A stretch of DNA of 62,353 bases, counting the filler, from Choristocarpus tenellus KU-1152 (Eukaryota > Protista > Phaeophyceae): the NCBI GenBank assembly GCA_964200185.2. It is 10 parts of 10 records of this genome, joined end to end, with 100 filler letters (N's around TTAATTAATTAA, not from the genome) between each part and the next. Parts side by side here need not be neighbours in the genome. Positions count along the whole stretch, not along the records: positions 40,135 to 62,353 come from CAXNAD020000297.1; 9 more parts are not named here. One strand, given 5' to 3'. The notes under the pieces were generated by a model. That model was given only the letters and a program-made list of their open reading frames with translations, made no database searches and was not told where the DNA came from. How positions within the stretch are numbered: position 1 is the stretch's first letter; each line of letters begins with the position of its first letter. Of this stretch, positions 1 through 62,353 are shown piece after piece. A program made the position numbers and the translations under genes.

Positions 1-5
1 CAGGG

Positions 6-36
<31 letters not shown>

Positions 37-190
37 TCTACACCAGGGTGTCCATTTTGGGCGATGACCAGGAAAAATGCACTTACATTATCCATCCGAC
101 GATTGCAACTAAATTACACAAAAAATCGCGACATGAAAAAATTGACCCCAAATGGGCAGCCGCCACCCCACCTGAGATACTTTGAGCCGG
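1..190 (-). repeat. Copy of a G/C-tract-flanked MITE-like dispersed repeat (family A)
   Basis: Reverse complement of the core GGGGTCAATTTTTTCATGTCG..TTGGTTGCA..GTCGGATGGATAAT..AAATGCAC seen at 2575-2910, 36715-36890, 37255-37420 and 62310-62353; ends in GAGATACTTTGAGCC. Confidence 0.75.
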
Positions 191-779
191 TGTTCAATTC
201 TGACAACGTAATCGGGTGAAAGCTTATGACTTGAGCTCCAAGTCAGTGAAACGCTTGACGCCTATCTCTAAATATTCAACTGTTAGTGTCCACATGAAAA
301 TTGGGGGACCTTTTTGCTAATCCTGATGATTCTCTGATTTTTAGGGGTTGCACAAGGACAGTGAGGAAGACCACACTTGATTCTGAGAGAGGAGGACTAA
401 ACGCATAAACCTGTCCAGAGCGGTTTTTGAGACTCAAAACCGATGTTGAGCTATTTATGTCCCTAGGAAGGTGTCTCTGGAGTTAGGACCTCAAATCAAC
501 TTCATGAGATCCGGCTTGCCCCCACGTTTCCAATCATGTTTGTTGTCTAGCTCCAAAAATTCCAGAAAAAATTGAAGTCCTTAAATTACTACTTCTCTCC
601 GTAATATTTATTATAAACAAACATTTTTGAGGAGGTGATTGGCCTAGAATGTGGTTTCTTAGGAGTGAATGAGACACAGGAGTACGTAGTAGAATCATTT
701 TTAGACAGCATTGTCCCGACGTGTCCGTATGAGAGTGTGCAATTCTCTTGACATGTGAAGTCCTTCTAGACCAAGCGTA

Positions 780-1090
780 AAGGAATGACGGTGAGTTAAG
801 GCGCAAGGATCAAACACACAAGAGGATTTTGAAAGGAACACTTAGGTGAGAAAGAAATGTCATCTTCAACAAACCCTCCAGAGAGACACTGATAAGGACC
901 CAGTATCACAAAATGGAGCGCAGACCACACACTCCCACTTCGGTCCCTCTGGTTTCGTTGATCAGACTGTGGATCCCCCTGCCCCAACCGCCAACGTTTG
1001 GCACACGTTGGAAGGTCTTTTCCCCATGGGGTCATATATACCTTGAACGAAACCATTACGTTGTACATTCTGAGTGGCAGGAAGTAGGTT
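780..1090. repeat. Dispersed repeat family B (also ~20770-21075; inverted fragment at 2939-2980)
   Basis: Shared motifs by eye, e.g. AATGGAG(C/T)GCA.A.CACAC..TCCCAC and CATATA.ACCTTGAACGA...TGAGTGGCA.GAA; 2939-2980 is the reverse complement of 914-953. Confidence 0.6.
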
Positions 1091-2574
1091 ACAAACGTAA
1101 TTTTTGTTGGTACGATTGTCTAACTGTCCCACTTTCTAATAGTTTTAGAGAGTGTTGCTTTGAGTGGGGATCTCGACGTCCCATTCCATCACCAACATCA
1201 TGCGCACACACAAATTTTGGACGAAATCTCCACGTCGTACATTTTGAGTTGCAGGAAATAGGTCACACGTTAGTCTCTTGTAGGGACGATCGACTGTCCA
1301 CAAATCTCACCTTCTAGCACCTAAGGAATACTCGTCTTAATGGGAACAATTAGTGCGAACAGAGGGGCAGGCACCACCGGTCTGCTAATAAATATTCTTC
1401 ACTGAGTGTACCGAGTGCAAACCCAGGCAATTATCCCCCAGTACGGCCCTGCGCAGTACCTTTCACTACGTGGAAGGTAGAGGGAAGGACTCACGAACTA
1501 CCCTTCTGGGATTTGAACTTGTCCAACGGATTTTGTTATTGTACTTGTCTCATACAACAGGAGAAATAAATAGTAAATCACGAAACAAAGACAAAGAATA
1601 AAGTCCTAGAATACTTCTTTTTATCTCTCCAAAAAAGAAAGGGTATTCTTGTATTCTTTTACTCATGTTTCTGTACCATTTATTGCAATAAAGGTTCTCT
1701 CCGCAATGAAGCTTCTGTCCGCAATAAAGCTTCGCTCCGAGACGTACTTACTCTCCAAAAAAAAGTTCCTTCCGCTTTCCAACCAAACTGTAATATGTAA
1801 GGTGGTAGTAATAACTTTCAGTAAGAAAAAATATCCTCCAACGCAAACAAACACCCCAAACACACACCACCTTCCAACCACAATCCAGTTCTTAACTATT
1901 ACAAAAACTCTTCTCACCCCTTTCATATATAGGAAGATGTGTTAATAGTAGTACAGTAATAACTACCACACACACCTACCACGAAAGTTGACAATCTAAT
2001 ATCACCCAATCAAGTCGAAAAAGTCAAACAGAACCAAACGATATAGTAGTAATACCAGACCCTTGTGATAATTGTGATATAAATAGTGTATGTTCTTATA
2101 CTACTTCATGTTTTGCGGGGTGTTTAGGATGGGGGTTAGGGTTAGTGTTAGGGTATTATGCGTATGTAGTACTTGTGGGTATATATGGGGGTCTGGATAT
2201 TACCACCACCTCATCACTGGGGCCCTTCGTTTCAACCTGCCCATTCAAATGGTCTACGTTCAAGTACAATCAGCTATCCTCTTAACCCCTTCACACCTAC
2301 CTGTTTCGTGTTTATCTCTGGCTCTGTGAATCATTGGAGATGACAAACTCACTTCTTCTATTATGTGGTGGGGTGGGCTACCCATTTTTAGCTTTTTTGT
2401 GTTTAATCAACACCATCCTGAACAACAGTTGTGATGATATACACTCACTAGAAGTATATCCTCCCACAGGACAAATCAAAGTGGTGGTGTAGTCACCAAC
2501 GGGTTCCTCATGAAGAGTATAGTAGGCCCTGTTGGGCACGTAAATGCAGCAATCTGTCTAACACAACCCTCCTA

Positions 2575-2910
2575 GTGGCTCGAAGCATCTGGGGGGGATG
2601 GCGGCTATCCGTTAGGGGTCAAATTTTTCATGTCGCGATTTTTGTGTGACTTGGTTGCATACGTCGGATGGATAATAATGTAAATTCACTTTTTTCCTAA
2701 TTTGATCCAAATGAACACCCTGGTATAGATCCCCCCCCCCCCCCCCCCCCCCCCCACCCCCCCCCCCCCGCCCCCGCCCCCCACACCCCACCACCNNNNN
2801 NNNNNGCTTTAAGAAAATAATATTTTATATTCTTTCTTTTTTTTATCAAACACAAACCCCCGCTGATGTCCCCCCCCCCCCCCCCCCCCCCCCAGATACT
2901 TTGGGTCAGT
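2575..2910 (+). repeat. MITE-like family A copy
   Basis: Starts GCTCGAAGCATCTGGGGGGG and ends CCCCAGATACTTTGGGTC (inverted termini); same internal core as 36715-36890. Confidence 0.7.
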
Positions 2911-3536
2911 CGCGGAACCCAAACTCTAAACAACATATAACCAGAGGGACCAAGGTGGGAGTGTGGTCTGCACTCCATTGGTGTTGCTATGTGTCAATAT
3001 GTGTGCCTCACTCAAACGAACGTGTGGTGTTTATGCTCTATTTTTCCCTCCGGGGTGTATCTTTTGCAAAGAAGGCCCATCCTCTGACGTGCTTCATCAT
3101 TCACCAACCTCATGTTGCAAACATCTCTTTACGCTTTGTCTACAGAATTACAGCTCTCTAGAATATATCATGCACTCAGATAGAAAAATATCATTGCGAC
3201 CACGGATGGTGTTGAGTAAGAATACTATTAAGTACACCAAATTGTCTACACTGTGCCTCATGTGCAACAACCTCTATCATGGGGTACTCACTGCCAATCT
3301 TCCGTGACAAGGATTGTGTACTCCAGGCCTCTCACATGTGCAACCTGTACATGGGTTGCTGGGTGGCTGTGCCAAGAGGAAAGGGAGGTCAGGGGGAGCT
3401 CAACTGGGTAGTAGGCACTCACTGTGTTCCAGCATAGTCCCAGGAGGACACAAACGGGGGGGGGGGGGGGGGGATGTTTAAACTGGGGGGGGGGGTGGGT
3501 GGTGGGGGGGGGGGGGAGGGGGAAATTGTGATGTTT

Positions 3537-3636
3537 NNNNNNNNNNNNNNNNNNNNNNNNNNNNNNNNNNNNNNNNNNNNTTAATTAATTAANNNNNNNN
3601 NNNNNNNNNNNNNNNNNNNNNNNNNNNNNNNNNNNN
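3537..3636. other. Artificial scaffold linker (N-TTAATTAATTAA-N, ~100 nt); also at ~8019, 13641, 17549, 22447, 31535, 34584, 37427, 40034
   Basis: The same 12-mer, with stop codons in all six frames, is embedded in each N run. Confidence 0.95.
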
Positions 3637-4734
3637 CTATGTATAATATAAAAACAACTTTTTTGTTTTTAGCCTAAAGGGGGCCCCTGGCGTCGCCCCC
3701 CCCCCCCCCCCCCCACAGATACTTTGGGCCAGTTTGTGTGTGGAAAGGGTAAATATCAATTTTGCATTAACGTCTGTACTTATTAAGCCCTGAAATAGAG
3801 TGTATTACACGTGGTAAAAAATCTAGCTTTCGAAAGGGTCTAAAGCCGCGCACCTAATTGGTTTGGCTCATCTGAGGTGAGGTATTACCCATCATAAGTT
3901 AAAGAGAGAGGGCGAAGAAAATGTTGACTGATATGTTTATTATTATTATTATTATTGCAAAGAAGGAGGAATGTTTATTATATTTTTTTGAGCAAGTCAT
4001 TATTACTATTATTGCCTCCCCCTCCCAAATATGTTTATAAATATGTTCCAAGTGGGAAAGAACATACACCCTGAGACTCCCAGTGAATGAGGAATGGCTA
4101 AAAGACAGCTTGCAAGTTTGGCTAAGTTCAGAAAAAAATGAATCCCCCTCCCTTCCCACCGCTCAGAATTGTCATTGAAGCCGCTTCTCTCTTCCCCCAC
4201 TACTTAGAGGTGTGGCACTGTCTTCAAGGAGTCAACTTCCAGTCGTGATGACCAGTCCATGCACACTCTCTTCAGTCATAGGTGCAATTCTACCAGAACG
4301 TTCAGGGAAAGATCTTGTGGAGTCATTAAGCCTCTTTGTTGGACAGGGCTACAACCCCTTAGTTGTAGTAGACTACTTTTTCCAGGGTAGGTTGATAAGG
4401 AAATCCTCTTCTTTACTTTGAATCTACTTGTGGATGAGTAAAAAGATGCTTTGAGTGGGCTGCTCTCTCCCATCTTGACACATAGTATGATCTTGTTGTC
4501 CTCTCCATAGGGATGGTGCCCAATGTCTATTCATAGGTGGATGTTCATGGTTTGAACATTTGTGCTGCGAGTATTGCTCAAGTTATTGGGAGCAATGTGT
4601 TCGTGATGTCTCGATCCTCAACTTTTTTGTGTTCGTACAGGTACTCTGTTATTGGTTATTGTGGTGGCTCCAGGATATCTAGCTGTAACTGTCGTGACCC
4701 AAGTAAACGAGGGGAACCCGTGCATTTAGAGCCA

Positions 4735-4885
4735 AATTCTATGAATGAAGTGACAAGTTTGACTTGAGAGTGTTGATTTCACTATTGTTCGGGCCTTTTT
4801 TGACGGAATTCAGAAAACGACAAATAGCCGAATTTTGCACCTATTTGTCACCATACTTCTTCAATATGCAACCATGGGTACCTCT
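4735..4885 (+). repeat. Dispersed repeat family C (also 32665-32815 on +; ~28770-29000 and ~29455-29690 on -)
   Basis: Shared ATGAAGTG..AAGTTTGACTTGAGAG.GTTG.TTTC...TTTTTGAC.GAATTCA...TGCACCTA..TGTCA...AACC.TGGGTACCTCT. Confidence 0.65.
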
Positions 4886-6199
4886 CCCTTTATCTCATTA
4901 TTCGATTCCTCGGTATATGAGATACAACTTATATATAGAGAAAATCAGATTCGGAAGGAGTCCATCCTTTTTTTCAGGACTAATTACTTTTCTGTATTAG
5001 ACTCCTCATGTTCTTACTAGACTCTTCATAAGTACAGTGTATTCGATGATCAGAACTCTAAACACACTTCCGCTACTCAGAAGGAGTCCTTTGCTTCTTC
5101 ACGACAAATACTCGACGAAAGCTCTGGTGTGGACGTGTCGACTGGTGAAATACATCAATTACACATCGACCTCCAATGCTCCCTACCCAATGTCCTCAAC
5201 AACCTGTCATTCTCAAACTTCGTGGCTTACTCTCAACCTCTAAACAGTCCCTGCTCAAAGCTCACGCTTCTCCTCACTCACGACCAATCAAGTTAGTCCC
5301 CAGGCGTACCAAAAGGCAACTCAGGGCGTCCCTACATTTTCATCGTCTTATCCTCGCTTCTCACTACCTCTATCTTCTACGTGCTGTAGATGCACCTTTG
5401 GCTTATTCTATCTACCCAGACCTTGTCACCCCATATTCGGAAGTCTTGTATCGTGTCATCACGTCACCATCCTTGTTGGAGTGGAAGTGATATGCTCCAT
5501 ACGCTTTCAGGTCACGTTAGTTACCCCCTACGGTTCTTACTTGTCGAACATCACGCCCCCCTATCTTGCCTGTCTTCCCTTAACCCTCGCCTTCCTCCCG
5601 AAAGTAGCCGGACAAGAAAAACCGCTACACACCAGTAGCACGATGCGCTTTACTCGATTCATCGCAGCTGTCTTCTCCGCAGGAAGATGTTTAATCCCAT
5701 TGCTTCTATTTTAACTACTAAACAAGTCCCCCAGCCTAGACGATCGTCTCTACTGGCGTCACAGCAGTCAGCGAAGGGAAAATTTGGCGAGTCTAGTCCT
5801 TCTACGTTCCTGGGAATTTATTTTTGAAGAGCCTGCCGCAGGTAAGGTCTCAGGGAGTAGTATTGATCCACCGGCACACTCATCCACAAATCCTTTCCCT
5901 ATTGTAGTCGCTCAACTATTGATGTTCTTAGTGCCCCATGAGCCAAGAACGGTAAGACCATTTCTGTCTCCCTGAGCAGATCTTGTACAGGTTCCCTGCT
6001 CTTCCCTGACCCTGTCCCCCTCAATGGTTTCCTTGTGCCCCAAGAGTGCTGTGCTGGTGCCTATCTATGTCAAGAACCCAAGCACCGCCATTTCCCTGTC
6101 AGGGGTAAAACCTTCCAGGAGAAACAAGCTTAAAGATCTTGAATATGAAACGCTGTCAAAAGTCTCAAGGGTGGTGGGTACAAGGCACAGCAAGATCTT

Positions 6200-6437
6200 C
6201 TCTTGCTTTCTTTTCAAAACTGTCATCATACGCCTCGAGGATGGTGGTAAGGGCCCTACCACTCAGAAGCAAGTGCGCACCTTCACCTGCATTTTTTCTC
6301 CAGACTGTCTTGTTTTCGAGCAGGTCTAGCATATTTTGGATAAGAAATGCAGGTGAAGGTACGCATTTGCTCCTGCGCGGTAGGGTCCCTACCACCATCC
6401 TTGAGACGTATCATGACGGTTTCGGAGAAGAAAGAGG
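6200..6437. repeat. Imperfect ~95-bp inverted repeat (foldback)
   Basis: Arm 6200-6296 (..GAGGATGGTGGTAAGGGCCCTACC..CACCTTCACCTGCATTT) versus arm 6343-6437 (AAATGCAGGTGAAGGTAC..GGTAGGGTCCCTACCACCATCCT..); a third diverged copy lies at ~6510-6570. Confidence 0.75.
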
Positions 6438-8118
6438 AAATGATGGGACTTGGATGCTTGATGTAGTTGCCAAAACAGTACTCTTGTGGATCGAAAACAG
6501 GAGTAGTTGTCTGGGAAGTGAAGGTATGTACTTGCTCCTGAGAGGTGGGACCTTTTTCTACCATGTTCAGGGTAATTGTTGACAGTGATTCTTGATACAC
6601 AGGAAACGATCTTGCTACACTTTCACCACCCTTGAAGCCCTTGAAGACAGTTCTTGATATGCAAGAGACGAGCTTATGGAGATGGAGCACCATGTCTGGA
6701 ATGCCATTGTGACCTTAGAGCATGTATACCAACCTTGAACTATACTGGTTTGTAAATACTCAGTGTGGTTAAATCAATTATCACAGCATGGACTAATCCA
6801 TGATCGCCCTGGCAACAATGTAAGGTACTTACTAATAGTACAGAATTCTGTGTGTAGATGGTGTATGTTTTAAGTCACCAGCATGTACTAGTTTGAGACC
6901 TATCAACGCAGTAGTATTCGGACTCCCATACCTGGCCCCCCTCCAGTGGGAAAAAGGCACACGATCACTTCAACGCATCTGCAATATATGTGATTGAACT
7001 GATGCTTAACTTTAGTGCACTCAAGGGAAGACTTCATAGGTCCATTAGTACTCATTATGTAGTATATGTATACTACATAATGAGTACATGGGAGAGGTCT
7101 AACAGTAGTGTTCCTTGGTGTGTGTTTGTGTGTCTCCAGTTGCATTTTGCTTGAGGACTTACCTCTACAGTATGTGTTTCCAGGTTACAGGAGTTCCTAC
7201 AAACTAATTCGGTATCTCTTTAATAAATCGATTTGACAAATATTCAAGTCCTTTAGCCTGCTGAGCACACAATAAAAATAATAAGAAGACACACACACTT
7301 TTGGCACATACAATCTGGACTTCTACCACACCACTAGCATTGATATTATATCCCATGAGGAGGATAGGTCACTATGTGTGACGGGTTTTGCTGTGTAGTG
7401 CGTAAAATTCGAAGGCGATTCATTCAAATTGTCTCTCTGCCTATATAGGTGAGATGACAAAAGAGAGCACTGAAGAGTTGAAGTAAAAAAATATGAAAGA
7501 CATGCTTCTTGCCCTTCCCATCTGTTGAAGTATCACTGGCAGTTTAACACTGGAATGTTGTGTTACATGGTAGAGTGAACTATTGCAACGTGGTGGGGCA
7601 AGTCAACACCTTACAGCACCTTGTAAAAATAAGTACTTACTGTCCATCCTGTCATATACTAGAATAGTCCCAGGGTTACCAACCAATAACCTTTGTACTC
7701 TTGACTTGGCAAGCACACACACTATTGGTGTTCTCCGATACAATTGGAGGAGTCAACAAAAAAAAAGATTGCATAGACACACACACACACACACATGAAG
7801 TGTAACACATAGATAGTGAGAGAGAAATAGGTCAAATCATCAACAGGTCAAGATGACATCTTCTGCCCTGACAAGTCCTTGTTGCTGATATTGGTTAGGA
7901 CATTTGGGAAAGCGGAAGACTCATCATCACTTTACGTAGGGAACGACTGGAACAATGAGTACGTTGAAGTTGTGAGCAACACACAATCAAGGTCGAGCAT
8001 AAAGTCTGCTCCCCCCCCNNNNNNNNNNNNNNNNNNNNNNNNNNNNNNNNNNNNNNNNNNNNTTAATTAATTAANNNNNNNNNNNNNNNNNNNNNNNNNN
8101 NNNNNNNNNNNNNNNNNN

Positions 8119-10576
8119 ATCGAGCTTGGCTCGGGGCAAGTCAGGGGTGAAGCTGACCTGGGGGGGGGGGGGGGGAATTTTGGACAGTAATATTGATATA
8201 CTTCATTTAAGGATCACCCCCTGGCTACTATGAGGGTACGTTTTGACGGAGAGACACTAACCGTGTAAGGCAAAAAAAGGGCTGCGAGAAGATGCAAGAT
8301 GGGCAGAGGCGGTAACTATCGTGAGACAGAGAGGAGGGTAAAATGAACCCTTGAAAACACACCAGACGATTCTTGAGGACTCCCAGTGGCAAGGTAACGA
8401 TGACGTAGTCCGCCCTCATCGAGGATGTCTTCTGTCCCGTGACTACCGTCACATCAACTCGAGCTCGGTGTTCGTCCATGTGAATGGCCTTGACCTCTGT
8501 GTTAAGCCGAATGTCAAGGGTCTCCGCAACCGCCACTGACAGCGAAGCGTACCCCTCCTTTATCATGACATGCTCGCCATCGAAATCATAAACGTCGTCT
8601 TGATTCCAGTGCAGGTGCGATAGTTCTTGCAGGTCCTGGGAAAGCGGGGAAAAAAAAGAGAAGCGAAGAGCATCAACAACAGTGCAGCTTGATGCCCTGT
8701 GATTCATCCAGCCACAGTCGATCGACGCTTCCAGTATCATGCAGCAGGGGATACGTTTCTCGATATATATATATATATATATGTATATATGAGAAATGTC
8801 AAAAGGTAACGATGTCACAAAGAAAGTCCTGACCAAGGCCAAGGATGTGGATGAACAATTCCAAACTCTTTGAGTAGTAGAATTTCAATTTCACATGTGG
8901 AAGGAAATCTGTTCAGGTATTCACAGTGTCGTACATTTCTGCATAAACTGCTCTTGAGAGCAAACTCTTCTCTTTTGCACGTCTAATGTCAACGATGTAA
9001 CTATTCCTTCGAGACGAGAACCGCTGAAGTGGTGTTCTTTCCCTTCAAAACTTTCCCTTAATTTCTTAATCTGAAGATTAATAGTTGCATGCTCTTACTG
9101 CCTGACCAAAATGTGGTGGGAAACTCTCGAGGACTCTGGGGCACTCCAAAAGATGATAGTATAACAGGCAGGACTTCAAGACTTCAGTTCTCTGTGAGGG
9201 AAGCTGAAGCGCTCTGTAGCGCTAATGTGGGGGACTGCGGCATTTCGAGGCACAATGGAGCCATAACTAGAAAAAACCATATGCTTCAACATAAGTCAGA
9301 CTACCAATATTGTATTCAGGGCTGAGATCATGTTTCTCTGCGCAAGACAAATTCCATATTGTTCGACTTCAAGAACAAAGCACCTCTTGAGGAAAAGAGG
9401 GATCTGATCAAAATAGGTCAAATGGGCCACCCATATCATTTATTCTCCAGAGATAGACATATATATATATATACATGTCGTAAACCATAGGTTTACATAC
9501 GAGATCATCAAATGGGAGGCAAAATAGTCGGCTTGGACTCGAGGTCAAACTGGATTGTTCAACACACAAGTAGAATAATTATGTACTTTCCAACTTCCAC
9601 CCTGATGCCTAGCTATGCCCATCTCATCTTACCGCAGCACAGGAGAGCTCAAGGTTTCCTCGATGCCATTCCCAAATATTGCGCTCCTCTCGAGAAAACC
9701 CATCCAAGTGTCCTTGCGCAACTTCCTGCAGAACTTGACCCAGGCTTACTTCCTCAGCTGACTTCTGGGGAAGAAGATGTTCCTTTCTCCGTCCATGTTG
9801 CCTTCTACTCCCCCCTCCTCTTCCACTCCATCCTTCTATATCCCTCACCCTCCTATGTTCCGTAGTTTTGCCCTCGGTGCCGTTTGCTTCCACACCTTCG
9901 TTGCCAGCAGCGGCGGTCTCGCCCCCCTCGGTCCCATTCGTTCCCCCCAATCCATGCCAAGCACACTTATCTAGCACACTATTCCATAGCTTCTGTATGC
10001 GATTGTCTAGAGTCTCCTCTAGTTTTTCCTCGCCAGTGGCAAGTCGACAATTGTCCATAGGGATCAGTGTTAGCCCCAGATCGTCAGCTAGTGCAGCGAC
10101 TGGGTTGTCATCGACTCCATGGATAAATGCCTACAGTGTTCGAACCGGGTTATGTTATCAGGCAAGACAGCAGGGAGAAGCTTGAGATCGAAAAGTTCAA
10201 GCCTCTCTGAAGGGGCCCGCATTTTCGAGTTGAAGGACGTTCAAAAGTGCAACTGAACGCAATTGAAAGGGGAAGCTATACCACCGAAACAAATGACGTA
10301 GTCTCACACATCCATCGCAATTTAATCATGACCAATTCGTGTTCTCACCGCCCCCATATCCACAGGTACGCCCCCGAGTAGGCTGGTGTGTATTCGACCT
10401 CCAACACGGTCTCTAACCTCGACAACGACCACTTCGTAGCCTTTATTAGCCAGCTCTCTTGCAGCACTTAAGCCAGCTAGCCCAGCGCCTACCACTAGCA
10501 CACGCTCTCCCGCTGGTTTCATGGCAAAGATACGGTTCGACTCACTCGAACTAGGAACAATTGGTCCACTCCCCAT
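8119..10576 (-). CDS. LSD1/KDM1-like FAD-dependent amine oxidase (lysine-specific histone demethylase family); 3' end lost in gap, 5' end uncertain
   Basis: Exons 10576-10349, 10130-9633, 8635-8363 and 8157-8119(gap) join in phase 0 with GT/AG. Motifs: FAD fold [33 protein letters not shown]|AFIHG, LSD1-like [12 protein letters not shown]|[41 protein letters not shown]. Confidence 0.88.
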
Positions 10577-10695
10577 GTCAACTCTGGACTAGAAAAGGGT
10601 AAGGGTTTCCATAGATGGAAGGATCTATTGTTTCGCTCTGGGCTGTTCTGAGCTCCATCATCTGTGAGACTAACAAGATGTCACAGATTATAAGG

Positions 10696-12614
10696 ATGAA
10701 GTGGTCGTACCTTCAATTCACCCTGTTGACTACGAGGACTCTGGCCTTTAGGCAGCGACCACATCTACCTTTCACATTCGGCCGCGATATTGGTGGCATT
10801 GCATTTTGTGATGCTGGAGAAAGAAGTGAGGATGTGTCAAGGCATCGACACCATACCAGTCGTGGCACTAACTGCCTGAGTGCTAACAAGGAACCAGGAA
10901 TTGATGCGTTAGATATTAACTGCGCTGGATTATCCGGTGGGGATGCTAAGTTCGAGGTTTTGAGCGCAAGAAATGCTTATTCCGGATGGAGGAACATCGT
11001 CAAAAAGGACATTCGGATGCCTTCTGGGAACATTGCCACGTTCGATGTTGTTGACCAGGTAGGGTTTGTTTTTTTTACCAGGTACTGCTTTATGCTTAGT
11101 GTGAAATGTGCTAACCATTTTGAAACCTATTGGTGTGCTTCCTCATCCCTAGATTATGATGCGTTGTTGTGTATGTGGAATCGATTAACGCTCAACAACA
11201 TATCGAATCTTTGGGATGGATTCCAGAGCTTTCCACGATATTCTTGTGTACCTGTTGCGGTATAAGCGCTTAGTAGCAGATCACAGTCTAAGCCTCTTAC
11301 CTTGTGGCAGGTGCAAAAGTCAGACTCCTAACATATAATCTCGGTCAATGCGATGGACACTTAGTGTTGCTTCCTCAATGACTTCTGATGGACCATCAAA
11401 CGCCCCTCCTAACTTCTGCTACTTCCAGGCTGAACCATCCGTTGCAGTGTTTGTGTGGCATACAAGATCCAAGACTCTGACTCTTATTAAGGAATACGCC
11501 CCCGGACGAGAGTCCATGATGCATGGTGTTGTGGCGGGTATGTACGAGGTTAAAAAACATGCTGGTCCACTTGAAGCAGCGAAGTTCGAGGTACGAAATG
11601 AAGCATGATCTATTGCCTCCTTCTTGACAATTATTTTAGTGATAAAACAATTGATAATACTTGCATTACGGGAGGCTGTATTGGGTTCATTTCTCTTGTG
11701 GCTCATCCCTAAAACCCTCGCGATGACCCCCAAATCTTTGTCAAGCTATAATATCTAAAGGTACCTGCATTAATTTTCATATTCACAGATGGAGCATGAA
11801 CAATTTCTTGACACCACCTTCGAACACTGTTGCTTAGCCATGTAGGTCCAAAACCACACTTTGTAATGCATGAGCTGTCATGGTAACCCTGAGTATGTGG
11901 TAGTATCCAATCTCAAATGCCAAATACACTACTCCGAAACATTTTGTTTTTCAATACCAAATGCCTGGAGAGTTTTATAAGCATATGCAGTTGTATTTCA
12001 TGCCTTGATACCCTCTTTGTCCTTTCACCACTTCATGGAGTCTAGTCCCCTGGACCTCATCAGCAGGCGGTGGTTATTCATTGGAAGGCATGCTTCGGGT
12101 TTTGTCTTTTCCAGGAGGTACAACGTTGTTTCAGAAGGCGCATAACCCTTTGGTAGATAGCATATACTGACTCCATTATTGTACCTTCCCCTTCATCAAC
12201 TTGAAGAATCTACTTACATCAAAACCATATCTGTACTCCCGATGGGACAGACACCTCATCATCGGACTCAAAACCCATACATACGCTACATCCTTTGCAT
12301 TTGCTACTGCTCAGCTGGAGGAGGAAGCGCACCTGACAGGGGGAACGTGGCACTCCCTGACGGAGAGCTTGAAAACAACCGTTTCAGCTGACAAGTACTC
12401 TACGAACGAGTTTTTTTGTTGGCTTTGTGTGGACCCAGAAGTCACAACCACTCCCCGGCCCCTGGATGCCGAAGAGTTCATTGAGATTGAGAGAGGAATC
12501 GCCTTGTCCGAGGCCATGGGGATGATTGTGAGAGGGGAGATGTCGGTAGTGTCCGGATTTGTCACAATGCTCGCGATGGAAAAGCTGCAGAACCTTGGGC
12601 TACTGGCCAGGTAA
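10696..12614 (+). CDS. Nudix hydrolase (ADP-ribose pyrophosphatase-like), ~274 aa, possible plastid presequence
   Basis: Exons 10696-11058, 11429-11590 and 12315-12614, all phase 0 with GT/AG. Spliced Nudix box AGMYEVKKHAGPLEAAKFE|LEEEAHL; also AYSGWRNIVKKDIRMPSG and PRPLDAEEFIEI, typical of NudF-like proteins. Confidence 0.88.
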
Positions 12615-12675
12615 AGAATCAACAGCTGACCCCAAAGTAGATCTTTTTGAGGAGCATATCGCAATTTTGGTTTAT

Positions 12676-12702
12676 GGGTTAGGGTTAGGGTTAGGGTTAG
12701 GG
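12676..12702 (+). repeat. Interstitial telomere-like (TTAGGG)4; further short arrays at ~13941-13958 (-), 14021-14049 (-), 16324-16346, 16762-16782, 17514-17533
   Basis: Direct reading of TTAGGG/CCCTAA arrays. Confidence 0.85.
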
Positions 12703-14209
12703 TCGACATGTTGGTGCCTTGATGGAGCAAGGGGGAGGGGTGGGGGGGGGGGAGCGCCTGCTTCGATTGAAGATACCCTCAAAATTGGATTTCGAATCGG
12801 TCGTGTCTGTTCTGTTGCAAACTTAAGCTCTTGAGTTATGATGGGTTGTACCTTTTTGTATTTTTAAGCAGGGACTTTTCTACGTGATCCCCCAACATTT
12901 CTGGGCGGTAGACCGCGCCCTGTGCCTGGTATACTCACCCTGTCATTTTGGACAGTATGTTCAAGTCACGTTTTTGGGCCCCCCCCCCTCGAGTTGCCTG
13001 TGTATATTTGAGAATTATCTTCTTTCAAGGGGGTGGTGTCCGGCTTTGCAATAATTGTCAAACAATTGTAGCGTTCGCAGAAATTTCCTATGTGTGTTTG
13101 CGGTTTGCCCAAGTTTCTAAATCGCATTAGAATGACACCAATTGTGGAATTGCTGCATCTTGAAGGCTTGAGCAGGGTACGCCTCTTAAACAGTTAGCAA
13201 ATAGTGTGTGATGCGCACTCTTTTTTTGTTGTTGGAGTGCCCCCAGACAGCAAGCGCGCCTTTCGACATTTGAAATTTGCCGGGAAGACCACTACAGAAG
13301 TACGTGCATGGTATTTGTGCGTGTGAAAATGCAATATATATTTAGTAATTTAACTTTCAATGAGCTTTGATGACATGATGCACTGTAAAGGGTAAGGAAG
13401 GCTCCTTGCCAACAGTCCACTCTACTGGTGAACATGGTAGCAAACCAGTTCTGTGACATTGATGAGGTTTCCAAGGTCTTTCTTGGCAAATATCCCATCC
13501 TTTGCTTACTAGGTCTCTTGGTGGAAGAACGTTGGCAGGGTTGATTGTTCTCAATCTTGTCCTAAATTGGCAAACAACGTTGGATTTCTGACACGCCAGG
13601 GTCAAAGTATCTGGGGGGGGGTGCCGGCGTCCGTTTTTCANNNNNNNNNNNNNNNNNNNNNNNNNNNNNNNNNNNNNNNNNNNNTTAATTAATTAANNNN
13701 NNNNNNNNNNNNNNNNNNNNNNNNNNNNNNNNNNNNNNNNCTAAACTCTAGAAAATATATACACGAAGCACCATAAAACTAGATCTTGACGAGAATATGA
13801 GGGGGGGGGGGGGGAATCACCTAATTTATTTTCATGCACTATTTTTTTATTGTGTAACTGTAGAGTGGAAGCACGTAAACCATTAATACAACTGATTATT
13901 TTTTTTTTGATAATTTCGACCCGCTATTATACTGTTTCAAACCCTAACCCTAACCCTAGTTCGAAGTACGTACCTCTGCCTCCCCCCAAAAGGAGACTGC
14001 CCTTCAAACAAGCCAGAACCTCAACCCCAACCCTAACCCTAACCCCTAATACCTTGTACTTCAACCTATTATTTATTTATTTATTTACAAACCGCACCGA
14101 AACTTCAATAAAAAAATAAATACAACATCGTTATGTAGGTACTTGAACCATCAGAGCACGTCTGAACCAATACTCCAGGTCTGAACCTGTACTAACATCT
14201 GTTCCTAAC

Positions 14210-14244
<35 letters not shown>

Positions 14245-14929
14245 CTTGAACACTCAGCTTCCAGTCTTGTCCAACCTCTCACATTCATACCACAAACTGA
14301 ACGTGTACCAGTACCTGTACCTGTACCTACAAAGCAAGTCCAAAACCTACATCTACATCAAAACCGCTTCCACAACGAAGACCTCAATCACCTACAAACA
14401 GACTAATACATCCTTCTTATAATAATCACCTACAAACAGACTTCAAACTTGAACCAAGACATTAAGCCATAACCTATAAAGGTACAATCCATGCACTGAA
14501 TCCAAAACATGGACCAAAAAAACGAACTTGGAACTGCACCTGGACCAGAACCATAACTTCAACGCCAAGACAATGCGGCAGTACCTCTGTAGGTACCAGT
14601 ACCACCAAAAAACAAAAAAAATATGGGGGGTGCAAATAAGATGAATAAATAAATCACATAGAAAATACCTCCAACGTATTGCTCACGTATACACTTCCTT
14701 CCAAATCAAATATTTCAGAGTGTCAAGTAGTGTAAGTCCTATTTCTGACTTCCTTCTAAATCAACAGTATGTACTTCAGCCTCTCTTTAATAAAATATAT
14801 TTATCTCAGTACCTGTAGCGTGGAGATGATGGGCAGTGCTCCTCCTACTGTAGTCTCATACAGGTACAGTCCAGTGCTCCTTTCTGAGGAAATGATCGAC
14901 ACAGGGTGCAAGGACAGACACAACATATC

Positions 14930-15098
14930 AAACACCCAACACACCCAACACCCAACACCCAACACACACATAACACACATAACACACGTAACACCCAACA
15001 CACACATAACACACATAACACACGTAACACCCAACACACACATAACACACATAACACCCAACACACACAACATGTAACACACACACAACACACAACAC
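14930..15098. repeat. CA-rich minisatellite (~30-bp unit ACACCCAACACACACATAACACACATAACACACGTA-like)
   Basis: Visible tandem units; source of the spurious THITHV/CVLCV ORFs. Confidence 0.85.
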
Positions 15099-16857
15099 AT
15101 AGGAATGACAGGGTTAGGACCATGTCAAAGATGATGGGGCGATGGTGGTGAGAGATGTTCTTACCTCTATTCCGAGAAATTTCTCAGAACTTTCTCGGAA
15201 TGAGGGTAGGGATTCTCATTTTCTCGTTTCTCTACATGTAGCAAAAAAAAAGGGGGGGAGGGTGGGGGGGAAATAAAAATATAGGGTTAGGGCTGTCAAA
15301 AATCGCAATCCATCATCTAAAATCAACAAGACATATGCCTTCCAATGATGTAGAGACAGTCTTCTGAATAAATCCTCTCCAAGCATCACCACAACAGAGT
15401 GTACTTTGATGCGTCTAGTCTTGTTCCACATAACCAAACCCCTCTCCTCCTCTATTCCTATAAAATAATTACTGATATTACTCCAATAAAAAAACAATAA
15501 CAATAATAATAATAAAAATATATATATATATATACTTTTTGAATGCACGTTCTAGACAAATGAACTCCCTGAAAAAAAAAGGAGATTTTTTTCTCCCCCC
15601 AAGTAGGTAAGGCAGATAGATTGGTAGGTAGGTAGGTAGAGAGGCCATTCCTGAATTAATAAGAATAATATCTCACTTTCGAGTTTTGTGTTCTGAACTA
15701 CTTTCTTGTGTATAGTAATATCTCACATTTAATTTTTTTGTTGTTCTGAAAATGACCCTGGCAACAAAAATAACACATACAAATAACGAGGGGTTGGGGA
15801 TGCATGGGTCCCAGTCGCCTTTGCCTGGTGCAAGAGAAATTCAGTGAGCGCATAGGTTATGTATGCACTTTACGTTCTAATGTTCTTACTCCCTCTGTCC
15901 CAAAAAAGTCTGCGCCTTTACACGCACGTACCTCTTTTTCGGGATGACCGCCATTTTCAAAACGGATTTTTGCATTGGATTGCTTAACGTTTTTTTTTTA
16001 TTAGAATACCTTTCCTTGACATTTCTTTTGGATTAGAATGCCCTCAGTCGGTTTCAGTCAACGCCATCGATCCACCAACTCAGTTAACGCCTTCTTGTGG
16101 GCCTATCTATATGCCCGCGTAACCTCTGTTCCATAATTTCAGAACAATTTCGTGTATGTGTGTATTTTTAAGCATTACTCATCTTACGTATTTTTATTTT
16201 TTTTTCCGAGGAATCCAACGCAAAAATCCGTGTTTTTTTTGAAAAAATCAGAGGTTCATCCCGAAAAAGAGGTACGTGCGTGTAAAGGCACAGACTACTT
16301 TTGGGACAGAGGGAGTACACGCATAGGGTTAGGGTTAGGGTTAGGGTCCCAAAAAAAACGAAAAAAAGAAACAAGTTTATCACCGTCGATCGAATAAAAA
16401 AAAACCCAAAAATATCGTGGATCAAATCCCACAATACAAAATAGTATTTAATGTTGAAAATTTTATATGATAAGAAAAAAGACACTTTTGGCAGGGGAGG
16501 GAGTCGGTAACATTCTATGCACTCCATAGACAGCAACAGTAGTCAGCAATTTCTATTAAATCTACGGAAGGCGTTACTCCAGAGAGTTTTGGAGTAAATT
16601 GATGTTAAGATACTGAGTGAGTGAGTGAGTGAGGTGCTGGCCAAAGCCTCTCGGAGGACTTCTGCCCTGGCACTGCGACGGGGGTATTCCACGAACAACG
16701 CCTTACAAGGTACAGAGTACCCACCCAGTAAGCCCTTTGACCCAAGTCAAAGCACACCGCCATAGGGTTAGGGTTAGGGTTACGTTCTTTATGTTCTTAC
16801 CGGAGTCACAGGTATACCCCTAAAGACCCCAAAACCCTGGGACGCAAAATAAAAACA

Positions 16858-16992
16858 AAAACATGTCTAAGAACATGTCTAAGAACATGTCTAAGAACAT
16901 GTCTAAGAACATCTCTAAGAACATGTCTAAGAACATCGCTCATGTCTAAGAACATCTCTAAGAACATGTCTAAGAACATGTCTAAAAACATG
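16858..16992. repeat. 12-bp tandem repeat (AACAT[G/C]TCTAAG), about 10-11 copies
   Basis: Direct reading. Confidence 0.9.
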
Positions 16993-17648
16993 AGACAAGA
17001 CACGACACGACACCAGTAGCACACACACCGTTCCCAAAAGAGACCCTGGCATTATTGTCTACACACATTATCATATTTTTCCTTTTCCTAGCACACATAC
17101 CACGGCGGTTGTCTAGTGTGGGAGGGGGAACTCCTCAGTTACTGCTGCTGCTACTACTACTACTACTACTATTATTATATTTATTATTATTATTATATTT
17201 ATTATTATTATTTTAACAACGAAAGGTACACCGCCTGCGAAGGTAACATCAATAAAAAGGTACACCTGCAGGAGTTCAAAATCACAAAATCACAAAATGT
17301 ATGTTATGTTAACAAAAATAATTAAATAGAATAGAATAGAAGACAAGACAAGACAAAAAATGAAATGAATCTTGTACCTCTTTCCATCAACAATTCATGG
17401 TACAGGTTCAGCGGTCCTCCATTGGCTAGCCTGTTACTGCTCACCTGGCAACACCCACCCGGAAGTAGCACAAGGGGGGGGGGGGGGGGTATTAGTACAT
17501 CCAGCACTAGAAGGGGTTAGGGTTAGGCTTAGGGCTAGATCTTTAGAANNNNNNNNNNNNNNNNNNNNNNNNNNNNNNNNNNNNNNNNNNNNTTAATTAA
17601 TTAANNNNNNNNNNNNNNNNNNNNNNNNNNNNNNNNNNNNNNNNNNNN

Positions 17649-17781
17649 GAAAAGCTCGTGCTATTCGCCTGTAACAGAGAGACCCATTGTTACACCCCCC
17701 CTCAAAAAAATCCGTTGCCTCTGTCGAGTCGGCTACCTCCATTATCCTCTCTATCGTCCATAATGAGGTGTTGTCTACCAT
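17649..17781 (-). mobile_element. Fragment of the same non-LTR retroelement as 38505-40033
   Basis: Translation DNTSLWTIERIMEVADSTEATDFFEGGCNN nearly identical to DNTSLWTLERIMEIADTTEATDFFEGGCNN at ~38920-39008. Confidence 0.85.
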
Positions 17782-18933
17782 CTATATATTTTATTATTAT
17801 GCCCGCTGACATTTTTCAGATGTGTCAGAGGGGAAACAAATGAAAACTATACATACGTCAGTATAAGCCCTAAATAAATAAAATATCATAAATGCTGCTG
17901 CCTTACCTTGAAAAGATTGATTTCTCTGTTTTAATAATTTCCACACAATTAAGAAAATATCCTACATACATTTGTAAAATAGACAAAGTTTGCACATATT
18001 TGTGAGCATCCTCAAGATGCAACTCTGCACAGGATAAACTTACCGCATAGGGTAATACGTGGGAGAGAATTGACAATGGAATGTAGAATACTCTTGACCC
18101 CACCCTAATCTTGGTTGTGGATTATGCTCAGTATGATACGTATTGTGCGGTTGAAGGTATTTGAAAGGTACTCTTTACTTGTAGTACGAGAGCTAAAGTA
18201 TCCTAGAGGGGGGTGTAATTAGGGTATTTTGATCACAAAGGGGGCAAACAAAATGTTATCCCTGATACCCCATATTTCCGTAGGTCGTATGTAGGTATCC
18301 CCAATTGCAGGAGTCTGAAGATGTAGGTGTGGAGAGTGTCTCCAGGTGAAGGAAGTTGTCTACTCTTGAATACATGACCCCGCACATAATATCAAATTCA
18401 GAAGATAGTCATAGAGGCCCCTTGAGACCAACGATACCCCCCTATGGGATATCTTGACTTGCAAATAGATCTTGTGCAGATCGTGTGAGTAAGTACTCAA
18501 ACAGTAACATTGGGATATGCCATGCGTTAAATTGAAGACACCAGGTTGGTGGGCTGGCTGTCTGGGAGGGGCTTGACTGACTCGTGCAATCATTTCCTCC
18601 CTTCTTGACCAGCTTCATAGTGTCCATTTAGGAGTAGTAGTTTCAACTACAATCGTTCAATTAGCATGCTTGTTTTCAATTACGCAACCTTGCCGGTGTA
18701 TCTGATGGACCCCTGAGTAGGTTGTTGTGGGACTCACTGTATCTTGAAGTTATTTTTCTCCTTGTGCAGACTCTAACGGTGTTGTATTTGTTGTTTTCTT
18801 CGCTTGGAGTTTCTCCTATTGCTGCACAGCGACCTCCACTCTCCAAGATGTCAGTGGAGATAAAAACTGTTACGTATTGATAGGGTTGAGTAATTCACAT
18901 TGTGATGGGAGACTATAGTAGTAATTAGAGCAT

Positions 18934-19004
18934 GCGCCAGTAGTTCAGTGGTAGAATACGTGATTGCCATTCACGTGGCCTGGGTTCGATTCCCGGCTGG
19001 CGCA
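18934..19004 (+). tRNA. trnG-GCC: tRNA-Gly (anticodon GCC), intronless, 71 nt
   Basis: Cloverleaf: acceptor GCGCCAG/CTGGCGC + A, D-arm GTTC-AGTGGTA-GAAT, anticodon arm CGTGA-TTGCCAT-TCACG (GCC at 18966-18968), T-arm CTGGG-TTCGATT-CCCGG. Confidence 0.97.
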
Positions 19005-22000
19005 GATTTACTTCAATTGTTCTTTCTCGATGACATATCAATATTTATCTTAATTAACAAAATTAAGTCCTTCCTTACCCTTTTTCCCCGATTCCGAGTG
19101 CTGGAGTCGAAACCCCATTGGTTCTCTCCTCTCTCTATCTCTATACCTGCATACCACATACCCCCTGCGTGGTTCAAGTAGCTTACATTCTGTAGACAAT
19201 TCTTCCTTCACGCCTTGTTGGGGCAAAGATCAAGCAATGGATGGATGAAATTAGAAGAGTGGCCTTTGCGAGGTGTCTCCTATTGCTCGTTTCTTTATTA
19301 TTATTTGTGTCGAAACAGTTTAACTACAATCTCGAACTCCATAGACGATTCAGAATCCCATAGATAATTCGTATGTACTATCTCATTAGTGACATTGATG
19401 ATCACTTGGACTCAATTCAACGCAACAATCTCACATGCACAAAATATGGTACACCTCACTACTATCCTATTTTGCACAGGCAGTACCCGAATATTGCTGT
19501 CGTGAGTGAGATGTGAAACCTTGAATTGCATGAATCGTTGGTTTCCATGAAATGCTTGGTGAAAAGCGAAGAGGTAACCTAGCGCATTGATACAGTGGTG
19601 GAATTCAATGCGACGCATCTCGTGACATGTCCGTGAAGACAATGGTGAAAACTATGAGGTGCATCAATAATTGGTGCTGTGGTCCAGGATCGTGATACAT
19701 GATCTGAGTGAAGATGTTTGGATTTATTAACTCTCCGTATGCCCAATCTAGTTGTGTGTTGAGGTGCACCTATTGCAGGGCGAAATCGAAGTTAGGAGAG
19801 GGGGCAACATCCTACAATAAAGGACTAAAACACGAGATACGGGTTGTTTGAACTATGATAAATGAAAAAGAAAATCAAGTCTAATTCTTAGTTTACTCAT
19901 GTGTGTGTCACATACTGACTGGATCTGTATGTTGACGAAAATCGACCCAATGTAGTCTGCAACGGTAAGTTGCGGTCACATTCTGTGCAGGGCGGTATGC
20001 ATGTGATGTAGATGCCTGATGTGGAAGATTGAGATGCCACTGTTCCACCAGGGCAGATATTCGCGCTTTCCTGACTCCCAATGGCAGGACGATAAACGGA
20101 TAGAATGGCTCAAAGATGGACAAATGGAAAACGCCAAGATCGAGTTGACTGCTTGGGGTGAGCGCACATTAATCAGGTGATGGCCTACAGTTCTTGCTGA
20201 GTTAGCTTCCCAGCCCCTGTTTCTATGAAATTATTGATATACCACTGTTCTACCAGGGCAGAAATTCATGCTACTACTTTCTGCCCTGATGAAATAGTGG
20301 CATCTCAATGATTTAACACCTGACAAATCTGTAAAATATCAGAGGGCATAGTAATATGTACGTGGGATACTTCCTAAAGAATCATTACTAGTGTATGAGC
20401 CAATGGTTGACACTAGTTTATGGTACTAAGCTGCATCTATCTGTAGATTACGGAGGAAGTAGCATATATGTGTAACACTATCACATTGCAGAGTGCAACA
20501 GTAAGTTGTGATCATATACCGGGCGTATCGGTAATAATGCAATGCCAGTACTTATTATGCACTAAGGAACCATTTTATAGTGGATAGGCCAACAGTCGAC
20601 TCTAGTTGATGGTGTGTGACTGCATATAGGAATCACAGAGGCAGTAGTCAATGTTTCGACATGAGATACAGGAGTATGGAGAAGGATTATTGCAACGTGT
20701 TTGTTTTGGTGGGTGTAAGTATGTGGATGTGTGAGATTCTGTAGACCAAAAAGTGCGAGGAATATATTGCAATGTGAGGTGCAAGAATCGAGCGCACAAG
20801 AGGGGGTCTTTCCAAGGGACACTCAGGAGAGAAAGGAAGACAATATATCGTTTAAATATGAATACAGCAACATTGCCAATGGAGTGCAAATCACACTCCC
20901 ACCACCATGGTCCTCCTCTTGGTTACATCAATGAGAGTGTGGACACTGCAGCTTCCATCAGCAACGTTTTCCATGCGTTGGAAGATGAGACGAAGGGAAG
21001 TCCTTACACCTATTCGCCCACATATACACCTTGAACGATACCCTCACATTATTCATTTTGAGTGGCAAGAAATGGATAATAAAGAAATCAGAAGCACGAT
21101 TCCCTATATATTATATGCCCGCTCATGGCTGGACCAGGACATGTGGGCAATAGGAAGAGTGAGTCCAGCTTGCTTGTGCGCTCCTCCACCCCACACACGT
21201 TTCAAAATAGAAAACAAAAAGTTAGAACAATCTCTCACTGGAACACAACATCAAAAGTCTCGATTCAATTCTTGTATCGTAGCGATTGCTTGTATGATTC
21301 ACAAAAAAACATTGTCTTTTCAATTATCGAAATAAGGCTGTATTTTTCTAAAAATGCTACACGAGTTCTGCGTTGTTACGAAGGCTCAAGTAAAATACGC
21401 GGAGTTAACGTCAAATACATCAGCAAGGACGATTTCCTGTTTATGTTTTGGAGATCCATGCACTCGTCTGTCATGAATTGGCAACCTAGCTGTCTGCACT
21501 CTGCTTGTACGCGTTGGAGAGGGTCGACAACCCCCCAAAAAGTTGTCGCAGATCATTGCCGTGCACGGCAATGATGGTGCTGTCGATTTGCATCGCCTAC
21601 CTTCCAGTTTGCTTACTTATCCAGCTGTGTGGGTGTCGTTACGGTGTTGGTAGATAGGCCATTTTTTGCCGTTTTCGTTAAAGCTGTTATCCTTTTGTTT
21701 TGCCCCCAAGGGGACGACAGAAATTGGAGGGGGCCGTTAGGTCCACCTCACGGGATTGGATTAGTTTTCAACTAGCAATCACCACGCATCAGCAAAGGCT
21801 TCACGCACTATGGTATTGCCCCAAGCGCAAAGATACTTGATGGCACGTGAAGGTCAGCGGATATATACTAAAACTATTATTGCCCACATTTATTTGTTTC
21901 GGGTTGAAACGTCAAATAGGAGTAGGTGATTCTTCGTCATGAATCGATTGATTGTTGATTTGAAGGCGCTTACACTACTACTTCGATATATGGTGCAATG

Positions 22001-22864
22001 GCGTTGTTCAGAAACATTCTGTAGTCTTATCATGGAGGAGGAAGCAGCGTACTACTACGTGGTACAACCGATTGTCGAATATAGCTCCTATGACGAGAAC
22101 GAGAGTAGAACCAAGGAATACACCGTAACACCGTATGTTGAAACGTGAGATTGAATAAATCTTGCTCTCGTAAGGTGGCAGATTGGTTGTGGTGAAGGGG
22201 TGCCATAGCGCACTGAAGCATCGATGAATTCTGGCTGATGGACCTAGTGAAATGCTTTGCGCAGTCAGATGACACTTGATGTAGTGATGGGTATTCTCTT
22301 GCGCATCCAAAGAAGGAAGAAATTCATGCTCTGTCTAGAGGCTTGTCACCTTGTGAAGAAGGGCTTTGTTCGTGTTTTAACTCATAATGTATTGTATCCA
22401 GTGGGTGAAAGTATCTGGGGGGTGTCGGCGTCCGTGTTTCACCCTTNNNNNNNNNNNNNNNNNNNNNNNNNNNNNNNNNNNNNNNNNNNNTTAATTAATT
22501 AANNNNNNNNNNNNNNNNNNNNNNNNNNNNNNNNNNNNNNNNNNNNGGGGGGGGGGGGGGAAAGTGGGTCGCTCACATGCTAGAGAGGGAGAACTGTTGT
22601 ATAAACAGGAAATCCCGAAAGCAACTCCCACTCCCCCATACTCGACTACCCTTCTTTTGATGTATATATTGCCATCAGGAGAACAGCGACAGATTTGAAA
22701 TACGAATCACACCCTGCTACTATTCTAAACATTTCTTAATCATATAACCACAAAGAATTAACTCAAAGTTCAAGCAGAACGAAAAAATATTAAGGGGTTG
22801 TTATGTGGGTTTGGATGCAGAGCAGAAAAGCGCGTATTTGGGAGAAGGGGGAGGAGGGAAATAC

Positions 22865-24645
22865 CTTGTGGAAACGGTGCTTGCATCCCGGAATAACCCT
22901 AAGCACATCACCAGGTTCATATTCCACGAGGCAGATTGCACACATGTCTGCTGTGCTGTCTCCAGCTAGACACTCAGATGTTGGCCGTGTCCCCACATCA
23001 TCCCCCGACCCACTCCCCACATTCTTAATGCCTTTACGGCAATCTTTTCCCAGCTTCCTGTTGTCCAACGAGGCTTCTGTCACACAGGCATGTCCGTTGG
23101 TCATCGCAGTTTCTGTTGCAGCACGCTTGCCAAAGCGGCTTTTGGGACCTGCCTTGTATTTTTCCTGGGGTAGCCTCTCTATACTAGTCTTGGGCAACCC
23201 TTCACTCCTAGAGTAACCGATGTGTCCGTCAGGGTCATTACGGAAGCTGCACAAGTCCATCAACTGTAGGTAAGGAGACCATGAGAGGAAGTCATTTCGT
23301 ACAACATTAGTTGGAGGGTGACAGAAACATTGGGCGATTTGAAGGGTGGCGCAGAATTGGTGGGTTATGTTGATGACCCAATGATACTGCAAAGATATTT
23401 GGGAGTTACAGTCTTCTGTAGTCAGGAGGAACCACTCTTTGAGCTCTCCGCATGACCGCAGGATGGACAGGGCCAAAAACTAGCGGAGCTATTGTGGAAA
23501 TGGAACAATCGACCCAAACACAGTGCACAGAACCTCCCAACTCGATGCTTCCATTGCCCAGCTGAGTAGAATAACCATGGGACAATAAAAAATACTGCTT
23601 TTAACACAGTTGGGCAACAAAACAAGGGAAACCTCAAAACAAAATTGCAGGATTCAAATTGTTCAGTGCCCTCTCCCCCCCCCCCCCCTTCAGTATCCCC
23701 AAGTTCAACACTTTAAAAGTGAGTGAATTTCCTCAGTTCCTGCATATTTGAGAATGAGGAAAAAACACGTACTCCAAAATGGTCTTCTTGTTGTGATGCA
23801 GTCTACCTGTCACCTACAAACAAACACCCTACAGAATGATTGCATGGAATCACTGAACAATGCAAAAAGGAGAAGAAGCTGACACAAGAAAATAACCTAA
23901 TAATCAGGAAACAGGCATGAAATTGTTGCATCCATTTTGATCCAAACTCACTCTCGTTTTCTGAATCATTTGCAAATAGCATTGGTCACACAAGACAAAG
24001 GATGGTTGAGAAGGATGTGAATGCAGCAGCCGATCGCATGTGCACTCACTCGTCCACTCACACCAAGTCCAGTGACCCGAAAATAGAGAAGACCCAGCCC
24101 ATAAGAAAGTACTCTTTGTACACTTCGTCAAAATTCGAGAAAATTATTGCATCCATGTTGAGGAATTACTAACCAGCACGTGCCCGATCTTAATTTGATT
24201 TCAATAGACCTTCAGCGCCCAGTATATTCTGATGCTCCCTGTGATACACCTTGTTGATCACACTTTACTTCCCCAACAGATCCTTGTACGGTACCTTTCG
24301 GACGGAGCAAAGCACCACCAGAGTCACGATACCGCATGCTGCCACAACGAATATAGCCAAAAACATAGTGTCCTGCTCATCCGATGTATTCGACGTTGAA
24401 TTCTGGGTGTTCTCAGAGTTTTCGTTTTGGTTGTCATCCGTTCGGAGGCGCCTCGGGTGTACCCGATACTCCTCAGAGGCATCGGACAGGCGCATGGGTC
24501 TTTGAAGAGAGCTGGTGGGCGAATAAGTCAAGGCAGTAAGAGTCGTTGACAAAAAGGTAGAGATCGTCAGAAGAGAACATACAGGGAGATGGCGCGTCCA
24601 CAAACAGTGGACCTTTGAACTGACCAGAACACCTAAAAAAAACAT
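22865..24645 (-). CDS. Single-pass membrane RING-H2 E3 ubiquitin ligase (ATL/RNF13-like), partial
   Basis: Exon ~24645-24295 carries TM helix MFLAIFVVAACGIVTLVVLCSV followed by RK. Exon 23263-22865 ends CAICLVEYEPGDVLRVIPGCKHRFHK|GT, the first half of a RING-H2. The remainder is presumably beyond the gap at ~22500; start codon uncertain. Confidence 0.75.
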
Positions 24646-27600
24646 GTAAGCTGTCCTTTCCACTTCGCAAGACTTACCCTGTCGGGACAATGGTACCATC
24701 GCTTCCGGTCTCGGCACTACCATGGCCATCCTGGACTCCCAATGATTCCACAGGAGTGAACAGGCGGCCCTTATCCATGCCTGGGTTCCATTGATGTTTA
24801 GGACTTCTTAATTCATAACTCAACTTGTCCCCTCTGCCCTCCCTGGCTATCCCGCTCTTCTGTCCACCATCATGACCAACAACAAGCGGAGGCATCGCCG
24901 CTAACGCCCCTACAATGCACAATAAGCCTAGGTTCCACCTTCCTTGTATGTAACCTTGCCCAGTCGAAACCTCCCAAGGAGGGGCCATACTCTCCCTTGC
25001 CCACCAAGTTATTGCTCCATTGTCCCAACGCCAAGGAACCCCATCATGGAGCCATTTCCACAGCACCATTGTAAACCAACCTTACCCCTTCACAGTCTGG
25101 CGTTGAATATCACGGAACAACAGACGAAATTTTAACTTTAGTTTCACAATGACTTCCCACAATATAGGGAAGAATTCCTAACTGCAAACCCAAATAACTT
25201 CCCAAACTCTTAGGACACCCTCCGTGTCCACAGGCACTGCACCTGAGCAGCAAGGCCTTAAGCCTTCCTGAGGACTACCGTACTCACCAGGCTTATAGCC
25301 ACCCTTATTCTTATCGTAGAGAAAAAATTACAAATCGTCCCAATCCTCCCACATCATTATTGATCACCTTCTACTTTCCCTTACAATTGTCTAAGTGATT
25401 ATGTACTACTGTACCTGGAGAGAAGGGGATATTGACCTTCTCTATATATGTTGGAAGTAGCGCCGTTTCTTTTCTTTGTGTTATGTAGATTATAATACAG
25501 TTTCAAGATTCCATCAAATTTTATATGTTCTCAATTCTAATTTTCAACGTGTGGTTAATTGACATATTTGTTTTCTTTCATGTCTATACACCTCATATTT
25601 GATTGGTTGAAGGTTGCTTTTTCCGTCCATAAATATAGTGGTGGTTGGAATCTGCTCCACACTCCAGACCATACCAAACCTACATAATTTCAGGGAAAAT
25701 TTGGTTTTGATCCCCCAAACCTGACGCCTCAATATAGGTGTATACCAAGATATGGAATTTGCACCTCTACGACATCACAAAACTGAAACGAGGTGACAAG
25801 GGTTCGTTGGATATCGTCTTGACTGTTTGGCGTCAGGAAGGTTAGAAGGAGGAGGACTCGAAGGTACCCGCAAGAAGAAGGATCGGATGGACTGGGAAAT
25901 TATAGGGGCAGCTCCTTGGTGGCACACCCTGCTGAAGTACTTGTCAAGATTGTCGCTGGAGGACTAGAAGCTCTCCTGGTAAGGGAGAACATATCCTCAC
26001 TAGGAATAGTGTCGTTTTTGATCTCGGTGTTCCAACGTGGATATGACGTACACCCTACGTGCTCTCCAGGAGCTGGGCTGGGAAAACATTTATGTTTGTC
26101 TCATGTGTTCTTTGACCTACATAATGTATACAACTCTGTTGACGGCGATCTCTCTTGGTGACAAAGTTCGCAGTATCTGAGAAGGTGAACTCAGTTACTC
26201 ACCAATTCCAAGTTGGAATGCAGGCATGCTTGAACGATAGAGAGTTTTGTCAATTCGTTCAAGATTAAGCAAGGCCTACAACGGCATGTTTTTGCCCTCT
26301 CGTCCTCGTCAACGTGTTCTCCACTTCAATAGGCCCTATCCTCTTCAATGACCTTGCCGTCGTCAAGGGAGCTGCCAGAAACAATCAGATCAGAGGAGGG
26401 AGAACAACAGGAGGGGTGGGGTATCAGTTGAGTGGGTATGCTCTATGCTGATGGTATGGGCATTGTGTCTAACACCTGAAGAAAGTCTGCCCAGGACGAT
26501 GAACCTAATTGCGTGAGTGGGTAGGATATTTGATCTGGACATATCTGAGTTGATAACAGCAACCATGCGCCGTCTATCTTCCAACAAGGATGCAGATATA
26601 ATGAAGGTCTGGGCTTCGGGCCAGCACTACAAGCAGAATGACAAGTTTATTCATGAGGTGATACGAGTAAAGACGCTGCAGTCACCGCCAAGATCACCCT
26701 ACGGGTCCAAAAAGGTTTGGGACTGTTTGCGAAAGTATACTGAACAGAGGAAGTATAATTACGCTGATGGCATTTCCTCTTTTGACCACGAAACTCGGAC
26801 CCCTCTGACAAATGTCAACAACATGATAATGATGATGATATCAATAGTTTGTGTTGGGCATCTGACCAAGGATCGGAAAAGTCCCCAGGAGTAGAGTAAA
26901 GAAATAGTATATACACATGCACTGCAATATCTTTGTCAGTATTGTCTCCACTTTGGTTTGTGGAACTAGACCAACTTATGATCAGAAGCACCTTGAACTA
27001 AACCACCTTTTCTTTTCGCTACATGTTACAACAGAAGAGTCTAGGTGATGCCTTCTGCCCCAAATGTGAATAATCAGTGATAGATATACAATGGCCTTTT
27101 ACAATGCCTCTTGAATTGCTTGATCCTAGTATGTTGTGTTCTGCCGTTTCACCTCTTATTGTTCTGCTCCCTCCTCAAAATCATTGAGTTGCGCAGTACT
27201 CACCACTCAACACAAACCTCACAATTCGCATTTACATGTTTATAGTTCGATGTAGTGAGGTATTCCATACATCTGTATGTATACTCGATAATTCCCTATT
27301 GAGAATCAAAGCGATGCACACACCACACAGTGCATGGATGTTTAAATAGGCCATTTGCTTCTGCGCACACAGGTACACAAGCTACCTGACACAGTCCGGC
27401 CCTGCTGCTGCCAGGCACAACCCCTCCTTTACCCCCTTTCCTTCTGGCGCTGCCGAAGAACTGTAGTCGCTACTAGTTGGTGGTGCTTCTCCTCCTTCCT
27501 CTTTTCCCCAAAGCACAGCCCACACAACCTTCCCGTCTTTTCCTTCCCCCCTGGTGCTGTTGGGGCACAGTGGCTGCTAACTAGTGAAGTTTCTCCTTTC

Positions 27601-30599
27601 CCTCTTTTTCTCCCAATACAGCCCCCCAGGTTTACACAAGCAACCCCTCCACTGTTCCTCTCCCCCTGGAACTGTTGTAACACAGAATAGCGGAGCTATC
27701 CCTCTCCACTCTCCCCCTAATCACTACACCCCCGCTGTTACCCATACACTGTCACGTGAGAGTACCTCATTCTGGTCAAGAAAGGTCTGCAGGATCCCAT
27801 TATTATAGTTAAAACTATGCGAGTGAGACCCAGGAATACATAACAGGACTATCACTTGGCAGGATTGTCACAGCACTTTCTTAGCAACATACTCCAAAGG
27901 ATTATGACTCAGCCGCATTGTAGTTGCAACTCACTTGTCAAAAGCATATGTAGTCTCTAGATGAGAGGCGGAATGTTGTGTAAGTAATATTTGCTGCATC
28001 GGGTAGGTGTAGGGATCAAGCATTCAACAGGATAATACAAGGGATACCCCCAGGGAAGGAGAGGATCTTCGCCACATGCACAAAGGAGAAACAGTCACAA
28101 ACACAGCAACACAAATGGAATGCAGAGATCACACTCCGACCTTGTTTCCCCTGGTTGCACTGATGAGGGTGTGGATTCTTTAGGTTCCATCATCAGAGCC
28201 GAACCAATTGAAAGGGTTGACTTTGGACCCTTTTGCATTCCAAACCTTCTTACCCTGTGCAATACACTCTATACCATTGCTTAATATGCACCATAGCGTA
28301 TGCAAAATTGATATCCCTCCCCTCCACACGCAAAGTAATACCACAATTCAGCAATGTTTAAGCAACAATCACCCATAGAGATTTCGTTACGGTCGTGAGT
28401 ATCTATGATGCGTAACATCCTTACTTTCGTTCGGTGTTTTAAGTAGGCCTTTACCTACATGAATCTCGTGCGTTCGAACCCTATAGATTACAGACTTGTA
28501 CAACAATCTGGAACTGATAATCCTATTCCATGTACCAAGTAGCAAATACAGCAAATTGTATGCCTGCCTCTCTGTCTCTTTCATTCTTCTGTCTATGTCG
28601 CTATGTCGCAAAATGCCAAACCAAGATCGAGGTGGAACCGTCGAGCTGGGTCCAGGACAAGATTTGATGGAGAAGGCGAATCGATGAGGGGTTGGATTAC
28701 CGAACGAAACGCCCAAAAGAAACAAGACACGAACGGACTTAAAGTAAATAAGAGGGCACCCAGAGTAACTTTTCGAAGGATGCCAACAAATATGCGCAAA
28801 ATTCGGTCTCTTTTACAGATGGTTATATTATATTTTTCCGAATAGTGTCGAAAGTTTCAAGTTGCAGAGAAATCAACCCTCTCAAGTCAGCTTACCACTT
28901 CACCCATATAAATATGGGCGAATTGCAAAATAGTGAATGGTGTTGTCTTATAATACAAAAACGGTCAAAAAATTCATACCTCTCGCTTACTTTGGGTCAT
29001 GAAGGCAGTCTCTTGGTTGTAGTGCAACAGTTAGTTACAAACCGAGCAGAGGATTACGTAAGACGCGTGCAACATCAATAGTACGACATAAACAAAAAAC
29101 AGTGTTGTGGATCATAACGGTTAAATCGGTCCCATTCAATTACATTGCAGCGAAGTCGAAACCGAAAATCTTGGGTCCGATTTATATTTTTTGTGGAATG
29201 TCTAGAGGAGAAGACACACAACCAAGTACGCAAGTACCACAAACACCTCTAAGACTGCATTAATAAGCCACAAGTGTGCCCAGGTACTCTGAAATTGGTG
29301 AGGGTGGGTTTCCATACAATGAGTATTAGTGGTCCACGAAGATTCAAAACCTGACTTCACGCAGACTGTGAGCCAACAATTATCTAGATGGGTCGCTCTT
29401 CCTGGAGGAAGACCACCATATCATGACCTACCACTGAGTCAAAGTCAACGAGAGGTCCCCAGATTTGCATTTTGAGGATGATGGTATAAATGTGTAATAT
29501 TGGACTATTTTTTCAGATGCATATAGGATATTTTCTGAATTACGTCGATCTTTTTCAAAAAATAGAGAAATCAACGTTCTCAAATCAAACTTAGCACTTC
29601 ATCCATAGAAATATGGGCGAATTGCGAAAGATAGAAACACTGGCTTAAATGCGAAACGGCCAAAACATTGTTACCTCTAGTTTACTTTGGCTCACCGCAT
29701 AAATCACTGGGTGGAGTGTGTGGCTCATATATAACAGCGTCGAACAGGGAAGTGGCAAGAGATGCTGTGAAATCAGCCCCAGGTAGCTGTTGTTGATGCC
29801 TGTTCAACGTCCAATCAATGTAGGGAACATGCGAAGAAGATGTGCAATATGTCGAGGATTAATGCAGGTATACTGACTTGTTGGTGGTTTACATATTCCA
29901 CGGACACCTTCCTGCACCTCAAATCTACCATCATCATTCATGAGGGCATTGATGATCAACGAAACACTGATGATCACCCTCGAACCACGTCAACATTTCC
30001 TGTGGGAGGTGATCATTTCGTGTAGGAGTGTAAAACAAAATTTGGAAGCATTTGGAAGGGGAACGAAGTGTAGAGAAGTCACCTGTCACCTGTCAAACCT
30101 TTTACAACGGCACATGCAATAGATATCTTCCAACGTTACATTTTACATCATCACACGCCCTCTGTTCCTCCTCCCTTCATCTACTAAAAATCGTGTAAAG
30201 GTCACCACCTATATCTTATGTTATTTGGCTTTTTTGTTGCTTCTCTGTTTCATACATCTCTAATTTTCAACCTTTCTATCGCATCTCCGATCTCACCTTG
30301 TTTGAACTTGTTCTTTTGGTATGCTCAGGTGGTGATGGGTCCGTACTGAGGTGATTTGAGCCCATCATGGAAACACAGAAGACTCTTGAGTGGAGGTAAC
30401 ATATATGTGGCAGTCTCTCTAATTGTTTCCGTTATAAATTAACGAATAAATGAAGATCGAGAAAGCAAGTGGAAGGCTGCAGTGCCTTCAAGCCACCGCC
30501 CCTGAACAACAGGCCGAAGCAAACATGCTGTATGCGAGTGAGCAAGCTCGATGTTATCTGATTACATTAACCACTTTGGTACGGGGAGGAATATTACCC

Positions 30600-31090
30600 T
30601 TTGTACTCTGAGAGCAAGGATAGGCAATCCACAGAGTTTAATGACAGGGTGGAAGCAGGTCCTGGCTACTTGTCTGGACCCAATAACCAAAATTCTTCAT
30701 GGGATCCTAGAGAATGAGCGCGAAGACATCTGGAGGCAGATGGAGCTAGAAGTTCTAGGCGCTGTGGAGGAGGAGCACAGCTAAGAGGAGGTAGACGCTG
30801 TAGTCCTGCGGAGGAACCAAGCCCACGTCCACGCAGTGCCGATTTTGAGGGGAGGCAACTCTCCTATAAAAGACGCAGGGAGTTTACAACAACCCCCTCA
30901 ACTGGTGGCGGGAAAGGCACTCGAAATTTCCGTGCCTGTTGTCCAAACTTCCCCGCGCATTTTGACAGTTCATTCCTGCTATGCAAGCAGACTCGGACCG
31001 CAAGAGCTGGAGATACTGTAACCTCACAACGGAGCAGGGTGGACCCAGATAATTTGCACCTCCTTGTTTTCCTTTGCAACACCTGGATGA
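30600..31090 (+). mobile_element. hAT-superfamily transposase remnant (C-terminal dimerisation domain)
   Basis: LATCLDPITK, NPLNWWRERHSKFPCL, IPAMQADSDR and AGDTVTSQRSRVDPDNLHLLVFL, interrupted by stops and frameshifts. Confidence 0.75.
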
Positions 31091-32059
31091 AGGTGGAGGC
31101 ATTAGAGGTTGTCAAGAAAGGCAATAGAAGGGATACCACCTAAGGTCTGTAGCAGCAGCATTGTGTACCCACCTACACCATCACCCACATATATACACAC
31201 AAATATATATTGTAACAAGGAAATATTTAATTCTTCAAGTACAATATATAGTATAAAATATATCATTTGATGATCTCTTGACAATCCTTCAGTCCCTTTC
31301 TCTTCTACAAAACATACATAGATTAACTTACAGGTCTCTATTGGATATCGCATATCAGAGAAGAGTACATATTTTTAAATAGTAGACCTTGTGGAAAGCA
31401 TGTTTTTCTGTTATTATACCGTTATTGCCGTATGCCATAAATCGTTATACCGTGGTACCCAGTGAGGTTCCCAGTCAAGAGTCCATGATTCCACGGACAG
31501 ACTTTCTGTCCGAATGTCACACATGGAAGATCCANNNNNNNNNNNNNNNNNNNNNNNNNNNNNNNNNNNNNNNNNNNNTTAATTAATTAANNNNNNNNNN
31601 NNNNNNNNNNNNNNNNNNNNNNNNNNNNNNNNNNGTGGGGGGACATAAATGTATTATGCTACCCATATACGACACAAACCATGACCCTCCTCTCATGGAC
31701 ACAAATACTAATATGCTCCCTGCCTGCCTTGCAGTGACTTCCTATTCCCAAGGTTCCGGCCTCCAGGCGGTGTTGTCGGCAACATTATGTGCCAGTCAAG
31801 TGATTCCCTTCTCTTGAAGTTCTTCTCAGATCGCGTCACGCACGTGGCACGCATTCCCACGGGAATGTGCCCTGCTCACATGGGCATTATCCATCTCCCG
31901 CACACTAGGGTCGAGTATCCTGTCCGTACGTACACATCTTGGGCTGGAGGGAGGACACTCCCTCCTCCAGCACAGGCATGCAATGCCTGCGGCAAGAGTT
32001 GTCCAAGCGGAAAAAATCGTGTACAACACTCCCTGTGTGAGGCAGGGATACTTCTAGGG

Positions 32060-33320
32060 ACTACCCCAAGCACGCACATGCATGCCAAAAGCTTGCTTAA
32101 AGACAATCCTGGCGTTGGACTGGTGAAAATTAAAGTTGTTATAGTTGGAAGACAGCCCTGTTCCGGAGAACAGTGTCAGCACCCAATTATTGCATGGATA
32201 CGCAGCATCTCCCTCAAGAAGGAAGAGTATCTAACCACTTCTGAAATCCTGACAACATCCACGCATTTTGATCGTTTGCACTCCCAGGCACCTCCATGAA
32301 TTAGTAGTAAGTGGCATCACACACTTTCTGTGAGGGATGAACGAGTGATTTAGATAGGGTCATAGGTCACATTGTCATTATCTACTCCGAGTAATTGCTA
32401 ATAGTATGAACGGTGTGAGAGGTAACCGTGAAAAAACTAAGTTGACTGTCCGGTTTCGACGAGTGGGTTAGAAATTCTGTATATATTGAATCCAATGGAT
32501 GAATTTTGTTTCTTACAGATTCAATCCATATTCCTCCTTGTGCCCCGAAAAGAAAAAAAAGAAGTGCATATGTGAACCAAATTGAACGAGAGGTACACAG
32601 GTTTTGGGCGTTCCGAGTTTAAAGACAGTTTTTTATTTTTTGCAACTCATCCATATTTGTAATAGATGAAGTGCTAAGTTTGACTTGAGAGCGTTGGTTT
32701 CTCTTCTTCTTTTTTGACAGAATTCACCAAAAGTCCAATACGCATTTGTAAAAAAAAATAATTCTGCACCTACCTGTCAACATCCTTAAAATGTAACCTT
32801 GGGTACCTCTAGCTTACTTTGACTCAGGTGGCAAATGAAACTTGAGAGAGTCATGTTTGATTCGAATGAAGAGTCCATCCATAAACTGCACCTACACAAT
32901 TACATATAATACCAGCACGACTTCATCTATCAAATCCGTTGGTGACACTGTCCAACTCGTCCTCCAAGGGTCAGTCCAGTGCAACCTTCTTCCAATTCAC
33001 ATCTGTGAGCACAACCCTCGTGGTCACCTCGTATGCCGTTGTTTGGCAATGATGGGATGTCCGTGAGATCATAGAGACTGCTACCAGCCAGAAACGGGAG
33101 ACCCCAGGCAAGAGTCAACTCCCCTGAAACAGTCTGGCTAACACATATAAACGGTGCACTGGCCATGTTCCACGGTCTGTCGAGTTCCGGAGGCGTCCAT
33201 CCTCTTCTTCCTTTTCAATGAAAGGTGTAGCAGACTGTACAAAGCAGAAAATGACGGAAAGTTCAAGTGGAATTGTTTCGTAGAACTTGTGGTCCTGCAG
33301 CATAGGCCTGGTGCGAACAC
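32060..33320 (-). mobile_element. PIF/Harbinger (HARBI1-like, DDE_Tnp_4) transposase pseudogene, interrupted by a repeat insertion at ~32330-32830
   Basis: VSGELTLAWGLPFLAGSSLYDL, VCDA..Y.F..VPGSANDQNAW, EGDAAYP, FNFHQSNARIVFKQAFGMHVRAWG. Confidence 0.8.
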
Positions 33321-36300
33321 CTCATGACAGTTTCAAACTTCCCACCAACCATAAACGTGTACTTCGACCCTCATGACCCCTGATACCCACAATTATTACG
33401 AGGAACAAGAATAATTGTGTGTACTGGAAAAAATACATTTCCGGCCACCTTGCTCTAAATGCCCGCCTTGAACTCTGTCCATTGGGGACGTTACACAACA
33501 TCTCCTTTTATTCCCCTAGTACAGTGCTAGAGTAGTTATATCCGAGTGTGTGGTTTGTCGTGGATGAGATGTCGAAGTTGCCTGGAAACTCAATATAGAT
33601 AGGGGTGTATTGACCTGTGGTTTTGAGGGGTTTGAGATCCACGGTTATTCATCTTCTATTTCACTCCTCATATAATACACACAACAGAATCCATTGTTGT
33701 CCCTTCGAATACAAACATGAGATATCCATTATAGACATTTATAGTGGTTCCCATGACGTCATTGGTTGCCTCATGACATCATTATATCGAGTTACAACAT
33801 AAATTGACTGGAGCTTTATTTTTCCTTTAGTGAGGTACCTTAAAACAATTCTTCACTACGAAGTAATGCGTACATGCTGGTACTATATTTCTAATCTAGG
33901 TTAGGCCAACCACGGTGGGCGAGAACCTAGGACAAAACCAATTGTGCAATAACGGGCACTACCTAATCTGTCTTAAATCACCTGATAGTCCCTGTTCTGC
34001 AATATTCTCCAACCCCTCCCCCCCCTACGTGATTTAGTGATGATAAATAGAAAAAATAGAAACAATGTACACAATCTATGTACATCATCGTCGAACTCAT
34101 TTTCAGAAGCAAATGTAGCGTTAATACAACAGACAAGAAAACATGTATATATGAAAATATGTTTTTATGACTCTAGAAAATCTAGGAATTAACACTACAC
34201 CATACCTACAGCAGTCTGTCTTCGTTGCACCTAAGGCAAGGGGTTGTGATTACCCTATCCCATTCCCATATCCAGCCCCTGGGGACAACGAGTTTCCCCT
34301 ATTTATACTCAGGGCAAGGACTTTCCCCTATCCAGACATGGTGCCAATGGTTCTTGTATCTAGGGGCACTGGGGTGTTCTGGGTGTAAAGGATTCCATGC
34401 CCCTGTGTATGTCAGGGGGCTAGGGTTTCAAGGGTGGTGAAAAAACCTCGAAATTTGAGTTGCTCCTATATACTCTTAGTTTAAGGAGTGGTGCCCACTC
34501 AGGGGCAAGGGGTTTCACCTATCCAGACAGCAGGCAAGAGGTTACTCTCTCTAGGGTGGGGTCAAAGTGGGTCAAAGTATCTGNNNNNNNNNNNNNNNNN
34601 NNNNNNNNNNNNNNNNNNNNNNNNNNNTTAATTAATTAANNNNNNNNNNNNNNNNNNNNNNNNNNNNNNNNNNNNNNNNNNNNCCCTCCCAGATACTTTG
34701 AGCCAGTTTTCTGGGTGAGTTGGCTACACACGCAATAGGGGGGAGAGGGGCGGGAGGTTACAGCAGGAAAGGAGCTGTCAAATCCCGTTTTCGGCATATA
34801 GTGTCTGTCACTACACAAGTTACTCTCTCAAGAAGTGTCGTGCATTTTAAGGTGGATACACCAGGGAGATGGGTAAGGAGGGGCCTGTCAGATTCTTAGG
34901 ATGCTTCCCTAGCTCCTTGCCCAGGAATGTAGGGCTAAGCTAGGTTGGAGGCATAGCAGCGGTGTACACATCACATCGCAATTACGACCTTTTATACAAC
35001 CTTTTATGGGAGTGGTGTGGTATAGAGTTGGTATTCAAATAGATTATATATTGTGGAGAGAAATCTTTCACATTTAACGACAACTGTTACTTTTACAAGG
35101 GACCTTACAAGACATCGAATTGTCTTTCCCTGACACATCTGCAAAGTGTCAGAGGGCACAATAATGTATATATACCTATAGTATTATGCATATACATCCC
35201 TAACATCAAACCGTATGCCATTTATACTGTCATGCCGTTTGTGGTTTGTACAGGAATCCTGTCTCCCACCAGAGGATCTTCCGCAAACCGGAGTCAACGG
35301 AATCTCGTCAAGAGACCAGTCCCACATGTGGTGGACTTCCCTCTTCATTCAAAGATATTACAAGAGTGTAGTTTTCCTTTGACTTTACGTCTTGTGATTC
35401 TGATGATAACCCTCACTCTCTCAAGATCCTCACTCTGTTCTCCACTCTTATCCTTGTCCAACCTTAACCTCATCCTTTCGTTCATGGTTCGTTTTGGTCC
35501 ATCTGGTTCATCTTACCCGGTGATTCTCTTCGCTACCCTTGCCTGAATGAACCACACCCCCACAGAAATTGCACTATTCACATTGGCCACATCAGTGAGC
35601 TCAGAAAAAAAAGCAAGATGTAGACAACCATGCCTAACTCATATGCTATACGAGTATGTGATTAGCATGAGCAACTAACCGATTTTATCGCAGAAACGAA
35701 CAAGAAGAGGAAAAGACCGGCGTTGGTCGGTCTGTACAATATATGAAGTCATCCATGCATAATGGACCAGACACCGTGTTTATCTTTAATGTCTCCTCCT
35801 CATCTTCCAACAGTTCAGAGCCTGCGGATCATCAGCAAGGGTCCTGTTCGTAGATAGTGCTCCTGACACACAATAGACACCACCAGTGGAGTAGATAATA
35901 GGATGGAGAGCCAGTGATAGATATATGCCATATGTATTGACTCACTAGTGTCCATTGATTTGTATCATTAGTTGCGAGCCCCATGAGTTCAGTCAGTAGA
36001 ATTGAGACCAGAAGCCCCTAGTAACCCTAATATTATATATTCACACCAACCCACCTATTGTCCTCTACCAAGGCACATGATTGATCATCTTAACCGCGGG
36101 TTCAGTTTGGAATATTTCAACAGTTTCCCCCCATCCCCTCCAGCGAATCACCGGGGTGGTCCAGGCACAGTGTTGTCTCGCTTCGAGCATCATATCTGCT
36201 CAGGTGACCGTGAAACCTGTTGTCTCCATTTTCAGGACACCTCAATTTCCTCTCCTTGTGTAACCACGCAGGAAGTGGCCATCTTGCAAGCACAGTTCAG

Positions 36301-36714
36301 GAACGCCATTCTGGCTTTCATTGGCCACCACGTATATGAGTGTAGAAGAACCAACGGTATGCCACCTGAATGACTCCAGGACCTCCTGAAAATCCGGGCT
36401 ACTGGACACAGCACCGATCACGCAACTCGTCTAAACTTTGTCTAACTCCAACAGGAGAACCAACACCCTGGGACAGAGGTGAATTATCACCAATCAGAAG
36501 AATCCACCCTAACCCGGTCTTCAGCTCAGAGTGAAAGTGTCTTAGAGGGTACGAGTTTTGCCCTGTTTGTCCATTTGGGGATTGGCTTCCTACTCAAAAT
36601 GTTTCGGAGTAGGTAAAATGTATACCCTTATGAAAAGGTGTGTTTGGAACAAGGATATTGACGCTTCCAAATAAACACAATAGCCAAAATTACATCAATA
36701 TCGCAACATTGGAC

Positions 36715-36890
36715 TGGTTCAAAGTATCTGGGGGGGGTGGCGGCTGTCCATTTGGGGTCAATTTTTTCATGTCGAGAGTTTGGGGTGATTTGGTTGCACA
36801 TGTCGGATGGATAATATAAATGCACTTTTCCTGCTTTTGACCCAAATGGACACTATGATGTAGACCCCTCCCCCCCCCAGATAATATGAG
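36715..36890 (+). repeat. MITE-like family A, most complete copy (~175 bp)
   Basis: Inverted termini TCAAAGTATCTGGGGGGG ... CCCCCCCCAGATAATATGA; near-identical copy at 37255-37420. Confidence 0.75.
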
Positions 36891-37254
36891 TCGATTTTGG
36901 ACCCCAAATGGACACAGCTCTATCCTCTGAGATACTTTGACTCCTCAGTCATTGTTGAGAACACCGGGGACAGCTCATTCTGCTGTTCGTCCAACCTCCC
37001 GGTACTATGGTACACATCGTTGCACAGAGTCCCCTGTCATGCTCCATCATCATGTCAATGACCAATATGGCACACTGCAGCGTGATATGTCCCAACACCA
37101 TCGTTGTCAGGCAGGAACTTGTGAGGGTTTTTCGACCCAATTGTGCCTAGGTAATCTGGATAGTCCTCATCGACCACTTCTGTTGTAGAGAGAAAGGTTG
37201 TGGGCACCAATGCCACGTCGATAGACAGCCAGTTGATGGTCACTGTACTCCTCA

Positions 37255-37420
37255 GGGTTCAGAGTGTCTGGGGGGGGTGGCGGCCATCCATTTGGGGTCA
37301 ATTTCTTCATGTCGAGAGTTTGGGGTGATTTGGTTGCACATGTCGGATGGATAATATAAATGCACTTTTCCTGCTTTTGACCCAAATGGACATCCTGGTG
37401 TAGACACCCCCCCCCCCCCC
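37255..37420 (+). repeat. MITE-like family A copy
   Basis: Near-identical to 36715-36880 over ~150 bp. Confidence 0.8.
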
Positions 37421-37863
37421 CTCCTANNNNNNNNNNNNNNNNNNNNNNNNNNNNNNNNNNNNNNNNNNNNTTAATTAATTAANNNNNNNNNNNNNNNNNN
37501 NNNNNNNNNNNNNNNNNNNNNNNNNNCCGCCATTCCCGCCCAGATACTTTGAAGTTAACCTTATTCAATGGGTCTCGGTTGGTCAACTTACAGTAATCGT
37601 GAGAAATACAGGACCATACTTAAATCAAGTACTCCGCGCGCGAATTCCGCGCGAGGTGCCACAAGGCGCGCGCGAACCGCGCATTTAAGGACGATTTTAA
37701 CATCAGAAGAGGCCATCTTCACCCGGAGAACATGCGCGTTGTTATCTCTCCATTCTCTTCCATCATTTCCCTTTTATGCGATGTTGTTACCTGCTGACTA
37801 AATCCCACTCATGGGGCCGGGCCTCTGAACCAGACAATCCATGATAAGTCAAGTGAGGTATTC

Positions 37864-38120
37864 TTAAGGTGCAGGCCTCCTGTGAGACTCAAATGTCTTG
37901 TACACCCTATTCAATTGGTGCACTCCATGCCTTTCTCGTTGGAATATATTAGGTGGTAAGCAGTACTCATCCCGAAGAACCTCCACAATTACTCTGGACA
38001 GCCCCCCTTCCTTCTTAAGACTGACAGGAATGTTGGCTCTCATTCCAGGCAACGTGTAGTCACAGTGGCCTCGTACATAGTGCTTCGCCCGTCCCCAGAC
38101 CATCTCCATGGATTCTATTC
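37864..38120 (-). mobile_element. Tc1/IS630-like DDE transposase C-terminal fragment
   Basis: MEMVWGRAKHYVRGHCDYTL...IP.SL...ESHRR resembles the (N)PIE..W..AK...R..C end of IS630-Tc1-mariner transposases. Confidence 0.65.
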
Positions 38121-38187
38121 ACAGCGTCCTGTAAGTGGCTTGAACAGTATTAAGCCGAGGTCCGCCCACGTACCGTTTTGGCGGTTA

Positions 38188-38498
38188 CCAATCTTGATTT
38201 TTTTAAACGGTTGCCCAATGAGTTAATTGATGATCAGCATATGAAACGAAAGCTCTGGGTCTAGGCTAATGATCTATCAAAAGGAATTATTTCGCAAAAA
38301 TATTTTTGGTTGTGATAATTCATTCCAAACCATTTTGAAGGTTGTGGTGAAAACAATTAAAATTTAACCTTCCTTGCCAAGATAATCTTAGGAAAAAATC
38401 ATTTTTGGAAATCGATACCTTAGATCAAGAGCTTTCATTCGATATGGTGATCGTCGTTTAATTCATTGCTCAACCTTTTCAAAAAAATCAAGATTCGT
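38188..38498. mobile_element. MITE-like element with ~75-bp imperfect inverted arms
   Basis: AATCTTGATTTTTTT..AATGAGTTAA..GATCA.CATAT.AA.GAAAGCTCT..TCTA at 38190-38265 is the approximate reverse complement of 38418-38496. Confidence 0.65.
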
Positions 38499-38504
38499 CT
38501 GATA

Positions 38505-40033
38505 CTAGAGATAAGGGGGATGAACCCCATTACCATAGCTGCTTTCGAGCAGTTAAAAATTAAACTCCAGGAGGTAGGCATCAATCTAAACATGGACAAG
38601 ACATTTGCCGCACCTCCCCAGGACCACCAACCCACGCCCTCGGAACTAGAGCTCCTTTCCACAGCAGGAATCAACCTAGCCCCGAACCCCAGTGGTTTTG
38701 TCACTCTAGGAGCTCCAGTGGGAACAGATGACTTCATTCGAGCTCCCATGGTGGAGGTGATAGAGAGCTCTGGAACACGAGCTTTAGCCACACACCTAAG
38801 CGAGATGGAGGACAAGCAGGTGGCCTGGCTCCTCAACTTCTGGTCCCTCTCCTCCCGGCTAGGCCATCTTGTGAGTGTCACTCCCCCCCTCCTGGCACGC
38901 TCCACCATGGAGGAAGCAGACAATACCTCCCTGTGGACACTAGAGAGAATAATGGAGATAGCCGATACGACAGAGGCGACAGATTTCTTTGAGGGAGGGT
39001 GCAACAATAGGTCTCTCCGCCTAGAGACCCACCAACAAGTACAGGTACAGATGCCTACAAGTGCGGGGGGTCTAGGTCTCTCTGCCTAGAGACCCACCAA
39101 CAAGTACAGGTACAGATGCCTACAAGTGCGGGGGGTCTAGGTCTCTCCTCTATGAAACACCGCCAACATGCAGCTTTTTTAGTATCACTGGTGGCTACTC
39201 TCACCACCCTCCTAGCAAGGCAGCGAAGGCCTCGTGGCGAGTCCTTCTCACAGGCTGTATGCACAAGCCCTACAATACAGGCCTTAGGATCGTCCATACA
39301 CACTTCTCCTTTCTACAGGTGTCCCCTCAGAAGACCTGGCTGAAATTATTGGCCAAGACTGGGTAACTTGGGGTGGAACAGCACCACCTGCACCTGCCCC
39401 AGAGGTCCACATCCTGGCAACTCATGACGCCAGGATCACAAGGAGGGCTCAGCACGAGATCACACGCCTCCTCAACAAGATCCGTTTTGACTCCTTCAGG
39501 ACACAGTTAGCTGATCTTCCAAATGAGGCACACCAAGGGAGGGAAAGCTCTTCATTAGCCCTAGCACGCCACCGGAGCCAGTGTGGACAAGGAGCAAACG
39601 CCTGGGCCTCGACGCAACCGCTGTAACCAGCACGCCAGATCCCCCCTCAGGAATTCAAGCTCACAGTCAGCAGATCCCTAGGGAGAGAGGAGGCCCTATC
39701 GAACAGGTGCCCAGTGGGAGGGTGCAGGAGGCAAAATGTCGACACCAGACATGCCCACACCTGCTCCAGGGCAGGGGGACAGGTACGACAACACACCTTC
39801 ATGGTCAAACGTCTTGGCCAACTATGCAAGGGGATGGGCATCCCTTGCACTATGGAGGATGGTAGCTCTTTCACTGTGGACAGGAATCTCCACATGGATC
39901 TGGTGTTCCACGCAGGGGCACTAGCAGACGCCGGAACAGCTCCCTACAGGGACAAAGGTCTTCTGCTGGACGTCACCTTCGCAGAGGTACAGGCAACCTC
40001 TCACCTCACCCACTCATCCACCAGCAATAGAGT
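38505..40033 (+). mobile_element. Non-LTR retrotransposon, early-branching RLE type (CRE-like), 5'-truncated and frameshifted
   Basis: RT C-terminus GINLNMDKT, TLGAPVGTDDFI, MPTSAGGLGL; zinc knuckle CPVGGC..HAHTC; restriction-like endonuclease motifs RQH, HMDL, LLLDVT; runs into the gap. Confidence 0.8.
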
Positions 40034-40189
40034 ANNNNNNNNNNNNNNNNNNNNNNNNNNNNNNNNNNNNNNNNNNNNTTAATTAATTAANNNNNNNNNN
40101 NNNNNNNNNNNNNNNNNNNNNNNNNNNNNNNNNNCCCCCCAGATACTTTGACCCTCACTTCCGATCCAGGTGCCCACAAATCAAGAAGC

Positions 40190-41879
40190 AGAAGGCGACT
40201 GAAGGAGATATTACTTGCTTTGTATGTGGGGAATCAGGTAACCAAAGATTTGAATGTTCACAAAGAAAGTTTCCTGCGCCAAGAGGTCTAGACTCTCAGA
40301 ACTTCCTCAGGAACAAGAATCGGGTAGGAGAAAGTGGTTGTGGTAATAAGGGAGCAAGAATGAAATCGGACGGATTGATGCAAGGAGATCAAGAATACAC
40401 TTGACCAAAAATACCAATGCGTCGCTGGATGTGAATGTGTTAGACACGCGATTAGGTGATGTTCATCAGGGGTTGGACAGGAAAGACGCTTCGGCCCAGA
40501 ACATTTCATTAACTGGAATATGGGGGCCATCTTGTCGAGGTTACCCACTCGGCAAGGGTCATAGGCATCCAGTTCCAAAGGAGATGGAGAATCGTGGTGC
40601 GGTAAAAGGGGAAGATGTTTATGTGGACTCGACAGGAGCGAACACAACGTCAGAGGAGCATGTTGTGGCATCTGATGACCTCGCCCTGGAGGAGGCTAGA
40701 GGGGTCGATTCGCACAGAATGAGACTGATGGTATCAACCTAACCTACGGTGGAGCTAAGATGTCGGTCTCACTCAAGATGGGAGTGAAGGAGATGTCGAT
40801 TGTGGAGGATCAATGTTTGACACCACTGCATCAGTAGAGGATGCTGTAGCGAAGTGTACGCTTCCCCCTAAGGGGGTTGAAGTGAATGCCATAGTCCCAG
40901 GGGGAATTGTTGGGGGGGAGGGACCCACCCCAAAGATGGCATCAGCAGTTATTGATCCAAGGGGTGATATGTCACAGCCGGTGAGTGTGAGGAAGAAAGT
41001 ACTGCAAAATGTGGATCCAATAAATGACCCTACAGTTGAACCAGGTCTGGGTGGGACTATGGATGAGTCCAGTCAAGATGCTGCTAGGAAAGATCTGCTA
41101 AGTCATGTGATACCAGGAAATGCAAGGGGGTTGGTAATGGAGTCAGAGGAATGTTCCTTGTGGAATGGGGCTGTGGACCAAGTAATGGGTATACACAACA
41201 AATATTCAAGGACCCAGTTTACTTACTCATTAAGCTGGGATAAGATTTTTGACCGGGGCAGATGGATGGGAAAGGGAGAGTGCAAACGTCCAAGGCGGGA
41301 CTAGTACGGATTGGAAAAGGCGGAAAGAGTGATTGCTTATTTGTTGAGGATCAGTAAGAGGGGCTTGATTTTTGGTGATTTCAGTTTTTATGTTGATGCA
41401 TCTAGGGACCAATTTGTTGACTATGCTGATGCAGACTATGCCAATTGTGAGATTTCAATATTTTCTGTGTCTGGTGGTGTGGTGATGTTTGGGGGTGCAT
41501 GTGTGAGCTGGGGTCTAGAATGCAGAATACTGTTACTTTATCTACCACTGAGGCTGAGTATATGTCGTTCTGTGATTTGGCCAAGGAGGTTATATTATTG
41601 CAGCAAGTCCAAATTTTTCTGGAGCGACCTATGCACAAGTATTGTGTATGATTGTTTAAAGACAATAGTGGGGCAATCAAGTTGACTGAGAAGACAGCTT
41701 CGCGGGGTAGGACAAAAAAGATAGATACTAGATATCGTTATTTTAGAAACTTGGCGAAGGAGGGGAAGGCACAGATTGTGTATGTAAATTCCGGTGAACA
41801 ACATGGAGATTTGTTCACGAAGGCTTTGAGTGGTAATGTGTTTGAATTCCACACTAGAACTATCATGCAATGTGAATAA
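40190..41879 (+). mobile_element. Ty1/copia LTR retrotransposon, degenerate (gag knuckle and RNase H)
   Basis: CFVCGESG knuckle at ~40216; YADADYA, SVSGGVVMFGGACVSW, LSTTEAEY, DNSGAIKL, RTKKIDTRYRYFR, QHGDLFTKAL; purine-rich tract AAGGGGTAG directly after the stop. Confidence 0.88.
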
Positions 41880-41886
41880 GGGGTAG

Positions 41887-42482
41887 TGTGCAGAGTGAGT
41901 CATTAGATTCTTGCTGCATGGACAGAGCAGGGGAGTATGACTAGATTTTGCTTGTCCATGTGTGGGAATAAGAATCATAGTGTGCAGATTGAGTTGATTT
42001 CAAGTTGGGATTTATTGTTGGAAGTGATTTGATTCTCACTGCATAGTCAGAGCAGGGGATTGTATCAAGATTATGCTTGGCCATTTGTGAGAATATGCTT
42101 TGAAGTAATATTTTATGTGCGCATAGAGGATGATGCAGGACATCAAAGATATTTAGGCGGGCTCGTTCATATGCATAAGAATTTGGATTATCCTCTACAT
42201 CTTTCGACAATAAATCCATATCTATTTTTGTCGAGGGTTTATTTCTTCCTACTTTAGCTTCTATATTTTTGCGGGGTATTTGACCAGAAGCAATTGACAG
42301 ATTGAGTCAGAGTGTTTCTGACGTGTGCTAGAGAACTGTTGAGTTATTTGGTATTCTGAGTCATTTACTGTGAGGCTTGGTGTTCCCCATCTAAAGATGG
42401 TTTCTCACTCTCTTCTCAACTGTGATACAAGTTATTAAACAATAATATAACTGTTGTGGGACAACAGATCATCAAGGACAGC
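41887..42482 (+). repeat. Probable 3' LTR of the copia element
   Basis: Begins TG immediately after the polypurine tract; related sequence recurs inverted at 42529-42841. Right boundary uncertain. Confidence 0.55.
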
Positions 42483-45400
42483 TCCACAAACCTCCACTTG
42501 AGGAAGGTCGTGTGGCAAGCTGTGTTAGGCTGTCCTTGACGATCTGTTGTCCCACACAACCAGTTTTATTATTGTTTATAACATTATCACAGTTGAGAAG
42601 AGAGTGAGACACCATCACTAGACGGGGCTCACCAAGCCTTACAGTAAATGACTCAGAATACCAAATGACTCAACAGTTCTCTAGTACACGTCAGCAACAC
42701 TCTGACTCTAACATTCCACCGATTACTTCAGGTCAAATACCCTAACCCTAAATATCTTTAATGTCCCGCATCATCCTCTATGCGCACATAAAATATTACT
42801 TCAAAGCATATTCTCACAAATGGTCAAGCATAATCTTGACAAGGTGCGCGTCCATCCAAGCCATAAACCTCAAATCTCTTCTGGAAGATCTGATACACCT
42901 TATCATTCATTCCAACATCTGTTCTAATAATGGTTGAGGCAATGGGAGAGGATGAACATATTTTTATTACAGGTAGGAGGTTCTTGGTTATGCACGCAAA
43001 AAAAAATTCGGTGCTTTATTATTCCACCTACACTATATCACACCTCTGAGCATGATGCTCACGACATGCGTTTGGTTGGCAGACCCTCTTGTTGGTGTGC
43101 GGGTCCAAGTAGTGCTTGCCCTTGGTCTCATTATGGTTCCAGATTAGACCGTAGGGTATGGGTTTGCTGTTGGTCTCCCATACGTTGAGTGCAAGGAGGT
43201 GGGTTTCTGGGTGTTAGTGTTGAAATAGTGGAAAGAGTCGTCTCGCTTGGCATTGAACATTGTGGACCTGCCAATGTTCAAAATCGTTGTTTGTTGCCAC
43301 TGTTTAGATTGGGCATATTAAATCTCCAAGTAGCACTTCAAAGCAAAACATCTGTTAGGTTGAGAGAAACAAGTACCTACCTGGAATGAGGTGATGTTAA
43401 ATGGAGGCCCACTGTTGAGGCGCCATCACTGGTCTTAGTTGTTAAGGTACATTTGTCAACCACAAGTAACAAGAGAAAGAGCTTCCTTTTCCCACCTCTG
43501 TTCCATCTGATGCTCCTGATCTTGGAGGAATAGGTTTTGCTTGTGCACCAACGTTTTGAGTGTTTCTGTCACAACCTTGTATCGCTTAGCTTGAACTAAA
43601 AGACTGACTCATAGATTGTGGTGATCCTGTCTTGTAGGAGTTTGACATCAGGTGCTATGCTATGTCTATGAGGATAGTGTAATACACTTGGCGGGTGTGC
43701 TCAGTGTTCAAATCGTTCTTGATGATGTTGAGGAAGGTCTTGACTTGACTGTCTGGTGTTGAGGCACGCTTTCTCTCTGGGAGAGTACATCCTGCAAACC
43801 TTTGCCATTGGCGCAAATCTCTGTCCCTTGTTCAAAAAGCATTTGGCAATATTGTGCCATGTATTCCTATCCCCCTCCCCCTCGTCATGTCTTTGTTCAT
43901 CTAAAAGCAACTGAGTAAAGTATTCAAAGTATAGCATCCATCTTGACCTTCGAAGAGCACACAGAAGTTAGTTTTCAAGATCTGCTGACTCCTGTCTCTT
44001 CCTGATGTGACAGATATGTGAGACAGGTGAGTGTACATTGGCATCAGAAGAAGAGGGTCAGAAAAGAGACATACATGTGTGTGAGTGGAATAGGGCAATG
44101 AATACACTCCTGTGAAAGCTGAAGATTGACAAGTGTGAAAGTGTTTTGGGAATGTAGGCAAGTCCAACCAAACCAAGATGTGCACGAAGTGATTTCTTAT
44201 AAAATATCACCAGAATGTCAAAATCCTTAATGTCTTGTATTGTTGGATTTTGATCATTTCTTGGGGTTTTAAAAGAAGTATTATGTGCAAGGACTGAATA
44301 AAGTGTTTCTGTAATCAATGGAGTGTGTGAAAATATTCCATATTGTCAAAATCCAAAACATTTCGGATTCTAATGTTTGGAGGGTCTGTGGTGTGTTTGA
44401 GGGGGAGCTATGATTGGTCTGTTAATTTTTTTCTCAAATCTGAAATGTTCGGATTTTGACATTTTGATGATTATGTGTAGCGTCAAAGATGAGGAACCTG
44501 AATAGGATGCAGGAAGGAATGTGACTGTAAATGATGAAGTGTTGTGTAGTGGAAATATTGAAAAAGAGCGAAACCCAAGATTGATAGAGCGAAACAGTTA
44601 ATACCACAGGATATGTTGAAGAAGTGCTACAGATTACTAAAAATAATGTTATATCAAAACAATTAAAAATGCATTGAATCAAACCTCATGAATTGAAAAT
44701 TTCAGATAACCCCCATATTAGAGTTGATTGGGTATTACAACCTCCATGATTTGTCATGTTAGAGTTTGCTTTTGGAATTTGTAAGCATTTTTGTAATATG
44801 TGTAACAAGTGTGTGCGAGATAGGATACAATGTATGTGGTGTTGTTGTTGTGTGGGCACAATCATTATCCATATGAGGTGATGATCAACGGGGCTAATAG
44901 ACCATTTTTGGATTGTTTTTTTATGATACCGTCTAGTCAATGATTTGACATTTGGTCGGGTTTGTTTGATTGATTGCAAAACATTTGAGTTTTGGTGTGC
45001 GGTTGGTTATGTGTTGAGATATTTGTGTTGTATGGACACCAAATGAGCAGGATGTGTGGTCTCCGAATTATGGATTTCCTAGAACATCTATCGTTGATTT
45101 GTTCATCATAAACTCTAATTGACAATGGCTTTTCTCTTCTGTTTGAAAAACTTTGGAGTTTTGTTGTGTGTGGAGGGTCATATTTTGAGATTTTCAGTGC
45201 TAAGAGTGTGACAAAGGAGGCATATATTTTGGGACAAGCAAATCGGTAACATGAAGGTGATATATTGAATGGTGGGACGACTGGGGAAGTGTGCCATTTG
45301 TGTTTGCCTGTTTGCCATTTTGTTTTCTGTAGTACATCTTGATTGTGGCTGAGATGAAGAGTGAGGTGTGGGGGTTGGATGTGGTTTGTTCCTTCGATTT

Positions 45401-48400
45401 TTTTTTTATATTTTGCATTTTTTTCTATATTTTCGGAACTGTGAACTGGAAAAGGGAGTACACATACAGGTCTCTAATCAGTACACTGGTTCTATCGTGG
45501 TGTCAAGTTATCACAAGATGTGATGTTTTTGATTAGTAAGTGATATAAAGTGTGATGTATTCGTTTTCAGCAGGGCTTTTCACTAGACCAGGCAGTTAGC
45601 ATGTCCACTATCGGTCATATGGTCACAGACCGGCCAGTGGCCTGGTCATGTTGAAACGTTCGATGGCCTTGGACTCGGTCATGTTTGAACTTGGTTGTAC
45701 ATGCCCAACCAGTGAGTGGCCTGGGTCATGTTGAGTAAGCGATGGCCATGGACTCAGCCATGTTTGAACTTGTTTAATATGGCCGGGCAGTGGTCCCAGT
45801 TTTGTTGGGTAAGCAATGGCCATGGATTCGGGCATGTTAGAACATTTTATCTATGGCCGGTCAGGTATTATGTTTTTTACGTTCAGGGCCGTCACATCAT
45901 GACCATGCCTCGTATTTCCCATCCACTATTTCTGAATTTTGCATCCTAAACTACTTACAACTACTGTAAGTGTGAAGGCGCCATACCTCTCTGTGAAAGG
46001 GGACAATTACAATCACCAGACTGAACTCTTCCACCTCAGAGGGTGGGACCGAGTTTGACAGGTCTTGGCCCAGCATCTCAAAGTCAGTTGAGGAAATCAA
46101 GAACAGAATAAAACCTTAAGTGTACAACAGATTTCACAGAAGGACTGAGCAACGTCACAGCAGGGAAATGGATCAGTCAGCATCAGAATGGATGTTTGTT
46201 CTGACAGTCCTTCTGACTGTTTGGTCAAATCCGAATCTCATGGGTGTGTCTGGTTCATTGGACTGGTTGGTATGGGCAAGTTCCAATGACGTGGTTGGTG
46301 CACGCATGTGTGTATGGTTGTGTGTGATATCCACAAAATGTGTATGTCAGAGATCCCAAGAAAAGAACCTGTTCCTGACATAAGAAAATATATTTGATGC
46401 ACTCTATTTTGCTGTTTTATTAGACTCCTGAAATTTCAAATCAAATACAATGATGTTGAGTGTTTGAGTTGACATGTGATTCGTCATTTGTGTGGCAATA
46501 CCTCAAATTCACACTTTGCTCATTGTCAACACTCATCGTTTCTCACCCCTGTGTTAACTGTGAGTACCACGGAGTTCAGTTCACACAAACCTTAACCTCA
46601 CCCTTAGAGGACAGACGTTGGGCAAAGACGATTGAGTTGCAATGAGCAACAGCAGGGATACTGAAAGCAGTGATACTGCCTGTAGTGGAGAGAGTTAGCG
46701 ACAATCTTAGTGACTGTCGTACAGCATTTCTAGTGGCAGTGATGACGCTAGCATTAGCGACACTGGCAGTCATGCTCTAGAGGGTGCCCAGATCAGGCTA
46801 GGTTGACAGCTCAATCTGCCAAGCCAACTCTGCAGAGTGTTGAGTTCGGTACATCCACTGACGGATTCACACAGCCCTCTGCTCTTATGAACCAGCAGAA
46901 GGTACCTAGGCGTGCTCAAAAGCACTATGTTGGGGCAGATATTATTGGAAAGCGAAAGAGACCCAATAGCAAGTTATCTCCGATCTTCAAGTTCTTCAAA
47001 ATCACAGGTAGCACTGAAGGCCCCAAGGCATAGGCTCAGATGGGGTCCCAACTCAAGACTCAAAACAAAGGAGGTGAGGAAAGAAAGCAAAAAAGGAAGA
47101 AATATGCGGTGTGTGGTTTGACCAAGGGCAAACAGGAAACAAAATTCTTACACATCATCTTCACCCTGCACACCAGAGGAATTTGATGTCTACATGAAGG
47201 AAAGCAAGTGGTTGAGGATGACTAAAAATAGCAGGGTTGGAGCTATTTTAGCCAACTTTCTGTTTGATTTTTTCCTTTTTTTGTTGTTTATATTTTGTCT
47301 ATGACTTTGAGCCCCTTAGATTTTGAACTTTTAATGATGTACTGTCTCTCGGAGAGACAGTACCTCACCTCTTCAAAACGTAAAAAGTAGATCTTGCAAC
47401 ATGTAACTGATGGTTTATCTTTTTTGTTTATGCCTTCTCTACTAATGCCCTACATAATATGGTTATAGTTTACGTTTTGCTCATGTCTTTGCACAGGTAA
47501 TGGCATGGAAGGGATCACCCAACCCATGTGTGAACACGTCATGTACAATCTAGGTACAATCAATGACTCAACAGCATATTTGTCATCAAGATTCTCAAGC
47601 TGTATGTGGAGGTTCAGAACAGTGATCTTCAAATGTTGCCCTTGTAATATAAAGAGTGCCTAAGGTTTGGGTACTCAAGACCTTTTGCGGGTTTTGGCTC
47701 AACCTCACCAGTGTTGCCGCAGTGCAGTCAGTACTCCAAGTATGATTTTCCAGGGAACCTTTCCAGCATCAAGCACATTTCCCTGGGAACTGTACCTTTT
47801 TTCTGGGCAGCACACCCATTCAGATGTCAAGTTCTGGATTCAGGAGGTCAGTCGAAGATTGTCCTGTGTCATGTCCCATCATTGTATGATTATCTAAGAA
47901 GCATATACTAATAGGTAGTGAATATTTAATTTCCAATTGTATTGTATGATTTGTTTTTTATTTTGTGGTTGTAGTAGTAGTGATACTTTTTTAGCAGCTC
48001 TATGGGCAGGGCTCCCTGGTTGTCGTTCCTCAGCACCACTCATACTATTCTTCTAATATCTGTCCTGCCTGCTTACCATTATTGTTGTAGAATTAGTAGT
48101 AGCTAAGACAAGTCCTACTAGTAGCACCAGTATTGGCAGTACATAAACTGAGAAAGGTTCACACACAACATTCATGGTTACGACAAAACAAGCCAACAAC
48201 AGGCATCATCATCATTCAGTGACAAGGCCACACCTTACATACCAATAGATCACACACAAGCACACAACAATGTGGAAGTCTATTTCAAGCTCCTGACCAG
48301 TGGACAAACTAAATATGGTCACAGAACTCAACTCTGGACTCAAAATTTTTGGCATTACCACTGTTGCTGTGTCTGGCAGATCAGAAGATAATTGATGCTT

Positions 48401-49712
48401 GAATGAGGAACATGGGTCAGACTGGAAGTGGACAGACATACATGATTCATAACTCATAGTTTTGACAAATTCACAACTGTTGGGTCTCCCATACGATGAA
48501 AGTTCTGATACCAAATTGTCATCAAAATATTATGAATGTCAATACTCTAAAAAGGAACACAGTCGTAATCTTTCTGAAAGATCATTCAGCGATGAAAAGA
48601 TCTGTTCCAGTTCTTAAACACTCATCCACTAAATTCATCCTTTAAACTAAACATAAGGGCTTTTTAGAACTGTGACAGCTTTTCTTATCCCTGAACATAA
48701 TTGTGTTGATTTTATTGTGTTCAGTTTTCTTCAGGTAAGAAAATTGTTGTGTAGACTATTTTGCATCTCTGAGAATTGTCACATATATTCTGACACAACC
48801 CACCCACCGCAACAACAGAGTGAAGTAGGTATACTGAGGACAATAACACAGTGCGAGATTAGGTCCTTCCAACAAGCTCCCTACCAATGACAGACTACAG
48901 TAGTAGGATTATAGGAAATAATATTTCAGTTCCATCTTGGTAAACTAACTCTACAGCAAAAGAAATATAAATCTAGATAATATTGATCTGACTTCCAATG
49001 AGTCACTTTGAATAAAAAATATGTGTTTTGCATCGGATTTTATAGGAGTCAAAGGCAGGAGGATTGAGACAGATGCATACTTGGCTTGGTATAAATGAAA
49101 ACCTCACATTGAAATTTTACTGATTGTGTTGCGTATCTGTTGGTGACATGGGAGGAGCTCCAGTAGATACAAAAAACAAGAAAAGGCAATTTTGTTGATT
49201 AACTCTACTGAATAATGGAATAACAGTACAACTGTAGTTAGGAAACAGGGCCTTCAGCGAATAAATAACCAAGGACTGCAATGAGTCTATGGTCCTTTTT
49301 TGTCAGAACATGCTGTAATGATGTGGCAACTTTTCTTATCTTTTTTGTACAAATTCATAGGCAGTGTGTATGTTAATTCCTATGCATAGGACGATTTCTT
49401 GCTATTGTATGTGGTAGAATTTACCTTTTCCCATGCCTTGTGGAGCCTTGACATATCATTTATGGAGTGATGTTCATCTGTATGACATGTAACCTACCAA
49501 CTGAGGGAGTAAAATGCATCACGTTGCATATATCCCTCATTTTCTGACCATACATCTTTTGATCAGAAGGATTATTTCACCTAAAACTGTCCTCTTTGGA
49601 GTGGGCTCACTGAAGCTTTGATGTCTAGAAGACATGCAGCAGGGTTAATTTAATTCTCTTTTCGACCTCTTTAACAGTAAGATATTTTTTGAACTCCAGT
49701 TTTGGAAACCCT

Positions 49713-49801
49713 ACTTCCTTACACGATGGAACCAAAGCGAAGCCTGTGCATGGGGCAACTTCCTTAAACGATGGAACCACAGCGAAGCCTGTGCATGGGG
49801 C
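49713..49801 (-). repeat. 45-bp tandem duplication spanning the AdoMetDC stop codon
   Basis: ACTTCCTTA(C/A)ACGATGGAACCA(A/C)AGCGAAGCCTGTGCATGGGGC at 49713 and 49758; two mismatches. Confidence 0.95.
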
Positions 49802-52616
49802 TATTGTTAACATCTGTAGCCTTTTCCCTCAGATCCCAGGCACCCATTACACACACACAATCGCCTTCAACCACTGTGGAGCACACAGATGTGCGCACAA
49901 ATTGGCGTTTCCGTAGTTCTACCTGTGGATGTGAGGATATGAAGGTGCGATCAACAATTGTATCTGTAACTGAGCTAATTCTTTGCTTCAAATATTTCTA
50001 GAGCTAAAAAATACCTCTGTGCAAAGTTCTACTGAAGTGTTCAAACTCACATGCTCCATATCAAATGGATTTTCGGTTAGAGTGTTTAGACCCGCCTTAT
50101 CCGCAACCATTGTCAGCACCCATCTTTTGGGACGAAAAACATGAAGGACATTGTTGATGATAGATCTGTAGGAGGTTTAAAAGGGTGATGATAAAAGACG
50201 TGAGAATGAATTTTTACATGTTTAATTAAGTTATCTGGTGCCATTTCATTCATTGAACATTGCTGTAATACATACCTGTAGGACCTGAAAGGGTTGTTTG
50301 TCTCAAAGCTGGCATAACTGCATTTCTCCTCAGGTGTGACATGTATGGTGTAATAAGACTCATACTGGATCGCATTCATAGAGTACCTGTTTAGAGGATG
50401 TGATTTTGATGGTCGAAGATGTGAAGTAGATTAACAGTGGAAGTCTAGCATTGTTATGATAGAGATCAGGGCTTGCATTTTTTATCTTATCACTGTTTCA
50501 GCACCATTAAAAAATGATACCATGACTTGATTGTTATTTTAACACTCTGCCTTCTCTCACTATACAAAGTACTCAATTCAAGTATCACAATAGCACAAAA
50601 TATATGCAGAACAAGGTCATGCGTGTAACAATAGCCTCATACAAGGTTACTTACCCACAGGGATCAAATGCTATGTCATCCATCAGTGCTCCAGGAACAA
50701 GCTCTGAAATTCCACTCCTTTGAGTCATAACCCTGCCTGTTGGGCACACCTCCTTGTAAAATAGTTTTGCTACATCAGGGTGCATGTCAAACATCATCAT
50801 GTTTACCTGTATGATGAAGAGTTGAGGATTGAAGAGAATTAAAATTTATTTATTCAAAAGTAAAAATCTTTTTCTACAAGGATCACAAAATTAGGATGTT
50901 TAAAGATTAATTGCAGGAGATTGATATGTTACACCAGAAAAAAGCTTAAAATGAGTGGATTTCCAGTAGATTTTTGGTAGCACTTACCGTGCGATCTGTG
51001 GATGTGTAGTCTGGACGATCACACTTATCGGCCACATACACAAACCAATGATCACCAGTCACTGGTCCAAGCACATAACCTGGAGAAGACACAGTTTCGA
51101 GAGAGGGAACAAATACAACTCAGCTTTAATAGAACATGAGAAGATTTGAAGGCAAAAAGAGTATTGCACACCGATCAGTACTAAACCACTAACCTGCACC
51201 ATTCAATTGCTGACTGAGGTGACTGTGAGCTTTTAGATATTGCAATTCCTGGTGGAAGCTCGAGTGCGGGAAGAGCTGATCACCAGGAAACGTGAAATTC
51301 TTGCGGGAGTAACCTACCCACTCCAACACTAGACCCATCTCTTTTCCAGCTTCATGTAATAGAGTTGTTATGCAGCGAAGGAGGGTGGTCGTCCCACAAG
51401 TTTTTATGACAACCTGAAAATGAAGTGGAAATGACACAAAGAGAATATATTAACAAACTTTTTTGCCCGAAGTCATGGCAGTGTGATATCATGTTTTGCC
51501 AGTCCATGCAGGCCCTGTGGCAGTGCAAAGTCAACGATGGACAGTTACAGTAAAACAAGAGGTAATGTCTTACCTTGTGAGCATACACAAAAAGACTGCT
51601 TTCAGACAGCACGTATGCATCAAGGTGGTTGTTGGATATCTTGTGCAAGATGGTGCACTTGGCACGGCGACAGATGCGGTCAAGGCTCTGCCTTGTCAAA
51701 CCACGACATCCTAATAAATGCCCAATGCCTGGCTTGAAGCACACCTGACAATGTAGTGACAACAATTATGATCAACAAGAATATTATCTTGTCTTGGGAA
51801 AGAAAACATCTAATAGCCTGTTCCTCATAATTTGATCAGAGTTGCAGCATGTATTGCTGCAAAAATCTCTTTAGAAACTCCTCTGACCAAATTATAATAG
51901 CATTGACCCATTATTATCCTTTATCAAAATGATGCAGGGAAAACAGGAAGACACCTATCACACTTCAATAAAGCTCAGAATGTGATACCACACCTCTAGT
52001 GTCTTCTCTGGTCCCTCGAAACAGCCTGTATATTCTCTGTCATCTTCATCATCTTCATCCTGAGTTGGGAATGAGCACCAATCACGTATCATGTCATGCA
52101 ACCCTCAGTATGCTGTTGGAAATAAAGCAAAGTGACGCGTTTTGCACCCCTTTTGAAAGGGAGCACAACCTTGGGCAAGTCATAAATCACAAACTCCGAA
52201 GGCTAAACCACATCCATAACAGTCGCTAGCAACATTTCCATACCGGCACAACTACGACCCAGCTTGACTCCCTATAGAACCATATGACACTTGCTATCAA
52301 ACCTGGGCACTTGAACTATCTGACAAAGTCGCTATTATTTTCGACAATAAACAACCATCACCTCCATTTCATTATCTTCATCAGCGCCAGAATCGCTTAG
52401 ATCTGAGACCCCACCACGAGTTCCATCACTCGGGTGTGAGGACATAGGATCTCTACTATTCCCAACAGTGGATGTAGTAGGCAGTGCGTCAAACCAATCA
52501 CGAGTGATCGGTTCATCAGCACGTTCCATTTCACATCTTTGTGGTAGGCCTAGGCTCTGGGACTGAAAGAGTCCCCTGCTCCCTAACTCAGGGCTGGGTA
52601 AGCTTTCGGGGTGCAT
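49764..52616 (-). CDS. AMD1: S-adenosylmethionine decarboxylase proenzyme (AdoMetDC/SAMDC), 446 aa from the first in-frame AUG
   Basis: Exons 52616-52362, 52059-51994, 51744-51574, 51413-51194, 51079-50988, 50806-50655, 50386-50276, 50165-50051 and 49922-49764 have consistent phases and GT/AG (1341 nt). Motifs FEGPEKTLE, autocleavage site YVLSE|SSLFV, IKTCGTT, YSRKNF.FP..Q.FPH, FDPCGYSMN, TIHVTPE..SYASFE. Confidence 0.95.
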
Positions 52617-53296
52617 ATCTTCTGGACCTGTTCTTGAGTCCGATTCTTCTTACTCGGGCACGCCGAGATAAATTAGAGTCCCAAACAGGTGTCAGCTCGG
52701 CTCGAGAGGCTGTGGAACGGAGAAATGAAAGGGCAGTTGCAGAGTCATCCTGCGTACACTGAGTCAATATGATTTATTAAGTAGTGCATTTATGTTCCAA
52801 ATCCCCCACTACCTAGACTGGCGACAAGACCGATTGTGCAGTGTAAACAAAGAGAACAAGACCGAACAGACCAAGAGGAGTTATTGTACAGCATCCGCAG
52901 TCGGTAACGACACAATATTAACTACCTAGAGCATTGATTTTGATGGGATAGTGCCAGATCAGCCAAGGTTCAAGGGTCTCAGAACAACAGTGGAAACTTC
53001 CTGAAGCTGTAAACCATTTCTCTTTCACTACAACATTAGTACAAACTCACCTTGATCACTGGCCCAGAGCCAAGGTACATCCCGGTGGCGTCGACTAGAT
53101 CGTCAACCTCTAGTTCGAAGAGGATGGTGAGCGTGCGCATGAAGGGACGGGACCTCAAAAGAGGGAACGTCGGGCTGGTCTCCCTCCACCTGTCCTATTA
53201 CAACAGCGAATGTGGTAGACCGGTTTTCAACATATAATCCCCTGCAGCGATGCAGGTGCTTGGGTGCCAGTGATTTACTCACAGTTTCGAGGCCAT
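52588..53296 (-). CDS. Spliced upstream ORF (leader peptide, ~104 aa) of the AdoMetDC transcript
   Basis: Exons 53296-53283 (ATGGCCTCGAAACT|GTGAGT), 53189-53051 (CAG|..AAG|GTGAGT) and 52749-52588 (CGCAG|..CCC TGA) give a stop-free frame: MASKLWRETSPTFPLLRSRPFMRTLTILFELEVDDLVDATGMYLGSGPVIKDDSATALSFLRSTASRAELTPVWDSNLSRRARVRRIGLKNRSRRYAPRKLTQP*. Confidence 0.68.
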
Positions 53297-53503
53297 CTCT
53301 TTTAAAACATCAGCCTTATGGTAGTTGAGAGAAGTGAGTGAGTGGATAGGAGTGGGTTGTTGGGACTTCTTGGTTGTGAGACGAAATTTTACACAAACAA
53401 ATATTTGGTATGACGGTATATAGATTGCGACCTTATTATACCGTCAAACGTGGGATGTCCTCAACCCACACATCAATCACAGAAAGTAGATTGTCAAAGT
53501 ACC
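53297..53503. promoter_or_regulatory. Putative bidirectional promoter between the AdoMetDC leader and HYPK
   Basis: Only 207 bp separate the divergent start codons at 53296 (-) and 53504 (+); inferred from geometry only. Confidence 0.5.
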
Positions 53504-54387
53504 ATGAATACGGAAGAGGAACATAGTAATCTGGAGAAGGTCACTGATTTCGTGCATGAGAAAGAACTAGACAATGAAAGAACCATGAATGCCTTGTCTT
53601 CTTTGGCTGCACCAGCCCTTAATGCGGAGGAAGGGAAAGATGGGGAAAGGTAAGACCTTTGTGGCTTGAAACCCTTGCACTCTCTGTTGATGAGAGTTGG
53701 GCATATTCTTATCGTAGGTTTTCTTTACTGAGAATCACCATTGAATTATCTCGAGCCACCAATACCTGTTCTTAGGAGGGGAAGAGATCGCGCTTGGGAG
53801 CCTACGTCTCGTTGTCATCAACCTAGGAGTAATGTTGATACTACACCACGATCACCCACGTGAAAATGTTACCCCCAATCCCTTATCCTAAATATCCTAC
53901 CACAATTAGATTTCCTGGTACGTCCATCTCCCTCTGCAATGACTCGTCTCCTTGTGCACCTATACGGCATCCAAGATAGGCAAGGTAATCCCGAACGAGG
54001 TTTCCAATGCCAAGGATCCATCGTGGTCACCTTTGTGCATCATTGTGTCCATAGTTCAACAAAATCATGAGGTCAATGCTGTACGCAATCGAAGTTCTCA
54101 GGCACAAACAATTACCCAATCCTCTTCCCTTACACCGCAATGTGAGCCATTTCTAATGTTCATACTAACTTTATATCCACCATTCTCCCAAAATTTACTA
54201 TTAACCTCCATAGCCTCTCATCATTCCTATCACTAATAAACGCAGTGTCACCCACACCATCAAGTGGTCTAATGAAGATGTGAAGCTCATCATCCATGAA
54301 CTGGAAATTACTGAAGGGAAGGCAGAGACAGCACTGCTGCATTCTGAGGGAGATGTTGTAAAGGCATTAAGACAATTGGTCTGTTAG
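53504..54387 (+). CDS. HYPK: Huntingtin-interacting protein K (NatA/NAC-associated chaperone), 95 aa
   Basis: Exons 53504-53649 (AG|GTAAGA) and 54246-54387 (CGCAG|T). LEKVTDFVHEKELD plus UBA-like EDVKLIIHELEITEGKAETALLHSEGDVVKALRQLV match the HYPK pattern. Confidence 0.9.
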
Positions 54388-54408
54388 AAGGAGAGTATCA
54401 CACGTATA

Positions 54409-57287
54409 TTAATAATTGTTTACTTTTCCACGTTTCTTTTGTAGACCTTCAATCCTTTTGCGTAGAACTGTGACTTGATGTGCAAGGTTGGCTGTCTCCA
54501 CTACATAGTCCAGGGCTGTGGGGTCAACCGGAAGTGAGCGGGGGGGGGGGTCGGTTATTAGATAAATCTACACCAACACAACCACAATGCACATAGGCTT
54601 GGTATCTACTATTGATCACCTTGGAGGAGTCACAAAGTAGTATTGGATATTATTGGTCAATATCAACAATACTGTACTGAAGAATTGAGTTGATAAACAA
54701 ATAACGTAACATCATGAGTCACTTCTGATGTCGTAGAAAATCAAATTGAACCCTACTTTTCTCACAATCTGCATTTGAACTCTTGCACCCTCCAACTAGT
54801 ACAAACCAGGGTACTCTAGGTCGGTGACTTGAAGTTGAGCCCACAATCAATGTTCCTTATTGTACCAACTCTCCACTCGCTGCAACCAACAACAAACCAC
54901 CTTGTGCAAAAAACACTTGCAATTTCAAGGAGGAAGAGTTTATGAGTTTATGTGGAACCTAATAAATAATCTTAAACAATCTAAACAGGAGGAAATTACT
55001 TCTCTCCATTCATCTTCGGACCTTTGTTGGTCAAATTACAGGTTTGAAAATTTGTCAATGAAGCAACCAATTGCAACTTATGTGAACCTATGCACTCATT
55101 AATTAGGTCAACAACATCAGGGAGGTTAAAGTATTGTGGGACTGAGATTAGAAGTTCCATGCTTGAATACGTTTATGGGGAGGTGGTTGCTATCACTCAT
55201 TTGGTTGAGGTCATTTCTTCACAGGGGTGTATTTTTGTGAGAGATGAAATAAGAATTCTGAGAAATTTGAAGAATATGAGACTTTTTTTAACACATCTTC
55301 ATTGAAATAAGTGCCTATGATTTGTGAAACTTGATGCCTATTTGAAGACTTCAGTACAAAATATGAACCCTTGTAGTTGGAATCACTTGGTCTCTGTAAG
55401 ATATTGATCAAGAACCTACAGAAGAATTGAAGTCTGTGTTGCAAAGGATGGAATTCTCAAGTATGGAAAGTGTACACACCTTCCAAGGTGATAAGAACTC
55501 TCTATTCGAGATGGTCTTCACATACATGCTGCTCTTTGTGAAATGTAGTTGCATCTACCCATTTGTTGGATCAAAACATCATTTGAGGTATTTTCATGTG
55601 CATGGTAGGGATGACTCTTGTGTGTTCGATTAACAAGATGTGGGGTCAGCTTCTGAAAGCATTATGCCACTTGAAAACACCTCATTAGTAACCTGTACAA
55701 CTGAAAAGGAACTGGTATCTGAGAAATAGCCTGGACTGCACCACTGCAGCATTTACTATTAACTCCTGGCCACATCAGATAATGACTCAAATGAGAAGCT
55801 TTTACTCCTGGAGCTATCGGCAACTTAAGCTTTGCATGTCTGCTATGCCGTGTGCAGGCCTCTCTTTACCACAAATCCCATGCAAGTAGCAATGACTCCA
55901 CATTTTGAAGATGATCTATGCCCCAAATGGCTTTATATTCTATTGAGAAATGGGCAAGAAACTACAACTACAAAAGTGCCGAAAAGGGATTATCATCTGC
56001 ATTGCTGAATTGACATTGAAGTTGAGATTATCAATACAATCTTGAGGTGAGACTTGAACAGGGTGGGGATCAAGAAACCAACAAAACTATTTTGAACCAA
56101 TATTTTTAGCAATACAGCCATGGACATTCTAAGACAGACAGGGCCCGGACATTGTCATACTTAACTTTGACACCGACTCACTTATCACCGCTCAGTAATA
56201 ACCTGTCTGCAACCCAATCATTCCCAATGAATGCTCCACGCAGCATAAAAGGGTCTAGTAACAAATCACAAGCTGCACTACTACAAATATTCCCAACAGT
56301 TGATGGTATAAATGAGGATGAATTACAGGTTACCAGCCTGAACAGTACGGAATTATCCTTGATTGGAATGACATTCTCCATCATACCTTGCTTAGCTAGG
56401 AATCAACAGGGGACACAACCCTGGATATGAATTGGTTTCTACAGAGAGCTGGAATTTTGGGATGCTCTCCACTTCGTGCACTTGCTCACCTGATGAAAAA
56501 TCTCTCTTCGATCTGCGTAAGGGAGGTGGCACCAATCCTGTGAACAAATTGAGGGAATCTCCACGCCCATATAATTCGCGACCCGCCTGAGGTGAAGCTT
56601 CCTCCACTGTCCACTGAGACACCCCAACTGAAGTTCTCTGTCGGAGACTTCCTTCACTCCCAGATTTCATATTCCAGTTTCCCACACCCCGGTCTCTAGT
56701 GAACACACTGGCTGCGAGTACGCCTTCTTGCCCAGCTTCTTCACGTCTGCTACGCCGTGGAGAAAGTGGAGATCGCACAGGTGGAACGGGAAGAGCATCA
56801 ATTTACAAAAGAAATCTTGGCGTACTCCCTAATGCCGGCTTACACCATTCTCAAGCCATCTACGAAGATGTACACACTCAACCTTAACCGCCAGAATCTC
56901 ACATTATTACAGTCGATTGCGCTGAATACTCTTCTCTCGTATTGAGGACTGTAACAGAGTTTTGTCCCATACTCCTCCGAGCTTTGGTCATGTTGAAGAA
57001 GCCCTTGCGAATAAATTTTGGAAGCAGAAAAGGGAGGGAGGGGAAAAAGGAAGACATTAGTCTTGGAAAAAGAGCTGATAGGATCTTTATCATGCACTCG
57101 TATGGTCTTGCATCGACAGTCATATAAAACCCACCTGCTTTAGGCACGTATGCATTTCTGTGCGAAGACTGTGCAACTTCTCTATCGCTAACAGAAGCTC
57201 GACAAGCAAATCATCAACCCCATCTGGTGCAGTACCCACATCGTCTATTTCCCTCACTATTTGTTCGTCGCTCTTTTTCTCCCCCAT
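54409..57287 (-). CDS. CCDC115: Vacuolar ATPase assembly factor CCDC115/Vma22, ~206 aa
   Basis: Exons 57287-57135, 57003-56903, 56749-56490 and 54515-54409 with consistent phases. Motifs LKQ|GFFNMTKARRSMG..SV, DSLNLFTGLVPPPLRRSKRDF, ALDYVVETANL. Confidence 0.82.
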
Positions 57288-59714
57288 TGATTTGGGTTTC
57301 TCTCACACAGATTCTACTTTGCCTACACAACCTCTACAAAACATTTGATGTATATATATATAAACTTCATCATTCTCGTCCGTCCATCCACCCATCCGTC
57401 TGATAGTTCTTTTGATATACTTCCTTCAATAATGTGACTCTATGGTGGACATGGTTCGCTCACGCAAGGGTGCTGAAGAGAAACACTGCGAAAGACGGAC
57501 CTGACAGACGAAGAGGAACCGGAAGTGAGAGGACGAGTTTAAAACTAGACAAGTGAAGAGTGAAGAGTGAAGAGCGACAACAAGAGGGGAGAATCTCGAT
57601 TCAGGTGAGCGTCAAAGGGTCCCTTTTTTTTGGTGATTTATTGCTCTTCTGAATGATCCTCCCCTGTGATACTTCACCATGGTTGCCACCAGGGTTCTTC
57701 GAAAGAACATCAAATGCCATGACGGTATATGATTGTACGGCAATGAATGGTATACCCTGCTTTCCACATCACCCCACCTTCTGATGAGTCCCAAAGGCAC
57801 ACGAGCATGATTTGAGGTCAACGGAAAGGTCAGCTCTAGGACGAAATGGGAAACAGGTGTGGCTGTTAGCATAATATTGCACCATTATATCGCATACGAC
57901 TTCGTTAATATAAAATGAACAGTAATACATAAACGTGGTATTGTTAAATATTTGATAAGGACATCATTGGTCAACGATGAAGTTGATGGCATGTGGAAAC
58001 CCGACCAACCTATCTCTATGAGGTGTAAACATATGGTATCAGCTTATCAGTTAGCCTAATTACGACTGAGGCTGATGGTGTGTAGTCAGCATAGCATCAT
58101 TAAGCCCAAGGTTTGAAGCCATGGGGCCAGCAATGTGGTTTGCCTAAATACGAGTCAAGAGTTGTATGGGGCCGATACTATGATACTACTTCGCCATTTG
58201 CACAAAGTAACCCCTACGTCAACTACGAAATACTAAACATACATATATACATACATGCATACGAGTGTATGTATATAAGAGAGGGTAAGGACAAGCAAAA
58301 AATCATCTCTTATGTCCCTCTCTTATTTATATAAGAGCGCCTTTCTCTTAACCTGAGGGATCGTGATAAGAGAAACCTATGTATATCAAGCAACAATCCT
58401 CGTACACACTTTACACTTGTTCCCAAACGACGACAGAGCAACGCCCTTGCTGTATGTGCTTCCCATGTGCCTTCGAGAGTAGTTACATGTAGATGTGTGT
58501 TGAACATTATCCTTCGTACATTATCCTTAGTGAGCCCATTTCGATGAAGCTGGTGGTGCAGTAAGCACCACACCTACACCACCCCTCCATAGTATATCAG
58601 TGTCATATATATACAGTAATGTAACTTTGGTAAATTACACTCATTACAATGTATTCACTCATATGTATAGTACACCTTCCCAAGAAAAGTATCCGCAAGT
58701 AATTGGATGGCTGGACAGACGACTCGCAGTTCAAATCAATTCAACATTCAAAGCCAATCTCCCTCTGATGCCTTGCCCTACATATTCGATTGCACTCTAC
58801 AACCATATATCATACAGAACAGTATCAAAAAAGCCACATGGATCAAATGCAGCTACACCACCATGCACCTCGCACCGCACACACTAAGTAAAACAACTTA
58901 TTTGCTGATAAAAAAATCGCAACTGCCAAAAATATAGCAGATAGATGTCCGCTTGTTTGATTGCCCTTGCCTTGATTGCGCTGAGTCAAGCCAGCTTTGC
59001 TTTCCGGAGATAATAAAGAATATCATTCGTACTGCACTATTCGGCGGTTGTTTCTAAGCTTGCAAACTTGTCAGGTACTTGAGAGTACGGTGGTGGAGGA
59101 ATTGAGAACACCAAAGAGGCTGCTCCTTTCCCCACGGCCCCCGATGTGCTTACCCTCCCATAAACTCATCATCCTTATCACCCGAGCTTTCATTGCCTAA
59201 CTGATACAAGGATTCCTCGAGCAGCTGGTCTTTCATGTCCTCTAGTATCACATTGGCCACTTCATCATTGTCTTCCACACCGATCCACGCTCTTGCTGCG
59301 TTGATTGGACCCTGAGACGGTTTTCTACCGGGTTTAAGGTCAGAGCTCTAAGAGCATCGGAGAGATCCTCATTAATATATAGGGACACCTTGTGTGACTT
59401 ACCTCTACGAGCAAAATGGCCACCTGTGATACTGAGACAGGCAATAATCAAATTATACCTGGCACCTTAGGGAAGCTGTACTTTAGAGAGAGTAAATGTA
59501 TACTCCGATTAGGCTAGATGCAGACAGGTTTCCCCCAAGTAAGTTAAGGATATATGTTTTGGACCTAGTAGGAGTATAGTATTTTTTTACTCATCCTTTT
59601 TTTCTTGCCACAGAAAGATCTGAGGTTATTGATGATATCTATTGTCTTCACCAGTGACAATCGCCTGTGGTAAGCGTAAAACATGTATTGCTAGTTCAAG
59701 CTGGGGGGCATGTT

Positions 59715-59930
59715 CAGGCGAATAGCGCGACCATTTCTTCTCATGTTCTAACAAACGCGAGCATTTGTTACAGGCGAATAGTACGAGCATTTCTTCTCAT
59801 GTTTTAGCAAACGCGAGCATTTGTTACAGGCGAATACTACGAGCATTTCTTCTCATGTTTTAGCAAACGCGAGCATTTGTTACGGGCGAATAGTGCGAAC
59901 ATTGCTTCTCGCATTCTAACAAGCGCAAGC
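59715..59930. repeat. 56-bp tandem repeat x4, probably within the LTR/3' region of the adjacent copia element
   Basis: C(A/G)GGCGAATA...GAGCATTTCTTCTCATGTT.TA.CAAACGCGAGCATTTGTTA starts at 59715, 59771, 59827 and 59883. Confidence 0.9.
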
Positions 59931-60049
59931 AGTATATAAGATTAATAGCACATAGGTAGCCCTACATAATAAATGCTGATCCCCTAGAAGATACAGAGTA
60001 AGATTCGTAATGCATACGTAACATTACAGAAGAAACGTAAAAGTTCCAA

Positions 60050-62305
60050 AAAAGTTGCAGAAAAAAGGTTTATGATTGGAGTACGTATACAGCAGTTGCA
60101 TAGAAGACCAAACAAATCGGGTGGATGATGAAAATATTAAAAAGGCTTTTGGTCAAAACCATCACCCCTCTTAAAACAGTCTTTATCTTGAACGAAACAT
60201 TGAGTAGAGCTTTGAGACATGCACTGAGTCGAGTATCAAGAGAAGGCTGTCTGACACCCAAGAAACTATTATCAAAGGCAATGCCTCCCATAGCATTGTT
60301 TTAAGGTCGTTGGATTTGAGTTACACATCCTGTGGAGATGAGTTCTGGAGCGTGCTGTAACATGGAGGTCCTACCGCCTCTCTTCAAACTGGAGAGAATA
60401 CCCAGTATTCACCTCAGCGCCTAGAATTAGTGGTAGCTTCCTATACTCGCCTGGATATATATTTTTTTCTACTTGGGTTTGTCGTCTTCATTCATTCGTC
60501 ATCTACGGGATTTTCTTCTCCTCGGCCTCGTCGTCTCCATGGGTGTGATGGCATCTGTGGCTCCAAGGGAACCATCATCCTTCTATGATCAAAAAAAGAG
60601 TGGCCTCTGATCGCCACATCGTCCGCCTATAGTCATAAAACGAGTGGTCTCTGACCACCATGGTCGAGACGTTGCCTAGGTAGTTAATTATTCTTCATTC
60701 ACCTACTCACATCCCTGTCCTCTTTTTCGTGCCACCTTACCCTTTATCTCCCAGGTTCACAGACATGACTGGCTCACAGCGTTCACAGAGAGTTGAGTTC
60801 GCCTCCGACCCACAGATTCGCCGGGTAATCGATGATTCGAAGAGATTCCAGCCCCGAACCACACCTCAAAAAAATCCTAGCCACAGCCATGCCCACACTA
60901 CTGAATGCCGAGGCAGCCGCAAAGAACATGTTCACTTTCAGCCTTCCACTCGTGATGGATCTCACCCCAGGTCAAGATCCCAAGACACACACTCTCATTG
61001 AGACGGACGGAGGACCAGAGAAGAACACAGAGGCCGTACCCATTCACCTAGACATCACCGTCGGACCAGAGGTTATTCTCCATGCAAGTCTGTATCACCC
61101 AGGTCATTTTGGAGGAATAGCCTGAGTACAGTACGTCGATCCTGTGAGGTTGAAGCGCAGTTGCATAAAGCAATTCATGAGTTGCATACACGCGCTAAGT
61201 CAAATGAGTCACAATCCGGTAGGTAGCAGTGGGACAGAACCTCTCGGAACCTTGACATGAGACATTGAAAGGTTCAAGACCAGGCTGGTGGCACGGGGTT
61301 TTTCCCAGCAATCTCCCAAGCTCGCCAGTACCATCTCCACTGATGCATTGGACTTGTATACCTTCCCTGGCCATCTGTTCGATATAGGCAGCGGTTGCAT
61401 CCGTCGCGGCGTTTTTTTTTTTCAATCCATAAACCCTCTTGTCTCGACTGGTCTCATCAACAAACACCTGAAAATATTTATGACCAGTGATGTCGGGTTG
61501 AAAAGGTCCCATCAAATCAATGTGCATTACCTCACCAGGCTGCTTGGGGGCCCTGCCACCCTGTTATAAGCTTAAAGCCTCGGATTTGCATTCCTTGCAG
61601 GTCTCACACGGCAGTTCCGACTCCGTAGTAGCGTCGGTTATCTCCAAAAGTCCACGTTTCTCGAGATGCTTGAATTGCTGATGGGTTGATGTGCCCCAAT
61701 ATCTTGTTCCAGAATGTCAGCCTCTGCTTTTGGTTGGCTCGTGCAACGCTGGCTCTTGATTCTTGTTCTGTGGTGATTATGGTTCCAGTTTGAGAACCCC
61801 GACTCTTGTAGGTATGTCTTGGGCGAATTCTTAGAGGTTCTCAGCTAACTTTCTTTTGTTTCTGAATCCATTAATTCTCCTCAATTGTGTCGTATACTTC
61901 CAGTACTCAATATAGAGAATGGTAGACCTGCCACCCATAGAACATCCTTCAGAACAACTCTTGATGGTTTGCCGTTCTAGTCTGTCACTATTAGAATCAT
62001 ATCCCCGGTTTCCTTCGCTTCCAATTTCACATTGTTAACAAAGGTACATATCCGTTTGGTGGCCCGAGTGCTTACGAGATCTTCACGATCGGGTGTAAGA
62101 TGTGCGTTTGCTCCATAGTCACACAATATCTCGACTTGTCTTCCACCAGAGGAGTTGAGCACCACATTTTTGTTAGCATCCTCGTCTGCTGTCAACTTGA
62201 AAGTGGAGAAGGAGCGCGCTTGGTTTCCGTCGACTCTGTTGCTACTCCCACCAGGTGGAGGTGGCGGAAATTTTCTCGCAAGTACCGTCCCAGGTGGACG
62301 TATTG
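60050..62305 (-). mobile_element. Ty1/copia retrotransposon, degenerate and rearranged
   Basis: Protease-like ILCDYGANAHLT, integrase HIDLMGPF..ITGHKYFQVFVDETSR, RNase H-like end (LTKSL); an RT piece RFKTRLVARGFSQQ lies on the opposite strand at ~61270-61312. Confidence 0.82.
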
Positions 62306-62353
62306 GGCTCAAAGTATCTAGGGGGGGGTGGCGGCTGTCCATTTGGGGTCAAT

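Follow-up and report, generated by a model that had tools for sequence, protein, structure and literature searches.

The leader of the AdoMetDC gene probably carries a 35-codon uORF that encodes a conserved peptide, is assembled by the splicing of a single intron, and is proposed to act by polyamine-responsive ribosome arrest. We found this uORF in the window, by which we mean the whole stretch of DNA that was analysed (62,353 nucleotides, filler included). The peptide is under purifying selection; also kept are the position of the intron, the ending, both the stop context and the weak start context, and the length range of the spacer. By analogy with described systems, we infer that the uORF is translated, that ribosomes arrest on it, and that the arrest depends on polyamines. 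AdoMetDC catalyzes a step that limits the rate at which spermidine and spermine are made, and polyamine-sensing uORF peptides are a textbook example of nascent-chain control.

The AdoMetDC gene and the splicing of its leader

The gene downstream of the uORF was identified as AdoMetDC by Pfam SAM_decarbox matches (E 1e-13 and 5.5e-20). Its CDS totals 446 codons and lies on the minus strand, as do all the features described below unless stated. Coding exon 1 (52362..52616) begins at ATG 52616, its frame was checked, and RNA contigs contain its junction with the next exon (52362/52059). The remaining eight coding exons (49764..52059) are at 52059-51994, 51744-51574, 51413-51194, 51079-50988, 50806-50655, 50386-50276, 50165-50051 and 49922-49764, the last including the stop, and every junction was found in contigs of run X3. 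All nine introns of the gene are GT..AG, and all nine are missing from those contigs. Run X3 comes from the same organism; it has no RNA label and was taken as RNA from its spliced contigs. The evidence consists of assembled contigs, from which rare variants are dropped, so minor isoforms may escape. Exon 1 encodes an N-terminal extension of 85 codons that is poorly conserved and has an acidic run at its end; a VSDLSDSG motif within it is common to the window and genomic contig L002. Reading of the frame also confirmed the earlier observation that the AdoMetDC frame does not stay open upstream of ATG 52616. The nearest named relative is a chrysophyte, by a weak assignment.

The sole leader junction in the X3 contigs joins 53051 to 52709 (CT..AC on the plus strand), removing a phase 0 intron of 341 nt (52710..53050) that runs from GTGAGT to the CAG at 52712-52710, and the exon holding the uORF is joined to AdoMetDC coding exon 1 in the RNA contigs. 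When the frame is read across this junction, the spliced leader encodes a 35-codon uORF from ATG 53140 to TGA 52694-52692, with the intron between codons 30 and 31. Part 1 (53051..53140) consists of ATG 53140 and 29 further codons (MRTLTILFELEVDDLVDATGMYLGSGPVIK), is open to the donor, and lies within the RNA contig 53051-53649; at least 90 nt of exon runs from the ATG to the donor. Part 2 (52692..52709) reads CCT CTC GAG CCG AGC TGA, that is, Pro-Leu-Glu-Pro-Ser-stop, and is followed by CA. The start context, TTCATGC, is weak, with T at -3 and C at +4. A 75-nt spacer (52617..52691) separates the uORF stop from the AdoMetDC ATG; the two ORFs are in the same frame in the window and do not overlap. 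We also weighed stop-codon readthrough as a way of fusing the two ORFs, but reject it, given the in-frame TAA within the spacer and the spacer lengths in relatives (74 and 70 nt).

Upstream of the uORF lies further leader or promoter (53141..53649). Here, the RNA contig is a single unspliced piece (53051-53649) that runs unbroken to 53649 and does not fix the extent of the leader; because it also covers a divergent plus-strand gene, it does not define the AdoMetDC start site, and ATG 53140 is presumed to lie in the mature AdoMetDC mRNA. TATA-like boxes are present near 53440-53410, upstream of AdoMetDC. Reading of the sequence gives three small upstream ATG ORFs, starting at 53310 (2 codons), 53296 (5 codons) and 53233 (11 codons), each of which belongs to the mRNA only if transcription begins upstream of it.

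The preliminary description of this locus had proposed a different leader ORF, namely a three-exon uORF of 104 codons that starts at ATG 53296, extends 29 nt beyond the AdoMetDC ATG in a frame other than that of the enzyme, and closes with an Arg-rich tail whose last residue is proline. On paper this frame exists. The ATG, the two consensus GTGAGT donors (53282 and 53050), the CAG acceptors (ending at 53190 and 52750) and the TGA (52590-52588) are all present on the minus strand, and the pieces of 14, 139 and 162 nt join into 104 stop-free codons. However, the X3 contigs contradict its splicing. The proposed first intron, 53282-53190, is retained in the assembled form, within unspliced 53051-53649; for the second, donor 53050 is indeed used, but the acceptor is at 52710, 40 nt downstream of 52750, which alters the frame. 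Because that second acceptor was wrong, the Arg-rich tail is out of frame; it is also unconserved, as are the 21 residues between ATG 53296 and the true start. Far from overlapping the AdoMetDC ATG, the uORF stops 75 nt before it. Neither the exon-3 peptide nor the overlapped AdoMetDC exon 1 gave a match in the L002 search, and L002 has an in-frame TAA just ahead of its uORF ATG, two sense codons upstream.

Constructs of this kind also arise elsewhere. With a GTGAGT or GTRAG donor, a CAG acceptor and up to two picked introns, 4-12% of other 900-nt windows from the same piece could be made to yield an ORF of at least 104 codons, as could 5-7% of shuffles; the 104-codon construct is only mildly unusual. 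A rare isoform using the 52750 acceptor could escape the contigs, yet the 104-codon model is largely refuted, and we regard it as extremely improbable. What survives of it is the exon-2 frame, which is the one used, and the peptide core MRTLTILFELEV, which is the true start of the 35-codon uORF. The idea of a regulatory leader uORF likewise holds for a conserved peptide of regulatory type, in the shorter form, and gene finders do miss it.

Conservation in close relatives

The genomic contigs L002 and L011 keep the entire uORF, in which the intron is placed as in the window and which ends alike and is followed by a similar spacer, and L012 keeps its 3' part, including the intron acceptor. These three contigs are near-identical to one another and represent one independent close lineage with the same peptide. 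Homology searches were run exon by exon for both the uORF and AdoMetDC, and the frames across splice junctions were checked by a separate computation. In tblastn, part 1 of the uORF matched L002 with 76% identity (E 3.8e-11) and matched L011 as well. Identities over part 1 were 22/30 (L002) and 21/30 (L011), the PLEPS-stop ending is the same in both, and across the whole peptide 27 of 35 residues (77%) are identical between the window and L002. Both L002 and L011 have a GT..AG intron at the codon position seen in the window, and the residue that is penultimate after splicing is proline in the window, L002, L011 and L012. The gap that separates the uORF and the main ATG is 74 nt in L002, 70 nt in L011 and 74 nt in L012, compared with 75 nt in the window. 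From its TATA-like box to its uORF ATG, no upstream ATG was seen in L002.

Selection on the peptide is evident from the window-L002 comparison, in which the uORF has a dN of 0.17, a dS of 1.31 and a dN/dS of 0.13, whereas the two other frames give dN/dS values of 1.5-2.0. The leader flanking the uORF is unalignable between the window and its relatives. Searching by tBLASTn and computing dN/dS had been suggested as checks on the 104-codon peptide, and both bear out the part of its exon 2 that starts at ATG 53140, which matches L002 and L011 and has, against L002, the dN/dS just given.

It could be argued that the conserved block acts at the level of DNA or RNA, for example as part of a promoter or first exon, in enhancing splicing, or through RNA structure, and that the reading frame within it is incidental. 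The block does adjoin the splice donor and acceptor, its 22-nt 3' portion is nearly invariant in nucleotides among the window, L002, L011 and L012 (two synonymous sites differ), and the CA after the stop is unchanged in all four. In environmental leaders (see below), neither the codon used for serine nor the base that follows the stop varies, hinting at some constraint at the nucleotide level. However, synonymous sites in the uORF are near saturation between the window and L002 (pS 0.62) while the peptide remains 77% identical, the low dN/dS is confined to the uORF frame, and both start and stop are retained, as is the Pro-Ser ending, with the serine persisting across a change of codon family (AGC vs TCC). 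A nucleotide element alone therefore seems very unlikely to us, and we favor selection on the encoded peptide.

Among the other loci, L005 and L008-L010 contain no uORF like that of the window, and L001, L003, L004 and L007 are uninformative, their upstream regions being too short or containing long introns. L005 has a uORF of a hydrophobic type that ends in LT. Pfam-A yielded no family for the window uORF piece or for nine environmental uORFs at E values up to 10, and Pfam yielded nothing for a longer window piece at E values up to 1. Pfam probably includes a plant AdoMetDC leader family; the comparison of the window uORF with plant leader peptides went through Pfam and gave no Pfam-A match. 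The homologous-protein search returned none for either of two ORFs, the N-terminal one of 93 aa and the one of 40 aa that surrounds uORF part 1. When metagenomes were scanned for uORF peptide patterns, 176 matches to the patterns came up, 0 of which were confirmed.

Environmental AdoMetDC leaders

The hallmarks of the window uORF recur in many environmental AdoMetDC leaders. We examined 56 distinct leaders from metagenomes and metatranscriptomes (uORF set L013-L092), and 19 of these contain a Pro-Ser-stop uORF of 25-43 codons. Counted by ORF, this is 19/59 sense vs 0/60 antisense. In these Pro-Ser uORFs the gap to the main ATG is 37-259 nt (median 83 nt). Around the uATG, position -3 is a pyrimidine in 14/19 and position +4 is C in 15/19, and for the main ATG position -3 is A in 15/19; the uORF stops, either TGA or TAG, are followed by C without exception (20/20). 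At 35 codons and with a 75-nt gap, the window uORF falls within the environmental ranges, and its TTCATGC start and TGA-CA stop contexts are of the same kind.

The serine codon of the ending differs: the window uses AGC, as do L002, L011 and L012, but the environmental members use TCC (20 of 20), so the shared Pro-Ser ending could be convergent. Among the environmental peptides, the window uORF aligns with the L061/L065 subgroup, and in the enzyme-exon tree the window falls in one clade with L061 and L065, with 98% support. Comparisons of the window uORF with this subgroup gave permutation p values of 1e-4 and 1e-3 against L061 and L065 in stop-anchored ungapped comparison (1e-4 to 8e-3 for the subgroup), a BLASTP E of 7e-5, an hhalign E of 0.021, and the top rank in phmmer at an E of 0.48. 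A profile (HMM) of 25 environmental uORFs did not detect the exon piece of the window, and BLASTP between L002 and L065 produced no alignment. The body of the window peptide is acidic (ELEVDDLVD.TGMYLG), whereas most environmental relatives are hydrophobic, of the IVFVVPILLAV type.

Proposed mechanism

We suggest that scanning ribosomes would meet the uAUG in its weak context and that only a fraction of them would initiate there. Termination on those that do may then be slowed or arrested by the C-terminal Pro-Ser of the peptide together with the poor termination context UGA-C. If it behaves like the small uORF of plants and MAGDIS of mammals, high polyamine levels would strengthen the arrest, and the arrested ribosome would obstruct later scanning ribosomes and reduce AdoMetDC synthesis. 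At low polyamine levels, leaky scanning and reinitiation over the short spacer would allow the enzyme to be made.

The uORF might instead be translated and conserved without sensing polyamines, as a constitutive dampener or as a peptide with a function of its own, and the peptide body is indeed unlike both the plant and the hydrophobic environmental types. We consider this unlikely, given that the leader in which the uORF lies belongs to the same enzyme and that it combines Pro-Ser-stop with a weak start, as do uORFs with established repression in response to polyamines (PMC2811004). Polyamine-responsive arrest remains our preferred reading.

A further proposal is that splicing of the leader provides a second switch on top of polyamine-responsive translation, with the conserved intron being functional. 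Only the spliced leader yields the Pro-Leu-Glu-Pro-Ser-UGA ending. On paper, a leader that kept the intron would meet a stop soon after entering it, giving a uORF of 34 codons with the ending VSLY, whereas splicing to the alternative CAG at 52750 would carry the uORF into the frame of the 104-codon model, the long one that runs across the AdoMetDC AUG. We think it improbable that the intron serves as such a switch.

Relationship to known systems

Penultimate-proline uORFs have been reported in AdoMetDC leaders of plants, algae and diatoms (Ivanov et al. 2010, PMC2811004). The window uORF joins this already reported class as an intron-split member, the likeness resting on the described hallmarks: the same leader position, a length of tens of codons, a penultimate proline, no overlap with the main ORF, and a conserved peptide. 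It differs in being split by an intron five codons before the stop and in its acidic body. The preliminary description had regarded its peptide as lineage-specific and as resembling no plant uORF. Neither view can be maintained, as the hallmarks recur in environmental leaders, the class had been reported, and the plant small uORF also ends in Pro-Ser (PMC2811004).

Like the window uORF, the plant small uORF ends in Pro-Ser-stop, belongs to the sequence-dependent class of repressors, and lies a short gap from the main ATG, but it is 48-55 codons long rather than 35. In plants a tiny uORF overlaps the start of the small uORF, whereas in the window 57 nt separate the end of the closest upstream ATG ORF from ATG 53140. 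MAGDIS shares with the window uORF its gene and a proposed peptide-dependent termination stall that blocks scanning; however, it has 6 codons against 35, lies 14 nt from the cap, lacks proline, and is unrelated in sequence. The uCC of antizyme inhibitor/ODC homologue mRNAs ends in Pro-Ser in animals (PMC2811004) and is likewise a leader element of the polyamine pathway with conserved C-terminal prolines, but it has a non-AUG start, unlike the AUG-initiated window uORF, and belongs to a different gene.

The Pro-Ser-stop design has been retained under purifying selection in a little-studied protist lineage, and has outlasted both the splitting of the uORF by an intron and the divergence of the peptide body. 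The invariants of the environmental leaders, namely Pro-Ser, the TCC serine, C as the base after the stop, and a uAUG in weak context, hint at which features matter for arrest. There is also a lesson for annotation, in that a splice model built on paper led to the wrong peptide and gene finders overlook the uORF.

The AdoMetDC gene and its spliced leader

The gene 3' of the leader is AdoMetDC, its exon translations, searched separately, matching Pfam SAM_decarbox (E 1e-13 and 5.5e-20). No sequencing run that carries an RNA label contains the stretch. Nine introns of this gene, each bounded by CT..AC on the plus strand, are nevertheless missing from the contigs of X3, one of three sequencing runs from the same organism and study, and we judge X3 to be RNA-derived because of these spliced contigs. 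The introns are canonical GT..AG in all nine cases, and the X3 junctions together with a frame check give a minus-strand coding sequence of 446 codons, from ATG 52616 to a stop at 49766-49764. Unspliced X3 contigs were also seen over 52032-52390 (the first AdoMetDC coding intron) and 53620-54273 (the intron of a neighbouring HYPK gene), at about one-tenth the depth of the spliced forms, and therefore represent pre-mRNA or retained introns. At 52040, within an acidic run in AdoMetDC coding exon 2, a single contig of run X2 (depth 8.5) has A for T on the plus strand, an allele or an error that would replace Asp (GAC) by Val (GTC).

The sole leader junction in the X3 contigs, which represent the assembled major form and do not resolve rare isoforms, strand or ends, joins 53051 to 52709. 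With this junction, the ATG at 53140 opens a 35-codon ORF: 30 codons up to the donor, MRTLTILFELEVDDLVDATGMYLGSGPVIK, and then Pro-Leu-Glu-Pro-Ser followed by TGA 52694-52692. The start context is TTCATGC, with T at -3 and C at +4; the main AdoMetDC ATG has G at -3.

The preliminary description had instead proposed a three-exon, 104-codon minus-strand uORF running from ATG 53296 to TGA 52590-52588, with GTGAGT donors at 53282 and 53050 and CAG acceptors ending at 53190 and 52750. All of these letters are present, and joining the pieces (14 + 139 + 162 nt) does yield 104 sense codons, but the RNA contigs contradict the splicing. The first intron (53282-53190) is kept in the assembled form, as the contig is unbroken from 53051 to 53649. 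The second donor is the one used, but its acceptor is CAG 52712-52710, which lies 40 nt 3' of the proposed site, has a better pyrimidine tract and alters the frame. The proposed Arg-rich tail is thus out of frame, and the supposed overlap with the main ATG gives way to a stop 75 nt 5' of it; the ATG at 53140 is the first in the frame of the proposed second exon. The AdoMetDC frame is indeed shut 5' of ATG 52616, as had been claimed. Such a construct is only mildly unusual: a script free to choose at most two introns (donor GTGAGT or GTRAG, acceptor CAG) reached 104 codons or more in 4-12% of the other 900-nt windows from the same piece and in 5-7% of leader shuffles.

Very short minus-strand ATG ORFs lie 5' of the window uORF, at 53310 (2 codons), 53296 (5) and 53233 (11), and their presence in the mRNA hinges on the AdoMetDC start site. 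This site is not fixed by X3, because the leader contig, 53051-53649, also takes in exon 1 of a divergent plus-strand gene.

Conservation in close relatives

A representative search, with a single enzyme exon as query, led to contigs of relatives whose enzyme is about 80% identical; homology searches were run exon by exon. In one relative, the genomic contig L002, an ORF 5' of the AdoMetDC exons is 76% identical to the first part of the uORF (tblastn E 3.8e-11). It consists of an ATG, 30 codons in all before GTGAGA, an intron, CAG and then CCT CTC GAA CCT AGC TGA, so that the Pro-Leu-Glu-Pro-Ser-stop is the same, the intron falls at the same codon and the main ATG follows 74 nt on. An in-frame TAA two sense codons before the L002 uORF ATG makes the N-terminal part of the 104-codon model impossible there. 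In L002 no ATG ORF lies between a TATA-like box and the uORF ATG. With the L002 N-terminal exon as query, the whole uORF was also found in L011 and its 3' part in L012; both contigs are near L002 (dS 0.08 between L002 and L011).

Comparing the uORF of the window with that of L002 gives dN 0.17 and dS 1.31, a ratio of 0.13, versus 1.5-2.0 in the other two frames; for the catalytic exons dN is 0.13 and dS is saturated. The leader flanking the uORF gave no alignment. Across the window, L002, L011 and L012, the 3' block is nearly invariant, with two synonymous differences, and the CA that follows the stop does not vary. The window uORF is under purifying selection on its peptide, and the same peptide is present in only one independent close lineage.

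Environmental AdoMetDC leaders

A metagenome scan with an enzyme-exon alignment gave 80 AdoMetDC loci, many of them 1.5-2 kb contigs with an intron-free ORF preceded by a leader. Among the listed upstream ORFs, a uORF of 25-43 codons ending in Pro-Ser recurs, mostly of the hydrophobic type ..DIVFVVPILLAVPSAKSYPS. Of 56 distinct leaders 150 nt or longer, 19 carry it, and among ORFs of at least 20 codons this ending was found in 19/59 sense versus 0/60 antisense. These uORFs lie 37-259 nt (median 83) from the main ATG. At position -3, a pyrimidine precedes the uATG in 14/19 and an A precedes the main ATG in 15/19; position +4 of the uATG is C in 15/19. All 20 endings examined (for example, L035 742-828, L026 140-223 and L061 127-228) read CCN TCC, with TGA (15) or TAG (5) as the stop and then C, mostly CA. 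That the serine codon and the base after the stop are both fixed suggests that termination has a requirement at the nucleotide level beyond the peptide itself. The window uORF agrees with this set in length and gap, in its weak start context and in ending with Pro-Ser and TGA-CA, but its serine codon is AGC rather than TCC.

At the level of peptide homology, a 25-member profile of environmental uORFs did not retrieve the window's exon piece, and no Pfam family matches any uORF tested, from the window or the environment; hhalign of two small alignments gave E 0.021 in the same register. With L061 as the phmmer query, the window uORF came top of 1368 ORF segments, with third and fourth place taken by L002 and L011, but at E 0.5-1.9. 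L061 and L065 form a subgroup with the uORF ..KVEDIVDSTFMHLKFLLIAQDIEPS, with which the window uORF pairs at BLASTP E 7e-5. An ungapped, stop-anchored permutation comparison, made piece by piece with no alignment search and omitting Met1 and the final Pro-Ser, set the window against these two with p 1e-4 and 1e-3, and L002 with p 6e-4 and 8e-3. A tree of 73 enzyme-exon residues, coarse given its few columns, has a 98%-supported split with L001-L004, L007, L011, L061, L065 and P0025, a protein from a chrysophyte single-cell genome, on the window's side and the hydrophobic-type loci opposite. From these sequence comparisons, we take the window uORF to be probably orthologous to the L061/L065 type.

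Proposed mode of action

Ivanov et al. 2010 (PMC2811004) reported AdoMetDC uORFs with a penultimate proline in plants, algae and diatoms, and state that this proline is always found, vertebrates and sea squirts excepted. This class was therefore already known, and the preliminary view of a peptide unlike that of plants and specific to its lineage is unsupported, as is the 104-codon model as a whole. What is new is a validated member of the class in this lineage, split by a conserved intron five codons before its stop and with an acidic peptide body that has diverged, together with the nucleotide-level features that do not vary among the environmental uORFs.

The anatomy of this leader and the selection on it are demonstrated; that the uORF is translated, arrests ribosomes and depends on polyamines we infer from the analogous cases of the plant small uORF and mammalian MAGDIS (PMC2811004). 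The likely mode of action is a polyamine-dependent slowing of termination that blocks scanning ribosomes. Initiation at the weak uAUG would be leaky; at high polyamine levels, termination at Pro-Ser-UGA-C would be slowed in a peptide-dependent manner, and the slowed ribosome would obstruct scanners behind it. At low polyamine levels, relief would come through leaky scanning and through reinitiation over the short spacer.

Neighbouring genes

The divergent plus-strand gene is small and has two exons, 53504-53649 and 54246-54390, the second matching Pfam UBA_HYPK (E 4.4e-13), and the X3 contigs lack its GT..AG intron, 53650-54245. Only about 360 nt separate its ATG from the window uORF ATG and one RNA contig spans both first exons, so that the two genes have either a bidirectional promoter region in common or overlapping 5' ends. 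Retrotransposon-like ORF fragments lie at both ends of the piece (61195-62342 and 41311-41685); one has a weak Pfam Pol_BBD match (E 0.0045), and the others, integrase-like and RNase H-like by eye, match no Pfam family at E up to 0.01. In L011, a UBA_HYPK gene (439-714) also lies about 4 kb 5' of AdoMetDC on the same strand, and the neighbourhood is thus retained with a changed orientation.
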